DNA from: a virus
Taxonomy: Duplodnaviria > Heunggongvirae > Uroviricota > Caudoviricetes
Strand: one strand, 5' to 3'
Length of the DNA stretch: 8,835 bases
Virus record (IMG/VR): IMGVR_UViG_2663763227_000005
Shown here: piece after piece, positions 1 to 8,835 of the stretch
How positions within the stretch are numbered: position 1 is the first letter of the stretch
Layout: each line of letters begins with the position of its first letter
The notes under the pieces: model-generated
The model's database searches: none
Seen by the model: only the letters and a program-made list of their open reading frames with translations
Told to the model about the DNA's origin: nothing
Made by a program: the position numbers and the translations under genes

Positions 1-60
1 GTTACCCCCAAACGAATCGGAAAATCGATACTGGAAAAACTCTAACTCGGTGGCCAGTTT

Positions 61-675
61 TTGTTGACCACTTCAAACTTCCACGGAGTTGAGTTGGTGC
101 CCACCCGTGATATGCATGGTGTTTGGTTTACATCATCTAATATTGCATCTGCACTTAAATACGCAAATAGTCGTGCAGTAACAATGATTTATAACAAGTA
201 TAGCGATGAGTTTAGCGCCGGAATGACTCAGGTACTCGAAGTGAGTACCTCAGGAAATTATCGCAAAAAAGTGCGAGTTTTCTCACTACGCGGTGCCCAC
301 CTAATCGCGATGTTTGCTCGCACTCCGGTAGCCAAAGAGTTCCGCCGCTGGGTGCTGGATATTTTGGATCGGCAGGCAGAATGCTCACCGATTGCAAAAC
401 AGTTTACTGACGAAGAACTGGTTAATCTCTGCTACTTACAATTGTGGATGGAGAAGAGTCAACAAATGTGCAAACACATCTACCCAGGAATGAAGCAAAT
501 TGGTTCTGAGCTTTCAGGAAGGATTTACGATATTGCATATGAGACTCGCTACATGTCAGAAGAAACCAAGAAATCACTTCTTCGTGAAATGAAGAATCTT
601 GATACCAACAATTTTGTCGTAAAGAACGCTCAGCCAATGCTGGCAAAACTTCGCGGCGAGGAATGGATTCATTGA
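61..675 (+). CDS. Bro-N domain phage protein (antirepressor-like, DNA-binding). Start uncertain: TTG at 61 or 64, with an in-frame ATG only at 112.
   Basis: N-terminal pattern FHGVELVPTRDMHGVWFTSSNIASALKY ... VFSLRGAHLIAMFARTPVAKEFRRWVLDIL fits the Bro-N signature (F.F.G..IR...GEPWFVAKDVA..LGY ... LINESGLYSLI..S..P.AK.FK.WV) as I remember it. An in-frame stop at 43-45 bounds the ORF. A GGTGG SD-like sequence lies 7 nt upstream of TTG 61. Confidence 0.65.
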   Translation: MLTTSNFHGVELVPTRDMHGVWFTSSNIASALKYANSRAVTMIYNKYSDEFSAGMTQVLEVSTSGNYRKKVRVFSLRGAHLIAMFARTPVAKEFRRWVLDILDRQAECSPIAKQFTDEELVNLCYLQLWMEKSQQMCKHIYPGMKQIGSELSGRIYDIAYETRYMSEETKKSLLREMKNLDTNNFVVKNAQPMLAKLRGEEWIH

Positions 676-763
676 TTGGTGCGCCGGACTGCGCAAAAAG
701 AAAACCGCCAGTGTGCTGCTGGCGGCCTATGTCACACCCTTACTACCACATAAGGAATGCCTA

Positions 764-1492
764 ATGACTTTTAAGAATGTAGCAAACATCGGATCCGTTG
801 TCACGGATAAAACCATTGATAGCCAGTACCTGTTAGAGATGGTCAATCATGCTCGTAGACAGTGCGGGGAAAAAGAAGTCCGAAATAACGACTTTATTGC
901 ACGCATTAAGGATGAACTTGAAGGTGAGCACTACGAAATTTTCGTAGTTCAAAAATCAAACAAGACAACTTCTGAAAAAGTTGTTATGTCAATTAAGCAA
1001 GCCCTTCGAGTGGCTGCTCGTGAATCTAAAGCTGTTCGCCGCTCACTTGTAGACCAACTTGAAAGTATGCAAGAAGCGCACATTAAAAGCGGTAAATCGT
1101 CGAGTGGACTTGTTGAGTATCGCCAGGCGCGAACATTGAAAATGACGGTTGAAGCTGTTACCAATCTGTTCGATTTGATGCCAAATCTTGCGCCGGAAGC
1201 AAAGCAGACTGCGGCAGCAAGCATAATCAACCCGATAGTTGGTTTTAATGCAATACCTCTTCCGGCAATAGAAGAGCATTACTACTCAGCAGGGGAGGTT
1301 GCAGAGCAGCTTGGAGTAACGGCCAACAAGATTGGTCGCATTGCTAACGCAAACAACCTCAAAACTGAGCAGTACGGGAAGTTCTTCCTGGATAAATCTG
1401 CGCATTCCAGCAAACAGGTGGAAGCATTCCGCTACAATGCGGAAGGTGTTAAAGCTCTACAACACCTGATTCATGGGAGTAATGTTGCATAA
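764..1492 (+). CDS. Phage protein of unknown function, possibly regulatory. The C-terminal segment YYSAGEVAEQLGVTANKIGRIANANNLKTEQYGKFF looks like an HTH-type DNA-binding motif seen in antirepressor C-terminal domains. An alternative GTG start at 713 is less likely.
   Basis: Long ORF with AAGGA SD (752-756) 7 nt upstream of ATG 764. The GTG at 713 falls inside the loop of a hairpin (705-725). Domain assignment is by remembered pattern only. Confidence 0.6.
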   Translation: MTFKNVANIGSVVTDKTIDSQYLLEMVNHARRQCGEKEVRNNDFIARIKDELEGEHYEIFVVQKSNKTTSEKVVMSIKQALRVAARESKAVRRSLVDQLESMQEAHIKSGKSSSGLVEYRQARTLKMTVEAVTNLFDLMPNLAPEAKQTAAASIINPIVGFNAIPLPAIEEHYYSAGEVAEQLGVTANKIGRIANANNLKTEQYGKFFLDKSAHSSKQVEAFRYNAEGVKALQHLIHGSNVA

Positions 1493-1713
1493 TGGCAAAG
1501 AAAAAATATGGCATTATGCCGCCAAGAATCAAAGGAAGAGCCAGGGTAAAAGGCGATGCTGGGAGGTATCACATTCTTGGAGTTCTGTGGCATGAGAGAG
1601 CTTTAATTTTAAGTAGACCTCATGGGTACATTGAAAAGGTATCTATAGATAGAGTAGAGATTCTTCCCCTTACACCTGAAGAAGAAGAAACGTACGGACT
1701 TTTTGATAACTAA
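1492..1713 (+). CDS. Hypothetical small basic protein (73 aa), translationally coupled to the upstream ORF.
   Basis: ATG 1492-1494 overlaps the TAA stop (1490-1492) of the previous ORF (TAATG). It ends just before an intrinsic terminator. No recognisable family. Confidence 0.45.
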   Translation: MAKKKYGIMPPRIKGRARVKGDAGRYHILGVLWHERALILSRPHGYIEKVSIDRVEILPLTPEEEETYGLFDN

Positions 1714-1720
1714 CCAACTA

Positions 1721-1746
1721 AACCCGCTTAATCGCGGGTTTTTTAT
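1721..1746 (+). terminator. Rho-independent terminator closing the rightward ORF cluster; only weakly bidirectional.
   Basis: Stem AACCCGC (1721-1727), loop TTAATC, stem GCGGGTT (1734-1740), followed by a T-run through 1744. On the minus strand only about three U residues follow the hairpin. Confidence 0.7.
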
Positions 1747-1769
1747 AAGGAGTATTCATGATTTACCCA

Positions 1770-2306
1770 TCAAACAACCCACCAGTTTGCCTGATTGGAT
1801 ACCAGCCTTGCAGTTTTTATGGAATTAATTATGCCATGCTCAAGAGCCTTGTTAGCATCCAAAATGGTCGAGTCTGCTATCAGGGATGCCCACCTAATAT
1901 GGGTTCCGATGTCGATATTGAACGTCTCAACGAAGCGATCAAGATCGTTATCGAGGCATTTCCCGTACTCTCTCAATCTGGCATGGTCGGCGGCTGGGGA
2001 GGCAAAGCACCATAATAGAGGATGTAACAGGAATCTTGATAATGGGTTTGCGAAACGTTCTGAGCCAGCCAGGAAAACGATATTAGCTATGGATTCAACA
2101 TTGCTTATGTTGTGAGTTCTAACGGTAACAGGGAGTGACTTAAGAAAGTTATACGCAGTAAAGCCAGCGGCAGTTTCCCCTCCCTGACTTGATATATGGA
2201 TATTTAATTCAGTTGCGCCTTGAGATAATGCGGTGAGACAGTGGTTCTGAAGTTGCCCAACAGTGGCAGTGTTAACGGGGCATAAGAAATGAATTGTGTG
2301 CAGCAT
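1770..2306 (-). CDS. ClpP-fold (Clp/crotonase superfamily) serine protease, minimal core of 178 aa, in the sieA position of the immI region.
   Basis: Aligns by eye to the E. coli ClpP core: ISSQGGETAAG vs INSPGGVITAG; VESIANIVFLAG vs AASMGAFLLTAG (catalytic Ser aligned); RFLLHP vs RVMIHQP (catalytic His aligned); ANKALEHGIINSI vs APEAVEYGLVDSIL. The ATG overlaps the mnt stop (TAATG on the minus strand), with AAGGA 9 nt upstream. Confidence 0.8.
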   Translation of the reverse strand: MLHTIHFLCPVNTATVGQLQNHCLTALSQGATELNIHISSQGGETAAGFTAYNFLKSLPVTVRTHNISNVESIANIVFLAGSERFANPLSRFLLHPLLWCFASPAADHARLREYGKCLDNDLDRFVETFNIDIGTHIRWASLIADSTILDANKALEHGIINSIKTARLVSNQANWWVV

Positions 2307-2554
2307 TATTTTTCATCCTTACCATACATGGTCTTTAGCGTCTCAAGCAGCGCCTCTTTGAATTTGTCAGCTTCTTGCTGAGCAAATGACTCAACTGACT
2401 TTGGCGACCTATCTTCATCAATCGCGGCTTGCAAAATCATGACGATCTCGGAGTTAACAGAGCGACCATTTTTTGATGCTCTGACAGCAAGAGCCTCGCG
2501 TAAAGATTCAGGGATTCTTACCGTAGTTGGAGAAATTGACACACCCTTTGCCAT
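2306..2554 (-). CDS. mnt: Mnt-like ribbon-helix-helix maintenance repressor (82 aa).
   Basis: GRSVNSEIVMILQAAI matches P22 Mnt GRSMNSELLQIVQDAL as recalled. Size is right (P22 Mnt is about 83 aa). It is divergent from arc-ant as in P22. AAGGTG SD lies 4 nt upstream of the ATG. Confidence 0.8.
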   Translation of the reverse strand: MAKGVSISPTTVRIPESLREALAVRASKNGRSVNSEIVMILQAAIDEDRSPKSVESFAQQEADKFKEALLETLKTMYGKDEK

Positions 2555-2668
2555 ATCACACCTTTGGTATTCAATTTGATAGCAAAGTGTATGCAGAAAA
2601 ATTTTGACTAGATATACTCACTTTGCTATCTTTTGTATTCGAAAAGAGTTGTTTGTGTGGAGGGTAAC
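2555..2668. promoter_or_regulatory. Divergent immI promoter/operator region between mnt and arc. Candidate Pant is -35 TTGACT (2604-2609), 17-bp spacer, -10 TATCTT (2627-2632). A perfect 12-bp inverted repeat GATAGCAAAGTG (2578-2589) / CACTTTGCTATC (2619-2630) brackets the -35 and overlaps the -10.
   Basis: Read directly from the sequence. The arrangement is analogous to P22 Pant/Pmnt with Arc and Mnt operators, though the operator sequences differ from the P22 ones I remember. Pmnt could not be placed confidently. Confidence 0.5.
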
Positions 2669-2821
2669 ATGGAGAAAGAAATAAGTAAGATTTTGGTAAG
2701 GATGCCGCAGTCGTTAAAGGATGCTATAGGTAGCAGGGCAAAGGAAGAGTGCAGGTCGTTTAACTCAGAGGTTATCAAGCGCCTGATAGACAGCTTGAAG
2801 AGAGAGGGGGTAATGGTATGA
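2669..2821 (+). CDS. arc: Arc-like ribbon-helix-helix repressor (50 aa from ATG 2669). The track ORF starts at TTG 2633, but the ATG with a GGAGGG SD is preferred.
   Basis: ILVRMPQSLKDAI...CRSFNSEVIKRLIDSLKREG matches P22 Arc ...RWPREVLDLV...GRSVNSEIYQRVMESFKKEG in pattern. GGAGGG (2658-2663) lies 5 nt upstream of ATG 2669. Confidence 0.75.
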   Translation: MEKEISKILVRMPQSLKDAIGSRAKEECRSFNSEVIKRLIDSLKREGVMV

Positions 2822-3021
2822 GTAAAGAATGTTGTTTCTGCGGCATTAGCGAATCAGACGCTGATCAAACATACATTTACTCTAAAGAAACAGGTCGGAT
2901 GCTGTGTAGTGACTGCGTGTTGGACATCATAAGATACAAGCATCTTGGATGTTCTGCCAGCATTAGCAATATAGGTGAAGTATATGAAGGGAAAGATATA
3001 ACTGATAGATCAGAAAGTTGA
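2818..3021 (+). CDS. Small CxxC...CxxC zinc-ribbon protein (67 aa) inserted between arc and ant; function unknown.
   Basis: Cys5-x2-Cys8 and Cys30-x2-Cys33 spacing. The ATG overlaps the arc stop (ATGA at 2818-2821). No equivalent gene lies between arc and ant in P22 as I recall it. Confidence 0.5.
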   Translation: MSKECCFCGISESDADQTYIYSKETGRMLCSDCVLDIIRYKHLGCSASISNIGEVYEGKDITDRSES

Positions 3022-3083
3022 AGCCCCAACTGCGGGAACAGTCAGGGCTTCGGTATCAACAAATCGTCTTAGGAAATATTGAC
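3013..3083 (-). ncRNA. sar: Candidate sar-like antisense RNA (about 70 nt), complementary to the ant ribosome-binding site and start codon.
   Basis: Leftward promoter: -35 TTGATA (plus-strand 3113-3118), 17-bp spacer, extended -10 TGcTATACT (plus-strand 3090-3098). Predicted TSS is near 3083. A compound hairpin AAGCCC-ca-ACTG-cgggaa-CAGT-ca-GGGCTT (3021-3050) is followed on the minus strand by CAACUUUCUG. The predicted length matches the roughly 68-69 nt P22 sar RNA (from memory). Confidence 0.4.
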
Positions 3084-4013
3084 ATGAAAAGTATAGCAAC
3101 AGCAGTATCTACTATCAATGTGCCATTCCACGGCGCAGAGCTTTATGTTGTCAATCACAACGGCGAACCGTACACCCCAATGAAACCTATCGTTGAGGGA
3201 ATGGGCATGACTTGGCAGTCTCAACACCGCAAGTTGATGGAGAGATTTAAGACCTGCATCATCGAAATGATGATTCAGCTCCCCGGCGATACTCAGCGTC
3301 GTCTGGTTATCTGTCTTGCTTTACGCAAACTTGCAGGTTGGCTGCAAACCATCAGCCCTAACAAAGTCCGCCCTGAAATCCGCGACAAGGTAATCCAGTA
3401 TCAGGAAGAGTGTGACGATGTACTCTACGAGTACTGGACTAAAGGCCATGTAGTTAACCCACGCAAAGCTAAAAAAGCGTTGCCGGGTAAAATCACCACT
3501 GAACAGCAGGAAGCCATTAAACAACTCGTCATGAGTCGCGGTCAGTCTCTGCCAAAAGAAAAACAGGCGAAGGCAATGATTACCATGTGGTCGTCACTGA
3601 AATCCCATTTTGGATGTTCGTACAAAGAAATCAGTGAGGAGCAGTTTACAGAAGCACTGTCACTTGCAGCTCGAGTTCCACTTGAAGGTGAGTTCATTGG
3701 CAAACAAGAGAAGAAAACCAACGAGCTTTCTGCAAAAGAAGCAAACAGCCTTGTATGGTTATGGGATTATGCCAACCGCTCACAGGCATTATTCCGCGAA
3801 CTGTATCCGGCGCTAAAACAAATTCAATCGAACTATTCCGGCAGATGTCATGACTGCGGTTATGAGTTCTCCCGTATTATCGATATGGCGAGAGATGTTT
3901 TAATCAACCATACACGAGATATTGATATTAATGAGCCAGACGGACCAACGAATCTTTCCGCATGGATGAGACTTAAGAATAAAGAATTACCTCCTTCAGT
4001 ACATAACTACTGA
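3084..4013 (+). CDS. ant: Ant antirepressor (P22 Ant-type N-terminal domain), 310 aa from ATG 3084. The track ORF starts at TTG 3018, which would run through the hairpin.
   Basis: VPFHGAELYVVNHNGEPYTPMKPIVEGMGMTWQSQHRKLMERF resembles the P22 antirepressor N-terminal domain pattern. AGGAAA (3071-3076) lies 7 nt upstream of ATG 3084. The position after arc and before the tailspike is as in P22. Confidence 0.85.
   Translation: MKSIATAVSTINVPFHGAELYVVNHNGEPYTPMKPIVEGMGMTWQSQHRKLMERFKTCIIEMMIQLPGDTQRRLVICLALRKLAGWLQTISPNKVRPEIRDKVIQYQEECDDVLYEYWTKGHVVNPRKAKKALPGKITTEQQEAIKQLVMSRGQSLPKEKQAKAMITMWSSLKSHFGCSYKEISEEQFTEALSLAARVPLEGEFIGKQEKKTNELSAKEANSLVWLWDYANRSQALFRELYPALKQIQSNYSGRCHDCGYEFSRIIDMARDVLINHTRDIDINEPDGPTNLSAWMRLKNKELPPSVHNY
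3090..3118 (-). promoter_or_regulatory. Psar-like leftward sigma70 promoter inside the 5' end of ant.
   Basis: Minus-strand TTGATA - 17 bp - TGcTATACT, a near-consensus extended -10 promoter, read directly from the sequence. Confidence 0.45.
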
Positions 4014-4030
4014 TAGATAACCAACGCAAC

Positions 4031-4056
4031 GACCCAGCTTCGGCTGGGTTTTTTTA
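4031..4056 (+). terminator. Rho-independent terminator after ant.
   Basis: GC-rich stem ACCCAGC (4032-4038), UUCG tetraloop (4039-4042), stem GCTGGGT (4043-4049), then a T-run through 4055. Confidence 0.8.
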
Positions 4057-4113
4057 TGCCCAAAATTCACCGTAGCCACGCTGCGGCGATTCCTTGCATC
4101 TGGAGCAAATTAA

Positions 4114-6801
4114 ATGACAGATATTACAGCCAATGTGATCGTATCGATGCCTTCGCAACTCTTCACTATGGCTCGTTCTTTTAAAGCCGTAGCCAATGGC
4201 AAAATTTATATCGGTAAAATTGACACTGACCCGGTAAATCCTGAAAACCAGATTCAGGTTTATGTGGAGAACGAAGACGGCTCTCACGTTCCTGTTTCGC
4301 AACCAATAATCATTAACGCTGCTGGATATCCGGTATATAACGGGCAGATTGCCAAATTCGTTACCGTGCAAGGTCATTCTATGGCTGTTTATGATGCATA
4401 TGGTGCGCAGCAGTTCTATTTTCCTAATGTGCTGAAGTATGACCCTGATCAGTCATTGAAATATGTAGAAGGGGCATTGCTTGTTACTGACTTAGGTAAT
4501 GGGACGTTTAAGAATAGTAGAAAAGACGTTGCCATTGGGGATAATCTAACAGGAACCAATTTTATTAGAATAAACGGCGGCGTCTATAAATGCACTCCAG
4601 TTGCAACTGGAATTGTTACTGAGATCAAACATAGATACATTATCGCAGGCGGGGTTAAAAGCTACCTGTCTCATATTTCCAGGCATGTCAGTGGTACGCG
4701 TAGGCCGCTGAACTGGAAATTAGAATTCAGCATCATAGACGATGAGATTACCGCAGATCTTAAAGATCAGTATGGTTACACGACCATGGGATTTCAGGGG
4801 ATTTACATAGACAGCAATGATGGAATGGTATACATCGGCTGGCAGACGCTAGACCCCGCATCGGTATGGGTTACGGTGCATGACTGGGTAACAGGAGCAT
4901 TGGTAACACGTCTTCATTTTCCGAATAACGTTGGTGCACCAGAAGGCATCCACGTTTACCGAGTGGCAGGACAGCGTTACATCCTGCTGCCGTACAGCCC
5001 ATCTCGCACTATCAGAATTTACCCTATCGAAGATCCGCGTACGCTGGTTGATAAAACGCAGATTACAAACTTCACTGAATCAACACGCCTTGGAGTGCGA
5101 TATCAGTTTAGTGGCTTTGGTAATACCCTGATATACGAAAATGCGGATATGGGTTGGCCGAAAATTTTTGATGTTGAGACAGGTGTATCCAATATCTTTA
5201 ACACACTGGATATTAACAGCCTTATAGAAGGATCTTACAGTCCAATGGGGACTATTACGGTTGATGCAAATGTTGGAGGTCGCGGAGCCGGTAAACCAAA
5301 ACGGCAGGGTGTCGCTCTTGGTTCTCAACGGATATTTGCTGGTATTGGTGCATCTACCACGGCGGGATCTGGAAATACTTTCGCAGGGTTGCAGGGTTAT
5401 ATTGAGTACAGCCTTAATGGTTCAGAATTAGGTCAGTACCTGCTGTCACCTGCAGATTTCAAAACATACTGGGATAGTTATTCAGGGAAGAGTGTTTACT
5501 CCACTGAAAATGAGGGGGTGCAGTCTTGTGATATTTCTGGCTCTGAGGAATTGTATCTTCTACAGTCTATTCGCTATGACAATGGGGGCGGATCAAATTA
5601 TAGGACTTTAAACATCATTCGCGCTAACTGTCCATCTAATGAACCTGGAACAGTAGACATGACTCCGCTATCCAATGCCTCCTCACAGTTATTTAACCCT
5701 CGCGGAAGGGTGATTAACGCTGGCCGTCACCCTGTGAACCCGGCTGATGGTATTGCGCTATTTACATCGGCACAGGCTATTTGTGACTATTTGCGGAATA
5801 CAGATGCAGGTAGATATGTGACATATCTTGAACAGGATATGCCACTGTTTGAAGGTGGGCCATCTGCGCCAGGACAGATGACGCTGCCAGCATTCTGCCT
5901 ATTGCAGATCGACTTCATCAACGGCGATACCTGGGAAATTACAGTTAATGGAACTAACAGGGCTAATAATTATACAGGAAGGATTTCCAAAAACGGCGGG
6001 TACAACTCTTTTACTAAGGTGTCCTCCCGCAGCATGTCGATTCTCGGATCCCCTGGTCTGGTTGATGTATCAATTCGCTCACCTAACTCACTAAATCTTC
6101 CAGAATTTGCTGGAGACTGGTCTACTGGTGTAAGTATAGGAGCTGCAGGTGGGGTGACAAACTGGCAGCCAGAAGGAACAGGTAACGGAGCATTATGGGA
6201 GTCAGGATATGCAAAAAACCGTGTGTTGCAGATATTCATGTCCACAACATCAAAACTGTTCTTCCGCTACGCAGACGATGCTATTCGCGCAGGTAACACA
6301 GGCTGGGCTGAGGCATGGTCGTCGCTGAACACGACCGTCGATTCAAGTGGTTTCATCAAAAAAGCCTCTCCGGTTGTGAAGATTTTCTCAGACGGTAGTA
6401 GTGAAACAAATCGCGAATCAGATGGGGTAACCGTCACACGGCTGGCATTGGGTGAATATCTGATTGAGGGTTGCGTAGGTCTGAATGCAGATGCTTCATG
6501 GGGGGGGATTGATGGTGGATTTGAAATACCGCAGGACCGAAACAAGCAGCCGCTCATCTGGCTGGATTATGTTGTTAACCAAGATGGATCTGTGTTGGTG
6601 AAAACGTTTCACCGCACTCATGATAACTCGCCCGTTTTTGCACGTAACGACATCCCTGGTGTTTCGAACGGTGACCCGATCGACATTCCTGCTAATCAAT
6701 TCGTTTCTGTGCGAGTACAGATGCCTGAGGATTCTGCATGGAATAAGCTTAAGGAACAACTAAATAAGGCTGAATTGATAGAAGATGATGTTGTGGAATA
6801 G
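4114..6801 (+). CDS. Tailspike protein (895 aa). The N-terminal roughly 113 aa is a P22 gp9-type head-binding domain; the remaining roughly 780 aa is a divergent receptor-binding or depolymerase module of unknown specificity.
   Basis: [71 protein letters not shown]...[13 protein letters not shown]...NVLKYDPDQ is near-identical in pattern to the P22 gp9 N-terminus ([59 protein letters not shown]...VLKYDPDQ). Similarity is lost after YDPDQ. GGAG (4102-4105) lies 8 nt upstream of the ATG. Confidence 0.9.
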
Positions 6802-7487
6802 GTCTGTGATATTGGCATAGGTATAAGTGTCCGCTATATGGGTGGCATTACGCCACCTTGCCATCTAGCTAGTCCGCCCACCACTGCATCATTTCTCTGC
6901 GCTTAACGTAGCGGATGCCTCACTATCACACGGTGATGGTTCATTACTGCTTTGTAGAATGGATAGAGAACTGAGGATTAAAAGATATCCCAAAACCCCA
7001 AAATCTCATCTTTAGGATTTGCAGAAAGGGAGGCGTGAACAGATGCCTGCGCATGAAGACGGAACTAGTCCAGATGTGATATTTGTGGTGATCACATACA
7101 TCATCAACGATGCTCGTTATGGTGAGTTTGATGACTACCCGCTGAAGTGAAAATTGTTTTGTGTACCAAATTGCGTACCAAACTAAAATCACAAATCATG
7201 AAGCCCTTGTTCATGGCGGTTCTCAGGGGTGTTGCGCGTAATCGTGAAACAAAAAGGTAGATTGTTGCTTACCGTCATTCATCATTAGGTTAAATCCGTT
7301 GTTTCTGCTGTCTGCCAGAGTATCAAATATCACCGTGCTAATCAGCTTTAGCGCGACAATTTGGCAGCGAGTGGCAACAGATCATGTCAGATAAAAATGA
7401 GAGGGTAGTCACATTTTCTTGCACTTTATTCCAGCCAGTTCATAAGTATTTCCGTAAAAAGAACAGCTATTTGAAACTCCTGAGGGT

Positions 7488-8660
7488 TTGCTGTTGAAAC
7501 GCCGTCTTATTATTGCTGCTTCTTTGTTCGTTTTTAATTTATCGTCTGGTTTTGCGGCGGAAAACATTCCTTTTTCACCTCAACCTCCAGAGATTCATGC
7601 CGGGTCCTGGGTATTGATGGATTACACCACCGGTCAGATTCTCACCGCGGGTAATGAGCATCAACAGCGCAATCCCGCCAGCCTGACAAAGCTGATGACG
7701 GGCTATGTCGTGGATCGCGCTATCGATAGTCATCGCATTACGCCAGACGATATTGTCACCGTGGGGCGTGATGCGTGGGCGAAAGATAATCCGGTGTTTG
7801 TCGGTTCTTCACTGATGTTTTTGAAAGAGGGCGATCGCGTATCGGTACGTGATTTAAGCCGTGGTTTAATTGTGGATTCCGGAAATGACGCTTGTGTTGC
7901 ACTGGCTGACTATATTGCCGGTGGGCAACGGCAGTTTGTTGAAATGATGAACAACTATGCCGAGAAGCTGCATCTCAAGGATACGCATTTTGAAACAGTG
8001 CATGGTCTGGATGCACCTGGCCAGCATAGCTCGGCTTATGATTTAGCTGTGCTTTCTCGCGCTATCATCCACGGCGAGCCCGAGTTTTATCATATGTACA
8101 GTGAGAAAAGCCTCACCTGGAACGGTATCACCCAGCAAAACCGTAACGGGTTATTGTGGGATAAAACCATGAATGTTGACGGCCTGAAAACGGGTCATAC
8201 TTCTGGTGCCGGGTTTAATCTCATTGCTTCGGCTGTAGATGGGCAGCGTCGTCTCATTGCAGTGGTAATGGGGGCTGACAGCGCAAAAGGTCGTGAGGAA
8301 GAGGCAAGAAAATTACTGCGTTGGGGTCAACAAAACTTTACTACGGTGCAAATTTTGCACCGTGGGAAAAAGGTTGGTACGGAACGCATCTGGTATGGCG
8401 ATAAAGAAAATATCGCCCTGGGAACGGAACAAGAGTTCTGGATGGTGCTACCGAAAGCCGAAATTCCACATATCAAAGCCAAATATACCCTTGATGGTAA
8501 AGAACTCACCGCGCCAATTAGCGCCCATCAGCGGGTAGGGGAAATTGAACTTTACGACCGTGATAAACAGGTGGCGCACTGGCCGCTGGTTACCCTGGAA
8601 TCTGTCGGGGAAGGCAGCATGTTTTCCCGGCTGAGTGATTATTTCCACCATAAGGACTGA
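7488..8660 (+). CDS. dacD: D-alanyl-D-alanine carboxypeptidase DacD (PBP6b), a host gene. It has a non-ATG start: TTG at 7488, or TTG at 7494 with better SD spacing.
   Basis: The protein matches E. coli DacD essentially along its full length as I remember it (signal peptide LIIAASLFVFNLSSGFA, SxxK motif in PASLTKLMT, SGN, KTG). GAGGG (7482-7486) lies upstream. Confidence 0.9.
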   Translation: MLLKRRLIIAASLFVFNLSSGFAAENIPFSPQPPEIHAGSWVLMDYTTGQILTAGNEHQQRNPASLTKLMTGYVVDRAIDSHRITPDDIVTVGRDAWAKDNPVFVGSSLMFLKEGDRVSVRDLSRGLIVDSGNDACVALADYIAGGQRQFVEMMNNYAEKLHLKDTHFETVHGLDAPGQHSSAYDLAVLSRAIIHGEPEFYHMYSEKSLTWNGITQQNRNGLLWDKTMNVDGLKTGHTSGAGFNLIASAVDGQRRLIAVVMGADSAKGREEEARKLLRWGQQNFTTVQILHRGKKVGTERIWYGDKENIALGTEQEFWMVLPKAEIPHIKAKYTLDGKELTAPISAHQRVGEIELYDRDKQVAHWPLVTLESVGEGSMFSRLSDYFHHKD

Positions 8661-8835
8661 CCTTTCTTTTGCAGCAGACTGGCAGGAGTGCGAGTCTGCT
8701 CGCATAATCAACACTCATTCCTTGTGGTTTTAATATTGCAACTATACTGTATATAAAAGGGTCTTCCCCGATCATGGTGGGAAGACTCAGTACGCCATAT
8801 TCAGTTTCCCATAGTGGAACATAACTCCCAGTTTA

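Follow-up and report, generated by a model that had tools for sequence, protein, structure and literature searches.

To our knowledge, mnt/arc/sar/ant is the only well-studied layout of an antirepressor region in P22-like phages. In P22, the translation of ant is controlled by the antisense RNA sar. Antirepressors decide the awakening of prophages, and they can induce neighbouring prophages as well. The antA-antB-antC genes of N15 form a similar antirepressor operon. The LexA- or repressor-controlled antirepressor operons of the Gifsy phages are also small, with accessory genes and a dedicated repressor, features of layout in which the locus described here resembles them. We know of no description of antisense control as a feature of the Gifsy- or N15-type operons.

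The window analysed here, a stretch of 8,835 nucleotides that makes up a whole contig broken within IS911, holds a canonical immI region in full, with ClpP-like and mnt genes on the minus strand followed by arc, sar, ant and the tailspike gene. Directly upstream, at 61-1746, are three further ORFs, all of which exist as reading frames, as an earlier note had it. They are probably what remains, at the distal end, of a second antirepressor operon of the immI type (an 'ant moron' cassette) of a P22-like prophage, cut by IS911 and with its second gene, ORF2, antisense-gated. The 'ant moron' is variable prophage cargo in P22-like phages, prone to rearrangement and IS insertion (PMC2629481), in keeping with the description of the cluster as accessory cargo in the earlier note. 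The features at the cut end are the following.

1..75, plus strand: right end of IS911 (IS3 family), with 75/75 identity to IS911 of phages Sf6 and SfII
2-67, plus strand: C-terminus of IS911 OrfB, TGA at 65-67, its last 21 residues identical to the Sf6 copy
76..675, plus strand: ant1, a 5'-cut antirepressor gene, native codons 10-208 plus stop
~115-363 and ~397-600, plus strand: Bro-N and P22AR_C domains of ant1 (Pfam)

ORF1 was listed at 61..675 (+) as a Bro-N protein of 204 aa. The frame is present and the domain assignment holds, but the start does not. The inverted repeat of IS911 terminates ...GTTGACCACTTCA at 75, and the first five codons of 'ORF1' (TTG TTG ACC ACT TCA) are IS-derived, because 1-75 is IS911 and every E. 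coli match to the cluster begins at base 76. Judged by sequence, the TTG at 61 is thus a start inside IS911 and the 204-aa 'gene' an IS-fusion artefact. In E. coli 55989 the intact gene begins 27 nt before the position that aligns with window 76, and this alignment puts the insertion point after codon 9 of the 208-aa ant1. The window has neither native codons 1-9 nor the ant1 ribosome site, arc and the promoter. What is left of ant1 is 99.5% identical in protein to the intact allele and has no internal stops. The insertion looks recent, since the three frames are otherwise free of damage and share about 99% identity with intact alleles. The upstream context is invisible because the contig breaks inside IS911, and with the left side of the element beyond the contig an interrupted operon is indistinguishable from one deleted upstream. 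A simple insertion would put ...ATGAATATTGTAGCAAAATCAGATTACAAC and, next to it, the left end of IS911 some 1.25 kb further upstream, with a duplication of AAC. The junction has no exact match in viral or metagenome collections and is covered by none of the complete E. coli genomes. The idea that the IS911 end supplies an outward hybrid promoter was considered and rejected: TTGACC is found at 64-69, but a usable -10 element is absent at 86-92.

The domains of ORF1 place it in the antirepressor class. It matches Pfam Bro-N (PF02498) with 41.7 bits against a cut-off of 25.6 (1.8e-10), residues 19-101 aligning to profile positions 10-93 of 96, as in the intact 55989 allele. It also matches P22_AR_C (PF10548; 53.5 bits, cut-off 22.4, 2.6e-14) and PHROG 245 'anti-repressor Ant' (9.5e-51). 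In the Pfam search P22_AR_N (PF10547) was absent from ORF1, with Bro-N in its place; the canonical Ant of the window (3084-4013) carries P22_AR_N (1.3e-45). The cluster does, therefore, encode a second antirepressor-like protein besides Ant, as the earlier note proposed.

The same block is found uncut elsewhere. The order arc-ant-orf242-orf73 between the ejection genes and tailspike is intact in E. coli 55989, phage JEP4, contig FZGF01000124 and two other E. coli strains. The intact operon opens with a repressor gene in divergent orientation and a promoter, behind which come arc, ant1 (208 aa), orf242, orf73 and a terminator. The divergent gene in JEP4 and E. coli 20AR0300 is a C2/LexA-family protein. 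The earlier note placed the block at the end of the late/ejection region before sieA. In the intact relatives L001, L002, L064 and L067, however, it sits at the position of ant, preceded by arc and by sieA or a repressor gene, and these four have the immI location, from the gene 16 homologue to tailspike, with Arc/Mnt-family regulators. In the window, tailspike follows on the right at 4114 and the left flank is lost at the IS911/contig end. E. coli 20AR0300 has an intact tandem: a LexA-family repressor, a P22AR_C protein, an ORF6N protein, then ClpP-like, mnt, arc, ant and tailspike.

A scan that took one genome from each species found full-length homologues of ORF2 directly 3' of a Bro-N/P22AR_C or Ant-like gene in Serratia, Buttiauxella, Pantoea, Citrobacter, Proteus, Erwinia, Kluyvera and others, with an Arc/Mnt-like gene just 5' of ant in most of these loci. 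ORF3 accompanies ORF2 only in the E. coli/Salmonella versions. The travelling pair is ant then ORF2, not ORF2-ORF3. The genes of the cluster behind ant1 are given here with their terminator.

764..1492, plus strand: ORF2 (orf242), a two-domain antirepressor-class protein of 242 aa, Shine-Dalgarno AAGGA at 752-756
1492..1713, plus strand: ORF3 (orf73), 73 aa, translationally coupled to ORF2 through TAATG at 1490-1494
1720..1744, plus strand: intrinsic terminator, AAACCCGC-UUAAUC-GCGGGUUU plus UUU, hairpin 1720-1741 and U run to 1744

ORF2 had been described as an unassigned protein of 243 aa; it has 242 and can be assigned. It matches PHROG 1726 'anti-repressor' (2.4e-100), and its closest structural matches are antirepressor/KilA proteins. 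The N-domain (~aa 14-106) shares homology with the P1/P7 Ant1/Ant2 core: residues 14-106 correspond to P7 Ant1 residues 112-207, also present in Ant2, with 64% identity over 96 aa (BLASTP 2e-37), and with the ORF2 family profile the match to Ant1 (E = 1.6e-43) reaches its residue 254. The C-domain (~aa 116-237) is modelled with a terminal MerR/excisionase-like winged helix-turn-helix. Purifying selection acts on ORF2. By sequence alone ORF2 has no weighty match in Pfam, NCBIfam or PDB, and neither it nor 47 homologues match ANT (KilAC, PF03374), which P7 Ant1 matches at 4e-31. No nested second start of the Ant1/Ant2 kind is found in ORF2. A reading as anti-phage defence was rejected, as PADLOC gave only weak matches (E >= 0.0036), on the helix-turn-helix region. 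The label 'Roi', given to a homologue in phage PhiR12_3, also failed: the ORF2 profile has no significant match among all ORFs of HK022. An ORF of 241 aa lying between P and Q, which we take to be at the roi position (the record carries no annotation), scores E = 6.

The spacer between ant1 and ORF2 holds features on the minus strand, listed below. The earlier note had missed this conserved promoter/terminator pair.

776..804, minus strand: predicted sigma-70 promoter, inside ORF2 codons 5-14 (promoter scan)
695..769, minus strand: candidate cis-antisense RNA of ~75 nt, sar-like in architecture, with a 5' hairpin plus a terminator hairpin
692..728, minus strand: intrinsic terminator in the ORF1-ORF2 spacer, a 10-bp stem (728-702), then UCUUUUU (terminator scan, fold)

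The candidate RNA is complementary to the start codon (764-766) and Shine-Dalgarno (752-756) of ORF2. Its promoter consists of a -35 element GTGACA (804-799), a 17-nt spacer and an extended -10 element TGcTACATT (784-776), with +1 at the A at 769. Among ORF2 homologues chosen for GTGACA near codon 13 but irrespective of the -10 element, 36/36 distinct sequences keep GTGACA, 17 nt between the two elements and TGnTAnAnT. Only 12 of the 240 ORF2 codons are invariant at the third position, and these include codons 5, 6, 7, 12 and 13 under the hexamers. In the terminator, 97.2% of cells are paired over 32 distinct homologous sequences and 5 of the 10 pairs show compensatory changes; none of 500 shuffles reaches this, and slid controls pair at <=57%. 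RNAalifold recovers the same helix, and eight representative sequences give the two-hairpin fold with z of -2.8 to -5.4. Conservation of both promoter and terminator extends over many enterobacterial genera, and the predicted RNA gene is intact in the window.

A covariance model built from the homologues scores 84.1 bits at 693-769(-). In loci outside its training set it also finds the element 5' of second genes whose N-domains are unrelated (ORF6N and others), and the cassette may, therefore, move as a regulatory module. The model finds no element at ORF2/N-domain homologues outside ant operons (the Stx-type phage early region, P1/P7 ant), and L146, a full-length ORF2 homologue with a divergent N-terminus, is without the module. 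A further paralogous cassette appears to lie in the arc-ant1 spacer of intact relatives. In that case the operons would work as switches with two stages, each antirepressor having its own antisense brake. On balance we lean towards the view that the ant1-ORF2 spacer represents an uncatalogued family of sar-like cis-antisense RNAs, gating a second antirepressor-type gene in the immI operons of many enterobacterial prophages, with the modular movement, the paralogous cassette and the two-stage switches as parts of that view. If the RNA is real, the short list of phage antisense regulators gains one more family.

Like sar (RF00262), the predicted RNA is about 70 nt long with two hairpins, the second a terminator, and is complementary to the ribosome site of its target. 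Both promoters lie in the first codons of the target, with the -10 region over a (V/I)-A codon pair (GTA/ATA GCA). However, sar targets ant, whereas the new RNA targets the gene after ant and covers the AUG; the sar copy in the window ends 2 nt short of the ant ATG. RF00262 matches that copy at 3016-3082(-) with 73.4 bits, in the equivalent place 5' of ant of the second module. In Rfam no family matches 693-769(-) even at E <= 1, RF00262 included, and there is no cross-match either way between the Rfam sar model and the homologue-built one. The resemblance is architectural and falls short of demonstrated homology. By analogy with sar, the RNA probably blocks translation of ORF2.

The locus as a whole resembles P22 immI in its site, which in relatives runs from the ejection genes to tailspike, in the flanking Arc/Mnt-family repressor genes, in the P22AR_C antirepressor and in a short antisense RNA running from the 5' end of its target to a terminator in the upstream spacer. 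It differs in that ant1 carries Bro-N, not P22_AR_N, that orf242 and orf73 are added behind ant1, that the predicted RNA targets the second gene, and that the module is a cut second copy beside a canonical one. P1 immI (c4 RNA, icd, ant) shares the N-domain core of Ant1/Ant2 with ORF2 and antisense control of translation, which for ORF2 is predicted. However, P7 Ant ends in KilAC (Pfam ANT) and ORF2 in the MerR-like winged helix, and P1 c4 is cut from the transcript of its own target, unlike the predicted RNA here, which comes from the opposite strand. What emerges is a widespread alternative layout, with two different antirepressor-type genes in series, the second apparently under antisense control of its own, and the prophage of the window stacks a cut copy of it on the canonical layout.

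In the mechanism we propose, ant1 and ORF2 would be two different antirepressor-type proteins, each inactivating a CI/C2-type prophage repressor by binding, whether that of the phage itself or one from a co-resident prophage. These activities are inferred from family membership. The ~75-nt RNA, started within ORF2 codons 5-14, would pair with the Shine-Dalgarno and AUG of ORF2 and stop at the minus-strand terminator in the spacer, gating ORF2 as sar gates ant in P22. ORF3 would be made by translational coupling and probably partners ORF2. IS911, inserted after codon 9 of ant1, parts ant1, orf242 and orf73 from arc, from their promoter and from the ribosome site of ant1, and the operon in the window is probably silent, or expressed only through read-through from the co-directional transposase genes of IS911.

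Three competing explanations were weighed. For the cluster in its source strain, there is an even chance that it is dead cargo, all three genes being unexpressed pseudogene remnants after the IS911 insertion. Besides the parting of the genes from promoter, arc and ant1 start, the promoter scan found no plus-strand site in 1-763, and ant morons are in rapid flux, with degraded ant genes and one IS3 insertion reported (PMC2629481). On the other hand, the genes have no stops or frameshifts and the ~99% identity to intact alleles, and the transposase genes read toward ORF1 (orientation from the Sf6 annotation), which makes read-through possible. This alternative covers the source strain only and is compatible with our identification of the module. 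It is possible, but rather doubtful, that ORF2, with or without ORF3, is instead a DNA-binding regulator of the KilA/Rha/Roi kind or a host-directed protein, for example a late/tailspike transcription factor or a growth inhibitor, that shares shuffled domains. Lacking KilAC and having a winged helix in its model, ORF2 could be a regulator and not a repressor binder: its C-domain resembles the DNA-binding domains of MerR, Par, RacA and excisionase, 6 of 48 homologues match HTH_17 weakly, domain shuffling is evident, annotators named homologues KilA or Roi, and those of Stx-type phages lie in the early region, outside any ant operon. Against this stand the 64% identity to the core of P7 Ant1/Ant2, both annotated as being in complex with the C1 repressor, the constant place of ORF2 homologues right behind an ant gene under Arc/Mnt control, a predicted sar-like cassette of its own as for P22 ant, and the dissimilarity of HK022 Roi, whose architecture (pRha + KilAC) differs. 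The labels 'Rha', 'KilA' and 'Roi' on these genes are unsupported by the present comparisons.

The antisense RNA itself could be questioned on the ground that the spacer hairpin forms on both strands, and part of its conservation could serve the mRNA. The hairpin and 'promoter' would then be no RNA gene: the hairpin would occlude the ribosome site of ORF2 in the sense mRNA, affect the stability or processing of the ant1 transcript, or stop leftward transcription arriving from minus-strand genes further downstream, with the hexamers kept for coding or initiation. The complement of each antisense hairpin does form in the mRNA, where the 5' hairpin joins the region of the AUG to bases ahead of the Shine-Dalgarno and the spacer hairpin has -14.8 kcal/mol. 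However, the plus-strand fold is ordinary for its composition (z = -1.2), and the conserved run is A-rich on that strand, 5' of the stem, giving a U-tract for the minus strand only, in 32/32 sequences. The invariant third positions coincide with the -35, 17-nt, TGn-10 pattern while amino acids at codons 5, 6, 7 and 12 and the adjoining codons vary freely, and an A 7 nt past the -10 element is invariant. As to a stop for leftward transcription, the terminator at 1720-1744 already faces the minus-strand genes. We regard this explanation as improbable and prefer the antisense RNA.

The distal end of the cluster agrees with the earlier note. The TAATG overlap at 1490-1494 is exact, and ORF2 and ORF3 are translationally coupled. 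ORF3 belongs to a rare family, with a small SH3/KOW/Tudor-like barrel of five strands and, behind it, an acidic helix at the C-terminus. The terminator said to face the mnt operon is also confirmed: the fold at 1720-1744 has -12.4 kcal/mol on the plus strand and -13.8 on the minus strand (z ~ -3.3 on both), and the hairpin faces the convergent minus-strand ClpP-like/mnt operon, which ends at 1770. For both neighbouring modules, 1720-1744 is the break in similarity to other prophages.

The cluster comprises three rightward ORFs, confirmed both by the list of ORFs and by the raw sequence. It is real overall as the earlier note described it, including the overlap of the second and third genes (TAATG at 1490-1494) and a terminator facing the mnt operon; the exception is the start of ORF1, which falls in IS911 sequence.

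61..675, + strand: ORF1, 204 aa, TTG start
764..1492, + strand: ORF2, 242 aa, ATG start, with AAGGA at 752-756 ahead of it
1492..1713, + strand: ORF3, 73 aa
1720-1741, + strand: hairpin and U run (fold -12.4 kcal/mol, z = -3.3), opposite the minus-strand ClpP-like/mnt operon

The interpretation offered in that note was partly right. The Bro-N assignment of the first gene stands, since ORF1 exceeds the Pfam cut-offs for both Bro-N and P22_AR_C in profile search, and several PHROG "anti-repressor Ant" families also match it. The placement before sieA, at the end of the ejection genes, does not. In intact relatives (E. coli 55989, the Lederbergvirus JEP4, contig FZGF01000124 and two more E. coli strains) the order is ejection genes, minus-strand sieA and/or a repressor gene, arc, ant1 (208 aa), orf242 (ORF2), orf73 (ORF3), minus-strand mnt and tailspike. 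This gene order identifies the cluster as an immI antirepressor operon, the element that Villafane et al. (PMC2629481) call the "ant moron"; as a rearranged cassette of that type it is nothing out of the ordinary. E. coli 20AR0300 has two modules in intact tandem, the first comprising genes for a LexA-family repressor, a P22AR_C protein and an ORF6N protein. The ORF2-ORF3 segment is present in 52 of 5426 complete E. coli genomes (about 1%). In JEP4 (locus L002, 2775-3344) and E. coli 20AR0300 (locus L057, 1274-2134), the first antirepressor operon is flanked by a divergent gene for a C2/LexA-family repressor (S24 peptidase type) and not for Mnt, a hint that some versions of the operon are SOS-inducible.

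IS911 cuts into ORF1. Bases 1-75 of the window are identical to an IS911 end, as in phages Sf6 and SfII: 2-67 encode the last 21 OrfB residues, and base 75 closes the inverted repeat. All cluster-bearing E. coli genomes match the window only from base 76 on; the TTG at 61 therefore belongs to the IS, as do the four codons that follow it. The homologue in E. coli 55989 starts 27 nt upstream of the base-76 equivalent, with ATGAATATTGTAGCAAAATCAGATTAC. The window, a whole draft contig ending inside IS911, lacks the first nine native codons of ant1 and its ribosome site, as well as arc and the promoter. ORF1 is co-directional with the IS911 transposase genes, and the promoter scan found no promoter-like site on the + strand between 1 and 763. 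What remains of ORF1 has 99.5% protein identity to the intact allele and no stops, from which the insertion looks recent. The IS911/phage junction had no exact match in the viral or metagenome collections.

ORF2 matches PHROG family 1726, "anti-repressor" (2.4e-100), and nothing in the remaining sequence libraries searched. Its family numbers more than 2,100 clusters across Enterobacterales. Among genomes sampled at one per species, residues 1-105 (the N-part) and 106-242 (the C-part) each turned up without the other in other proteins. The gene directly before full-length homologues was almost always Bro-N/P22AR_C or Ant-like, in most such loci with an Arc/Mnt-like gene just upstream of it, whereas the gene after them varied (mnt, lipoprotein genes or tail genes). 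Homologues of the cluster travel together as ant-type gene and ORF2, but not in what lies 3' of ORF2. The N-domain shares 64% identity with the P7 antirepressor Ant1 over Ant1 residues 112-207 (profile match E = 1.6e-43), a stretch that P7 Ant2 contains too; unlike P7 Ant, ORF2 does not end in a KilAC domain. The AlphaFold2 model of ORF2 (pLDDT 74) has two domains, and in Foldseek searches of viral models it resembles antirepressor, KilAC and KilA proteins. Its dN/dS is 0.17-0.24 at a dS of about 0.4. The label "Roi", given to one homologue, is unsupported by comparison with HK022 Roi.

The spacer between ORF1 and ORF2 carries a predicted antisense cassette.

804-776, minus strand: predicted promoter, GTGACA (804-799), 17-nt spacer, TGcTACATT (784-776), from promoter scan
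769 to about 695, minus strand: predicted RNA of ~75 nt, from promoter and terminator
728-702, minus strand: terminator stem, followed by UCUUUUU, from terminator scan and fold

Initiated at 769, the RNA would pair with the start codon and Shine-Dalgarno of ORF2, to which it is complementary. The homologous region was taken from 114 loci and gave 65 distinct sequences. GTGACA, the 17-nt spacing, TGnTAnAnT, an A seven bases past the -10 and a hairpin with U run occur in 36 of 36 distinct ORF2-type sequences in ant operons, which were collected as ORF2 homologues with the -35 motif near codon 13; the promoter spacer and RNA body vary among the same sequences. Pairing in the terminator stem holds for 97.2% of cells, and five of its ten pairs carry compensatory changes. 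None of 500 shuffles matched this pairing and compensation, counts that are not probabilities because the aligned sequences share descent; pairing in slid controls is at most 57%, and RNAalifold returns the same helix. The third position is invariant at only 12 of 240 aligned ORF2 codons. These include codon 2, the predicted +1, and the five codons under the two hexamers (5, 6, 7, 12 and 13), four of which differ between sequences in the amino acid encoded. Eight representatives were folded, and each forms a 5' hairpin followed by the terminator (z -2.8 to -5.4); in 26 of 33 sequences the 5' end is paired with bases immediately ahead of the terminator. The spacer hairpin can form in the mRNA too.

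A covariance model built from the cassette sequences scores 84.1 bits at 693-769 (minus strand). Loci outside its training set yield the element too, ahead of second genes with unrelated N-domains, among them the E. coli 20AR0300 ORF6N gene. The model gave no match at the Stx-type phage early-region homologue, P1/P7 ant or P22-type sar, and no Rfam family matches the element. One divergent ORF2 homologue (L146) is without the cassette. The architecture is that of sar, with the gene after ant as the predicted target. These results argue for a conserved sar-like antisense RNA before a second gene related to P1/P7 Ant, a moderately interesting feature, missing from Rfam, of an otherwise ordinary cluster.

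A second candidate cassette of similar, sar-like layout lies in the arc-ant1 spacer of the intact relatives, whose equivalent in the window would be beyond IS911. In E. coli 55989 (locus L001, 5905-5990, minus strand) TGCTACAAT overlies ant1 codons 3-5 and is accompanied by a TGACATAG motif, a hairpin (GGCCCGG...CCGGGC) and a run of T. Rfam gave only a chance-level symR match (E = 0.73).

ORF3 is coupled to ORF2, as read from the sequence, and may be its functional partner. Its eight close clusters are all from E. coli or Salmonella; exhaustive and profile searches recovered distant relatives as a thin family that shares a conserved N-terminal motif and lacks Pfam domains, whose gene neighbourhoods gave no functional clue. 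The predicted model is a five-strand SH3-like barrel with an acidic helix, with only generic structural matches. Three database variants (P0123, P0124, P0126) have N-termini in the other frame across the A-rich run at the ORF3 start (AAAGAAAAAATATGG, 1497-1510), which suggests slippage-prone indels or sequencing errors.

Directly downstream is a second, complete and canonical immI, with Mnt, Arc, sar and an Ant bearing P22_AR_N and P22_AR_C.

1770..2306, minus strand: ClpP-like gene, 178 aa, Pfam CLP_protease 2.2e-11
2306..2554, minus strand: mnt, same operon as the ClpP-like gene
3016-3082, minus strand: sar (Rfam RF00262, 73.4 bits, E = 3e-14), just upstream of the ant ATG at 3084

The likely sar promoter is TTGATA-18-TATACT (3117-3088). 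The ClpP-like gene, which P22 lacks at mnt, is translationally coupled to mnt through TAATG (2304-2308), so a lysogen would make the protease from its maintenance-repressor operon. At least 80% of the ClpP-mnt-arc-ant segment is covered in each of 21 complete E. coli genomes. An 85-aa ORF antisense to the ClpP-like gene (1744-2015, + strand; AAGGAG, then ATG at 1758) is probably spurious, despite an unusually good ribosome site. Between arc and ant, a 67-aa cysteine-rich ORF (2818-3021, + strand; CCFCG...CSDC, zinc-ribbon-like) overlaps the arc stop codon and extends to where sar and ant start. Pfam, NCBIfam and PADLOC gave no match to it, and in E. coli 20AR0300 it is 97% conserved, though unannotated. 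The tailspike (4114-6801, + strand; 895 aa) has a P22 head-binding domain at residues 1-113 and Phage_tail_C_2 at 739-872; those of the relatives examined are far shorter (627-716 aa), so its receptor-binding part appears to have been swapped. The prophage/chromosome boundary lies within 6801-7488, with dacD (7488/7494-8660) less than 690 bp after the tailspike gene. P22-like prophages occupy the same site in other E. coli strains, some of which annotate a HumD/S24 peptidase remnant there.

Follow-up and report, generated by a model that had tools for sequence, protein, structure and literature searches.

At its right end, an E. coli prophage of the P22-like type (Lederbergvirus) encodes, directly behind the maintenance repressor gene mnt, a short ClpP-like protein whose closest characterized relative is PpClpP1 of Pseudomonas plecoglossicida. 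The gene is accessory cargo of Enterobacterales temperate phages, and we consider it reasonably likely that its product is a gateless ClpP paralogue of the PpClpP1 type that alters Clp-dependent proteolysis in the lysogen. The family itself is not new; its phage-borne sister clade and the coupling to mnt appear to be undescribed.

The window, which is the whole stretch of DNA that was analyzed (8,835 nucleotides), comprises the 8.8-kb right end of the prophage, which adjoins the E. coli chromosomal gene dacD. Its features are collected in Table 1. The antirepressor Ant probably begins at the ATG at 3084, as judged by comparison with the N-terminus of S.Kent Ant; the mechanically called ant ORF starts at a TTG at position 3018 and overlaps sar. 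The region between the divergent mnt and arc genes contains a Pant-like promoter (TTGACT-17-TATCTT, 2604–2632, plus strand) that was identified in a promoter scan, as well as a perfect 12-nt inverted repeat (2578–2589 and 2619–2630) whose arms are candidates that could serve as operators. The corresponding control region of P22 contains Pmnt, Pant, Omnt, and Oarc. Neither a Pmnt nor an internal promoter was found in the promoter scan.

Table 1 Features of the window (positions are those of the whole stretch; + and - denote the strands)
Feature	Position	Strand	Evidence
Bro-N/P22AR_C antirepressor-like gene	61-675	+	Profile matches
Second antirepressor-family gene	713-1492	+	phrog_1726
73-aa ORF	1492-1713	+	phrog_4977
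Hairpin between convergent units, likely terminator	1728-1755		Folding
ClpP-like ORF, 178 aa, PpClpP1 type	1770-2306	-	Pfam, AF2 model, homologues
Mnt-like ribbon-helix-helix maintenance repressor, 82 aa	2306-2554	-	Pfam Arc (E 9.6e-11); tblastn to P22 mnt
Divergent control region, mnt/arc	2555-2632		Promoter scan, inverted repeat; layout as in P22
Arc repressor homologue	2633-2821	+	Pfam Arc (E 8.5e-12)
67-aa Cys-rich ORF	2818-3021	+	
sar antisense RNA, immI region	3016-3082	-	Rfam RF00262, 73.4 bits vs gathering score 43
Antirepressor Ant (probable start)	3084-4013	+	Pfam P22_AR_N and P22_AR_C; S.Kent Ant N-terminus
Tailspike with P22 head-binding domain	4114-6801	+	
dacD	7488-8660		Pfam Peptidase_S11; dacD-sbmC-yeeA order in related genomes

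A sequence-only reading of this DNA had described a 178-amino-acid ORF on the minus strand with a ClpP core, citing the motifs VESIANIVFLAG, RFLLHP, and ILDANKA. The ORF and all of the motifs are present, and profile and structure comparisons bear out the fold. The protein matches the Pfam CLP_protease profile (PF00574) with 44.4 bits against a cut-off of 20.2 (E 2.2e-11), and the match spans profile positions 37–180 of 182. The AF2 monomer model has a pLDDT of 92.4 and adopts the α/β fold of ClpP with its handle helix. The top matches listed by Foldseek against the PDB were ClpP structures (TM 0.72–0.92) together with two SppA chains. Absence of the N-terminal axial region had also been noted and is evident in the alignment with E. 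coli ClpP. The phage protein begins 38 residues later than E. coli pre-ClpP does, at the first core β-strand of the fold; helix A is therefore missing, and so are the axial loops that gate the pore and contact ClpX/ClpA in canonical ClpP. Scores against the NCBIfam equivalog for canonical ATP-dependent ClpP (TIGR00493/PRK00277) reach 19–40 bits, far under cut-offs of 228–361. The C-terminus contains an N-W-W-V sequence that is conserved in the enteric clade to which the protein belongs.

Searching the PDB by sequence returned one outstanding match, the 14-chain entry 9UXT, which is a 183-amino-acid “Clp protease”. The match has an E-value of 1.8e-35 in phmmer with the single sequence (residues 3–175) and of 1e-51 with the family profile. 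By Foldseek, the model aligns with 9UXT with a TM score of 0.92, an RMSD of 1.7 Å, and 38% identity, whereas canonical ClpPs align with TM scores of about 0.8 and about 20% identity. 9UXT is PpClpP1 (Chen et al., PLoS Pathog 2026, PMC12900304). That enzyme is a homotetradecamer with a truncated N-terminus and an axial pore of 42.7 Å, and its peptidase activity is 13-fold below that of the canonical paralogue (PMC12900304). The two proteins resemble each other over their full length in sequence (about 40% identity) and structure. Both are short (178 and 183 amino acids), both lack the N-terminal axial loop and helix, and both are encoded by stand-alone genes away from clpX.

The resemblance to PpClpP1 extends to the catalytic center. 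Ser72 and His95, the Ser and His of the triad proposed by the sequence-only reading, are invariant in 183 of 183 aligned homologues (64 enterobacterial and 119 pseudomonad sequences). The third member of that triad, Asp150 in ILDANKA, did not hold up. The corresponding residue of E. coli ClpP is a Ser, and the position varies across the 64 scored enteric sequences (Asp in 36, Asn in 11, Thr in 8, Ser in 4). Instead, Ser146 is in register both with Asp171 of ClpP and with the “triad” Pro of PpClpP1, so that the 183-homologue alignment and the two registers together eliminate Asp150. The protein thus has no canonical Ser-His-Asp triad; at the third position, occupied by Ser146, the enteric clade has either Ala or Ser, whereas pseudomonads, including PpClpP1, have Pro. 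A non-acidic third residue next to an invariant Ser and His is a further property that the two proteins have in common. The active site of PpClpP1 has been described as Ser73-His96-Pro151; the S73A and H96A mutations abolish activity, whereas changes of the third residue leave about 60% of the activity, which indicates that this residue is dispensable (PMC12900304).

The surface that contacts the unfoldase is altered as well. Eight positions of E. coli ClpP that make up the ClpX/ADEP docking pocket (Y60, Y62, F82, I90, M92, F112, L114, and L189) correspond in the alignment to N35, H37, S57, H65, I67, F85, N87, and K164 of the phage protein. By this alignment, the hydrophobic residues that dock ClpX/ClpA are replaced by polar ones, and a hydrophobic pocket for the IGF/IGL loop of the unfoldase is lacking. 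Polar substitutions in the ClpX/ADEP pocket are likewise found in PpClpP1. On its own, PpClpP1 fails to pull down ClpX, and ADEP does not stabilize it; together with canonical ClpP it forms a stable heterotetradecamer that is more active and that binds and works with ClpX (PMC12900304).

A similar logic applies to the second ClpP isoforms of Listeria (ClpP1/2), P. aeruginosa (ClpP1/2), and Mycobacterium (ClpP1P2), which form hetero-tetradecamers with the housekeeping ClpP and in which a weak or inactive paralogue gains function in the mixed barrel. In Listeria ClpP1, too, the catalytic Asp is lacking, with Asn in its place. Structures of second isoforms are among the next-best fold matches of the phage protein (4ryf, TM 0.81). 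These isoforms differ from the phage protein in that they are full-length, chromosomally encoded, and retain their N-terminal loops, and identity is only about 20%. None of these isoforms is known from a phage.

An exhaustive profile search at E ≤ 1e-30 recovered 266 clusters at 50% identity, nearly all of which contain proteins of 180–200 amino acids. Short ClpP paralogues therefore constitute a sizeable family, and the suggestion that the phage gene encodes a new kind of protease has to be given up, since the protein belongs to this large family and one member, PpClpP1, has been characterized (PMC12900304). In a neighbor-joining tree of 62 enterobacterial and 120 pseudomonad sequences rooted on E. 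coli ClpP, the enterobacterial and pseudomonad sequences form reciprocally monophyletic sister clades. Mean identity is about 37% between the clades and about 22% between either clade and E. coli ClpP. The phage protein lies in the clade that is sister to that of PpClpP1. The C-terminal W-W-V that is conserved in the enteric clade is absent from PpClpP1, and properties of the enteric clade and PpClpP1 may differ for this reason. The genes differ in setting as well. The pseudomonad and Azotobacter copies stand alone in the chromosome, in the vicinity of KGG and CsbD stress genes, which eliminates the notion that PpClpP1 is prophage-borne; the enteric gene is carried by temperate phages and is predicted to be co-transcribed with a phage repressor gene. 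Deletion of PpClpP1 causes growth and motility defects (PMC12900304). The chromosomal location of the pseudomonad relatives and these phenotypes point to an ancestral role of the family that was housekeeping-like and not related to phages.

The ClpP-like gene is under strong purifying selection. Comparison of the E. coli and Pectobacterium copies yields a dN/dS of 0.08, and in more distant pairs synonymous sites are saturated while the proteins are still 52–74% identical. The G+C content of the gene follows that of the host, from 0.35 to 0.60. This pattern bears on the idea that the gene is a decaying or functionless passenger, for which a few truncated or interrupted copies could be cited (L069, L071, and L072 in IMG/VR; H68 and H69 in E. 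coli). It is contradicted by the dN/dS value, by synonymous saturation while the proteins stay 52–79% identical, by the invariance of Ser and His, and by the length of the E. coli copies, of which 126 of 128 extend over 80% or more of the gene. We therefore regard a passenger as highly improbable.

The position of the gene suggests how it is expressed. The protein encoded upstream is a full-length homologue of P22 Mnt (82 amino acids, 37.5% identity over 82% of the length by tblastn, Pfam Arc), in agreement with its initial identification. As had been noted from the sequence, the mnt stop codon and the ATG of the ClpP-like gene overlap; the overlap is 1 nt, with base 2306 in common (GAAAAATAATGCTG; TAATG), and an AAGGA precedes the ATG by 9 nt. 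Within the mnt operon, the ClpP-like gene forms the second cistron, which supports the predicted co-transcription with mnt. A G+C-rich hairpin (ACCCGCG...CGCGGGU) with a fold energy of -16.2 kcal/mol (z -2.7) follows the gene; it is succeeded by a T-run on the plus strand and by UUUAGUU on the minus strand, and it is likely the terminator of the mnt/ClpP-like transcript. The hairpin was recognized by folding and was not listed in a simple terminator scan. There is precedent for this arrangement in P22, where a second cistron likewise precedes t_mnt. Since mnt is expressed in P22 lysogens, the ClpP-like protein should also be made in the lysogen.

Assignment of the gene to the sieA slot is approximately right. 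The P22 transcript reads mnt-orf59a-t_mnt and is followed by sieA with its own promoter, PsieA; strictly, then, the ClpP-like gene takes the place of orf59a, and sieA lies farther on. The ClpP-like gene shares with orf59a and sieA its genomic position downstream of mnt and the logic of expression in the lysogen, but it has no sequence or fold relationship to either. Neither a signal peptide nor a membrane segment was found in the ClpP-like protein, in contrast to SieA, which acts as a membrane protein to prevent the injection of DNA (PMC10883804). Proteases are absent from the SieA paper (PMC10883804).

The junction with mnt is widely maintained. In IMG/VR, where a scan yielded 115 viral contigs and 80 loci from them were analyzed, the 1-nt overlap is kept in all but one intact copy that is at least 97% identical, and it is also present in the 79%-identical Pectobacterium-type copy. 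Considering the 37 loci with a gene of either kind (≥97% or 79% Pectobacterium-type), the last base of a same-strand Mnt-like gene coincides with the first of the ClpP-like ORF in 35, of which two are themselves interrupted or truncated (L069 and L072). The exceptions are L065, in which the start was called differently, and L071, a truncated copy. The conserved block of DNA has its left edge at the terminator (1736 or 1748 in 36 of 39 loci with a match that spans the gene), and its right end falls within mnt (2326–2398), after arc (2821), or after sar (3099). These boundaries indicate that the ClpP-like gene travels with the 3′ end of mnt onto varied sets of repressors, operators, and antirepressors.

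Such close association with mnt could mean that the protease serves the immI circuit itself by degrading Ant (or Arc or Mnt), thereby preventing leaky induction by the antirepressor. The near-identical copies (at least 97%) sit directly behind a Mnt-like gene on the same strand, with the stop overlap in all but one intact copy, and the gene moves together with the arc-ant cassette even into lambda-like phages, where it lies between tail genes L and K. Several observations weaken this suggestion, which had also been part of the sequence-only reading. Clade members with 51–74% identity reside in prophages that have no mnt, arc, or ant within several kb; no Mnt accompanies them, and their slots are the lysis-terminase junction, baseplate genes, or gene N. 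The gene is constant (at least 97%) while the Mnt alleles beside it in the IMG/VR loci range from 36 to 100% identity and Arc and Ant vary as well, a pattern not expected of a specific protease-substrate pair. In addition, some phages have the same Mnt without the ClpP-like gene, and P22 copes without it. Because most of the clade lacks immI and the gene stays constant as Mnt, Arc, and Ant vary, we judge a dedicated regulator of immI to be unlikely, and distinctly so.

Cargo in the slot downstream of mnt is swapped between phages. Salmonella phage S.Kent 1-2-1 carries the same Mnt allele (81 of 82 residues), and in the place of the ClpP-like gene it has a gene for a small secreted protein of 105 amino acids with a signal peptide, which overlaps the end of mnt by 4 nt. 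Comparison of related phages thus confirms that this immI slot is variable. Related prophages at the same dacD site (L027 and L028) are without the ClpP-like gene.

All enterobacterial-type contexts that we looked up are prophages. The enterobacterial clade, as sampled, occupies at least five slots in P22-like, lambda-like, and myovirus-like prophages. In P22-like prophages the gene lies behind mnt, as in the Pectobacterium copy, which keeps the 1-nt overlap. In the E. coli lambda-like phages PhiR12, the entire ClpP-like/mnt/arc/ant cassette is inserted between tail genes L and K. Lambdoid prophages of Klebsiella, E. coli, Leclercia, and Citrobacter carry the gene on the opposite strand between the lysis genes (Rz/LysC) and the small terminase gene, and in Proteus it is found, again on the opposite strand, between gene N and erf/ssb. 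Finally, it lies beside tail or baseplate genes in myovirus-like prophages of Chromobacterium and Pantoea. With the exception of the Mnt-like gene or genes directly upstream, recognized neighbors are all on the opposite strand, which argues against a role specific to immI and effectively excludes one as a prohead protease.

The latter role is implied by the GenBank annotation of phiv205-1, in which the protein is a ClpP-like prohead (head maturation) protease. In favor of this annotation, phrog_94, “head maturation protease”, ranks first among the PHROG matches (E 7e-21), and the NCBIfam model Clp_rel_HeadMat (NF045542) gives 49.3 bits. That score is far under the 120-bit cut-off of the family. 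ClpP-related prohead proteases (PHROG 94/133; NF045542) are also phage-encoded and have the ClpP fold, but they are encoded in the head module and produced late, frequently as fusions to scaffold or capsid domains. The ClpP-like gene is isolated, its predicted expression is with the lysogeny repressor, and in the contexts examined it is outside the head-gene operon on the strand opposite to the late genes; homologues were not found beside scaffold and capsid genes, and no scaffold or capsid domain was found in the protein. One of the prophages that carry the gene already encodes an S78 prohead protease of its own, and the nearest relatives of the ClpP-like protein are cellular ClpP paralogues. 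Moreover, procapsids of the P22 type mature without proteolysis. The initial description of a stand-alone ClpP-fold protein that is not a prohead protease therefore stands on both score and context, the phiv205-1 annotation is wrong on the same grounds, and we give almost no credence to a function in head maturation.

Surveys of bacterial genomes reveal a patchy distribution. Of 5426 complete E. coli genomes, 128 (about 2.4%) carry the immI-linked form of the gene, among them APEC and ST95 strains, and the copies are ≥99% identical in all but one of the 128. Among the E. coli records listed, the ClpP-like gene adjoins an Arc-family gene except for one truncated copy and one partial match. A second member of the family, 52% identical, occurs in a further 15 E. 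coli genomes. In GTDB species representatives, which were scanned with strict peptide patterns that yielded 11 loci and hence undercount the family, four of four Enterobacterales carriers have the gene in a prophage setting. Only six isolated phages in GenBank carry the gene, so that most of the evidence comes from prophages and IMG/VR contigs.

Variable presence, occupancy of several slots, and organization as an independent or lysogeny-linked unit are the hallmarks of a moron, and the ClpP-like gene has all of them. Its positions are typical of exclusion or conversion genes expressed by the lysogen: the mnt operon by the P22 sieA region, the lysis-terminase junction, the neighborhood of gene N, and the tail region of myoviruses. 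Phage lambda carries bor at its lysis-terminase junction. These positions, the swapping of cargo downstream of mnt, and the patchy, horizontal spread of the gene would fit a function in anti-phage defense or superinfection exclusion, in which an open-pored barrel, alone or as a hybrid with host ClpP, degrades proteins of an incoming phage and thereby protects the lysogen. Unfolded ejection proteins or replication initiators that are sensitive to ClpXP (lambda O) are candidate targets. Other observations temper this suggestion. At E-values up to 0.1, none of the defense-protein families in PADLOC-DB v2 matched the ClpP-like protein, which eliminates a known defense system. Literature searches by topic, accession number, and phage name returned only the PpClpP1 paper and an unrelated mention of a staphylococcal prophage clpP, and thus no report of such a function. 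Furthermore, the chromosomal homologues in pseudomonads act in growth and motility, not in defense, and location in a moron slot is not specific to defense. We regard an anti-phage function as possible, though doubtful.

Returning to the reading that we favor, a PpClpP1-type paralogue that alters Clp-dependent proteolysis, the properties of PpClpP1 suggest how the phage protein may act. By analogy with P22, the protein would be made in the lysogen alongside Mnt. If it resembles PpClpP1, with which it is about 40% identical, it would form a barrel of two heptamers stacked on each other, traversed by a broad, open axial pore; this barrel would have weak Ser-His peptidase activity and be unable to bind ClpX by itself. 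One ring of the phage protein may then combine with one of housekeeping ClpP from the host, and the hybrid barrel would dock the unfoldase on its ClpP side and degrade substrates faster. Proteolysis that depends on Clp would thereby be altered in lysogens, a form of lysogenic conversion that acts on proteostasis, with exclusion of other phages, prophage stability, or host fitness as candidate benefits. Several points count against this reading: pairing with the E. coli enzyme is an extrapolation from PpClpP1 across a sequence divergence of about 60%, the third residue of the catalytic center and the C-terminal W-W-V set the enteric clade apart from PpClpP1, no Pmnt emerged from the promoter scan, and the pseudomonad relatives are chromosomal genes with growth and motility phenotypes. 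A more specific proposal, that a gateless phage ring seated on the host ClpP heptamer reprograms ClpXP/ClpAP and that the pay-off is superinfection exclusion, or control of induction by way of quicker turnover of Clp substrates, is one that we advance tentatively and do not expect to be the likelier outcome.

Replication initiators, repressor fragments, antitoxins, and sigma-S are among the many phage-relevant proteins under the control of ClpXP and ClpAP. Should the phage copy likewise combine with host ClpP, a prophage could adjust a central protease of its host, with possible effects on phage-phage competition, stress responses, biofilm formation, and virulence. Exchange of subunits with host ClpP, if it takes place, would be the first mechanism of lysogenic conversion or defense that remodels the core of a host AAA+ protease. 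In the PpClpP1 study, a protein of this type is a chromosomal curiosity and a drug target, and prophages are nowhere mentioned (PMC12900304). The finding that the sister clade of PpClpP1 is sporadic cargo of temperate phages turns this recent structural result into a directly testable hypothesis on phage manipulation of a central host protease. Because bortezomib inhibits PpClpP1 (PMC12900304), the action of ClpP-directed antibiotics might be affected in lysogens if the hybrid forms. At the level of the whole prophage, phiv205-1 raises biofilm formation and adhesion in APEC (PMC10052878).

The P22-type immI region is a mobile module that also occurs in phages of an unrelated morphotype. A complete cassette consisting of the ClpP-like gene, mnt, arc, and ant is located between the tail-tip genes L and K of PhiR12_1 (L002; locus 6035–8047), and cassettes at the same position were found in L040, L042–L044, L047–L051, and L057. 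These carriers are lambda-like siphoviruses; thus, P22-type immI acts as a mobile module. In two IMG/VR contigs (L036 and L037), the ClpP-like gene is preceded by two or three consecutive Mnt-like genes, which are tandem repressor paralogues within one operon.

The genes carried behind mnt are exchangeable. Salmonella phage S.Kent 1-2-1 (L114) encodes a Mnt that is identical to that of the window at 81 of 82 residues, and the three genes downstream of it constitute alternative cargo. The first of these, translationally coupled to mnt through a 4-nt overlap, encodes a signal-peptide-bearing protein of 105 aa. The others encode membrane proteins of 74 and 140 aa. This cargo is plausibly surface- or exclusion-related.

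A second site for small cargo genes within immI seems to lie between arc and sar/ant. In the window, this position is occupied by an inserted Cys-rich ORF (CxxC…CxxC) that overlaps the arc stop codon, whereas P22 contains no ORF here. S.Kent 1-2-1 instead carries an 89-aa membrane-like protein and vB_EcoP-611R6 a 73-aa ORF at the corresponding position. The RNA immediately upstream of ant is, by its Rfam match, a bona fide sar. Because sar sits just upstream of ant, translation of ant most likely starts at the ATG at 3084 (MKSIATAV…) rather than at the mechanically assigned TTG at 3018.

Features of the immI region and its surroundings (window coordinates unless stated otherwise)
Feature	Position	Strand	Details
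Second antirepressor-type module	61-1713	+	Bro-N/P22AR_C protein, phrog_1726 antirepressor, 73-aa phrog_4977 ORF
C-terminus of 178-aa ClpP-like protein	1770-1784		N-W-W-V end
Perfect 12-nt inverted repeat	2578-2589 and 2619-2630		mnt-arc intergenic region; arms GATAGCAAAGTG / CACTTTGCTATC
67-aa Cys-rich ORF	2818-3021	+	phrog_7150
sar antisense RNA	3016-3082	-	Rfam RF00262, 73.4 bits
Three genes downstream of mnt, S.Kent 1-2-1 (L114)	2124-3502 (L114)	-	

The arms of the inverted repeat are spaced 29 nt apart, bracket the predicted Pant-like promoter, and represent candidate operator sites. Their geometry differs from that of P22, in which Omnt and Oarc are adjacent.

The second antirepressor-type module stands left of the ClpP-like gene. 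In the related prophages L027 and L028, a separate arc precedes this module, and a minus-strand Arc-family gene and the tailspike come immediately after it. It therefore looks as though the window unites two immI-like modules.

Within the enterobacterial clade of the ClpP-like family, the C-terminal N-W-W-V is conserved (of 64 sequences, 58 have W175 and 56 have W176), whereas PpClpP1, the characterised Pseudomonas plecoglossicida relative, and the pseudomonad clade have Q-W-S-V. A second family member (186 aa, 52% identical) resides in E. coli lambdoid prophages between LysC/Rz and HNH/terminase genes; it was found in L022 and in 15 E. coli genomes. Numbering of PpClpP1 Ser73, His96, S117, and D121 agrees between the deposited 9UXT chain and PMC12900304; the "triad" proline, counted from the HMMER alignment, is residue 150 in that chain and Pro151 in the publication, a minor discrepancy.

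Follow-up and report, generated by a model that had tools for sequence, protein, structure and literature searches.

A conserved inverted repeat at the predicted Pant promoter of a variant P22-type immI module: putative operators for ribbon-helix-helix repressors

The Arc and Mnt repressors of phage P22 are textbook models of DNA reading by a β-sheet, and to our knowledge the operators that have been studied in this circuit are those of P22 alone. Our search of the literature found no characterization of the operators of non-P22 immI variants, and the ant moron has been described as very variable. The window considered here (i.e. the whole stretch of 8,835 nucleotides that was analyzed) is the right end of a P22-like prophage, and the 114-bp gap between its divergently oriented mnt-like and arc-like genes contains an inverted repeat. 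This raises the question of what the repeat is and, if it is a repressor binding site, which of the two ribbon-helix-helix proteins encoded on either side reads it.

An immI module with an inverted repeat at its predicted promoter

The features of the window are collected in Table 1. The genes have the order and strands found in the P22 immI region (mnt leftward; arc, sar and ant rightward), the tailspike gene is adjacent, and a strong predicted rightward promoter is located between mnt and arc, ahead of arc-ant; the presence of sar makes the module complete. The original prediction had named the two repressors as an Arc/Mnt pair, and this assignment is borne out by the match of both proteins to the Pfam family Arc, by their BLASTP identities to the P22 proteins (36% for the Mnt-like protein versus P22 Mnt, and 39% for the Arc-like protein versus P22 Arc), and by the sar and ant genes that follow downstream. 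The alignment of the Mnt-like protein with P22 Mnt extends into the C-terminal region, which in P22 Mnt forms the tetramer, and its best solved relative is 1MNT. For the Arc-like protein, the best solved relatives are Arc and then AmrZ (PDB 3QOQ). This module variant, or a close sister of it, is carried by about 400 of 5426 complete E. coli genomes, and it is also found in Klebsiella and Serratia.

Several observations concern the neighboring genes. In the related genome NZ_CP159170.1, the counterpart of the Bro-N/P22_AR_C gene sits after a gene for an S24 peptidase (repressor-like). In two class C loci (L299 and L300; the classes are described in Table 3), mnt is likewise directly backed by a ClpP-like gene. 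A homologue of the 67-aa ORF is named ClpX C4-type zinc finger protein in RefSeq, and the homologue in locus L298 matches the Pfam family zf-C4_ClpX. The sar RNA overlaps the end of this ORF and lies directly 5' of ant, the same as in P22.

Table 1. Features of the window, with positions counted from its first nucleotide.
Feature	Position	Strand	Description
Bro-N/P22_AR_C gene	61-675	+	Second antirepressor-like gene, 5' of the immI module
Two ORFs	713-1492, 1492-1713		Without Pfam match
ClpP-like protease subunit gene	1770-2306	-	Directly behind the mnt-like gene
mnt-like gene	2306-2554	-	82 aa; ribbon-helix-helix repressor; C-terminal region Mnt-like; N-terminal reading head MAKGVSISPTTVRIP
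Control block	2561-2640		80 bp; four sites and Pant
Site 1	2561-2572	+	CCTTTGGTATTC; third exact CTTTGNTAT core (2562-2570); within the mnt leader, with 5 nt between it and the left arm
Left arm (site 2)	2578-2589		GATAGCAAAGTG; minus strand reads CACTTTGCTATC; kept in Serratia, Klebsiella and metagenome relatives
A/T tract	2595-2603		AGAAAAATT; A7 in relatives; between left arm and -35; nearly invariant across classes A, B and C
Pant-like promoter	2604-2632	+	-35 TTGACT 2604-2609; 17-nt spacer; TG 2624-2625; -10 TATCTT 2627-2632
Right arm (site 3)	2619-2630		CACTTTGCTATC; last 8 nt of the Pant spacer, including TG, and first 4 nt of the -10
Site 4, weaker copy	2629-2640	+	TCTTTTGTATTC; abuts the right arm; over the -10 end and the expected Pant start
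arc-like gene	2669-2821	+	50 aa; Pfam Arc; N-terminal reading head MEKEISKILVRMP
ClpX zinc-finger-like ORF	2818-3021	+	67 aa; CCFCG...CSDC; between arc and ant
sar antisense RNA	3016-3082	-	Rfam RF00262; 73.4 bits versus a gathering score of 43
ant antirepressor gene	3084-4013	+	Output regulated by Pant; Pfam P22_AR_N and P22_AR_C
Tailspike gene	4114-6801		P22 head-binding domain (Head_binding)
Host D-alanyl-D-alanine carboxypeptidase gene	7488-8660		

The two arms of the repeat are complementary at 12 of 12 positions across a gap of 29 nt, and their starts are 41 bp apart, which corresponds to about four helical turns. The original prediction was exact in this respect, in sequence as well as in coordinates, and its description of the arms as bracketing the -35 element and overlapping the spacer and the -10 element agrees with the positions returned by our promoter scan. 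In that scan, which covered positions 2450-3100, TTGACT-17-TATCTT was the sole promoter-like site; the left arm ends 14 nt upstream of its -35 element, and Pant is predicted at the same place in all of the module variants and in P22. What the prediction did not contain is that the arms belong to an array, with further copies of their motif in site 1 and, more weakly, in site 4. The motif is about 9-12 bp long (CAC-TTTG-N-TAT-C), each arm holds one copy, and the arms are the two best copies of the core CTTTGNTAT. Three exact copies of this core lie within positions 2562-2629 and one elsewhere in the window, compared to 0.45 expected per whole window. The sequence of site 1 does not differ between E. 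coli, Klebsiella, Serratia and the metagenome locus L291, and in site 4 conservation across genera is limited to TGTATTC (2634-2640). Among 1000 dinucleotide-preserving shuffles of the whole 8.8-kb window, 2.4% contained a perfect 12-bp inverted repeat with a gap of 3-60 nt (mean of 0.031 per shuffle). A motif scan of a related 25-kb prophage revealed no further cluster of the motif, so the sites appear to form a local operator, and the idea that they belong to a wider regulon was rejected for this reason.

Two other elements are interspersed with the array. The A/T tract occupies the position that we take to be the one expected for a promoter UP element; at position 2596 the window has a G in this tract (AGAAAAA), and an A is found there in each of the other 24 haplotypes of class A. 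In addition, a direct repeat of GTATTC (2567-2572 and 2635-2640) is kept in E. coli, Klebsiella, Serratia and L291, the linkers next to it vary (2573-2577 and 2631-2633), and in the Serratia locus an inverted GAATAC follows the second GTATTC. The GTATTC pair may constitute separate sites, possibly for the other repressor.

Conservation and variation of the arms

To describe the variation of the region, about 150 related loci were gathered, the sources being E. coli genomes and collections of viral, metagenome and genome sequences. The 80-bp control block is 91-94% identical across the comparisons listed in Table 2, in which the flanking coding DNA is 67.5-85.6% identical.

Table 2. Nucleotide identity of the control block (2561-2640) and of its surroundings between pairs of loci.
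Comparison	Block	mnt	arc	Adjacent leader
Window vs Serratia marcescens	92.5%	73.9%	67.5%	53.6%
Window vs Klebsiella locus L290	91.2%	83.5%	85.6%	93.1%
Window vs metagenome locus L291	92.5%	77.1%	79.1%	77.4%
B2 loci L038 vs L298	93.8%	72.5%	69.3%	56.5%

Within class A, to which the window belongs, 25 haplotypes show six variable positions between 2558 and 2640, and the only ones that are not singletons are 2582 (G/T) and 2626 (C/A). These are mirror positions of the two arms, they are never compensated, and no haplotype that combines T with A occurs among the 25. Because of this variation, the arms match at 11 of 12 positions in most class A haplotypes, and the perfect match seen in the window is one allele among several. 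An uncompensated polymorphism at symmetric positions argues for protein binding and against a hairpin, and it fits a degenerate position of a protein site. A 12-bp palindrome present in the majority allele of the left arm (TTTGATATCAAA) was also considered; it is not conserved in L291 and is therefore probably incidental.

Between classes, the arms keep fixed offsets from the -35 element, and the distance between their starts does not vary among classes A, B and C, where they are mirror images of each other (8-12 of 12 positions) despite their differences in sequence. In an alignment of 19 haplotypes, 87.3% of the cells are complementary as compared to 74.6% in shuffles, a value that none of 500 shuffles reached, and five of the 12 arm positions have changed on both arms. 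When an arm was slid by 1-3 columns as a control, only 15-52% of the cells were complementary. Judged by these sequence comparisons, the repeat is not a chance occurrence but a real, conserved regulatory element.

The promoter core AGTGTA, the A-tract and TTGACT are common to several module variants, which are compared in Table 3. The original prediction had proposed that this repressor pair has a different operator specificity, and the comparison supports it, as the arms are kept in different genera, and sister variants with other repressor N-termini show coordinated changes in both arms. A search of genome contigs with the Arc-like protein returned a single locus, from Serratia, and a metagenome scan with the promoter-core pattern yielded no new class beyond B1' and B2'; the Arc of the L038 type is a singleton in the viral collection.

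Table 3. N-terminal reading heads and repeat arms in the classes of the module.
Class	Mnt head	Arc head	Arms (left / right)
A (this window)	MAKGVSISPTTVRIP	MEKEISKILVRMP	GATA(G/T)CAAAGTG / CACTTTG(C/A)TATC
B1, B1'	MTKVRDIAPYSVRMP	A Arc head, few substitutions	GATATCACAGTG / CAC(A/G)GTGATA.. or CACGATGATACA
B2 (L038, L298)	..VRDISPYGVRMP	..VVDCIVRM.	As in B
B2' (L207, L221)	B2 Mnt head	A-type Arc head	As in B
F (L295)	MTKIRDISPFSVRIS	A-type Arc head	GATATCAAATTG / CACAATGATACT
C	..RDI(S/A)PLGIRIP	Nearly the same as Mnt head	..CTACACAGTG / CACGGTGTAG..
G (L297)	..APYGVRMP	..PPVGIRMP	C-like

Three further observations concern the variants. In loci L040, L237 and L299 (class C) and L297 (class G), the reading residues of Arc and Mnt are almost the same (e.g. 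MKVRDIAPLGIRIP and MKGARDISPLGIRIP), and the motif CACnGTGTAG is repeated four times. Recombination joints are located at about window position 2738, inside arc, and at 2821, the arc end: in UTI89-type prophages arc is shared from about residue 24 onward (85-91% identity) and the N-terminus and control region differ, and many other E. coli prophages diverge directly 3' of arc. Finally, another Arc/Mnt-like pair is found beside ant or rha in lambdoid phages (L238 and L239; Stx-converting and PhiR5_1 phages). The intergenic region of these loci contains a dense set of TGGC(A/C)-type repeats that run in either direction (among them ATGGTGCCAT and AATGGTGGCAT), from which it seems that multi-copy operator arrays are general in such modules.

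Candidate readers of the arms

The P22 locus provides the closest reference for the repeat. The rightward promoters of the two loci coincide in place, and their spacers are identical at 11 of 17 positions. Compared with the P22 12-mer that is equally far from the -35 element, namely the right half of Oarc, the right arm is identical at 9 of 12 positions; of about 4780 12-mers taken from the 2.4-kb P22 locus on both strands, only two reach this joint-best score. The likeness is confined to this half, as the other arm, at a distance of 41 bp, is on the far side of the -35 element, unlike in Oarc. The contiguous 21-bp dyad of P22 Oarc, with inverted halves about 11 bp apart inside the Pant spacer, is absent from the window, where 3 of 10 pairs are symmetric about the P22 center. 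Similarly, the 17-bp perfect palindrome of Omnt just 3' of the Pant -10 element was not found; the window has TTGTATTCGAAAAG at this place, which contains no palindrome, and the arm is identical to the Omnt half CACGGTGGACCT at 5 of 12 positions. The window also differs from P22 in having about 28 extra bp on the mnt side, including the A-tract, in its sites, which are split to either side of the -35 element and accompanied by outer copies, and in the N-terminal reading heads of its repressors. The interpretation given in the original prediction is reasonable for the most part, but its statement that the repeat does not resemble the P22 operators has to be qualified with regard to the right arm, given the resemblance of this arm to the right half of Oarc.

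The repeat most likely consists of two sites for repressor binding, one over each promoter of the antirepressor switch. It exhibits the general properties of ribbon-helix-helix operators, namely repeated units at a promoter, extra conservation, and change together with the N-terminal residues of the repressors. Our tentative preference, which falls somewhat short of an even chance, is that the arms are putative operators for the ribbon-helix-helix repressors of this immI variant, with the Mnt-like protein as the likelier binder. From the sequence patterns described above we infer binding by a protein, which protein it is, its stoichiometry and the position of the mnt promoter, and the proposed arrangement is as follows. 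Each arm would be occupied by one repressor dimer. A repressor bound to the right arm, on the extended -10 element, would exclude RNA polymerase and thereby keep ant off in the lysogen, while the same protein bound to the left arm, on the presumed core of the leftward mnt promoter, would limit its own synthesis (negative autoregulation). The copies at 2561-2572 and, more weakly, at 2629-2640 could provide each dimer with a neighbor for cooperative or tetrameric binding; these outer copies, whose conserved part is GTATTC, may serve a tetramer as its partner site, or they may be bound by the other repressor.

No convincing leftward promoter was predicted, nor one consistent across classes, in a scan whose scoring recovers Pmnt of P22, and control of mnt from the left arm is for this reason proposed with reserve. 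Two weak leftward candidates, TGCTATCAA (2584 to 2576) and TACACT (2592 to 2587), both overlap the left arm. A Pmnt of the P22 type (TTGAGA-17-TATCAT overlapping Pant) is not conserved in the window, and it was rejected for this class, as the scoring finds it in P22 but not here.

The preference for the Mnt-like protein is based on how the arms vary with the reading heads. The CTTTG form of the motif, present in the arms and in site 1, occurs only with the Mnt head SPTT(V/I)RIP (in E. coli, Klebsiella and Serratia), whereas four further forms of the arms are found alongside the A-type Arc head. Moreover, between classes B2 and B2' the Arc head is swapped on an otherwise identical control region, and the arms are unchanged. 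In Mantel tests, Mnt-head identity was the better predictor of arm similarity (r 0.59, p 0.001, versus r 0.46, p 0.15 for Arc-head identity); such correlations are weak tests, given the small number and the relatedness of the classes and the physical linkage of the control region to both genes. The alignment of the Mnt-like protein with the tetramer-forming C-terminal region of P22 Mnt also speaks for Mnt. In addition, since the window has no P22-type Omnt palindrome 3' of the -10 element, Mnt needs another site on Pant. Against Mnt, a B-like Mnt strand is found in class G (L297) together with arms and an Arc head that are both C-like, and among the classes the Mnt and Arc assignments each meet one exception. 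Two more specific correspondences were rejected. Reading of the G at arm position 5 by Mnt Arg5 does not hold in class F (L295), which has Arg5 but T/A at this position, and the GATATA next to the -35 element (2611-2616) does not follow the Arc head, as the B2' loci (L207 and L221) carry an A-type Arc head with TAATATT.

A possible, though rather improbable, alternative is that the arms are sites of the Arc-like protein. Arc produced from Pant would then shut off Pant and Pmnt through one site each, and Mnt would bind elsewhere, e.g. at the GTATTC repeats. The identity of the right arm to the right half of P22 Oarc at the same -35 offset, together with that of the spacer, is consistent with this idea, and so is the core TGMTAY, which is found in both arms of classes A, F, B1, B1' and B2' and of the Serratia and Klebsiella loci, all of which have the same Arc head. 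The classes with a P-x-G-I-R Arc head (C and G) in turn have TGTAG or TGTAA arms. The joints of recombination are situated either behind Arc residue 23 or at the arc end, meaning that the Arc head travels with the control region, and in class G the C-like arms accompany the C-like Arc head and not the Mnt strand. However, class B2 (L038 and the diverged L298) has the head VVDCIVRM and yet the same arms as B2', and the TTTG arm form is specific to one Mnt head rather than to an Arc head. The positions identical to P22 are mostly bases of the promoter (the TAT of the -10 element) or of the operator center (CAC), and the TCTA box, which P22 Arc reads in the Arc-operator structure, is TTTG here; for these reasons, we gave the homology less weight than the head-to-site pattern. 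Furthermore, P22 Arc dimers bind well only with an adjacent dimer, whereas the arms are 41 bp apart.

It is unlikely that both repressors use the same or overlapping sites and differ in timing and oligomeric state. Such sharing is suggested by classes C and G, where the Arc and Mnt heads are almost the same and a single motif is present four times; one head common to both proteins makes shared sites possible, and the repressors of these classes probably do share them. In the window, on the other hand, the two heads differ (SPTTVRIP versus SKILVRMP). A special case of this reading is a Mnt-like tetramer that bridges the arms, for which the constant 41-bp spacing in classes A, B and C and the A/T tract between the arms can be adduced. 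The fixed spacing is, however, explicable by common descent and promoter geometry, and 41 bp is very short for a bend held by a protein. We regard as doubtful a split operator in which one Mnt-like tetramer would occupy both arms, on a single face of the helix at a distance of 41 bp, and would bend the segment containing the A-tract and the -35 element. If true, a single protein would shut two divergent promoters in this manner, unlike the compact 17-bp operator of P22 Mnt.

Two readings dispense with a phage repressor altogether. That the symmetry merely reflects two promoters placed back to back, each with a TGnTAT extended -10 element, or a site for a host factor is very unlikely: the TGCTAT in each arm does fit TGnTAn on its own strand, but these elements account for only 6 of the 12 positions, the leftward promoter fails the scan, and the arms differ between variants that all reside in E. 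coli, some of the changes weakening the -10 element, which makes either form of this reading improbable. The least credible reading is that the repeat acts as an RNA hairpin or DNA cruciform and not as a protein site, and it was rejected as the main function on the folding of both strands, Rfam and the polymorphism: although a 71-nt segment with the 12-bp stem folds at -16.2 kcal/mol (z -2.6) on one strand and at -16.6 kcal/mol (z -3.5) on the other and some positions are changed on both arms between classes, the -35 element of the sole predicted promoter is in the loop, so that Pant transcripts carry only part of the right arm and the arms do not share one transcript from the predicted Pant, compensatory maintenance is lacking in view of the uncompensated mismatch in most class A haplotypes, the arms of classes B and C are only 8-10 of 12 complementary, 12 of 19 sequences leave one position of the stem unpaired, and no Rfam family matches at the repeat.

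Related short-repeat operators and significance

Operators composed of short repeated units are known from other ribbon-helix-helix repressors. Reg576 of plasmid p576 binds units of 7-10 bp around promoters with one dimer each, neighboring dimers cooperate, strong promoters have more than one operator, and the units are direct heptamers whose starts are 9 bp apart (PMC6294495). The likeness to the window lies in the several short units around promoters; the window differs in that its two best copies have opposite orientations at a distance of 41 bp and its proteins belong to the Arc/Mnt type. The arrays of short repeats bound by the ribbon-helix-helix repressor omega of pSM19035 are a similar case. 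With regard to the reading head, AmrZ of Pseudomonas aeruginosa uses Lys18-Val20-Arg22 (PMC3325190), a pattern that equals Lys7-Leu9-Arg11 of the Arc-like protein, and the hydrophobic middle residue of the Arc-like head therefore has a precedent. AmrZ differs in reading GGC half sites, which are absent from the arms of the window, and in being a chromosomal regulator outside any immI module.

Taken as a whole, the repeat is most likely part of an uncharacterized version of a phage circuit that is itself well known, rather than an element of a new kind, and the known logic of the circuit is unchanged. What the variant contributes are natural matched sets of changes in reading heads and sites, as well as a layout in which the sites are split around the -35 element. 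If confirmed, it would supply new specificity pairs for the design of ribbon-helix-helix proteins, and it would aid in predicting prophage cross-immunity exerted via antirepressor switches.

Follow-up and report, generated by a model that had tools for sequence, protein, structure and literature searches.

The immunity (immI) region analysed here is a variant of a known architecture and carries an uncharacterised, divergent representative of a domain class that is itself known. As in phage P22, mnt, arc, sar and ant are all there, with order and orientation unchanged. In P22, arc abuts sar directly, whereas the present region carries a gene of about 200 nt at this place. This gene, ZR67, encodes a predicted C4 zinc ribbon and is judged to be real, yet a dispensable accessory in the immI (Pant) operon; it is not part of the core of the Mnt/Arc/sar/Ant switch. 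A tentative reading, possible rather than probable, is that the product of this dispensable gene is a relative of the ClpX zinc-binding domain and would act as a decoy in recognition by ClpX. The interest lies chiefly in the slot that ZR67 occupies and in the recurrence of ClpX-like zinc ribbons within it.

Layout of the immunity region

The window, i.e., the whole 8,835-nt stretch of DNA that was analysed, belongs to a P22-like E. coli prophage, of which it forms the late-operon end (Table 1). The P22-type makeup of immI is represented by the divergent mnt and arc repressor genes, by sar, which covers the ribosome site of ant, and by an ant gene with P22_AR domains. The sar match to RF00262 has 73.4 bits (gathering score, 43) and extends over positions 1–68 of the 68 model positions. 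Its terminator hairpin reads GAAGCCCC...GGGGCTTC on the plus strand and forms the right-hand edge of the cassette slot. The Psar-like promoter has the same relative place as Psar of P22, and the Pant-like promoter, recognised by its consensus, would drive arc, the ZR67 reading frame and ant. The orthologue of the mnt-like gene in locus L047 additionally matches Repressor_Mnt.

Table 1. Features of the window and the basis of their assignment.
Feature	Coordinates	Strand	Basis or remark
Antirepressor-like gene, first of two	61-675		Family assignment by profile searches
Antirepressor-like gene, second of two	764-1492		Family assignment by profile searches
Small gene	1492-1713		PHROG 4977
ClpP-like serine protease gene, 178 aa	1770..2306	minus	Pfam CLP_protease, E 2e-11
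mnt-like ribbon-helix-helix repressor gene, 82 aa	2306..2554	minus, divergent from arc	Pfam Arc, E 1e-10
Pant-like promoter, TTGACT-17-TATCTT	2604..2632	plus	Consensus scan; position as Pant of P22
arc repressor gene, 50 aa	2669..2821	plus	Pfam Arc, E 4e-12
ZR67, C4 zinc-ribbon ORF, 67 aa	2818..3021	plus	PHROG 7150, full length
sar antisense RNA with terminator hairpin	3016..3082	minus	Rfam RF00262
ant antirepressor gene, 309 aa	3084..4013	plus	Pfam P22_AR_N, E 1e-45, and P22_AR_C, E 2e-28; PHROG 245, anti-repressor Ant
Psar-like promoter, TTGATA-17-TATACT with TG extension	3090..3118 (read from 3118 to 3090)	minus	Consensus scan, 10/12 matches
Tailspike gene	4114-6801		Profile-based family assignment
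Penicillin-binding-protein-like gene	7488-8660		Assigned by reading its translation

In the annotated P22 genome, arc occupies positions 14861-15022, sar lies at 15021-15090 on the minus strand, and ant begins at 15091, so that the gap is empty. An earlier note on this DNA had stated that arc and ant adjoin in P22, and the annotated record bears this out, with only sar between them. Because arc of P22 abuts sar directly, the ZR67 reading frame is an insertion; the claim of the earlier note that an extra ORF of the zinc-ribbon type has been inserted is supported by this comparison together with the overlap with arc and the sar match. An in-frame upstream extension of ant from a TTG at position 3018 was ruled out, since the Salmonella locus has a stop in this frame.

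The window differs from P22 also on the other side of the divergent promoters, where a ClpP-like gene comes after mnt. Its start overlaps the mnt stop, and it is therefore regarded as the second gene of the mnt operon. As such, it would be expressed in the lysogen, the state opposite to that of ZR67. In BLASTP, the ClpP-like protein aligns with E. coli ClpP at the catalytic Ser and His; the ClpP-related matches in NCBIfam were all below the cut-offs. The gene was present in 12 of 100 sampled immI regions, among them four of 12 loci with ZR67 and four of 64 loci with an empty slot, and it also occurs beside the cassettes orf57 and orf73. An obligate pair of the ClpP-like gene and the zinc ribbon is ruled out by this distribution.

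The ZR67 reading frame and its family

The predicted ZR67 protein has the sequence MSKECCFCGISESDADQTYIYSKETGRMLCSDCVLDIIRYKHLGCSASISNIGEVYEGKDITDRSES. The ORF list and its translation confirm the reading frame of the earlier note with its CxxC-(21)-CxxC pattern, in which the cysteines are C5xxC8-(21)-C30xxC33; there is a further cysteine, C6, and a non-conserved one, C45. The start/stop overlap with arc that had been noticed is also present in the sequence, as the ATG at 2818-2820 lies on the arc TGA at 2819-2821 and forms ATGA. A G-rich run resembling a Shine–Dalgarno sequence, GAGGGGG, is located about 8 nt upstream of the start. As to the end of the frame, said to coincide with the sar hairpin, the stop TGA at 3019-3021 falls inside the 3' end of sar, since the Rfam match is of full length. 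The window contains 94 ORFs of at least 30 aa, and an ORF of the length of ZR67 is by itself within chance; it rises above chance because diverged orthologues occupy the same slot.

ZR67 is matched by PHROG 7150 over positions 1–67 of 67 (E 1.2e-49). The exact protein occurs on 264 contigs and is called "hypothetical protein" in GenBank; in none of the rows examined was it annotated by RefSeq/PGAP. In the record of phage CUS-3, the ZR67 stretch is not annotated as a gene and is labelled "bsq2 boundary sequence". Villafane et al. 2008 described a variable "ant moron" and stated that CUS-3 apparently lacks arc (PMC2629481). Contrary to this statement, the unannotated stretch of CUS-3 carries both an Arc-like ORF and ZR67. 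A literature search yielded nothing on the ZR67 ORF or on a link between ClpX fingers and antirepressors (immI). The family is thus catalogued and unstudied.

A phmmer search over 1.84 billion cluster representatives gave 11 matches with one true relative, P0013. The other ten were long eukaryotic repeat proteins (TPR, Ig), the scores of which were summed from many weak stretches, and they were rejected as spurious. No relative of ZR67 was found in a scan of the GTDB species representatives. P0013 is a Salmonella protein of 68 aa that is 37% identical to ZR67 according to phmmer. Together with the related P0017, also from Salmonella and indexed in 536 blocks of the sequence collection, it shows about 25–37% identity to ZR67, depending on the alignment. 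The loci of both are P22-like prophages, with gp16 ... ClpP-like–mnt running leftward, followed by arc–ORF–sar hairpin–ant–tailspike rightward, and the 4-nt start/stop overlap with arc is kept. A third subfamily is represented by an ORF of 63 aa in the IMG/VR locus L156, which has the same position between arc and sar–ant and likewise overlaps arc. PHROG 7150 is also matched by P0013 (1.8e-9) and by the L156 ORF (5.7e-8).

Over 20 sequences, C6, F7, C8, G9, S22, K23, T25, C30, C33 and I37 are invariant, so that the orthologues share an S22-K23-x-T25 motif, and C5 is kept in all except two minor variants (C5 to Y). The single-residue variants of the E. coli cluster are mostly located in the C-terminal tail. 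The identity of the N-terminal MSKECCFCG is partly a boundary effect, because about 30 nt at the start of the ORF, like the hairpin, are common to the subfamilies at the DNA level.

A cassette slot between arc and sar

The contents of the slot were surveyed in 120 IMG/VR loci collected with the sar terminator sequence as the sole probe. In about 64 of them, the slot is empty as in P22, and arc runs up to the hairpin. The ZR67 family is present in 15, a 73-aa ORF (orf73, PHROG 11805) in 10, and a 57-aa ORF (orf57, PHROG 17642) in five, with deletion remnants of the latter in six more. Three loci carry a second zinc ribbon of 74 aa (ZR74, CDFC...CNKC) that matches Pfam zf-C4_ClpX below the cut-off (E 0.0015), two carry the 60-aa ZF60, which is above the Pfam threshold for the ClpX zinc finger, and two to three encode an 89-aa membrane protein (PHROG 27312). 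In seven, the hairpin was too near to the contig end for reading. About 40% of the sampled sar-bearing immI regions have a small ORF in the slot, which is empty in about 60%, and the cassettes belong to at least six unrelated types. All cassette ORFs start with ATGA or GTGA on the arc stop and end with the TGA of tGAAGCCCC at the hairpin base.

Nearly invariant ZR67 DNA adjoins Arc proteins that are 61–100%, Mnt proteins that are 35–100% and Ant proteins that are 46–100% identical, and the linked Ant proteins include different N-terminal domains. The mixed partners and the varied contents imply that the slot acts as a recombination-bounded cassette site within immI. Such behaviour speaks against a regulator dedicated to a single Ant or Arc and favours a portable role as an accessory, expressed whenever Pant is open.

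Selection and the frameshift allele

The earlier note had suggested judging the ORF by its conservation and synteny, and that its idea would fall if the protein sequence were not maintained among related immI regions. At long range, the protein is conserved, because orthologues of 26–37% identity are found in the same slot with an intact cysteine quartet. At short range, purifying selection is not apparent: dN/dS between P0013 and P0017 is 1.19 (2.5 synonymous and 14.5 non-synonymous changes), against 0.17 for the adjacent arc. The E. coli copies of ZR67 are 97–100% identical at the DNA level. The intact E. coli alleles differ at two synonymous and three non-synonymous sites and are uninformative on selection, since only these five sites vary.

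ZR67 DNA was found in 372 of 5426 complete E. coli genomes, in 69 at an identity of at least 99% and in 304 at 95–99%. All matches listed in the lower band (96.6%, 205 nt) have the length of a +1 frameshift allele. This single-T frameshift is present in O157:H7 (Sakai Sp6), O145 and O55 prophages, and arc and ant are intact in the O157:H7/O145 lineage. The O157 frameshift is one clonal event.

[quoted passage not shown]

The N-terminal domain of ClpX (PF06689; PROSITE ClpX-type ZB domain; PDB 1OVX, 2DS5) and ZR67 are both C4 ribbons some 40 residues long, in which C-x-F-C-G ... I/L-C-x-x-C-V precedes a helix, and the four putative zinc ligands of ZR67 follow the CxxC ... CxxC pattern of ClpX-type domains. 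In contrast to ClpX, ZR67 stands alone, with no AAA+ module, has 21 instead of 18 residues between the cysteine pairs, and contains the SKxT motif, which is absent from ClpX. The predicted secondary structure of ZR67 consists of three short strands and a helix from the second CxxC. Structure models, which are of low confidence, match RING, ZZ and ClpX-domain treble clefs about equally, and the C-terminal tail is disordered in them.

In Pfam, where the gathering threshold of PF06689 is 27 bits, the ZR67 of the window has no match to zf-C4_ClpX even at E ≤ 10, and NCBIfam likewise gave no ClpX match. The sole Pfam match of the orthologues is to zf-C4_ClpX, below threshold (10–13 bits, E 0.086 to 0.75), and the UniRef name of P0017 is "ClpX-type ZB domain-containing protein". 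PHROG 5259 is matched over the same profile region by ZR67 (7e-5), by ZF60 (1e-5) and by the N-domain of E. coli ClpX (5e-7), the query for which was checked and is identical to PDB 1OVX and 8E91. Comparison of the ZR67 family with ClpX-type domains by hhalign gave probabilities of 78%, 75% and 60% (E 2e-5 to 9e-5), with the four cysteines aligned and a 3-residue loop insertion. An hmmsearch of the PDB sequences with the family profile did not find ClpX. Matches to the RING domains of RNF4 and RNF31 in PDB (phmmer and hmmsearch, E 0.005 to 0.4) were read as generic similarity of the cysteine pattern, and a match of ZR67 to UPF0167 (E 0.26) was discarded.

In the hhalign alignment, F7 and I37, both invariant in the ZR67 family, fall on F16 and I46 of ClpX. 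These two ClpX residues mark a hydrophobic patch to which lambda O binds and with which the docking site of SspB, RssB and trigger factor overlaps (PMC7804408). [quoted passage not shown] From these comparisons, homology of ZR67 to the ClpX domain appears probable, although far from certain, and the link to the zinc-binding domain is rated as moderate.

ZF60 (WP_115194777 type; loci L003 and L082) is closer to this domain. It matches the Pfam ClpX zinc finger with E 2e-9 and 4e-11 and is named "ClpX C4-type zinc finger protein" by PGAP. ZF60 and ZR67 share the arc–sar slot, the ATGA overlap with arc, a similar size and matches to PHROG 5259 and 20296. However, BLASTP between the two is not significant (E 0.13), and ZF60 is a separate cassette lineage.

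Possible functions of ZR67

On the tentative decoy reading, translation of ZR67 would be coupled to that of arc, and the protein would be made only when Pant is open, i.e., in a brief pulse after infection before Arc accumulates or upon failure of Mnt in the lysogen. [quoted passage not shown] Free in the cell, this domain may act as a decoy or competitor, either by binding ligands of the ClpX N-domain or by pairing with the N-domain itself. As a result, the degradation by ClpXP of some protein of the phage or the host, possibly an O-like replication initiator, Ant or an abortive-infection antitoxin, would be transiently altered in the early pulse.

Another possible, if somewhat doubtful, explanation is that ZR67 is an early-pulse moron effector with a target unrelated to ClpX. 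The slot would then provide a short burst after DNA entry and be silent in the lysogen, and the zinc ribbon would bind some other host or phage factor, e.g., in anti-defence or host takeover. This explanation is consistent with the unrelated cassettes in the slot, where orf73, orf57 and the 89-aa membrane protein alternate with zinc ribbons, with the independence of ZR67 from the type of arc, mnt and ant, and with fold matches of a generic treble-clef kind. A dN/dS near 1, with changes in the loop and the tail, is what proteins engaged in an arms race, or those under relaxed constraint, typically show. What speaks for ClpX instead is that ZF60 exceeds the Pfam ClpX threshold and that ZR74 and the ZR67 orthologues match the same model below it (the window ORF has no match), that ZF60, ZR74 and ZR67-family cassettes together make up about half of the occupied slots, and that the invariant F7 and I37 align to the docking patch of ClpX.

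The earlier note had also offered ZR67 as an extra regulator of the antirepressor switch. It is unlikely to be such a dedicated regulator, whether by assisting or stabilising Ant or Arc or by controlling the expression of ant. Its place within the arc–ant operon with coupling to arc, the fact that ZR67 instead of arc terminates at the base of the sar hairpin, and an in-frame Arc–ZR67 fusion of 112 aa (P0001) on one contig would agree with this role. However, near-invariant ZR67 accompanies Arc, Mnt and Ant proteins as different as given above, P22 and the sampled immI regions with an empty slot work without it, and a DNA-binding signature is absent from ZR67 in Pfam scans; in O157-type prophages, moreover, it is frameshifted next to intact arc and ant. 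The lack of a link to any arc, mnt or ant type, the O157:H7 frameshift and a dN/dS of about 1 make a dedicated regulator of Ant unlikely. The other suggestion of the earlier note, a small effector co-expressed when immI is derepressed, appears to fit better.

Quite unlikely, in turn, is a non-functional ORF that is decaying or fortuitous and merely carried with mobile immI DNA. It was left uncalled by RefSeq/PGAP in the rows examined and unannotated in CUS-3, no other allele is as frequent in E. coli genomes as the frameshifted one, dN/dS is about 1, and variants with C5 changed to Y exist. Against this, the frame has stayed open in three diverged subfamilies of 63–68 aa, with start overlap and zinc ligands preserved, the protein is a PHROG member found on hundreds of contigs from E. 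coli and Salmonella, and the O157 frameshift is a single clonal event. It is very unlikely that the peptide is irrelevant and ZR67 a translated spacer that brings ribosomes to the base of the sar-terminator hairpin, as arc translation does in P22, and so tunes sar pairing or ant translation: the common start and end points of all cassettes and the short-range dN/dS of about 1 suit this idea, but recombination boundaries explain the shared ends equally well, orthologues of 26–37% identity retain the cysteines, F7, SKxT and I37, orf57 deletion remnants of only 11 codons are tolerated, and the frameshift allele stops early while its locus nonetheless persists.

Comparison with other small phage genes

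Small proteins that inhibit host proteases are known from several phages: lambda CIII acts on FtsH, RexB shields lambda O from ClpXP, and T4 PinA and T7 Gp4.5 act on Lon. They resemble the decoy function considered for ZR67 in the proposed logic, according to which an early small protein would transiently blunt an ATP-dependent protease of the host. They differ in having no homology to ZR67, the activity of which is inferred.

The immI operon of phage P1 reportedly also contains a small ORF, icd, upstream of ant1/ant2, in work ascribed to Riedel, Heinrich and Schuster in 1993. Like ZR67, icd would be a small ORF in an antirepressor operon under the control of an antisense RNA, with translational coupling inside the operon. 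In P1, icd is said to be coupled to ant, whereas ZR67 overlaps arc and is followed by the 63-nt sar target before ant. Direct coupling to the ant start was not found for ZR67, the stop of which lies 63 nt upstream of the ant ATG. A sequence relationship between icd and ZR67 was neither found nor expected.

Significance

A more far-reaching idea, doubtful and more speculative, is that temperate P22-like and Stx-type phages have repeatedly recruited free ClpX docking domains (ZR67/ZR68/ZR63, ZF60 and ZR74) into the arc-coupled slot as decoys that change recognition by ClpXP. If this were true, the slot would be silent except in the first minutes of infection and upon derepression of immI. Its products could shield a phage replication or antirepressor protein or block abortive infection triggered by proteases, and in some phages they might oppose the phage-borne ClpP-like protease that is co-expressed with Mnt.

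The immI region of P22 is a textbook module, and many natural versions of it hold an extra, swappable gene coupled to arc that is mostly missed by standard annotation. If its zinc ribbons are decoys of the ClpX N-domain, they would form a novel class of small phage proteins that modulate an AAA+ protease of the host and would be tools to separate N-domain-dependent from tag-dependent degradation by ClpXP. Should the decoy idea be false, the slot remains a defined place in which to seek phage effectors of the early pulse.

An Arc-like ORF and the zinc-ribbon ORF in CUS-3

According to a 2008 comparative paper (PMC2629481), phage CUS-3 is apparently devoid of arc. In the stretch that its GenBank record labels "bsq2 boundary sequence", tblastn detected an Arc-like ORF (66% over 41 aa), followed by ZR67, the 67-aa zinc-ribbon ORF located between arc and sar/ant, at 98.5%. 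Both arc and the 67-aa ORF are unannotated in this record.

Features around the immI module and in CUS-3
Feature	Sequence	Coordinates	Strand	Remarks
Antirepressor-like genes (two)	window	61-675, 764-1492	+	Bro-N plus P22AR_C, and PHROG 1726
73-aa gene	window	1492-1713	+	PHROG 4977
ClpP-like protease gene (178 aa)	window	1770-2306	-	start overlaps mnt stop
bsq2 boundary sequence	CP000711.1 (CUS-3)	6505-6986		GenBank label

Variation in the slot and in ant

The immI module (mnt, arc, sar and ant) is also found among the tail genes of lambdoid Stx-type prophages (L005, L036-L046; O157:H7 Sakai Sp6 and relatives). The ZR67 copy there has four substitutions and, past codon 6, a run of T lengthened by one (+1 T); arc and ant are unbroken. 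Most E. coli genomes with ZR67 DNA harbour this frameshift allele. On one Logan contig, Arc and ZR67 are joined in frame to a protein of 112 aa (P0001). A single-nucleotide change in the run of G that lies at the 3' end of arc apparently produced this fusion, which may be either natural or an artefact of sequencing.

ZF60, the ClpX C4-type zinc finger cassette occupying the same slot in other P22-like prophages, has in L003 (3259-3441) a Tyr for the first zinc-ligand Cys (YSFCG, versus CSFCG in P0018). The same replacement arose independently in two minor ZR67 variants, P0023 and P0031 (MSKEYCFCG). It may represent recurrent inactivation, or C6 may substitute as a ligand in ZR67. A further slot ORF, of 57 aa (PHROG 17642), is reduced by internal deletion to a remnant of 11 codons, VIRLDAAKKSKQ, in L067, L089, L128, L140, L160 and L167; its GTGA start and final TGA are retained.

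Ahead of its ATG, the ant frame stays open as far back as the TTG at 3018 (3018-3083), which overlaps the ZR67 stop (TTGA) and would give a 331-aa form. This extension is probably coincidental, because Salmonella prophage L047 has an in-frame stop there. In E. coli AF10 (L004 6524-8789), an IS3-family insertion splits ant downstream of an intact ZR67.

Genes gathered around immI

The start/stop overlap of the ClpP-like gene with mnt would lead to co-expression of the two in the lysogenic state. In an alignment with E. coli ClpP, the triad residues Ser and His are matched. The L047 ClpP-like gene is 97% identical to the window copy, whereas its mnt, arc and zinc-ribbon genes reach merely 35-46%.

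With two upstream antirepressor-like genes besides ant, the region encodes three Ant-type proteins. Salmonella versions contain a HicA toxin/DUF1902 pair (L169-L173, 2383-2919), and in L003 and L006 a gene with a Panacea domain lies between gp16 and mnt. By its gene content, the "ant moron" around immI thus shows itself as a gathering place for toxin–antitoxin-type cargo.

Follow-up and report, generated by a model that had tools for sequence, protein, structure and literature searches.

A predicted sar antisense RNA unit, an intact-looking copy of that of phage P22, in the immI region of a P22-like prophage of Escherichia coli

The window analysed here, by which we mean the whole 8,835-nucleotide stretch of DNA from IMG/VR virus record IMGVR_UViG_2663763227_000005 (Duplodnaviria; Heunggongvirae; Uroviricota; Caudoviricetes), carries a complete immI (immunity I) gene set: mnt, arc and an ant gene with both P22 antirepressor domains, followed by the tailspike gene. 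The genes that frame the feature under study, and the Shine-Dalgarno sequence (SD) of the regulated gene, are placed as follows.

2306..2554, minus strand: mnt-like gene for an Arc-family repressor of 82 aa (Pfam Arc, E 1e-10), divergent from arc
2669..2821, plus strand: arc, an Arc-family repressor of 50 aa (Pfam Arc, E 5e-12)
2818..3021, plus strand: ORF67, a small CxxC...CxxC protein of 67 codons, between arc and sar
3071..3076, plus strand: SD of ant, AGGAAA, 7 nt 5' of the ATG (3084-3086), the target of the predicted sar loop
3084..4013, plus strand: ant, the regulated gene, an antirepressor of 309 aa (Pfam P22_AR_N, E 1e-45; P22_AR_C, E 2e-28)
4114..6801: tailspike gene with a P22 head-binding domain

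The rightward operon begins with arc and ends with ant. A promoter-like site (TTGACT-17-TATCTT, 2604-2632) lies by arc, a terminator-like site (4031-4050) lies 3' of ant, and mnt occupies the same place as in the P22 reference annotation. A ClpP-like ORF, at 1770-2306, adjoins mnt on its downstream side. The right flank of the window is E. coli dacD at 98.8% identity, which identifies the window as the right-hand end of a P22-like E. coli prophage. For the immI region, identity to the best-matching E. coli sequence is only 92.5%, and on that account a host other than E. coli was considered; the dacD flank rules it out, and the low immI identity is explained by mosaicism rather than by a different species. 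Within this setting, positions 3014-3118 very probably constitute the sar transcription unit of the immI region of a P22-like E. coli prophage.

A sequence-only reading of the window had suggested that a sar-like antisense RNA unit spans the ribosome-binding site (RBS) of ant. That call is supported by the sequence comparisons reported below: the unit looks like an intact copy of the P22 sar antisense RNA, with a full-length match to the Rfam sar family and an alignment with the P22 sar annotation. Its predicted parts, including the promoter (Psar), are listed here.

3014..3083, minus strand: predicted sar RNA of 68-70 nt, 5'-GUCAAUAUUUCCUAAGACGAUUUGUUGAUACCGAAGCCCUGACUGUUCCCGCAGUUGGGGCUUCAACUUU-3', placed from RF00262, the P22 alignment and promoter geometry
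3055..3083, minus strand: stem-loop I, with a 7-bp stem (RNA nt 1-7 with 23-29) and the anti-SD UUUCCU in its loop
3020..3051, minus strand: stem-loop II, the terminator hairpin, with a 14-bp stem in which three pairs are G.U and with the loop UCCC (RNA nt 33-64)
3014..3019, minus strand: 3' tail AACUUU with a short U-tract, the same in P22 (AACUUUA)
3090..3098, minus strand: extended -10 of Psar, TGcTATACT, encoded by ant codons 3-5 (AGT ATA GCA)
3113..3118, minus strand: -35 of Psar, TTGATA, 5/6 to consensus, inside ant codons 10-12

The match to RF00262 (sar) runs from 3082 to 3016 on the minus strand and scores 73.4 bits (E 3e-14) over the full length of the model (1-68 of 68), above the gathering score of 43 bits. 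No non-canonical pairs were flagged in it, and RF00262 was the only Rfam family detected in the window. The matched segment lies cis-antisense to the ant leader and RBS, beside Arc- and Mnt-type repressors. In the P22 reference annotation sar is a misc_RNA (15021..15090, minus) whose terminator (15021..15058) and promoter (15097..15125) are annotated as well; the three map to window positions 3014-3083, 3020-3051 and 3090-3098 (the -10), respectively. Homology between the window and P22 is limited to 3014-3099. To its left P22 has arc and the window has ORF67, and to its right lie differing ant N-terminal alleles.

The ends of the RNA (3083 to 3014-3016) are predictions from homology and promoter geometry. 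Transcription would start at G3083, the base directly 5' of the ant ATG, given a 7-nt spacing from the -10 and the position of the P22 5' end; the annotated P22 sar RNA likewise begins at the base preceding the ant ATG. From that start the RNA would cover the SD and the leader and stop one base short of the start codon. Thus, of the earlier suggestion that antisense transcription passes over both the ant SD and the start codon, the part concerning the SD (AGGAAA, confirmed at 3071-3076) and the whole leader stands, and the part concerning the start codon does not.

The leftward promoter that had been read in the first codons of ant is present between 3118 and 3090. It consists of TTGATA, a 17-bp spacer and TGcTATACT, for a score of 10/12 plus the TG. 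Only two sites in the 8.8-kb window score 10/12, and Psar is the only one of them with a TG. Matches of at least 9/12 are not enriched (13 observed versus 16.3 expected from shuffled sequence). Because promoter-like matches are as common in shuffled sequence, the Psar promoter alone would not carry the case. At the level of sequence it is nevertheless what a sar promoter would be, convergent, inside the first ant codons and with its predicted start just 5' of the AUG. The -10 box, TGCTATACT, is identical in P22 and the window. The -35 sits in an ant N-terminal allele that is non-homologous to that of P22, and the window's TTGATA, found also in 18 of 122 related loci, is nearer consensus than the GTGTTA of P22 (3/6). 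Across these loci, the first two bases of the -10 box, T-A, and its sixth, T, are kept without exception (122/122), and the TG upstream of it is present in 119. Codon 4 of ant, which falls in the -10 box, is ATA, the sole ATA among the 21 Ile codons of the gene. We take these patterns to indicate that Psar is under selection: the -10 is kept within coding sequence, and the rare ATA codon fits a promoter constraint.

For the predicted 70-nt sar RNA, the fold consists of two hairpins and has an energy of -29.7 kcal/mol (z -6.3), with none of 200 shuffles equally stable and with identical MFE and centroid structures. P22 sar has the same two-hairpin architecture at -29.5 kcal/mol. In the window RNA, the UUUCCU displayed in the loop of stem-loop I is the complement of 3071-3076, and the stem of the terminator hairpin is identical to that of the annotated P22 sar terminator, one loop base being different. 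Folding, covariation and identity to P22 are consistent in pointing to two stem-loops, of which the 3' one is a predicted intrinsic terminator. The conjunction of promoter, hairpin and target is far beyond chance (Rfam E 3e-14, fold z -6.3).

The hairpin had been placed at 3021-3050 and described as compound. Its position was right to within one base (3020-3051), but on the sar strand it is simple, a stem of 14 bp closed by a loop of 4 nt, and the compound look belongs to the plus strand only. The observation that it begins at the stop codon of the extra ORF is borne out, as TGA 3019-3021 overlaps the first two stem bases. The sequence-only reading had named the short U-tract as its own weak point. 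The shortness is real: the tract reads UUUCU, and a generic terminator scan did not call the sar hairpin, with only 4 U in 8. It is, however, no weaker than in P22, as seen by comparing the U-tract of the window, AACUUUCU (UUUCU), with that of P22, AACUUUAC (UUUAC). We considered the missed call as evidence against termination and rejected it, because in the archetype, P22, the run of U is shorter still and the hairpin is an annotated terminator. Many homologues have at least four consecutive U at the tail position. In small-RNA sequencing of P22, the sar contig continues for ~30 nt past the annotated 3' end (PMC13397905), which suggests that termination may be leaky, by analogy also for the window sar.

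Strand matters for the interpretation of this hairpin. It forms on the plus strand too, at -18.6 kcal/mol, but the fold is weaker there since three G.U pairs turn into C.A mismatches, and this asymmetry argues for a hairpin built for the leftward transcript. One could nonetheless propose that it works in the arc-ORF67-ant mRNA, as an attenuator, an RNase site or an mRNA stabiliser, and that the leftward promoter is a chance match, as the frequency of promoter-like matches of at least 9/12 in shuffled sequence might encourage. Besides the mismatches, the plus-strand fold has a z of only -2.35 and no T-run follows the hairpin; the Rfam model scores the minus strand; and Psar combines 10/12 plus TG with a -10 that is identical to that of the characterised P22 Psar and conserved in 122 loci. 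We regard a plus-strand role as extremely improbable.

Homologues allow the structure to be examined more broadly. The loci compared were annotated phage loci together with those from exact-pattern hairpin scans of species-representative genomes, which gave four matches (Pectobacterium, Tatumella, Entomohabitans and Lonsdalea), and of IMG/VR, with at least 120. The Rfam model finds sar in 13 of 15 loci from phages or E. coli, and in each of the four species-representative genomes. Among the 122 loci whose flanks were usable, 62 sar sequences are distinct; once two divergent phage sequences are included, the distinct 5' domains number 38. In 37 of these 38, nt 1 opens a stem of 5 bp or more, compared with 9.7% of shuffles, and stem I is built from 16 distinct arm pairs. 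The anti-SD is always in the loop of stem-loop I.

Alignment with MAFFT followed by RNAalifold, applied to 21 diverse sar sequences, recovered only hairpin II; stem I was missed owing to misalignment by differences in loop length and register. This approach was replaced by a covariance-model alignment and by the per-sequence folding test with shuffles. The model was built from seven window-type sequences, and its 67 aligned matches comprise 66 sar homologues and one weak reverse-strand match in locus L067. In this alignment 98.1% of cells are paired, versus 31-43% with slid partners, and 10 pairs have changes on both sides among the 67 matches, including all 7 of stem I, although these counts are somewhat inflated because the alignment was fitted to the structure. 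In stem-loop II, TL-2011b and the Klebsiella phage ST101-KPC2phi6.1 have compensatory replacements of the upper stem that are still complementary. Both sar helices thus appear to have undergone compensatory changes across the 66 homologues.

The hairpin also behaves as a recombination junction. Upstream flank and stem-loop I types reassort across it (47 combinations, 68 four-gamete quartets), and stem-loop I and the ant allele are linked far more tightly (1 four-gamete quartet). Stem-loop I types could be specificity classes that limit cross-repression among co-resident P22-like phages. Alternatively, the segment might be mainly a recombination linker, with the 32-nt hairpin and the ATG/-10 as immI exchange boundaries and an RNA without regulatory role. 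The reassortment is what such a linker would produce, the window's own module triple is unique among 133 loci, and the annotators of CUS-3 called the stretch 'boundary sequence'. Left unexplained would be the compensatory changes that preserve stem I, the strand asymmetry based on G.U pairs, the retention of a good promoter within coding sequence with a rare codon, and the constant location of the anti-SD in the loop. We therefore consider a linker in place of a regulatory RNA highly unlikely. A linker role is compatible with a sar role, and is more likely an addition to it than an alternative.

A further question is whether a genuine sar gene might now be a silent relic, in a prophage that is defective or does not express ant, and thus be without present function. 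The window covers only the right end of the prophage, beside host dacD, and the region is in rapid flux in the P22-like group, some members of which have degraded ant or arc (PMC2629481). In this prophage, however, mnt, arc, ORF67, ant and the tailspike gene are all open, full length and equipped with the expected domains, the promoter is nearer consensus than that of P22, and neither helix has a disabling change. Loss of function seems unlikely in light of these features.

ORF67 separates arc from sar in the window. Its start codon shares the sequence ATGA with the stop of arc, and it ends on a TGA within the base of the sar terminator stem. That an extra ORF lies between arc and ant had been noted; it is present, but it is not special to this locus, as ~40% of the 122 related loci have some small ORF before sar. 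In ~61 of these loci an Arc-family gene abuts sar, and in ~50 there is a small ORF, from at least 8 unrelated families; the ORF67 family accounts for 23. ORFs between arc and sar are annotated in Emek, 611R6 and phiv205-1. In the slots inspected (window/CUS-3, Emek/611R6, phiv205-1 and S.Kent), the start codon of the ORF overlaps the stop codon of arc, and the ORF ends on a TGA at the base of the sar stem.

Three families of slot ORFs encode CxxC...CxxC proteins that may be zinc fingers like that of ClpX. ORF67 itself has no Pfam match, and none to PF06689 (ClpX-type C4 zinc finger) even at E values up to 10, and so falls short of the gathering score of that family. Distant relatives of ORF67 in the same slot score 12-14 bits against PF06689, and the different cargo ORF of locus L072, a true zinc finger of the ClpX type, reaches 43 bits where the cutoff is 27. 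Profile alignment (hhalign) of the ORF67 family with the N-terminus of E. coli ClpX and L072 gave 89% probability over 33 columns, and BLASTP of ORF67 against the same two aligned only 11-31 residues. The best PDB sequence match (phmmer) is the RING domain of RNF4 (E 0.005). A single-sequence AlphaFold model has strands and then a helix after the second CxxC, at a pLDDT of only 57. ORF67 may therefore resemble a ClpX-type zinc finger at the profile level only, without Pfam support.

The recurrent geometry of these ORFs raises the idea that the sar terminator hairpin also serves as the fixed right border of a cargo slot in immI, a reading that we hold tentatively and think rather unlikely. If the arrangement were designed, a ribosome that terminated at the TGA would open the hairpin of the ant leader into which sar has to pair, and cargo translation could tune pairing between sar and ant. 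Clp-like cargo, for its part, could determine how stable Ant, Arc or the prophage repressor is.

The founding studies of P22 sar are reportedly those of Liao et al. 1987, Wu et al. 1987 and Schaefer & McClure 1997; what we say of the mechanism in P22 is drawn from later open-access papers that cite the original work and from GenBank annotation. Passages in four such papers describe sar as an antisense RNA of the arc-ant intergenic region that binds the ant RBS and contributes to setting how often lysogeny occurs (PMC7968456, PMC10732415, PMC11016777, PMC12111858). Passages in three of them add that it blocks Ant synthesis post-transcriptionally, and does so in trans too (PMC7968456, PMC10732415, PMC11016777). 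Small-RNA sequencing has detected sar during P22 infection (PMC13397905).

Given the one-to-one correspondence in anatomy with P22, we infer the same mechanism for the sar of the window; transcript ends, termination, action in trans and translational repression would, by analogy with the P22 work, be as in that phage. Sigma-70 RNA polymerase would start at Psar, within ant codons 3-12, and transcribe leftward from G3083, halting after 68-70 nt at the 14-bp G+C-rich hairpin (3020-3051) with its short U tail. The resulting RNA would be fully complementary to the ant mRNA leader, and its 5' stem-loop would display the anti-SD UUUCCU in the loop. Pairing with the leader would bury the RBS in a duplex that extends up to the base just 5' of the AUG, leaving Ant untranslated. 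The block would apply to transcripts from the arc-ORF67-ant promoter as well as to those reading through from late genes upstream. Alongside the repressors Arc and Mnt, sar would keep the antirepressor low and so protect both the establishment and the maintenance of lysogeny.

The sar of the window is a known element that was correctly recognised, and not a new one. As sar has been characterised since 1987 and is a curated Rfam family, the finding carries little weight as a discovery, and its practical value is in annotation. A 91-nt query for the sar unit finds it in 647 of 5,426 complete E. coli genomes (~12%), with copies that are 100% identical in 2 of the 647, and the exact 70-nt sar RNA of the window recurs in IMG/VR contigs. 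In the RefSeq region that we inspected, in NZ_CP195498, the annotation has no sar feature, and for the other E. coli matches the listed features are all protein-coding. Some phage records run ant upstream through sar, and the CUS-3 record is without ORF67 and arc. The reassortment across the hairpin, the slot for cargo between arc and sar and the Clp-like genes of immI may be of modest use for understanding the mosaic evolution of temperate phages.

The closest relative is P22 sar itself, annotated in BK000583 and in epsilon34. The P22 RNA and that predicted in the window share the antisense position relative to the ant leader, the start and the length of 68-70 nt. The -10 (TGCTATACT, in ant codons 3-5), the 14-bp terminator stem and the AACUUU tail are identical, and both RNAs have two hairpins, the first of which carries the anti-SD in its loop. 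They differ in stem-loop I, which is GUCAAUA/UGUUGAU in the window and GUUGGU/ACUGAC in P22, with pairing preserved, and in the SD, which is AGGAAA in the window and GGAG in P22. Upstream of the terminator, the window has the cargo ORF67 where P22 has arc, and its Arc and Mnt are alleles divergent from those of P22. The window-type stem-loop I already occurs in the phages Kapi1 and PhiR12.

Beyond this lineage, the c4 antisense RNA of P1/P7 is, like sar, a small phage RNA by which an antirepressor gene is held off post-transcriptionally. Both c4 and the CA RNA of N15 arise by processing of a transcript from the same strand, 5' of the antirepressor gene, and work by means of short complementary boxes or of termination. 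CA is presented, in a passage of one of the papers cited above, as a small phage RNA that controls antirepressor synthesis (PMC10732415). Unlike sar, neither c4 nor CA is known to be a true cis-antisense RNA driven by a convergent promoter of its own, and their sequences are not known to be related to that of sar. Closer in design are RNA-OUT of IS10 and OOP of lambda, which are short, highly structured cis-antisense RNAs, each with its own promoter convergent with that of the target. Their sequences and targets (transposase for RNA-OUT, cII for OOP) are unrelated to those of sar. OOP acts at the 3' end of cII via RNase III cleavage and not by occluding an RBS, whereas RNA-OUT, reportedly described by Ma & Simons 1990, occludes the RBS of its target, as sar does.

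The predicted terminator hairpin of the antisense RNA sar (window 3020-3051) is the main apparent junction at which upstream modules (arc or cargo genes) have recombined with a downstream module comprising stem-loop I and ant. This reading is based on allele combinations across 133 related loci, where 68 four-gamete quartets between upstream and downstream modules fall at the hairpin. The segment containing the ATG and the -10 element (3084-3099) is a much weaker junction, with one quartet in the same loci. As the 133 loci were chosen by an exact match to the hairpin, its invariance among them is partly by construction. Within this sample, the combination of an ORF67 flank, a Kapi1-type stem-loop I and a CUS-3-type ant was found in the window alone.

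The junction between arc and sar can be described as a cargo slot, exemplified in the window by 2818-3021. Small ORFs lie between arc and sar in about 50 of the 122 loci that have the sar hairpin, and they belong to at least eight unrelated families. These include ORF67, Emek orf73, a 57-aa ORF, an 89-aa membrane protein and an 80-aa ORF, among others (related loci L009, L010, L011, L004, L061, L063, L072, L026 and L046). In the inspected examples (window/CUS-3, Emek/611R6, phiv205-1 and S.Kent), the start of the cargo ORF overlaps the arc stop. At the other end, cargo ORFs stop on the TGA that lies in the base of sar's terminator stem, or no more than a few bases away.

Beyond the arc-sar-ant segment, the window also contains these genes:

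61-675, second antirepressor-like ORF, 204 aa, with Bro-N and P22_AR_C domains
1770-2306, minus strand, ClpP-like ORF, 178 aa, Pfam CLP_protease (E 2e-11)
7488-8660, host dacD, PBP6b-type carboxypeptidase, 98.8% identity to E. coli

The 204-aa antirepressor-like ORF is positioned upstream, in the late-operon direction. The ORFs that follow it, at 713-1492 and 1492-1713, have no Pfam matches. To the right of the tailspike gene (6802-8835) the prophage comes to an end and host dacD follows; the 8,835-nt window contains no tRNA gene.

The ClpP-like ORF lies directly downstream of mnt and overlaps its stop. Its homologue is labelled 'ATP-dependent Clp protease proteolytic subunit' in RefSeq and head maturation protease in one phage record. 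ORF67 encodes a CxxC...CxxC protein for which Pfam gave no match. In locus L072 the slot is occupied by another cargo ORF (60 aa), which is clearly a C4 zinc finger of the ClpX type (PF06689 at 43 bits); the cargo ORF of L063 matches the same domain weakly. In hhalign, the ORF67 family aligned with ClpX and the L072 protein at 89% probability. A single-sequence AlphaFold model of ORF67 (pLDDT 57) was too weak for use. Together, the ClpP-like ORF and the ClpX-finger-like cargo suggest a proteolysis theme in immI.

The ant frame is open upstream across the whole sar region, as far as a TTG at 3018 (3018-4013). Several phage records annotate ant from an upstream start, and hence across sar (L005, Kapi1; L008, SPN3UB; L012, GF-2). 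For ant the credible start is ATG 3084, which AGGAAA precedes by 7 nt. In Klebsiella phage ST101-KPC2phi6.1 (L013), a 1632-nt CDS recorded as a single hypothetical protein, and probably a fusion of an upstream ORF with ant, contains a sar-like element at 1169-1237. This element scores 38.6 bits, below the Rfam gathering score, and 63 bits with our covariance model built from window-type sequences. Its stem-loop I is of the window type, its U-tract is long and its terminator stem is altered compensatorily.

Phage CUS-3 was reported in a 2008 comparison as apparently lacking arc (PMC2629481), and in its record (L001, CP000711) positions 2357-2838 are annotated only as 'bsq2 boundary sequence'. 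This DNA encodes an Arc-like 46-aa ORF and a copy of ORF67, and includes a full sar match of 84.6 bits.

Follow-up and report, generated by a model that had tools for sequence, protein, structure and literature searches.

A P22-type head-binding domain joined to a rare receptor cassette with a predicted five-bladed beta-propeller in an Escherichia coli prophage

The tailspikes of P22 (gp9), Sf6 (gp14) and HK620, all P22-like podophages (Lederbergvirus and relatives), share a PF09008 head-binding domain that is joined at a YDPDQ junction to a right-handed parallel beta-helix with endorhamnosidase or endoglycosidase sequence, and their genes stand last in the late region, after an immI-like antirepressor cluster. 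Most characterized P22-type and other coliphage tailspikes are beta-helix enzymes specific to one O or K antigen, and podophages that cross the O-antigen layer usually need an enzymatic spike. CUS-3 is an example of a P22-type head-binding domain followed by a receptor module that contains a propeller instead of the beta-helix; the endosialidases of CUS-3 and K1F are GH58 sialidases that have six blades and a C-terminal chaperone of their own, and to our knowledge that of CUS-3 is the nearest coliphage precedent for a propeller on this anchor. Five-bladed propellers occur in the receptor-binding proteins of phages of Gram-positive hosts, namely phi11 Gp45 (Staphylococcus aureus, PDB 5EFV), P68 gp17 and Brochothrix phage NF5 gp18 (PDB 9M7X). 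These follow a common stem-platform-tower plan in which an N-terminal triple coiled-coil stem attaches the protein to the baseplate (siphophages) or the collar (podophages), the receptor is considered to bind at the propeller platform, and the tower consists of two similar small beta subdomains. In phi11, GlcNAc of wall teichoic acid has been modeled, not observed, as the ligand in the platform cavity.

Here we describe a tailspike-position receptor-binding protein gene in which the P22-type anchor is followed by a receptor part of another kind. It lies in an 8,835-nt stretch of DNA (hereafter, the window), where it occupies 4114..6801 on the plus strand, starts with ATG and encodes 895 amino acids before its stop codon. 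The product is longer than P22 gp9, as the initial annotation noted, by 228 residues (gp9 is 667 aa in PDB 8tvr). Residues 1-113 (4114..4452, +) form the head-binding, particle-anchoring domain and match PF09008 over its full length (E 6.3e-67, profile 1-113 of 113). Gap-free alignments to PDB sequences give 85/113 identical residues (75%) with P22 gp9 (2vky/8tvr) and 104/114 (91%) with Sf6 gp14 (7sg7), and identity spans 75-92% across the P22, Sf6 and HK620 tailspikes. The collinearity with gp9 over residues ~1-113 that the initial annotation reported is thus supported by alignment. With the anchor of CUS-3 the identity is 95% over residues 1-119, and no sequence similarity to the CUS-3 or K1F endosialidases was found past residue 119. 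A PHROG label of "colanic acid degradation" (phrog_8280) covers only residues 1-118 of this shared anchor, and we set it aside as uninformative on the receptor module.

Every PDB tailspike alignment ends at residue 113/114, where YDPDQ (residues 109-113, nt 4438-4452) gives way to serine (junction feature, 4438..4455, +). The break is also visible in DNA: at this dacD site strain UTAK-8 has another tailspike gene, whose near-identity to the window runs through ...TATGACCCTGA, beyond which the two are unrelated, so that these alignments place the recombination junction at about nt 4450-4455. The abrupt stop near nt 4450 and the module-swap mosaic at the canonical head-binding/receptor-binding boundary, both proposed in the initial annotation, are seen in protein and DNA alike. 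Its observation that the gp9 endorhamnosidase sequence is absent also stands, with residues 114-895 lacking any gp9 beta-helix match in Pfam or among PDB sequences.

The genomic position of the gene is that of P22 gp9-type tailspikes, which are final late genes beside an immI-type region. According to the ORFs and their PHROG matches, the late region of this P22-like prophage ends with the gene, upstream are Arc-family and antirepressor-like genes, as is typical of immI in P22, and the host gene dacD lies downstream. In strain KE40 the site is empty and dacD adjoins sbcB; in MS 21-1 the prophage integrase is adjacent to sbcB. The same or near-same genes in 11 complete E. coli genomes are annotated as "phage head-binding domain-containing protein". 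One relative is a complete circular P22-like genome of 39.9 kb (NZ_CP146561.1), found in two hospital-wastewater isolates, which combines a lambda-like early region with P22-type portal, coat, gp4, gp10 and ejection protein genes. Because the tailspike gene is the last gene of this genome, it is the tailspike-position protein of an apparently complete phage. No O-antigen-modifying gene sits beside the tailspike in this complete genome. The record is filed as a "plasmid" and its cI-type repressor gene is frameshifted; it may be a phage caught in replication or induction rather than a plasmid that is stably maintained.

The frameshifted repressor, together with the pseudogene debris at the prophage end (a HumD-like fragment), could suggest that the prophage is defective and the gene a remnant in decay or without function, its unusual C-terminus having no role. 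We regard this as very improbable, given an intact 895-aa ORF, the recurrence of its C-terminal 2.35 kb at a DNA identity of at least 99.3% in 14 of 5,426 complete E. coli genomes at three loci (the dacD site, the bio/ybhB site and the circular element), a 90% cluster of 182 member sequences, full-length variants at 67-74% identity, and its presence in a phage genome that is complete and has every morphogenesis gene.

Several features of the surrounding DNA deserve mention in their own right. A putative terminator-like hairpin followed by a T-run, found by a consensus scan, lies between the antirepressor gene and the tailspike gene (4031..4050, +), and the segment from the tailspike stop codon to dacD (6802..7487) holds the prophage end and attachment region; its counterpart in HCM-26C-1 is annotated as a frameshifted fragment of a HumD-like translesion polymerase. 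Within 4 kb there are three antirepressor-like ORFs (61..675, 713..1492 and 3018..4013, all +; PHROGs 245, 1726 and 245/524) and two Arc-family genes (2306..2554, -, and 2633..2821, +), and the immI module appears expanded and mosaic, with content that varies among otherwise similar prophages. Directly downstream of the minus-strand Arc-family repressor gene, and co-oriented with it, is a gene for a 178-aa ClpP-like serine protease (1770..2306, -), unusual cargo for such an antirepressor region; among PHROGs it best matches "head maturation protease" (E 7e-21), and its relatives in RefSeq bear the name "ATP-dependent Clp protease proteolytic subunit". Between the Arc-like and antirepressor genes, a 67-aa ORF (2818..3021, +; phrog_7150, function unknown, E 1e-49) has CxxC...CxxC spacing and may encode a small zinc-ribbon protein.

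The initial annotation treated the C-terminal 780 residues as one long unrecognized module. This is correct insofar as they have no close characterized homolog: a close relative among characterized tailspike receptor-binding domains was sought in PDB, protein and phage genome searches, and none was found. The description does not hold as regards a single block, nor for residues 739-872, which match Pfam family PF25670, nor for the protein as a whole, which is spanned by phrog_20129 (function unknown). A neck or linker (residues 114-197; 4453..4704, +), 54% conserved among close homologs, is followed by a predicted five-bladed beta-propeller (residues about 198-520; 4705..5673, +) for which we propose glycan binding and possibly catalysis, and then by a beta-rich, tower-like region (residues 521-738; 5674..6327, +) whose fold is moderately to poorly predicted (model pLDDT 28-87). 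PF25670 (Phage_tail_C_2; 6328..6729, +) comes next, with a Pfam E of 2.1e-59 and 199.8 bits against a cut-off of 27, and the protein ends in an acidic tail (residues 873-895; 6730..6798, +) with 26-27% conservation among close homologs. The whole-protein Pfam scan gave no match within residues 114-738, and NCBIfam gave none. A second junction falls inside the neck at about nt 4636, past which the gene of an XJ55-type prophage is 99.5% identical; the DNA matches that show this junction (H77-H79) start at query position 187-208, and the neck alone is also found in two other proteins (P0010 and P0011).

The end of the protein has its relatives in coliphage tail fibers. Residues 519-890 have counterparts at 35-69% identity in tail fibers of cultured coliphages, and part of residues 521-738 is common to three distant family members (P0008, P0009 and P0016) and to the coliphage tail fibers of TH30 and HK544. 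The PF25670 region, one of the most highly conserved parts of the cassette (78% among close homologs), matches residues 637-785 of SU10 gp12, a proximal long-tail-fiber protein, at E 7e-61; in the gp12 structure residues 1-90 alone are resolved, and the PF25670 part falls outside them. It is 58-69% identical to the C-termini of the HK446, mEp234 and Flotzy tail fibers and also terminates the LLS tail fiber. Across SU10 gp12 and the side tail fibers of HK446, mEp234 and HK544, the C-terminal 130-190 residues are 47-69% identical to the present protein; unlike it, those four fibers are propeller free.

This distribution could mean that PF25670 with the tower-like region is the true receptor-binding tip, or a docking site for another fiber protein, with the propeller as an accessory or as the element of primary reversible binding. 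PF25670 ends the fibers of HK446, mEp234, HK544, Flotzy and LLS, is highly conserved, and in SU10 terminates proximal gp12, which joins the distal protein gp13. We nonetheless find this reading improbable. No partner-fiber gene follows the tailspike, since the prophage ends within a few hundred bases; the predicted sites of phi11 and P68 are on the platform and not at the tower tip; and distant members of the propeller family (17-29% identity to the 895-aa protein) lack PF25670 and end in an S74 chaperone or other domains, which makes the propeller the constant element.

We modeled the receptor part with AlphaFold2. With six close homologs, residues 115-735 gave a pLDDT of 46; this model was discarded, and its neck is unreliable. 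An alignment of 16 sequences that included distant members (A3) was the basis of a usable model of residues 190-735, with a mean pLDDT of 74.8 and values of 80-95 across residues ~200-520. DSSP strands of this model form five four-stranded blades, the last of which is closed by an N-terminal strand (residues 200-208), as in the P68 platform. Beyond the propeller, residues 553-637 are modeled as a helix with 4-5 strands, and further strands follow (pLDDT 28-87). On the question of whether the region of residues ~115-895 is a beta-helix, a propeller or something else, the model of residues 190-735 gives a predicted five-bladed propeller over residues about 198-520, and no beta-helix was detected or predicted in residues 190-735. 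A divergent, hidden beta-helix depolymerase was likewise rejected, no beta-helix protein being present among the structural matches listed.

The closest structures in a structural search were the non-enzymatic receptor-binding platforms of phi11 Gp45 and NF5 gp18, at 12-15% identity in the structural alignments; the Foldseek alignment spans 620 columns with a high rigid-body rmsd. The present model shares the five-bladed propeller platform with these proteins and with P68 gp17. Sequence homology to Gp45 was undetectable when the family profile was compared using hhalign (probability 0.4%, E 0.13), and a PDB profile search did not find 5EFV, returning only marginal matches to the Cj1041c protein and a WD-repeat protein. 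We therefore claim the predicted resemblance at the level of fold and not as family membership or common ancestry with Gp45. Differences accompany the likeness. In place of the triple coiled-coil stem there is a P22 head-binding domain with a neck, and PF25670 is an addition at the C-terminus. The host is Gram-negative, in contrast to those of phi11, P68 and NF5, and the ligand therefore cannot be wall teichoic acid. Finally, Gln, Thr and Met line the cavity of phi11, whereas the predicted pocket here is rich in invariant carboxylates.

Despite the 17-29% identity of its distant members, A3 contains a set of invariant residues (E277, K396, Q398, G412 and E465-N466-E467) and a nearly invariant set (Q228, D233, G278 and R288). 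On the predicted model the conserved residues map to the first strands of blades 1, 2, 4 and 5 or immediately ahead of them: Q228 and D233, at least 90% conserved, in the QGIYID motif of blade 1 (4795..4812, +); E277 of an invariant P-E-G motif just before blade 2 (4942..4944, +); K396-R-Q398 of the PKRQG motif in blade 4 (5299..5307, +); and E465-N466-E467 of the ENEG motif in blade 5 (5506..5514, +). The first strands of propeller blades are innermost and line the axial cavity. The pattern suggests an axial glycan-binding site, possibly a catalytic one, with the axial placement following from strand order in the model; it fits a ligand-binding pocket, a catalytic pocket or a structural metal site. 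Acidic residues bind a structural metal in other propellers, and those that are invariant here could do the same.

Catalysis is favored by the richness of this set in carboxylates and by the reliance of P22-like phages, in general, on spikes that are enzymes. In this reading the propeller would itself be a polysaccharide-degrading enzyme (a glycosidase, lyase or esterase) of a new family that uses E277, E465 and E467, and perhaps D233, within its axial cavity; the protein would then be a true depolymerase tailspike of non-beta-helix fold. The initial annotation had likewise raised a new depolymerase family. That suggestion retains some plausibility, although the structures that match best are phage receptor-binding proteins of a non-enzymatic kind, and a comparison with glycoside hydrolase and lyase families (Pfam and NCBIfam, with Pfam at E <= 10 for 16 of 16 family members) produced no sequence match. 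Signatures of GH43, GH32, GH62 and GH68 in particular were missing from all 16 members at that Pfam threshold and from the PDB profile search. Five-bladed propeller enzymes, including bacterial glutaminyl cyclase (3MBR and 3NOK) and the GH43, GH32, GH62 and GH68 families, score structurally below the phage receptor-binding proteins, and their catalytic residues are not to be equated with the present ones short of a structural alignment; the C-terminal domain of E. coli YjiK (3QQZ, function unknown), also a five-bladed propeller, scores below them as well. Neither these enzymes nor YjiK gave a match by sequence or HMM in the Pfam and PDB profile searches. In one distant member (P0022, 882 aa) the propeller is joined to a C-terminal GDSL/SGNH esterase domain (E 6e-16), which suggests that the propeller itself is the binding part. 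Adding that the varied O types of the lysogens, described below, are a poor match to a serotype-specific depolymerase, we judge the enzyme reading unlikely, while giving it real weight. A new depolymerase family is possible, and we rate it below a role as a glycan-binding adhesin.

The receptor module is new in the sense that it is uncharacterized, extremely rare and absent from the cultured phage genomes searched. A word-indexed search of 5.8 billion proteins recovered six 90% clusters, and a second such search with the diverse alignment added no homologs; an HMMER profile run exhaustively against 1.84 billion representatives yielded 17 proteins at E <= 0.001; and in 50,697 deposited phage genomes the propeller region had no tblastn match at E <= 0.01. 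By these searches, residues ~115-738 belong to a very rare family. One member (P0015, 352 aa) is a stand-alone propeller with a signal-peptide-like N-terminus, and it may therefore be a cellular, non-phage homolog.

The six close homologs are 67-74% identical from residue ~174 to 872, and they differ in their anchors, which are of the PF09008, PF18668 (TSP1/Gp66-type) or T7-tail-like kind. In one siphophage contig (L012, 10001..12934) the cassette has a PF18668 anchor and is preceded by tape-measure, NlpC/P60 and tail-tip genes; in XJ55 (L001, 8311..11160) it follows a T7-tail-like N-terminus in a different prophage, beside a GH19 lysis cassette. The module is found on three phage backbones. 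Because the anchors differ, a siphophage contig holds a copy and the XJ55 copy is 99.5% identical from nt ~4636, the cassette is, as judged from sequence comparison, a portable receptor unit. Coliphage receptor-binding proteins exchange cassettes in the same manner (PMC10408124).

The O antigens of lysogens provide clues to the receptor, given that tailspikes of P22-like prophages normally follow the host O antigen. Five of the 14 lysogens were O typed, and they carry four different O-antigen loci: HCM-26C-1 is O7, MS 21-1 is O1, KE40 and OZ546993 are O15, and SCU-109 has a fourth locus (L015, 4924..17283), which holds glf and genes for rhamnose synthesis and into which insertion sequences have intruded. 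A single O antigen common to all lysogens is ruled out for the typed strains by these four loci. Searches with wzy of O7, O1 and O15 (the best 60 of 93-100 matching records each) showed that, among the matches listed, other O7 strains have a different tailspike at the same dacD site. The four loci in five typed lysogens argue against a classical O-serotype-specific depolymerase and are suggestive of a receptor not confined to one O serogroup, on a sample of five lysogens whose O loci can be exchanged after lysogeny. The SCU-109 O locus is broken by ISAs1 and IS630 remnants, and this strain may be a rough lysogen, which, if true, would be informative on the need of the phage for O antigen. The genomes of MS14384 and WP7-S17-ESBL-01 are rearranged.

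Taken jointly, we favor with moderate confidence a reading in which the gene encodes a propeller-cassette receptor-binding protein that holds an E. coli surface glycan in its axial pocket, probably not a single O-antigen repeat. The phage would be temperate and P22-like, with its prophage inserted between sbcB and dacD, and this protein would bind the receptor at its tail. If P22 and Sf6 are a guide, residues 1-113 would anchor what we infer to be a trimer to the tail hub. Recombination at YDPDQ would have replaced the usual parallel beta-helix with the portable cassette, ordered as neck, five-bladed propeller, tower-like beta domains and PF25670 C-terminal domain. The predicted propeller would be most like the platforms of phi11 Gp45 and NF5 gp18, and from the literature that of P68 gp17, in which a cavity in the platform face is thought to bind a cell-wall sugar; here the candidate contacts for the glycan would be Q228/D233, E277, K396/Q398 and E465-N466-E467. 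This explanation draws on a fold predicted from 16 sequences in which residues 521-738 are poorly modeled. The C-terminal module very probably sets host recognition, and its target is probably not one specific O-antigen repeat unit. Whether the propeller also cleaves or deacylates the glycan it would bind is a matter on which we lean toward the negative, while giving catalysis a considerable chance.

A more far-reaching version of these ideas has the cassette as a new family of phage glycan-active enzymes, with E277, E465 and E467 as catalytic residues, acting on a structure common to many E. coli serogroups, such as a GlcNAc-containing or core/ECA-type epitope. It would confer serotype-independent recognition on P22-like, epsilon15-like and siphophage backbones, and its fold would have come by descent or by exchange from the receptor-binding proteins of Gram-positive phages. 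We offer it as speculation that is rather unlikely to hold in full.

Which bacteria can be targeted, whether by a phage, an engineered tailocin or a diagnostic derived from a phage, depends on the tailspike receptor module. Five-bladed propellers of the phi11/P68/NF5 platform type are unusual in coliphage tailspikes, and the cassette presents a different solution from the beta-helix, of a type structurally described so far in Staphylococcus and Brochothrix phages. If recognition is indeed serotype independent, the cassette would be useful as a broad-range targeting module; if catalysis occurs, it would represent a new carbohydrate-active fold family in phages. At the level of fold, the predicted model extends the stem-platform-tower architecture to phages of Gram-negative bacteria.

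Follow-up and report, generated by a model that had tools for sequence, protein, structure and literature searches.

The right end of a P22-like prophage that adjoins dacD raises the question of where phage DNA gives way to host DNA and by which attachment site the phage entered. P22 sensu stricto has its attB in the thrW tRNA gene and carries gtrABC adjoining att. The stretch analyzed here (8,835 nucleotides, hereafter the window) lacks that layout, in which gtrABC lies between the tailspike gene and att: ARAGORN detected no tRNA anywhere in the 8.8-kb window, and neither gtrABC nor an acyltransferase ORF was found in it with the ORF list and Pfam. A preliminary description of the junction had noted both absences and had placed approximately 690 bp of non-coding sequence between the tailspike stop at 6801 and dacD. 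The interval indeed measures 686 bp, but it is not simply non-coding, as it contains codons 1–16 of sbcB, a umuD/humD relic, and an IntS relic (Table 1).

According to the ORFs and their Pfam matches, the window begins within a P22-like prophage, runs through its right end, and passes into host DNA. The Pfam markers of the P22-like (Lederbergvirus-type) group were a head-binding tailspike, the Arc-like repressors of the immI region, and antirepressors with P22_AR_N and P22_AR_C domains, and both Escherichia coli MS 21-1 and related contigs had P22-type virion genes 5' of the identical tailspike. The immI region contains two antirepressor-type genes, at 61–675 and 3018–4013. In the same region, the ClpP-like gene lies immediately 3' of the co-oriented Arc/Mnt-like repressor gene, a pair that was seen again in several related prophages. 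On the host side, the longest dacD ORF runs from 7488, and the start equivalent to that annotated by PGAP is a TTG at 7494. Downstream of dacD, similarity to the K-12-like sequence ends at 8759, and from there to 8835 the window proceeds exactly as MS 21-1 does; in that strain, dacD and sbmC are separated by an ISL3-family ISEc53 transposase gene and a ClbS/DfsB-like gene. This insertion point falls between CTGTATATAAAA and ACAG, which together form what we take to be a LexA (SOS) box upstream of sbmC.

Table 1. Features of the window and the evidence for each
Feature	Position	Strand	Basis or remark
Bro-N + P22_AR_C antirepressor-type gene	61–675		Pfam
259-aa ORF between the two antirepressor-type genes	713–1492		No Pfam match
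ClpP-like protease subunit gene, 178 aa	1770–2306	minus	Pfam CLP_protease, 2e-11
Arc/Mnt-like repressor gene	2306–2554	minus	Pfam Arc-like repressors
P22-type antirepressor gene, P22_AR_N + P22_AR_C	3018–4013		Pfam
P22-type tailspike gene, 895 aa, last prophage gene	4114–6801	plus	Pfam Head_binding, 6e-67; Phage_tail_C_2, 2e-59
Tailspike–dacD interval, 686 bp	6802–7487		ORF list
Hairpin GGTGGC-ATTAC-GCCACC, terminator-like on either strand	6841–6857		Sequence, fold
IntS-type integrase relic, last 17 codons, internal stop	6854–6904	minus	tblastn, E = 1e-7
umuD/humD-like pseudogene relic	6899–7150	plus	tblastn, E = 5.8e-28, 56% identity
82-aa ORF, hypothetical gp17 in Sf101	6944–7192	minus	Antisense to umuD relic
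Two direct repeats TTGGTACRC (GYGTACCAA on plus), putative arm-type Int sites of the tail-side arm	7161–7169, 7173–7181	minus	Motif count, conservation
att core, 13 bp, CGTAATCGTGAAA, crossover region	7237–7249		Three-way alignment; phage DNA left, host DNA right
Orphaned native sbcB 5' end, 20 codons then stop (MMNDGKQQSTFLFHDYAQHP*)	7223–7285	minus	Translation, empty-site annotation
Native sbcB–dacD divergent spacer, 208 bp, intact	7286–7493		Colinear with 5420/5426 complete E. coli genomes
dacD (PBP6b)	7494–8660	plus	Pfam Peptidase_S11, 9e-105; PBP5_C; PGAP annotation in relatives

When 6802–7487 was searched with megablast against 5426 complete E. coli genomes, only the stretch 7237–7487 was universal (5420 genomes), and it reaches into sbcB at the annotated 5' end of that gene. 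The empty site of a prophage-free K-12-like strain has sbcB and dacD in divergent orientation, separated by 208 bp, in agreement with the short spacer given in the preliminary description. In a three-way alignment, attB, the window junction, and the integrase-side junction of MS 21-1 all shared TTTCACGATTACG, the reverse complement of which is CGTAATCGTGAAA, and their host and phage flanks were reciprocal, as expected from site-specific recombination. There is one copy of the core CGTAATCGTGAAA in the window and two in the prophage locus of MS 21-1, one at each end, and its position corresponds to codons 13–17 of sbcB. The proposed prophage–host junction is therefore present, with the phage arm meeting universal E. 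coli DNA at the 13-bp core, and this boundary means that phage DNA accounts for only 435 of the 686 bp. Native sbcB codons 1–16 occupy 7238–7285 on the minus strand, after which the frame enters phage DNA and terminates. The native N-terminus of exonuclease I (ExoI), MMNDGKQQSTFLFHDY, is encoded by ATGATGAATGACGGTAAGCAACAATCTACCTTTTTGTTTCACGATTAC (7285–7238); the divergent spacer is therefore intact and the insertion lies inside sbcB. Alignment with prophage-free genomes thus located the breakpoint and the core that the preliminary description had sought, although not in the sbcB–dacD spacer, which the element had been thought to occupy or replace. The attB core is centered on a perfect dyad, GTTTC-ACGATTAC-GAAAC, which plausibly constitutes a putative pair of core-type Int sites around the overlap region.

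The core is identical to the attP/attB core published for the Stx2c phage 2851 and Sf101. A 13-bp attP has been reported for phage 2851 and for the P22-like Shigella phage Sf101, and the latter integrates into sbcB at the identical site (PMC4159516), so the location is not the oddity for a P22-like phage that had been implied. In GenBank, these 13 bp are likewise marked as attP or as an insertion duplication in the entries for mEp234, HK544, and phage 1717. This type of junction is already known: it is the type-2851 attR in sbcB, with a published and GenBank-annotated core and a P22-like precedent in Sf101. A novel non-tRNA site that occupies or replaces the sbcB–dacD spacer, with the hairpin, GTGATCAC, and the tandem motif all acting as att elements, would account for the lack of a tRNA and of gtr genes in the window, and the tandem motif does act like an arm-type site. 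However, the 208-bp spacer is intact and the breakpoint lies within sbcB, the site is the published 2851/Sf101 attB, the hairpin moves with the tailspike module at other att sites, and GTGATCAC is an unconserved part of the umuD-relic codons. A new site is refuted by the colinearity of 7237–7487 with prophage-free genomes and the identity of the core with the described attP, and we assign it a negligible probability.

We are instead highly confident that 6802–7487 is the attR of a P22-like prophage inserted into the sbcB attB by an integrase of the 2851/Sf101/mEp234 type. In this event, a tyrosine integrase of that type would recombine attP with attB CGTAATCGTGAAA in sbcB codons 13–17. The dacD side would then retain the tail-side phage arm (6802–7236) together with the promoter region and codons 1–16 of native sbcB (7238–7493). 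At the opposite end, beyond the window at a distance of about 42 kb, the integrase-side arm would be joined to the remainder of sbcB, and its in-frame mimic of the 5' end would rebuild the full-length gene. The rest of the arm, comprising the terminator hairpin, the IntS 3' relic, and the umuD/humD pseudogene, would be evolutionary debris.

The far prophage end was examined in proxy genomes. Among the complete E. coli genomes, the best match to the whole window was MS 21-1 (77% coverage, 97.2% identity), which is a reasonable proxy because it has the prophage right end of the window and the same IS insertion point 3' of dacD. In MS 21-1, about 42.8 kb separate the two copies of the core, P22-type virion genes are present, and the order at the far end is a 392-aa tyrosine integrase gene, 181 bp, and the divergent sbcB. 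The integrase is 98–99% identical to those of mEp234, 2851, 1717, Sf101, HK140, and HK544. We infer that the genome from which the window derives has a far end like that of MS 21-1. The rebuilt sbcB of MS 21-1 is annotated as intact by PGAP (1425 nt vs. 1428 nt for the native gene) and starts with MTDTDKQPTFLFHDYETFG..., its first codons being supplied by the phage arm. The arm mimics the sbcB 5' end in frame, MTDTDKQPTFLFHDY replacing MMNDGKQQSTFLFHDY, so that a full-length ORF is rebuilt that is one codon shorter. Free phages carry this mimic in their contiguous attP as well, with a difference of one amino acid in Sf101. The core, int, and sbcB of O157:H7 Z1766 are arranged as in MS 21-1, and sbcB is again annotated as intact. 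The rebuilt ORF may be expressed and active. In Z1766, the 2851-type int is broken by IS1203, which would lock the prophage in the chromosome; the adjoining sbcB is still annotated as intact.

sbcB is one of the four textbook insertion sites of Stx prophages in O157:H7, and the att/int module identified here is frequent in E. coli as a whole. A 201-bp probe centered on attB was intact in 4841 of the 5426 complete genomes, and a probe for the integrase-side junction was found at full length in 582 (~11%). Since 582 equals 5423 − 4841 exactly, this module accounts for every split site in the collection. Of the 5426 genomes, 492 had the tail-side arm in its long form, which extends from window position 6855. 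Insertion into sbcB by this module is thus ordinary and common. These counts also bear on whether the junction is a scar of deletion or illegitimate recombination that joined a decayed prophage remnant to the upstream region of dacD. Pseudogene relics in the arm, the disruption of the integrase by an IS in some relatives, and the position of the far prophage end outside the window are all compatible with such a scar. On the other hand, the breakpoint coincides exactly with the 13-bp core, colinearity of the phage side with the contiguous attP of free plaque-forming phages extends up to the core, and a matching integrase-side junction was found at 582 of 582 split sites. Moreover, viable phages carry the same relics, which therefore belong to a functional arm region and do not indicate that the prophage has decayed. 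There is hardly any chance that the junction arose as a scar.

The tail-side arm contains sequences expected to be bound by the integrase. The tandem GTACCAAA motif lies at 7163–7170 and 7175–7182, exactly where it was first noted, and corresponds to two GYGTACCAA repeats located 76 and 64 bp from the core. TTGGTACRC occurred twice in the window (0.12 expected) and four times in the 49-kb MS 21-1 locus (0.48 expected), numbers that were reached by no shuffle in either case. The copies in MS 21-1 were distributed two per att arm, with none outside the arms, and in the alignment the repeats were invariant in six of six unrelated prophages with this att module. In the contiguous attP of mEp234, Sf101, and HK140, the tail-side copies are at −76 and −64 and the int-side copies at +175, +186, and +209, the first of the latter being a one-mismatch variant, GTGTACCAG. 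All five share one orientation, and the last ends approximately 10 bp before the int ATG. The conservation of the motif and its threefold recurrence in the integrase-side arm in the same orientation indicate that these are very probably arm-type Int sites, a function already suggested for the tandem motif and consistent with its enrichment and its confinement to the att arms. The 2 + 3 layout, which resembles that of lambda, and the PGAP annotation of an N-terminal int fragment (Z1766) as an "Arm DNA-binding domain-containing protein" lead to the same assignment. Most likely, the two repeats in the window and the three on the integrase side would be bound by the N-terminal domain of Int, as in lambda. 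The position of the latter repeats just 5' of int suggests that int may be autoregulated through them.

The arm was 91–96% identical to DNA annotated as "attP (type 2851)" in the free phages mEp234, HK544, HK140, Sf101, 2851, and 1717; homology to the attP of 2851, mEp234, HK544, and Sf101 covered 84–92% of 6802–7260. We aligned the arms of six unrelated prophages at sbcB, three of which were P22-like with this tailspike; the other three were an O111:H8 P22-like prophage with an acyltransferase gene, an O157:H7 lambdoid prophage with nleG7, and a TipJ-tailed siphovirus. All six had in common the 150 bp that immediately precede the core (starting near 7087), and most had in common the arm from 6855, whereas 6802–6854 occurred only in the prophages with this tailspike. 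The window is identical to an IntS-type arrangement from the tailspike through the hairpin to about 6906, and its homology to the 2851-type module (mEp234, Sf101) begins at about 6855. Within the overlap, the IntS relic, KRREMMQWWAD*LDGKV, aligned to KRREMMQWWADWIDEKV of IntS in tblastn, and its DNA matches fell under annotated intS/int genes. Because this patch of approximately 54 bp is common to the tailspike module and the 2851-type att module, the IntS 3' relic is likely to have served as a homologous-recombination joint for the swapping of att/int modules.

The distribution of the tailspike agrees with such exchange. The exact 895-aa protein was found in P22-like prophages at the bio operon (attλ region), argW/yfdC, the paa operon, and dacD, and the copy at argW/yfdC adjoins a convergent IntS-type integrase gene. 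Counting that of the window, the identical tailspike occurs with at least five att/int modules and provides a clean example of module swapping behind one receptor-binding protein. A tRNA attB and gtrABC are not defining for the P22-like group, given that the identical tailspike occurs with other att modules. The slot between the tailspike and att holds oacB in Sf101, an acyltransferase gene in the O111:H8 prophage, an intact or decayed umuD elsewhere, and nothing in the window, and the window has no gtr or oac gene because this slot is a variable cargo position. The exact tailspike look-up returned related mosaics, none with the gene order of the window. In one metagenome contig, early-region genes come after the identical tailspike. 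We considered a 39.9-kb circular P22-like episome that encodes this tailspike as a source of the attP but rejected it, as it carries a different, lambda-type integrase.

The remaining features of the arm are mostly relics. The hairpin folds better than shuffled sequences (z = −2.9 / −2.4) and is located where the tailspike gene and a convergent IntS gene would both end. Its T-run is degraded in the window (CCACCTTGCC), whereas relatives have CCACCTTTTC; the hairpin is followed by TTGCC in the window and by TTTT in relatives, and a consensus terminator scan of 6700–7600 called no terminator, the hairpin included. It travels with the tailspike module, including in prophages at other att sites; it is therefore present as first described, but it belongs to the tailspike/IntS-relic module and is not an att element. 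The umuD relic corresponds to residues 46–130 of the intact UmuD-like protein of HK140, with an internal stop and no N-terminus. In HCM-26C-1 and YZ_2_2, this stretch is a HumD-family pseudogene according to PGAP, and an intact umuD-like gene abuts attP in phage HK140. The palindrome GTGATCAC, which had been placed at about 7067–7074 and considered a possible attachment or arm-type site, actually lies 21 bp away at 7088–7095, where it forms the codons V-V-I-T of the umuD relic. Relatives carry GTTATAAC or GTGATTAC instead, and we rejected it as a site for its lack of conservation and its place within the relic codons. In the promoter scan of 6700–7600, one minus-strand match was found, inside the start of the dacD coding region, against approximately 1.3 expected by chance.

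The arm (6855–7236) could also encode a function beyond Int sites, in the form of the 82-aa antisense ORF or a small RNA. The frame of this ORF is open (83–101 codons) in mEp234-, 2851-, and Sf101-type arms, and it is annotated as a gene in Sf101. In a lysogen, it is situated downstream of the orphaned native sbcB promoter, which points into it. However, the ORF has no Pfam match and no PGAP annotation in E. coli genomes, amino acid changes are frequent in it, and it is absent from HK140/HK544-type arms with the same att and int. It runs antisense to the former umuD frame and starts with codons formed by the arm-type repeats. No Rfam match was found in 6700–7600, even at a permissive E-value threshold. 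Because its C-terminus varies by frameshift in relatives, the ORF is probably not a gene, and an additional function of the arm appears improbable overall.

Among the known systems, the type-2851 att module resembles that of lambda in having a short attB-identical core and 2 + 3 repeated arm motifs (P1, P2 / P'1–P'3 in lambda), although the core and arm sequences are unrelated. Unlike in lambda, int is transcribed away from attP with three arm repeats just 5' of its start codon, and attB lies within a protein-coding gene, the 5' end of which is replaced by the phage. Phage 21 and e14 integrate inside icd and carry a replacement gene end (Campbell's principle), and the likeness extends to the type-2851 module, in which attP-adjacent DNA mimics the interrupted coding sequence and an intact ORF is regenerated. 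However, phage 21 and e14 replace the 3' end of the gene, whereas the type-2851 module replaces the 5' end of sbcB, including the start codon and presumably the promoter. The Stx2c phages 2851 and 1717 and the O157:H7 sbcB prophages share with the window the attP core, the insertion point adjoining dacD, a tail-side arm that is approximately 93% identical from window position 6855, and, according to the proxy, the type of integrase. They are long-tailed lambdoid Stx phages with nleG and tail-fiber genes beside the arm, whereas the phage of the window is of the short-tailed P22-like type and has no toxin genes in the window. Sf101, a P22-like/Sf6-like serotype-converting phage of Shigella flexneri 7a (PMC4159516), likewise has a tailspike as its last virion gene, the 13-bp core, the site in the sbcB 5' end, and an arm that is 91% identical over 6850–7260; its integrase is 98.5% identical to that of MS 21-1. 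It differs in the receptor-binding part of the tailspike and the immI region, and its slot between the tailspike and attP, which is empty in the window, is occupied by the O-acetyltransferase gene oacB.

The useful outcome of this analysis is a base-level dissection of the junction into core, arm-type repeats, and relics, and possibly the only under-described point is the phage-supplied 5' end of sbcB. The sbcB site is commonly called "disrupted" in papers (e.g., PMC8309913), and a literature search for sbcB restoration or a phage-rebuilt sbcB, which did not cover the original phage 2851 paper, found no description. Because the phage rebuilds the sbcB ORF, this wording may be wrong for such lysogens, which bears on ExoI-dependent phenotypes. 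With the 5' end replaced, the expression of the rebuilt gene depends on phage DNA. In MS 21-1 (L005 43172–43352), int and the rebuilt sbcB are divergent over only 181 bp containing three arm-type repeats, and an extended −10-like sequence, TGTGATATT, lies on the int strand just 5' of these repeats, both there and in the attP of mEp234, Sf101, and HK140. A promoter scan detected no consensus sigma-70-like promoter in the 181-bp spacer 5' of the rebuilt sbcB. This layout suggests that Int may regulate itself and may possibly also control the rebuilt sbcB. It is a tentative and rather doubtful proposal that integration swaps the ExoI promoter, start codon, and first 8–9 residues for phage-borne ones, such that the prophage would set the level or regulation of ExoI in approximately 11% of E. 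coli, including Stx2c O157:H7. Retron-dependent essentiality of sbcB has been reported (bioRxiv 10.1101/2020.05.25.114553), and, if the proposal is true, a prophage-set ExoI could affect recombination or ExoI-sensing defenses.
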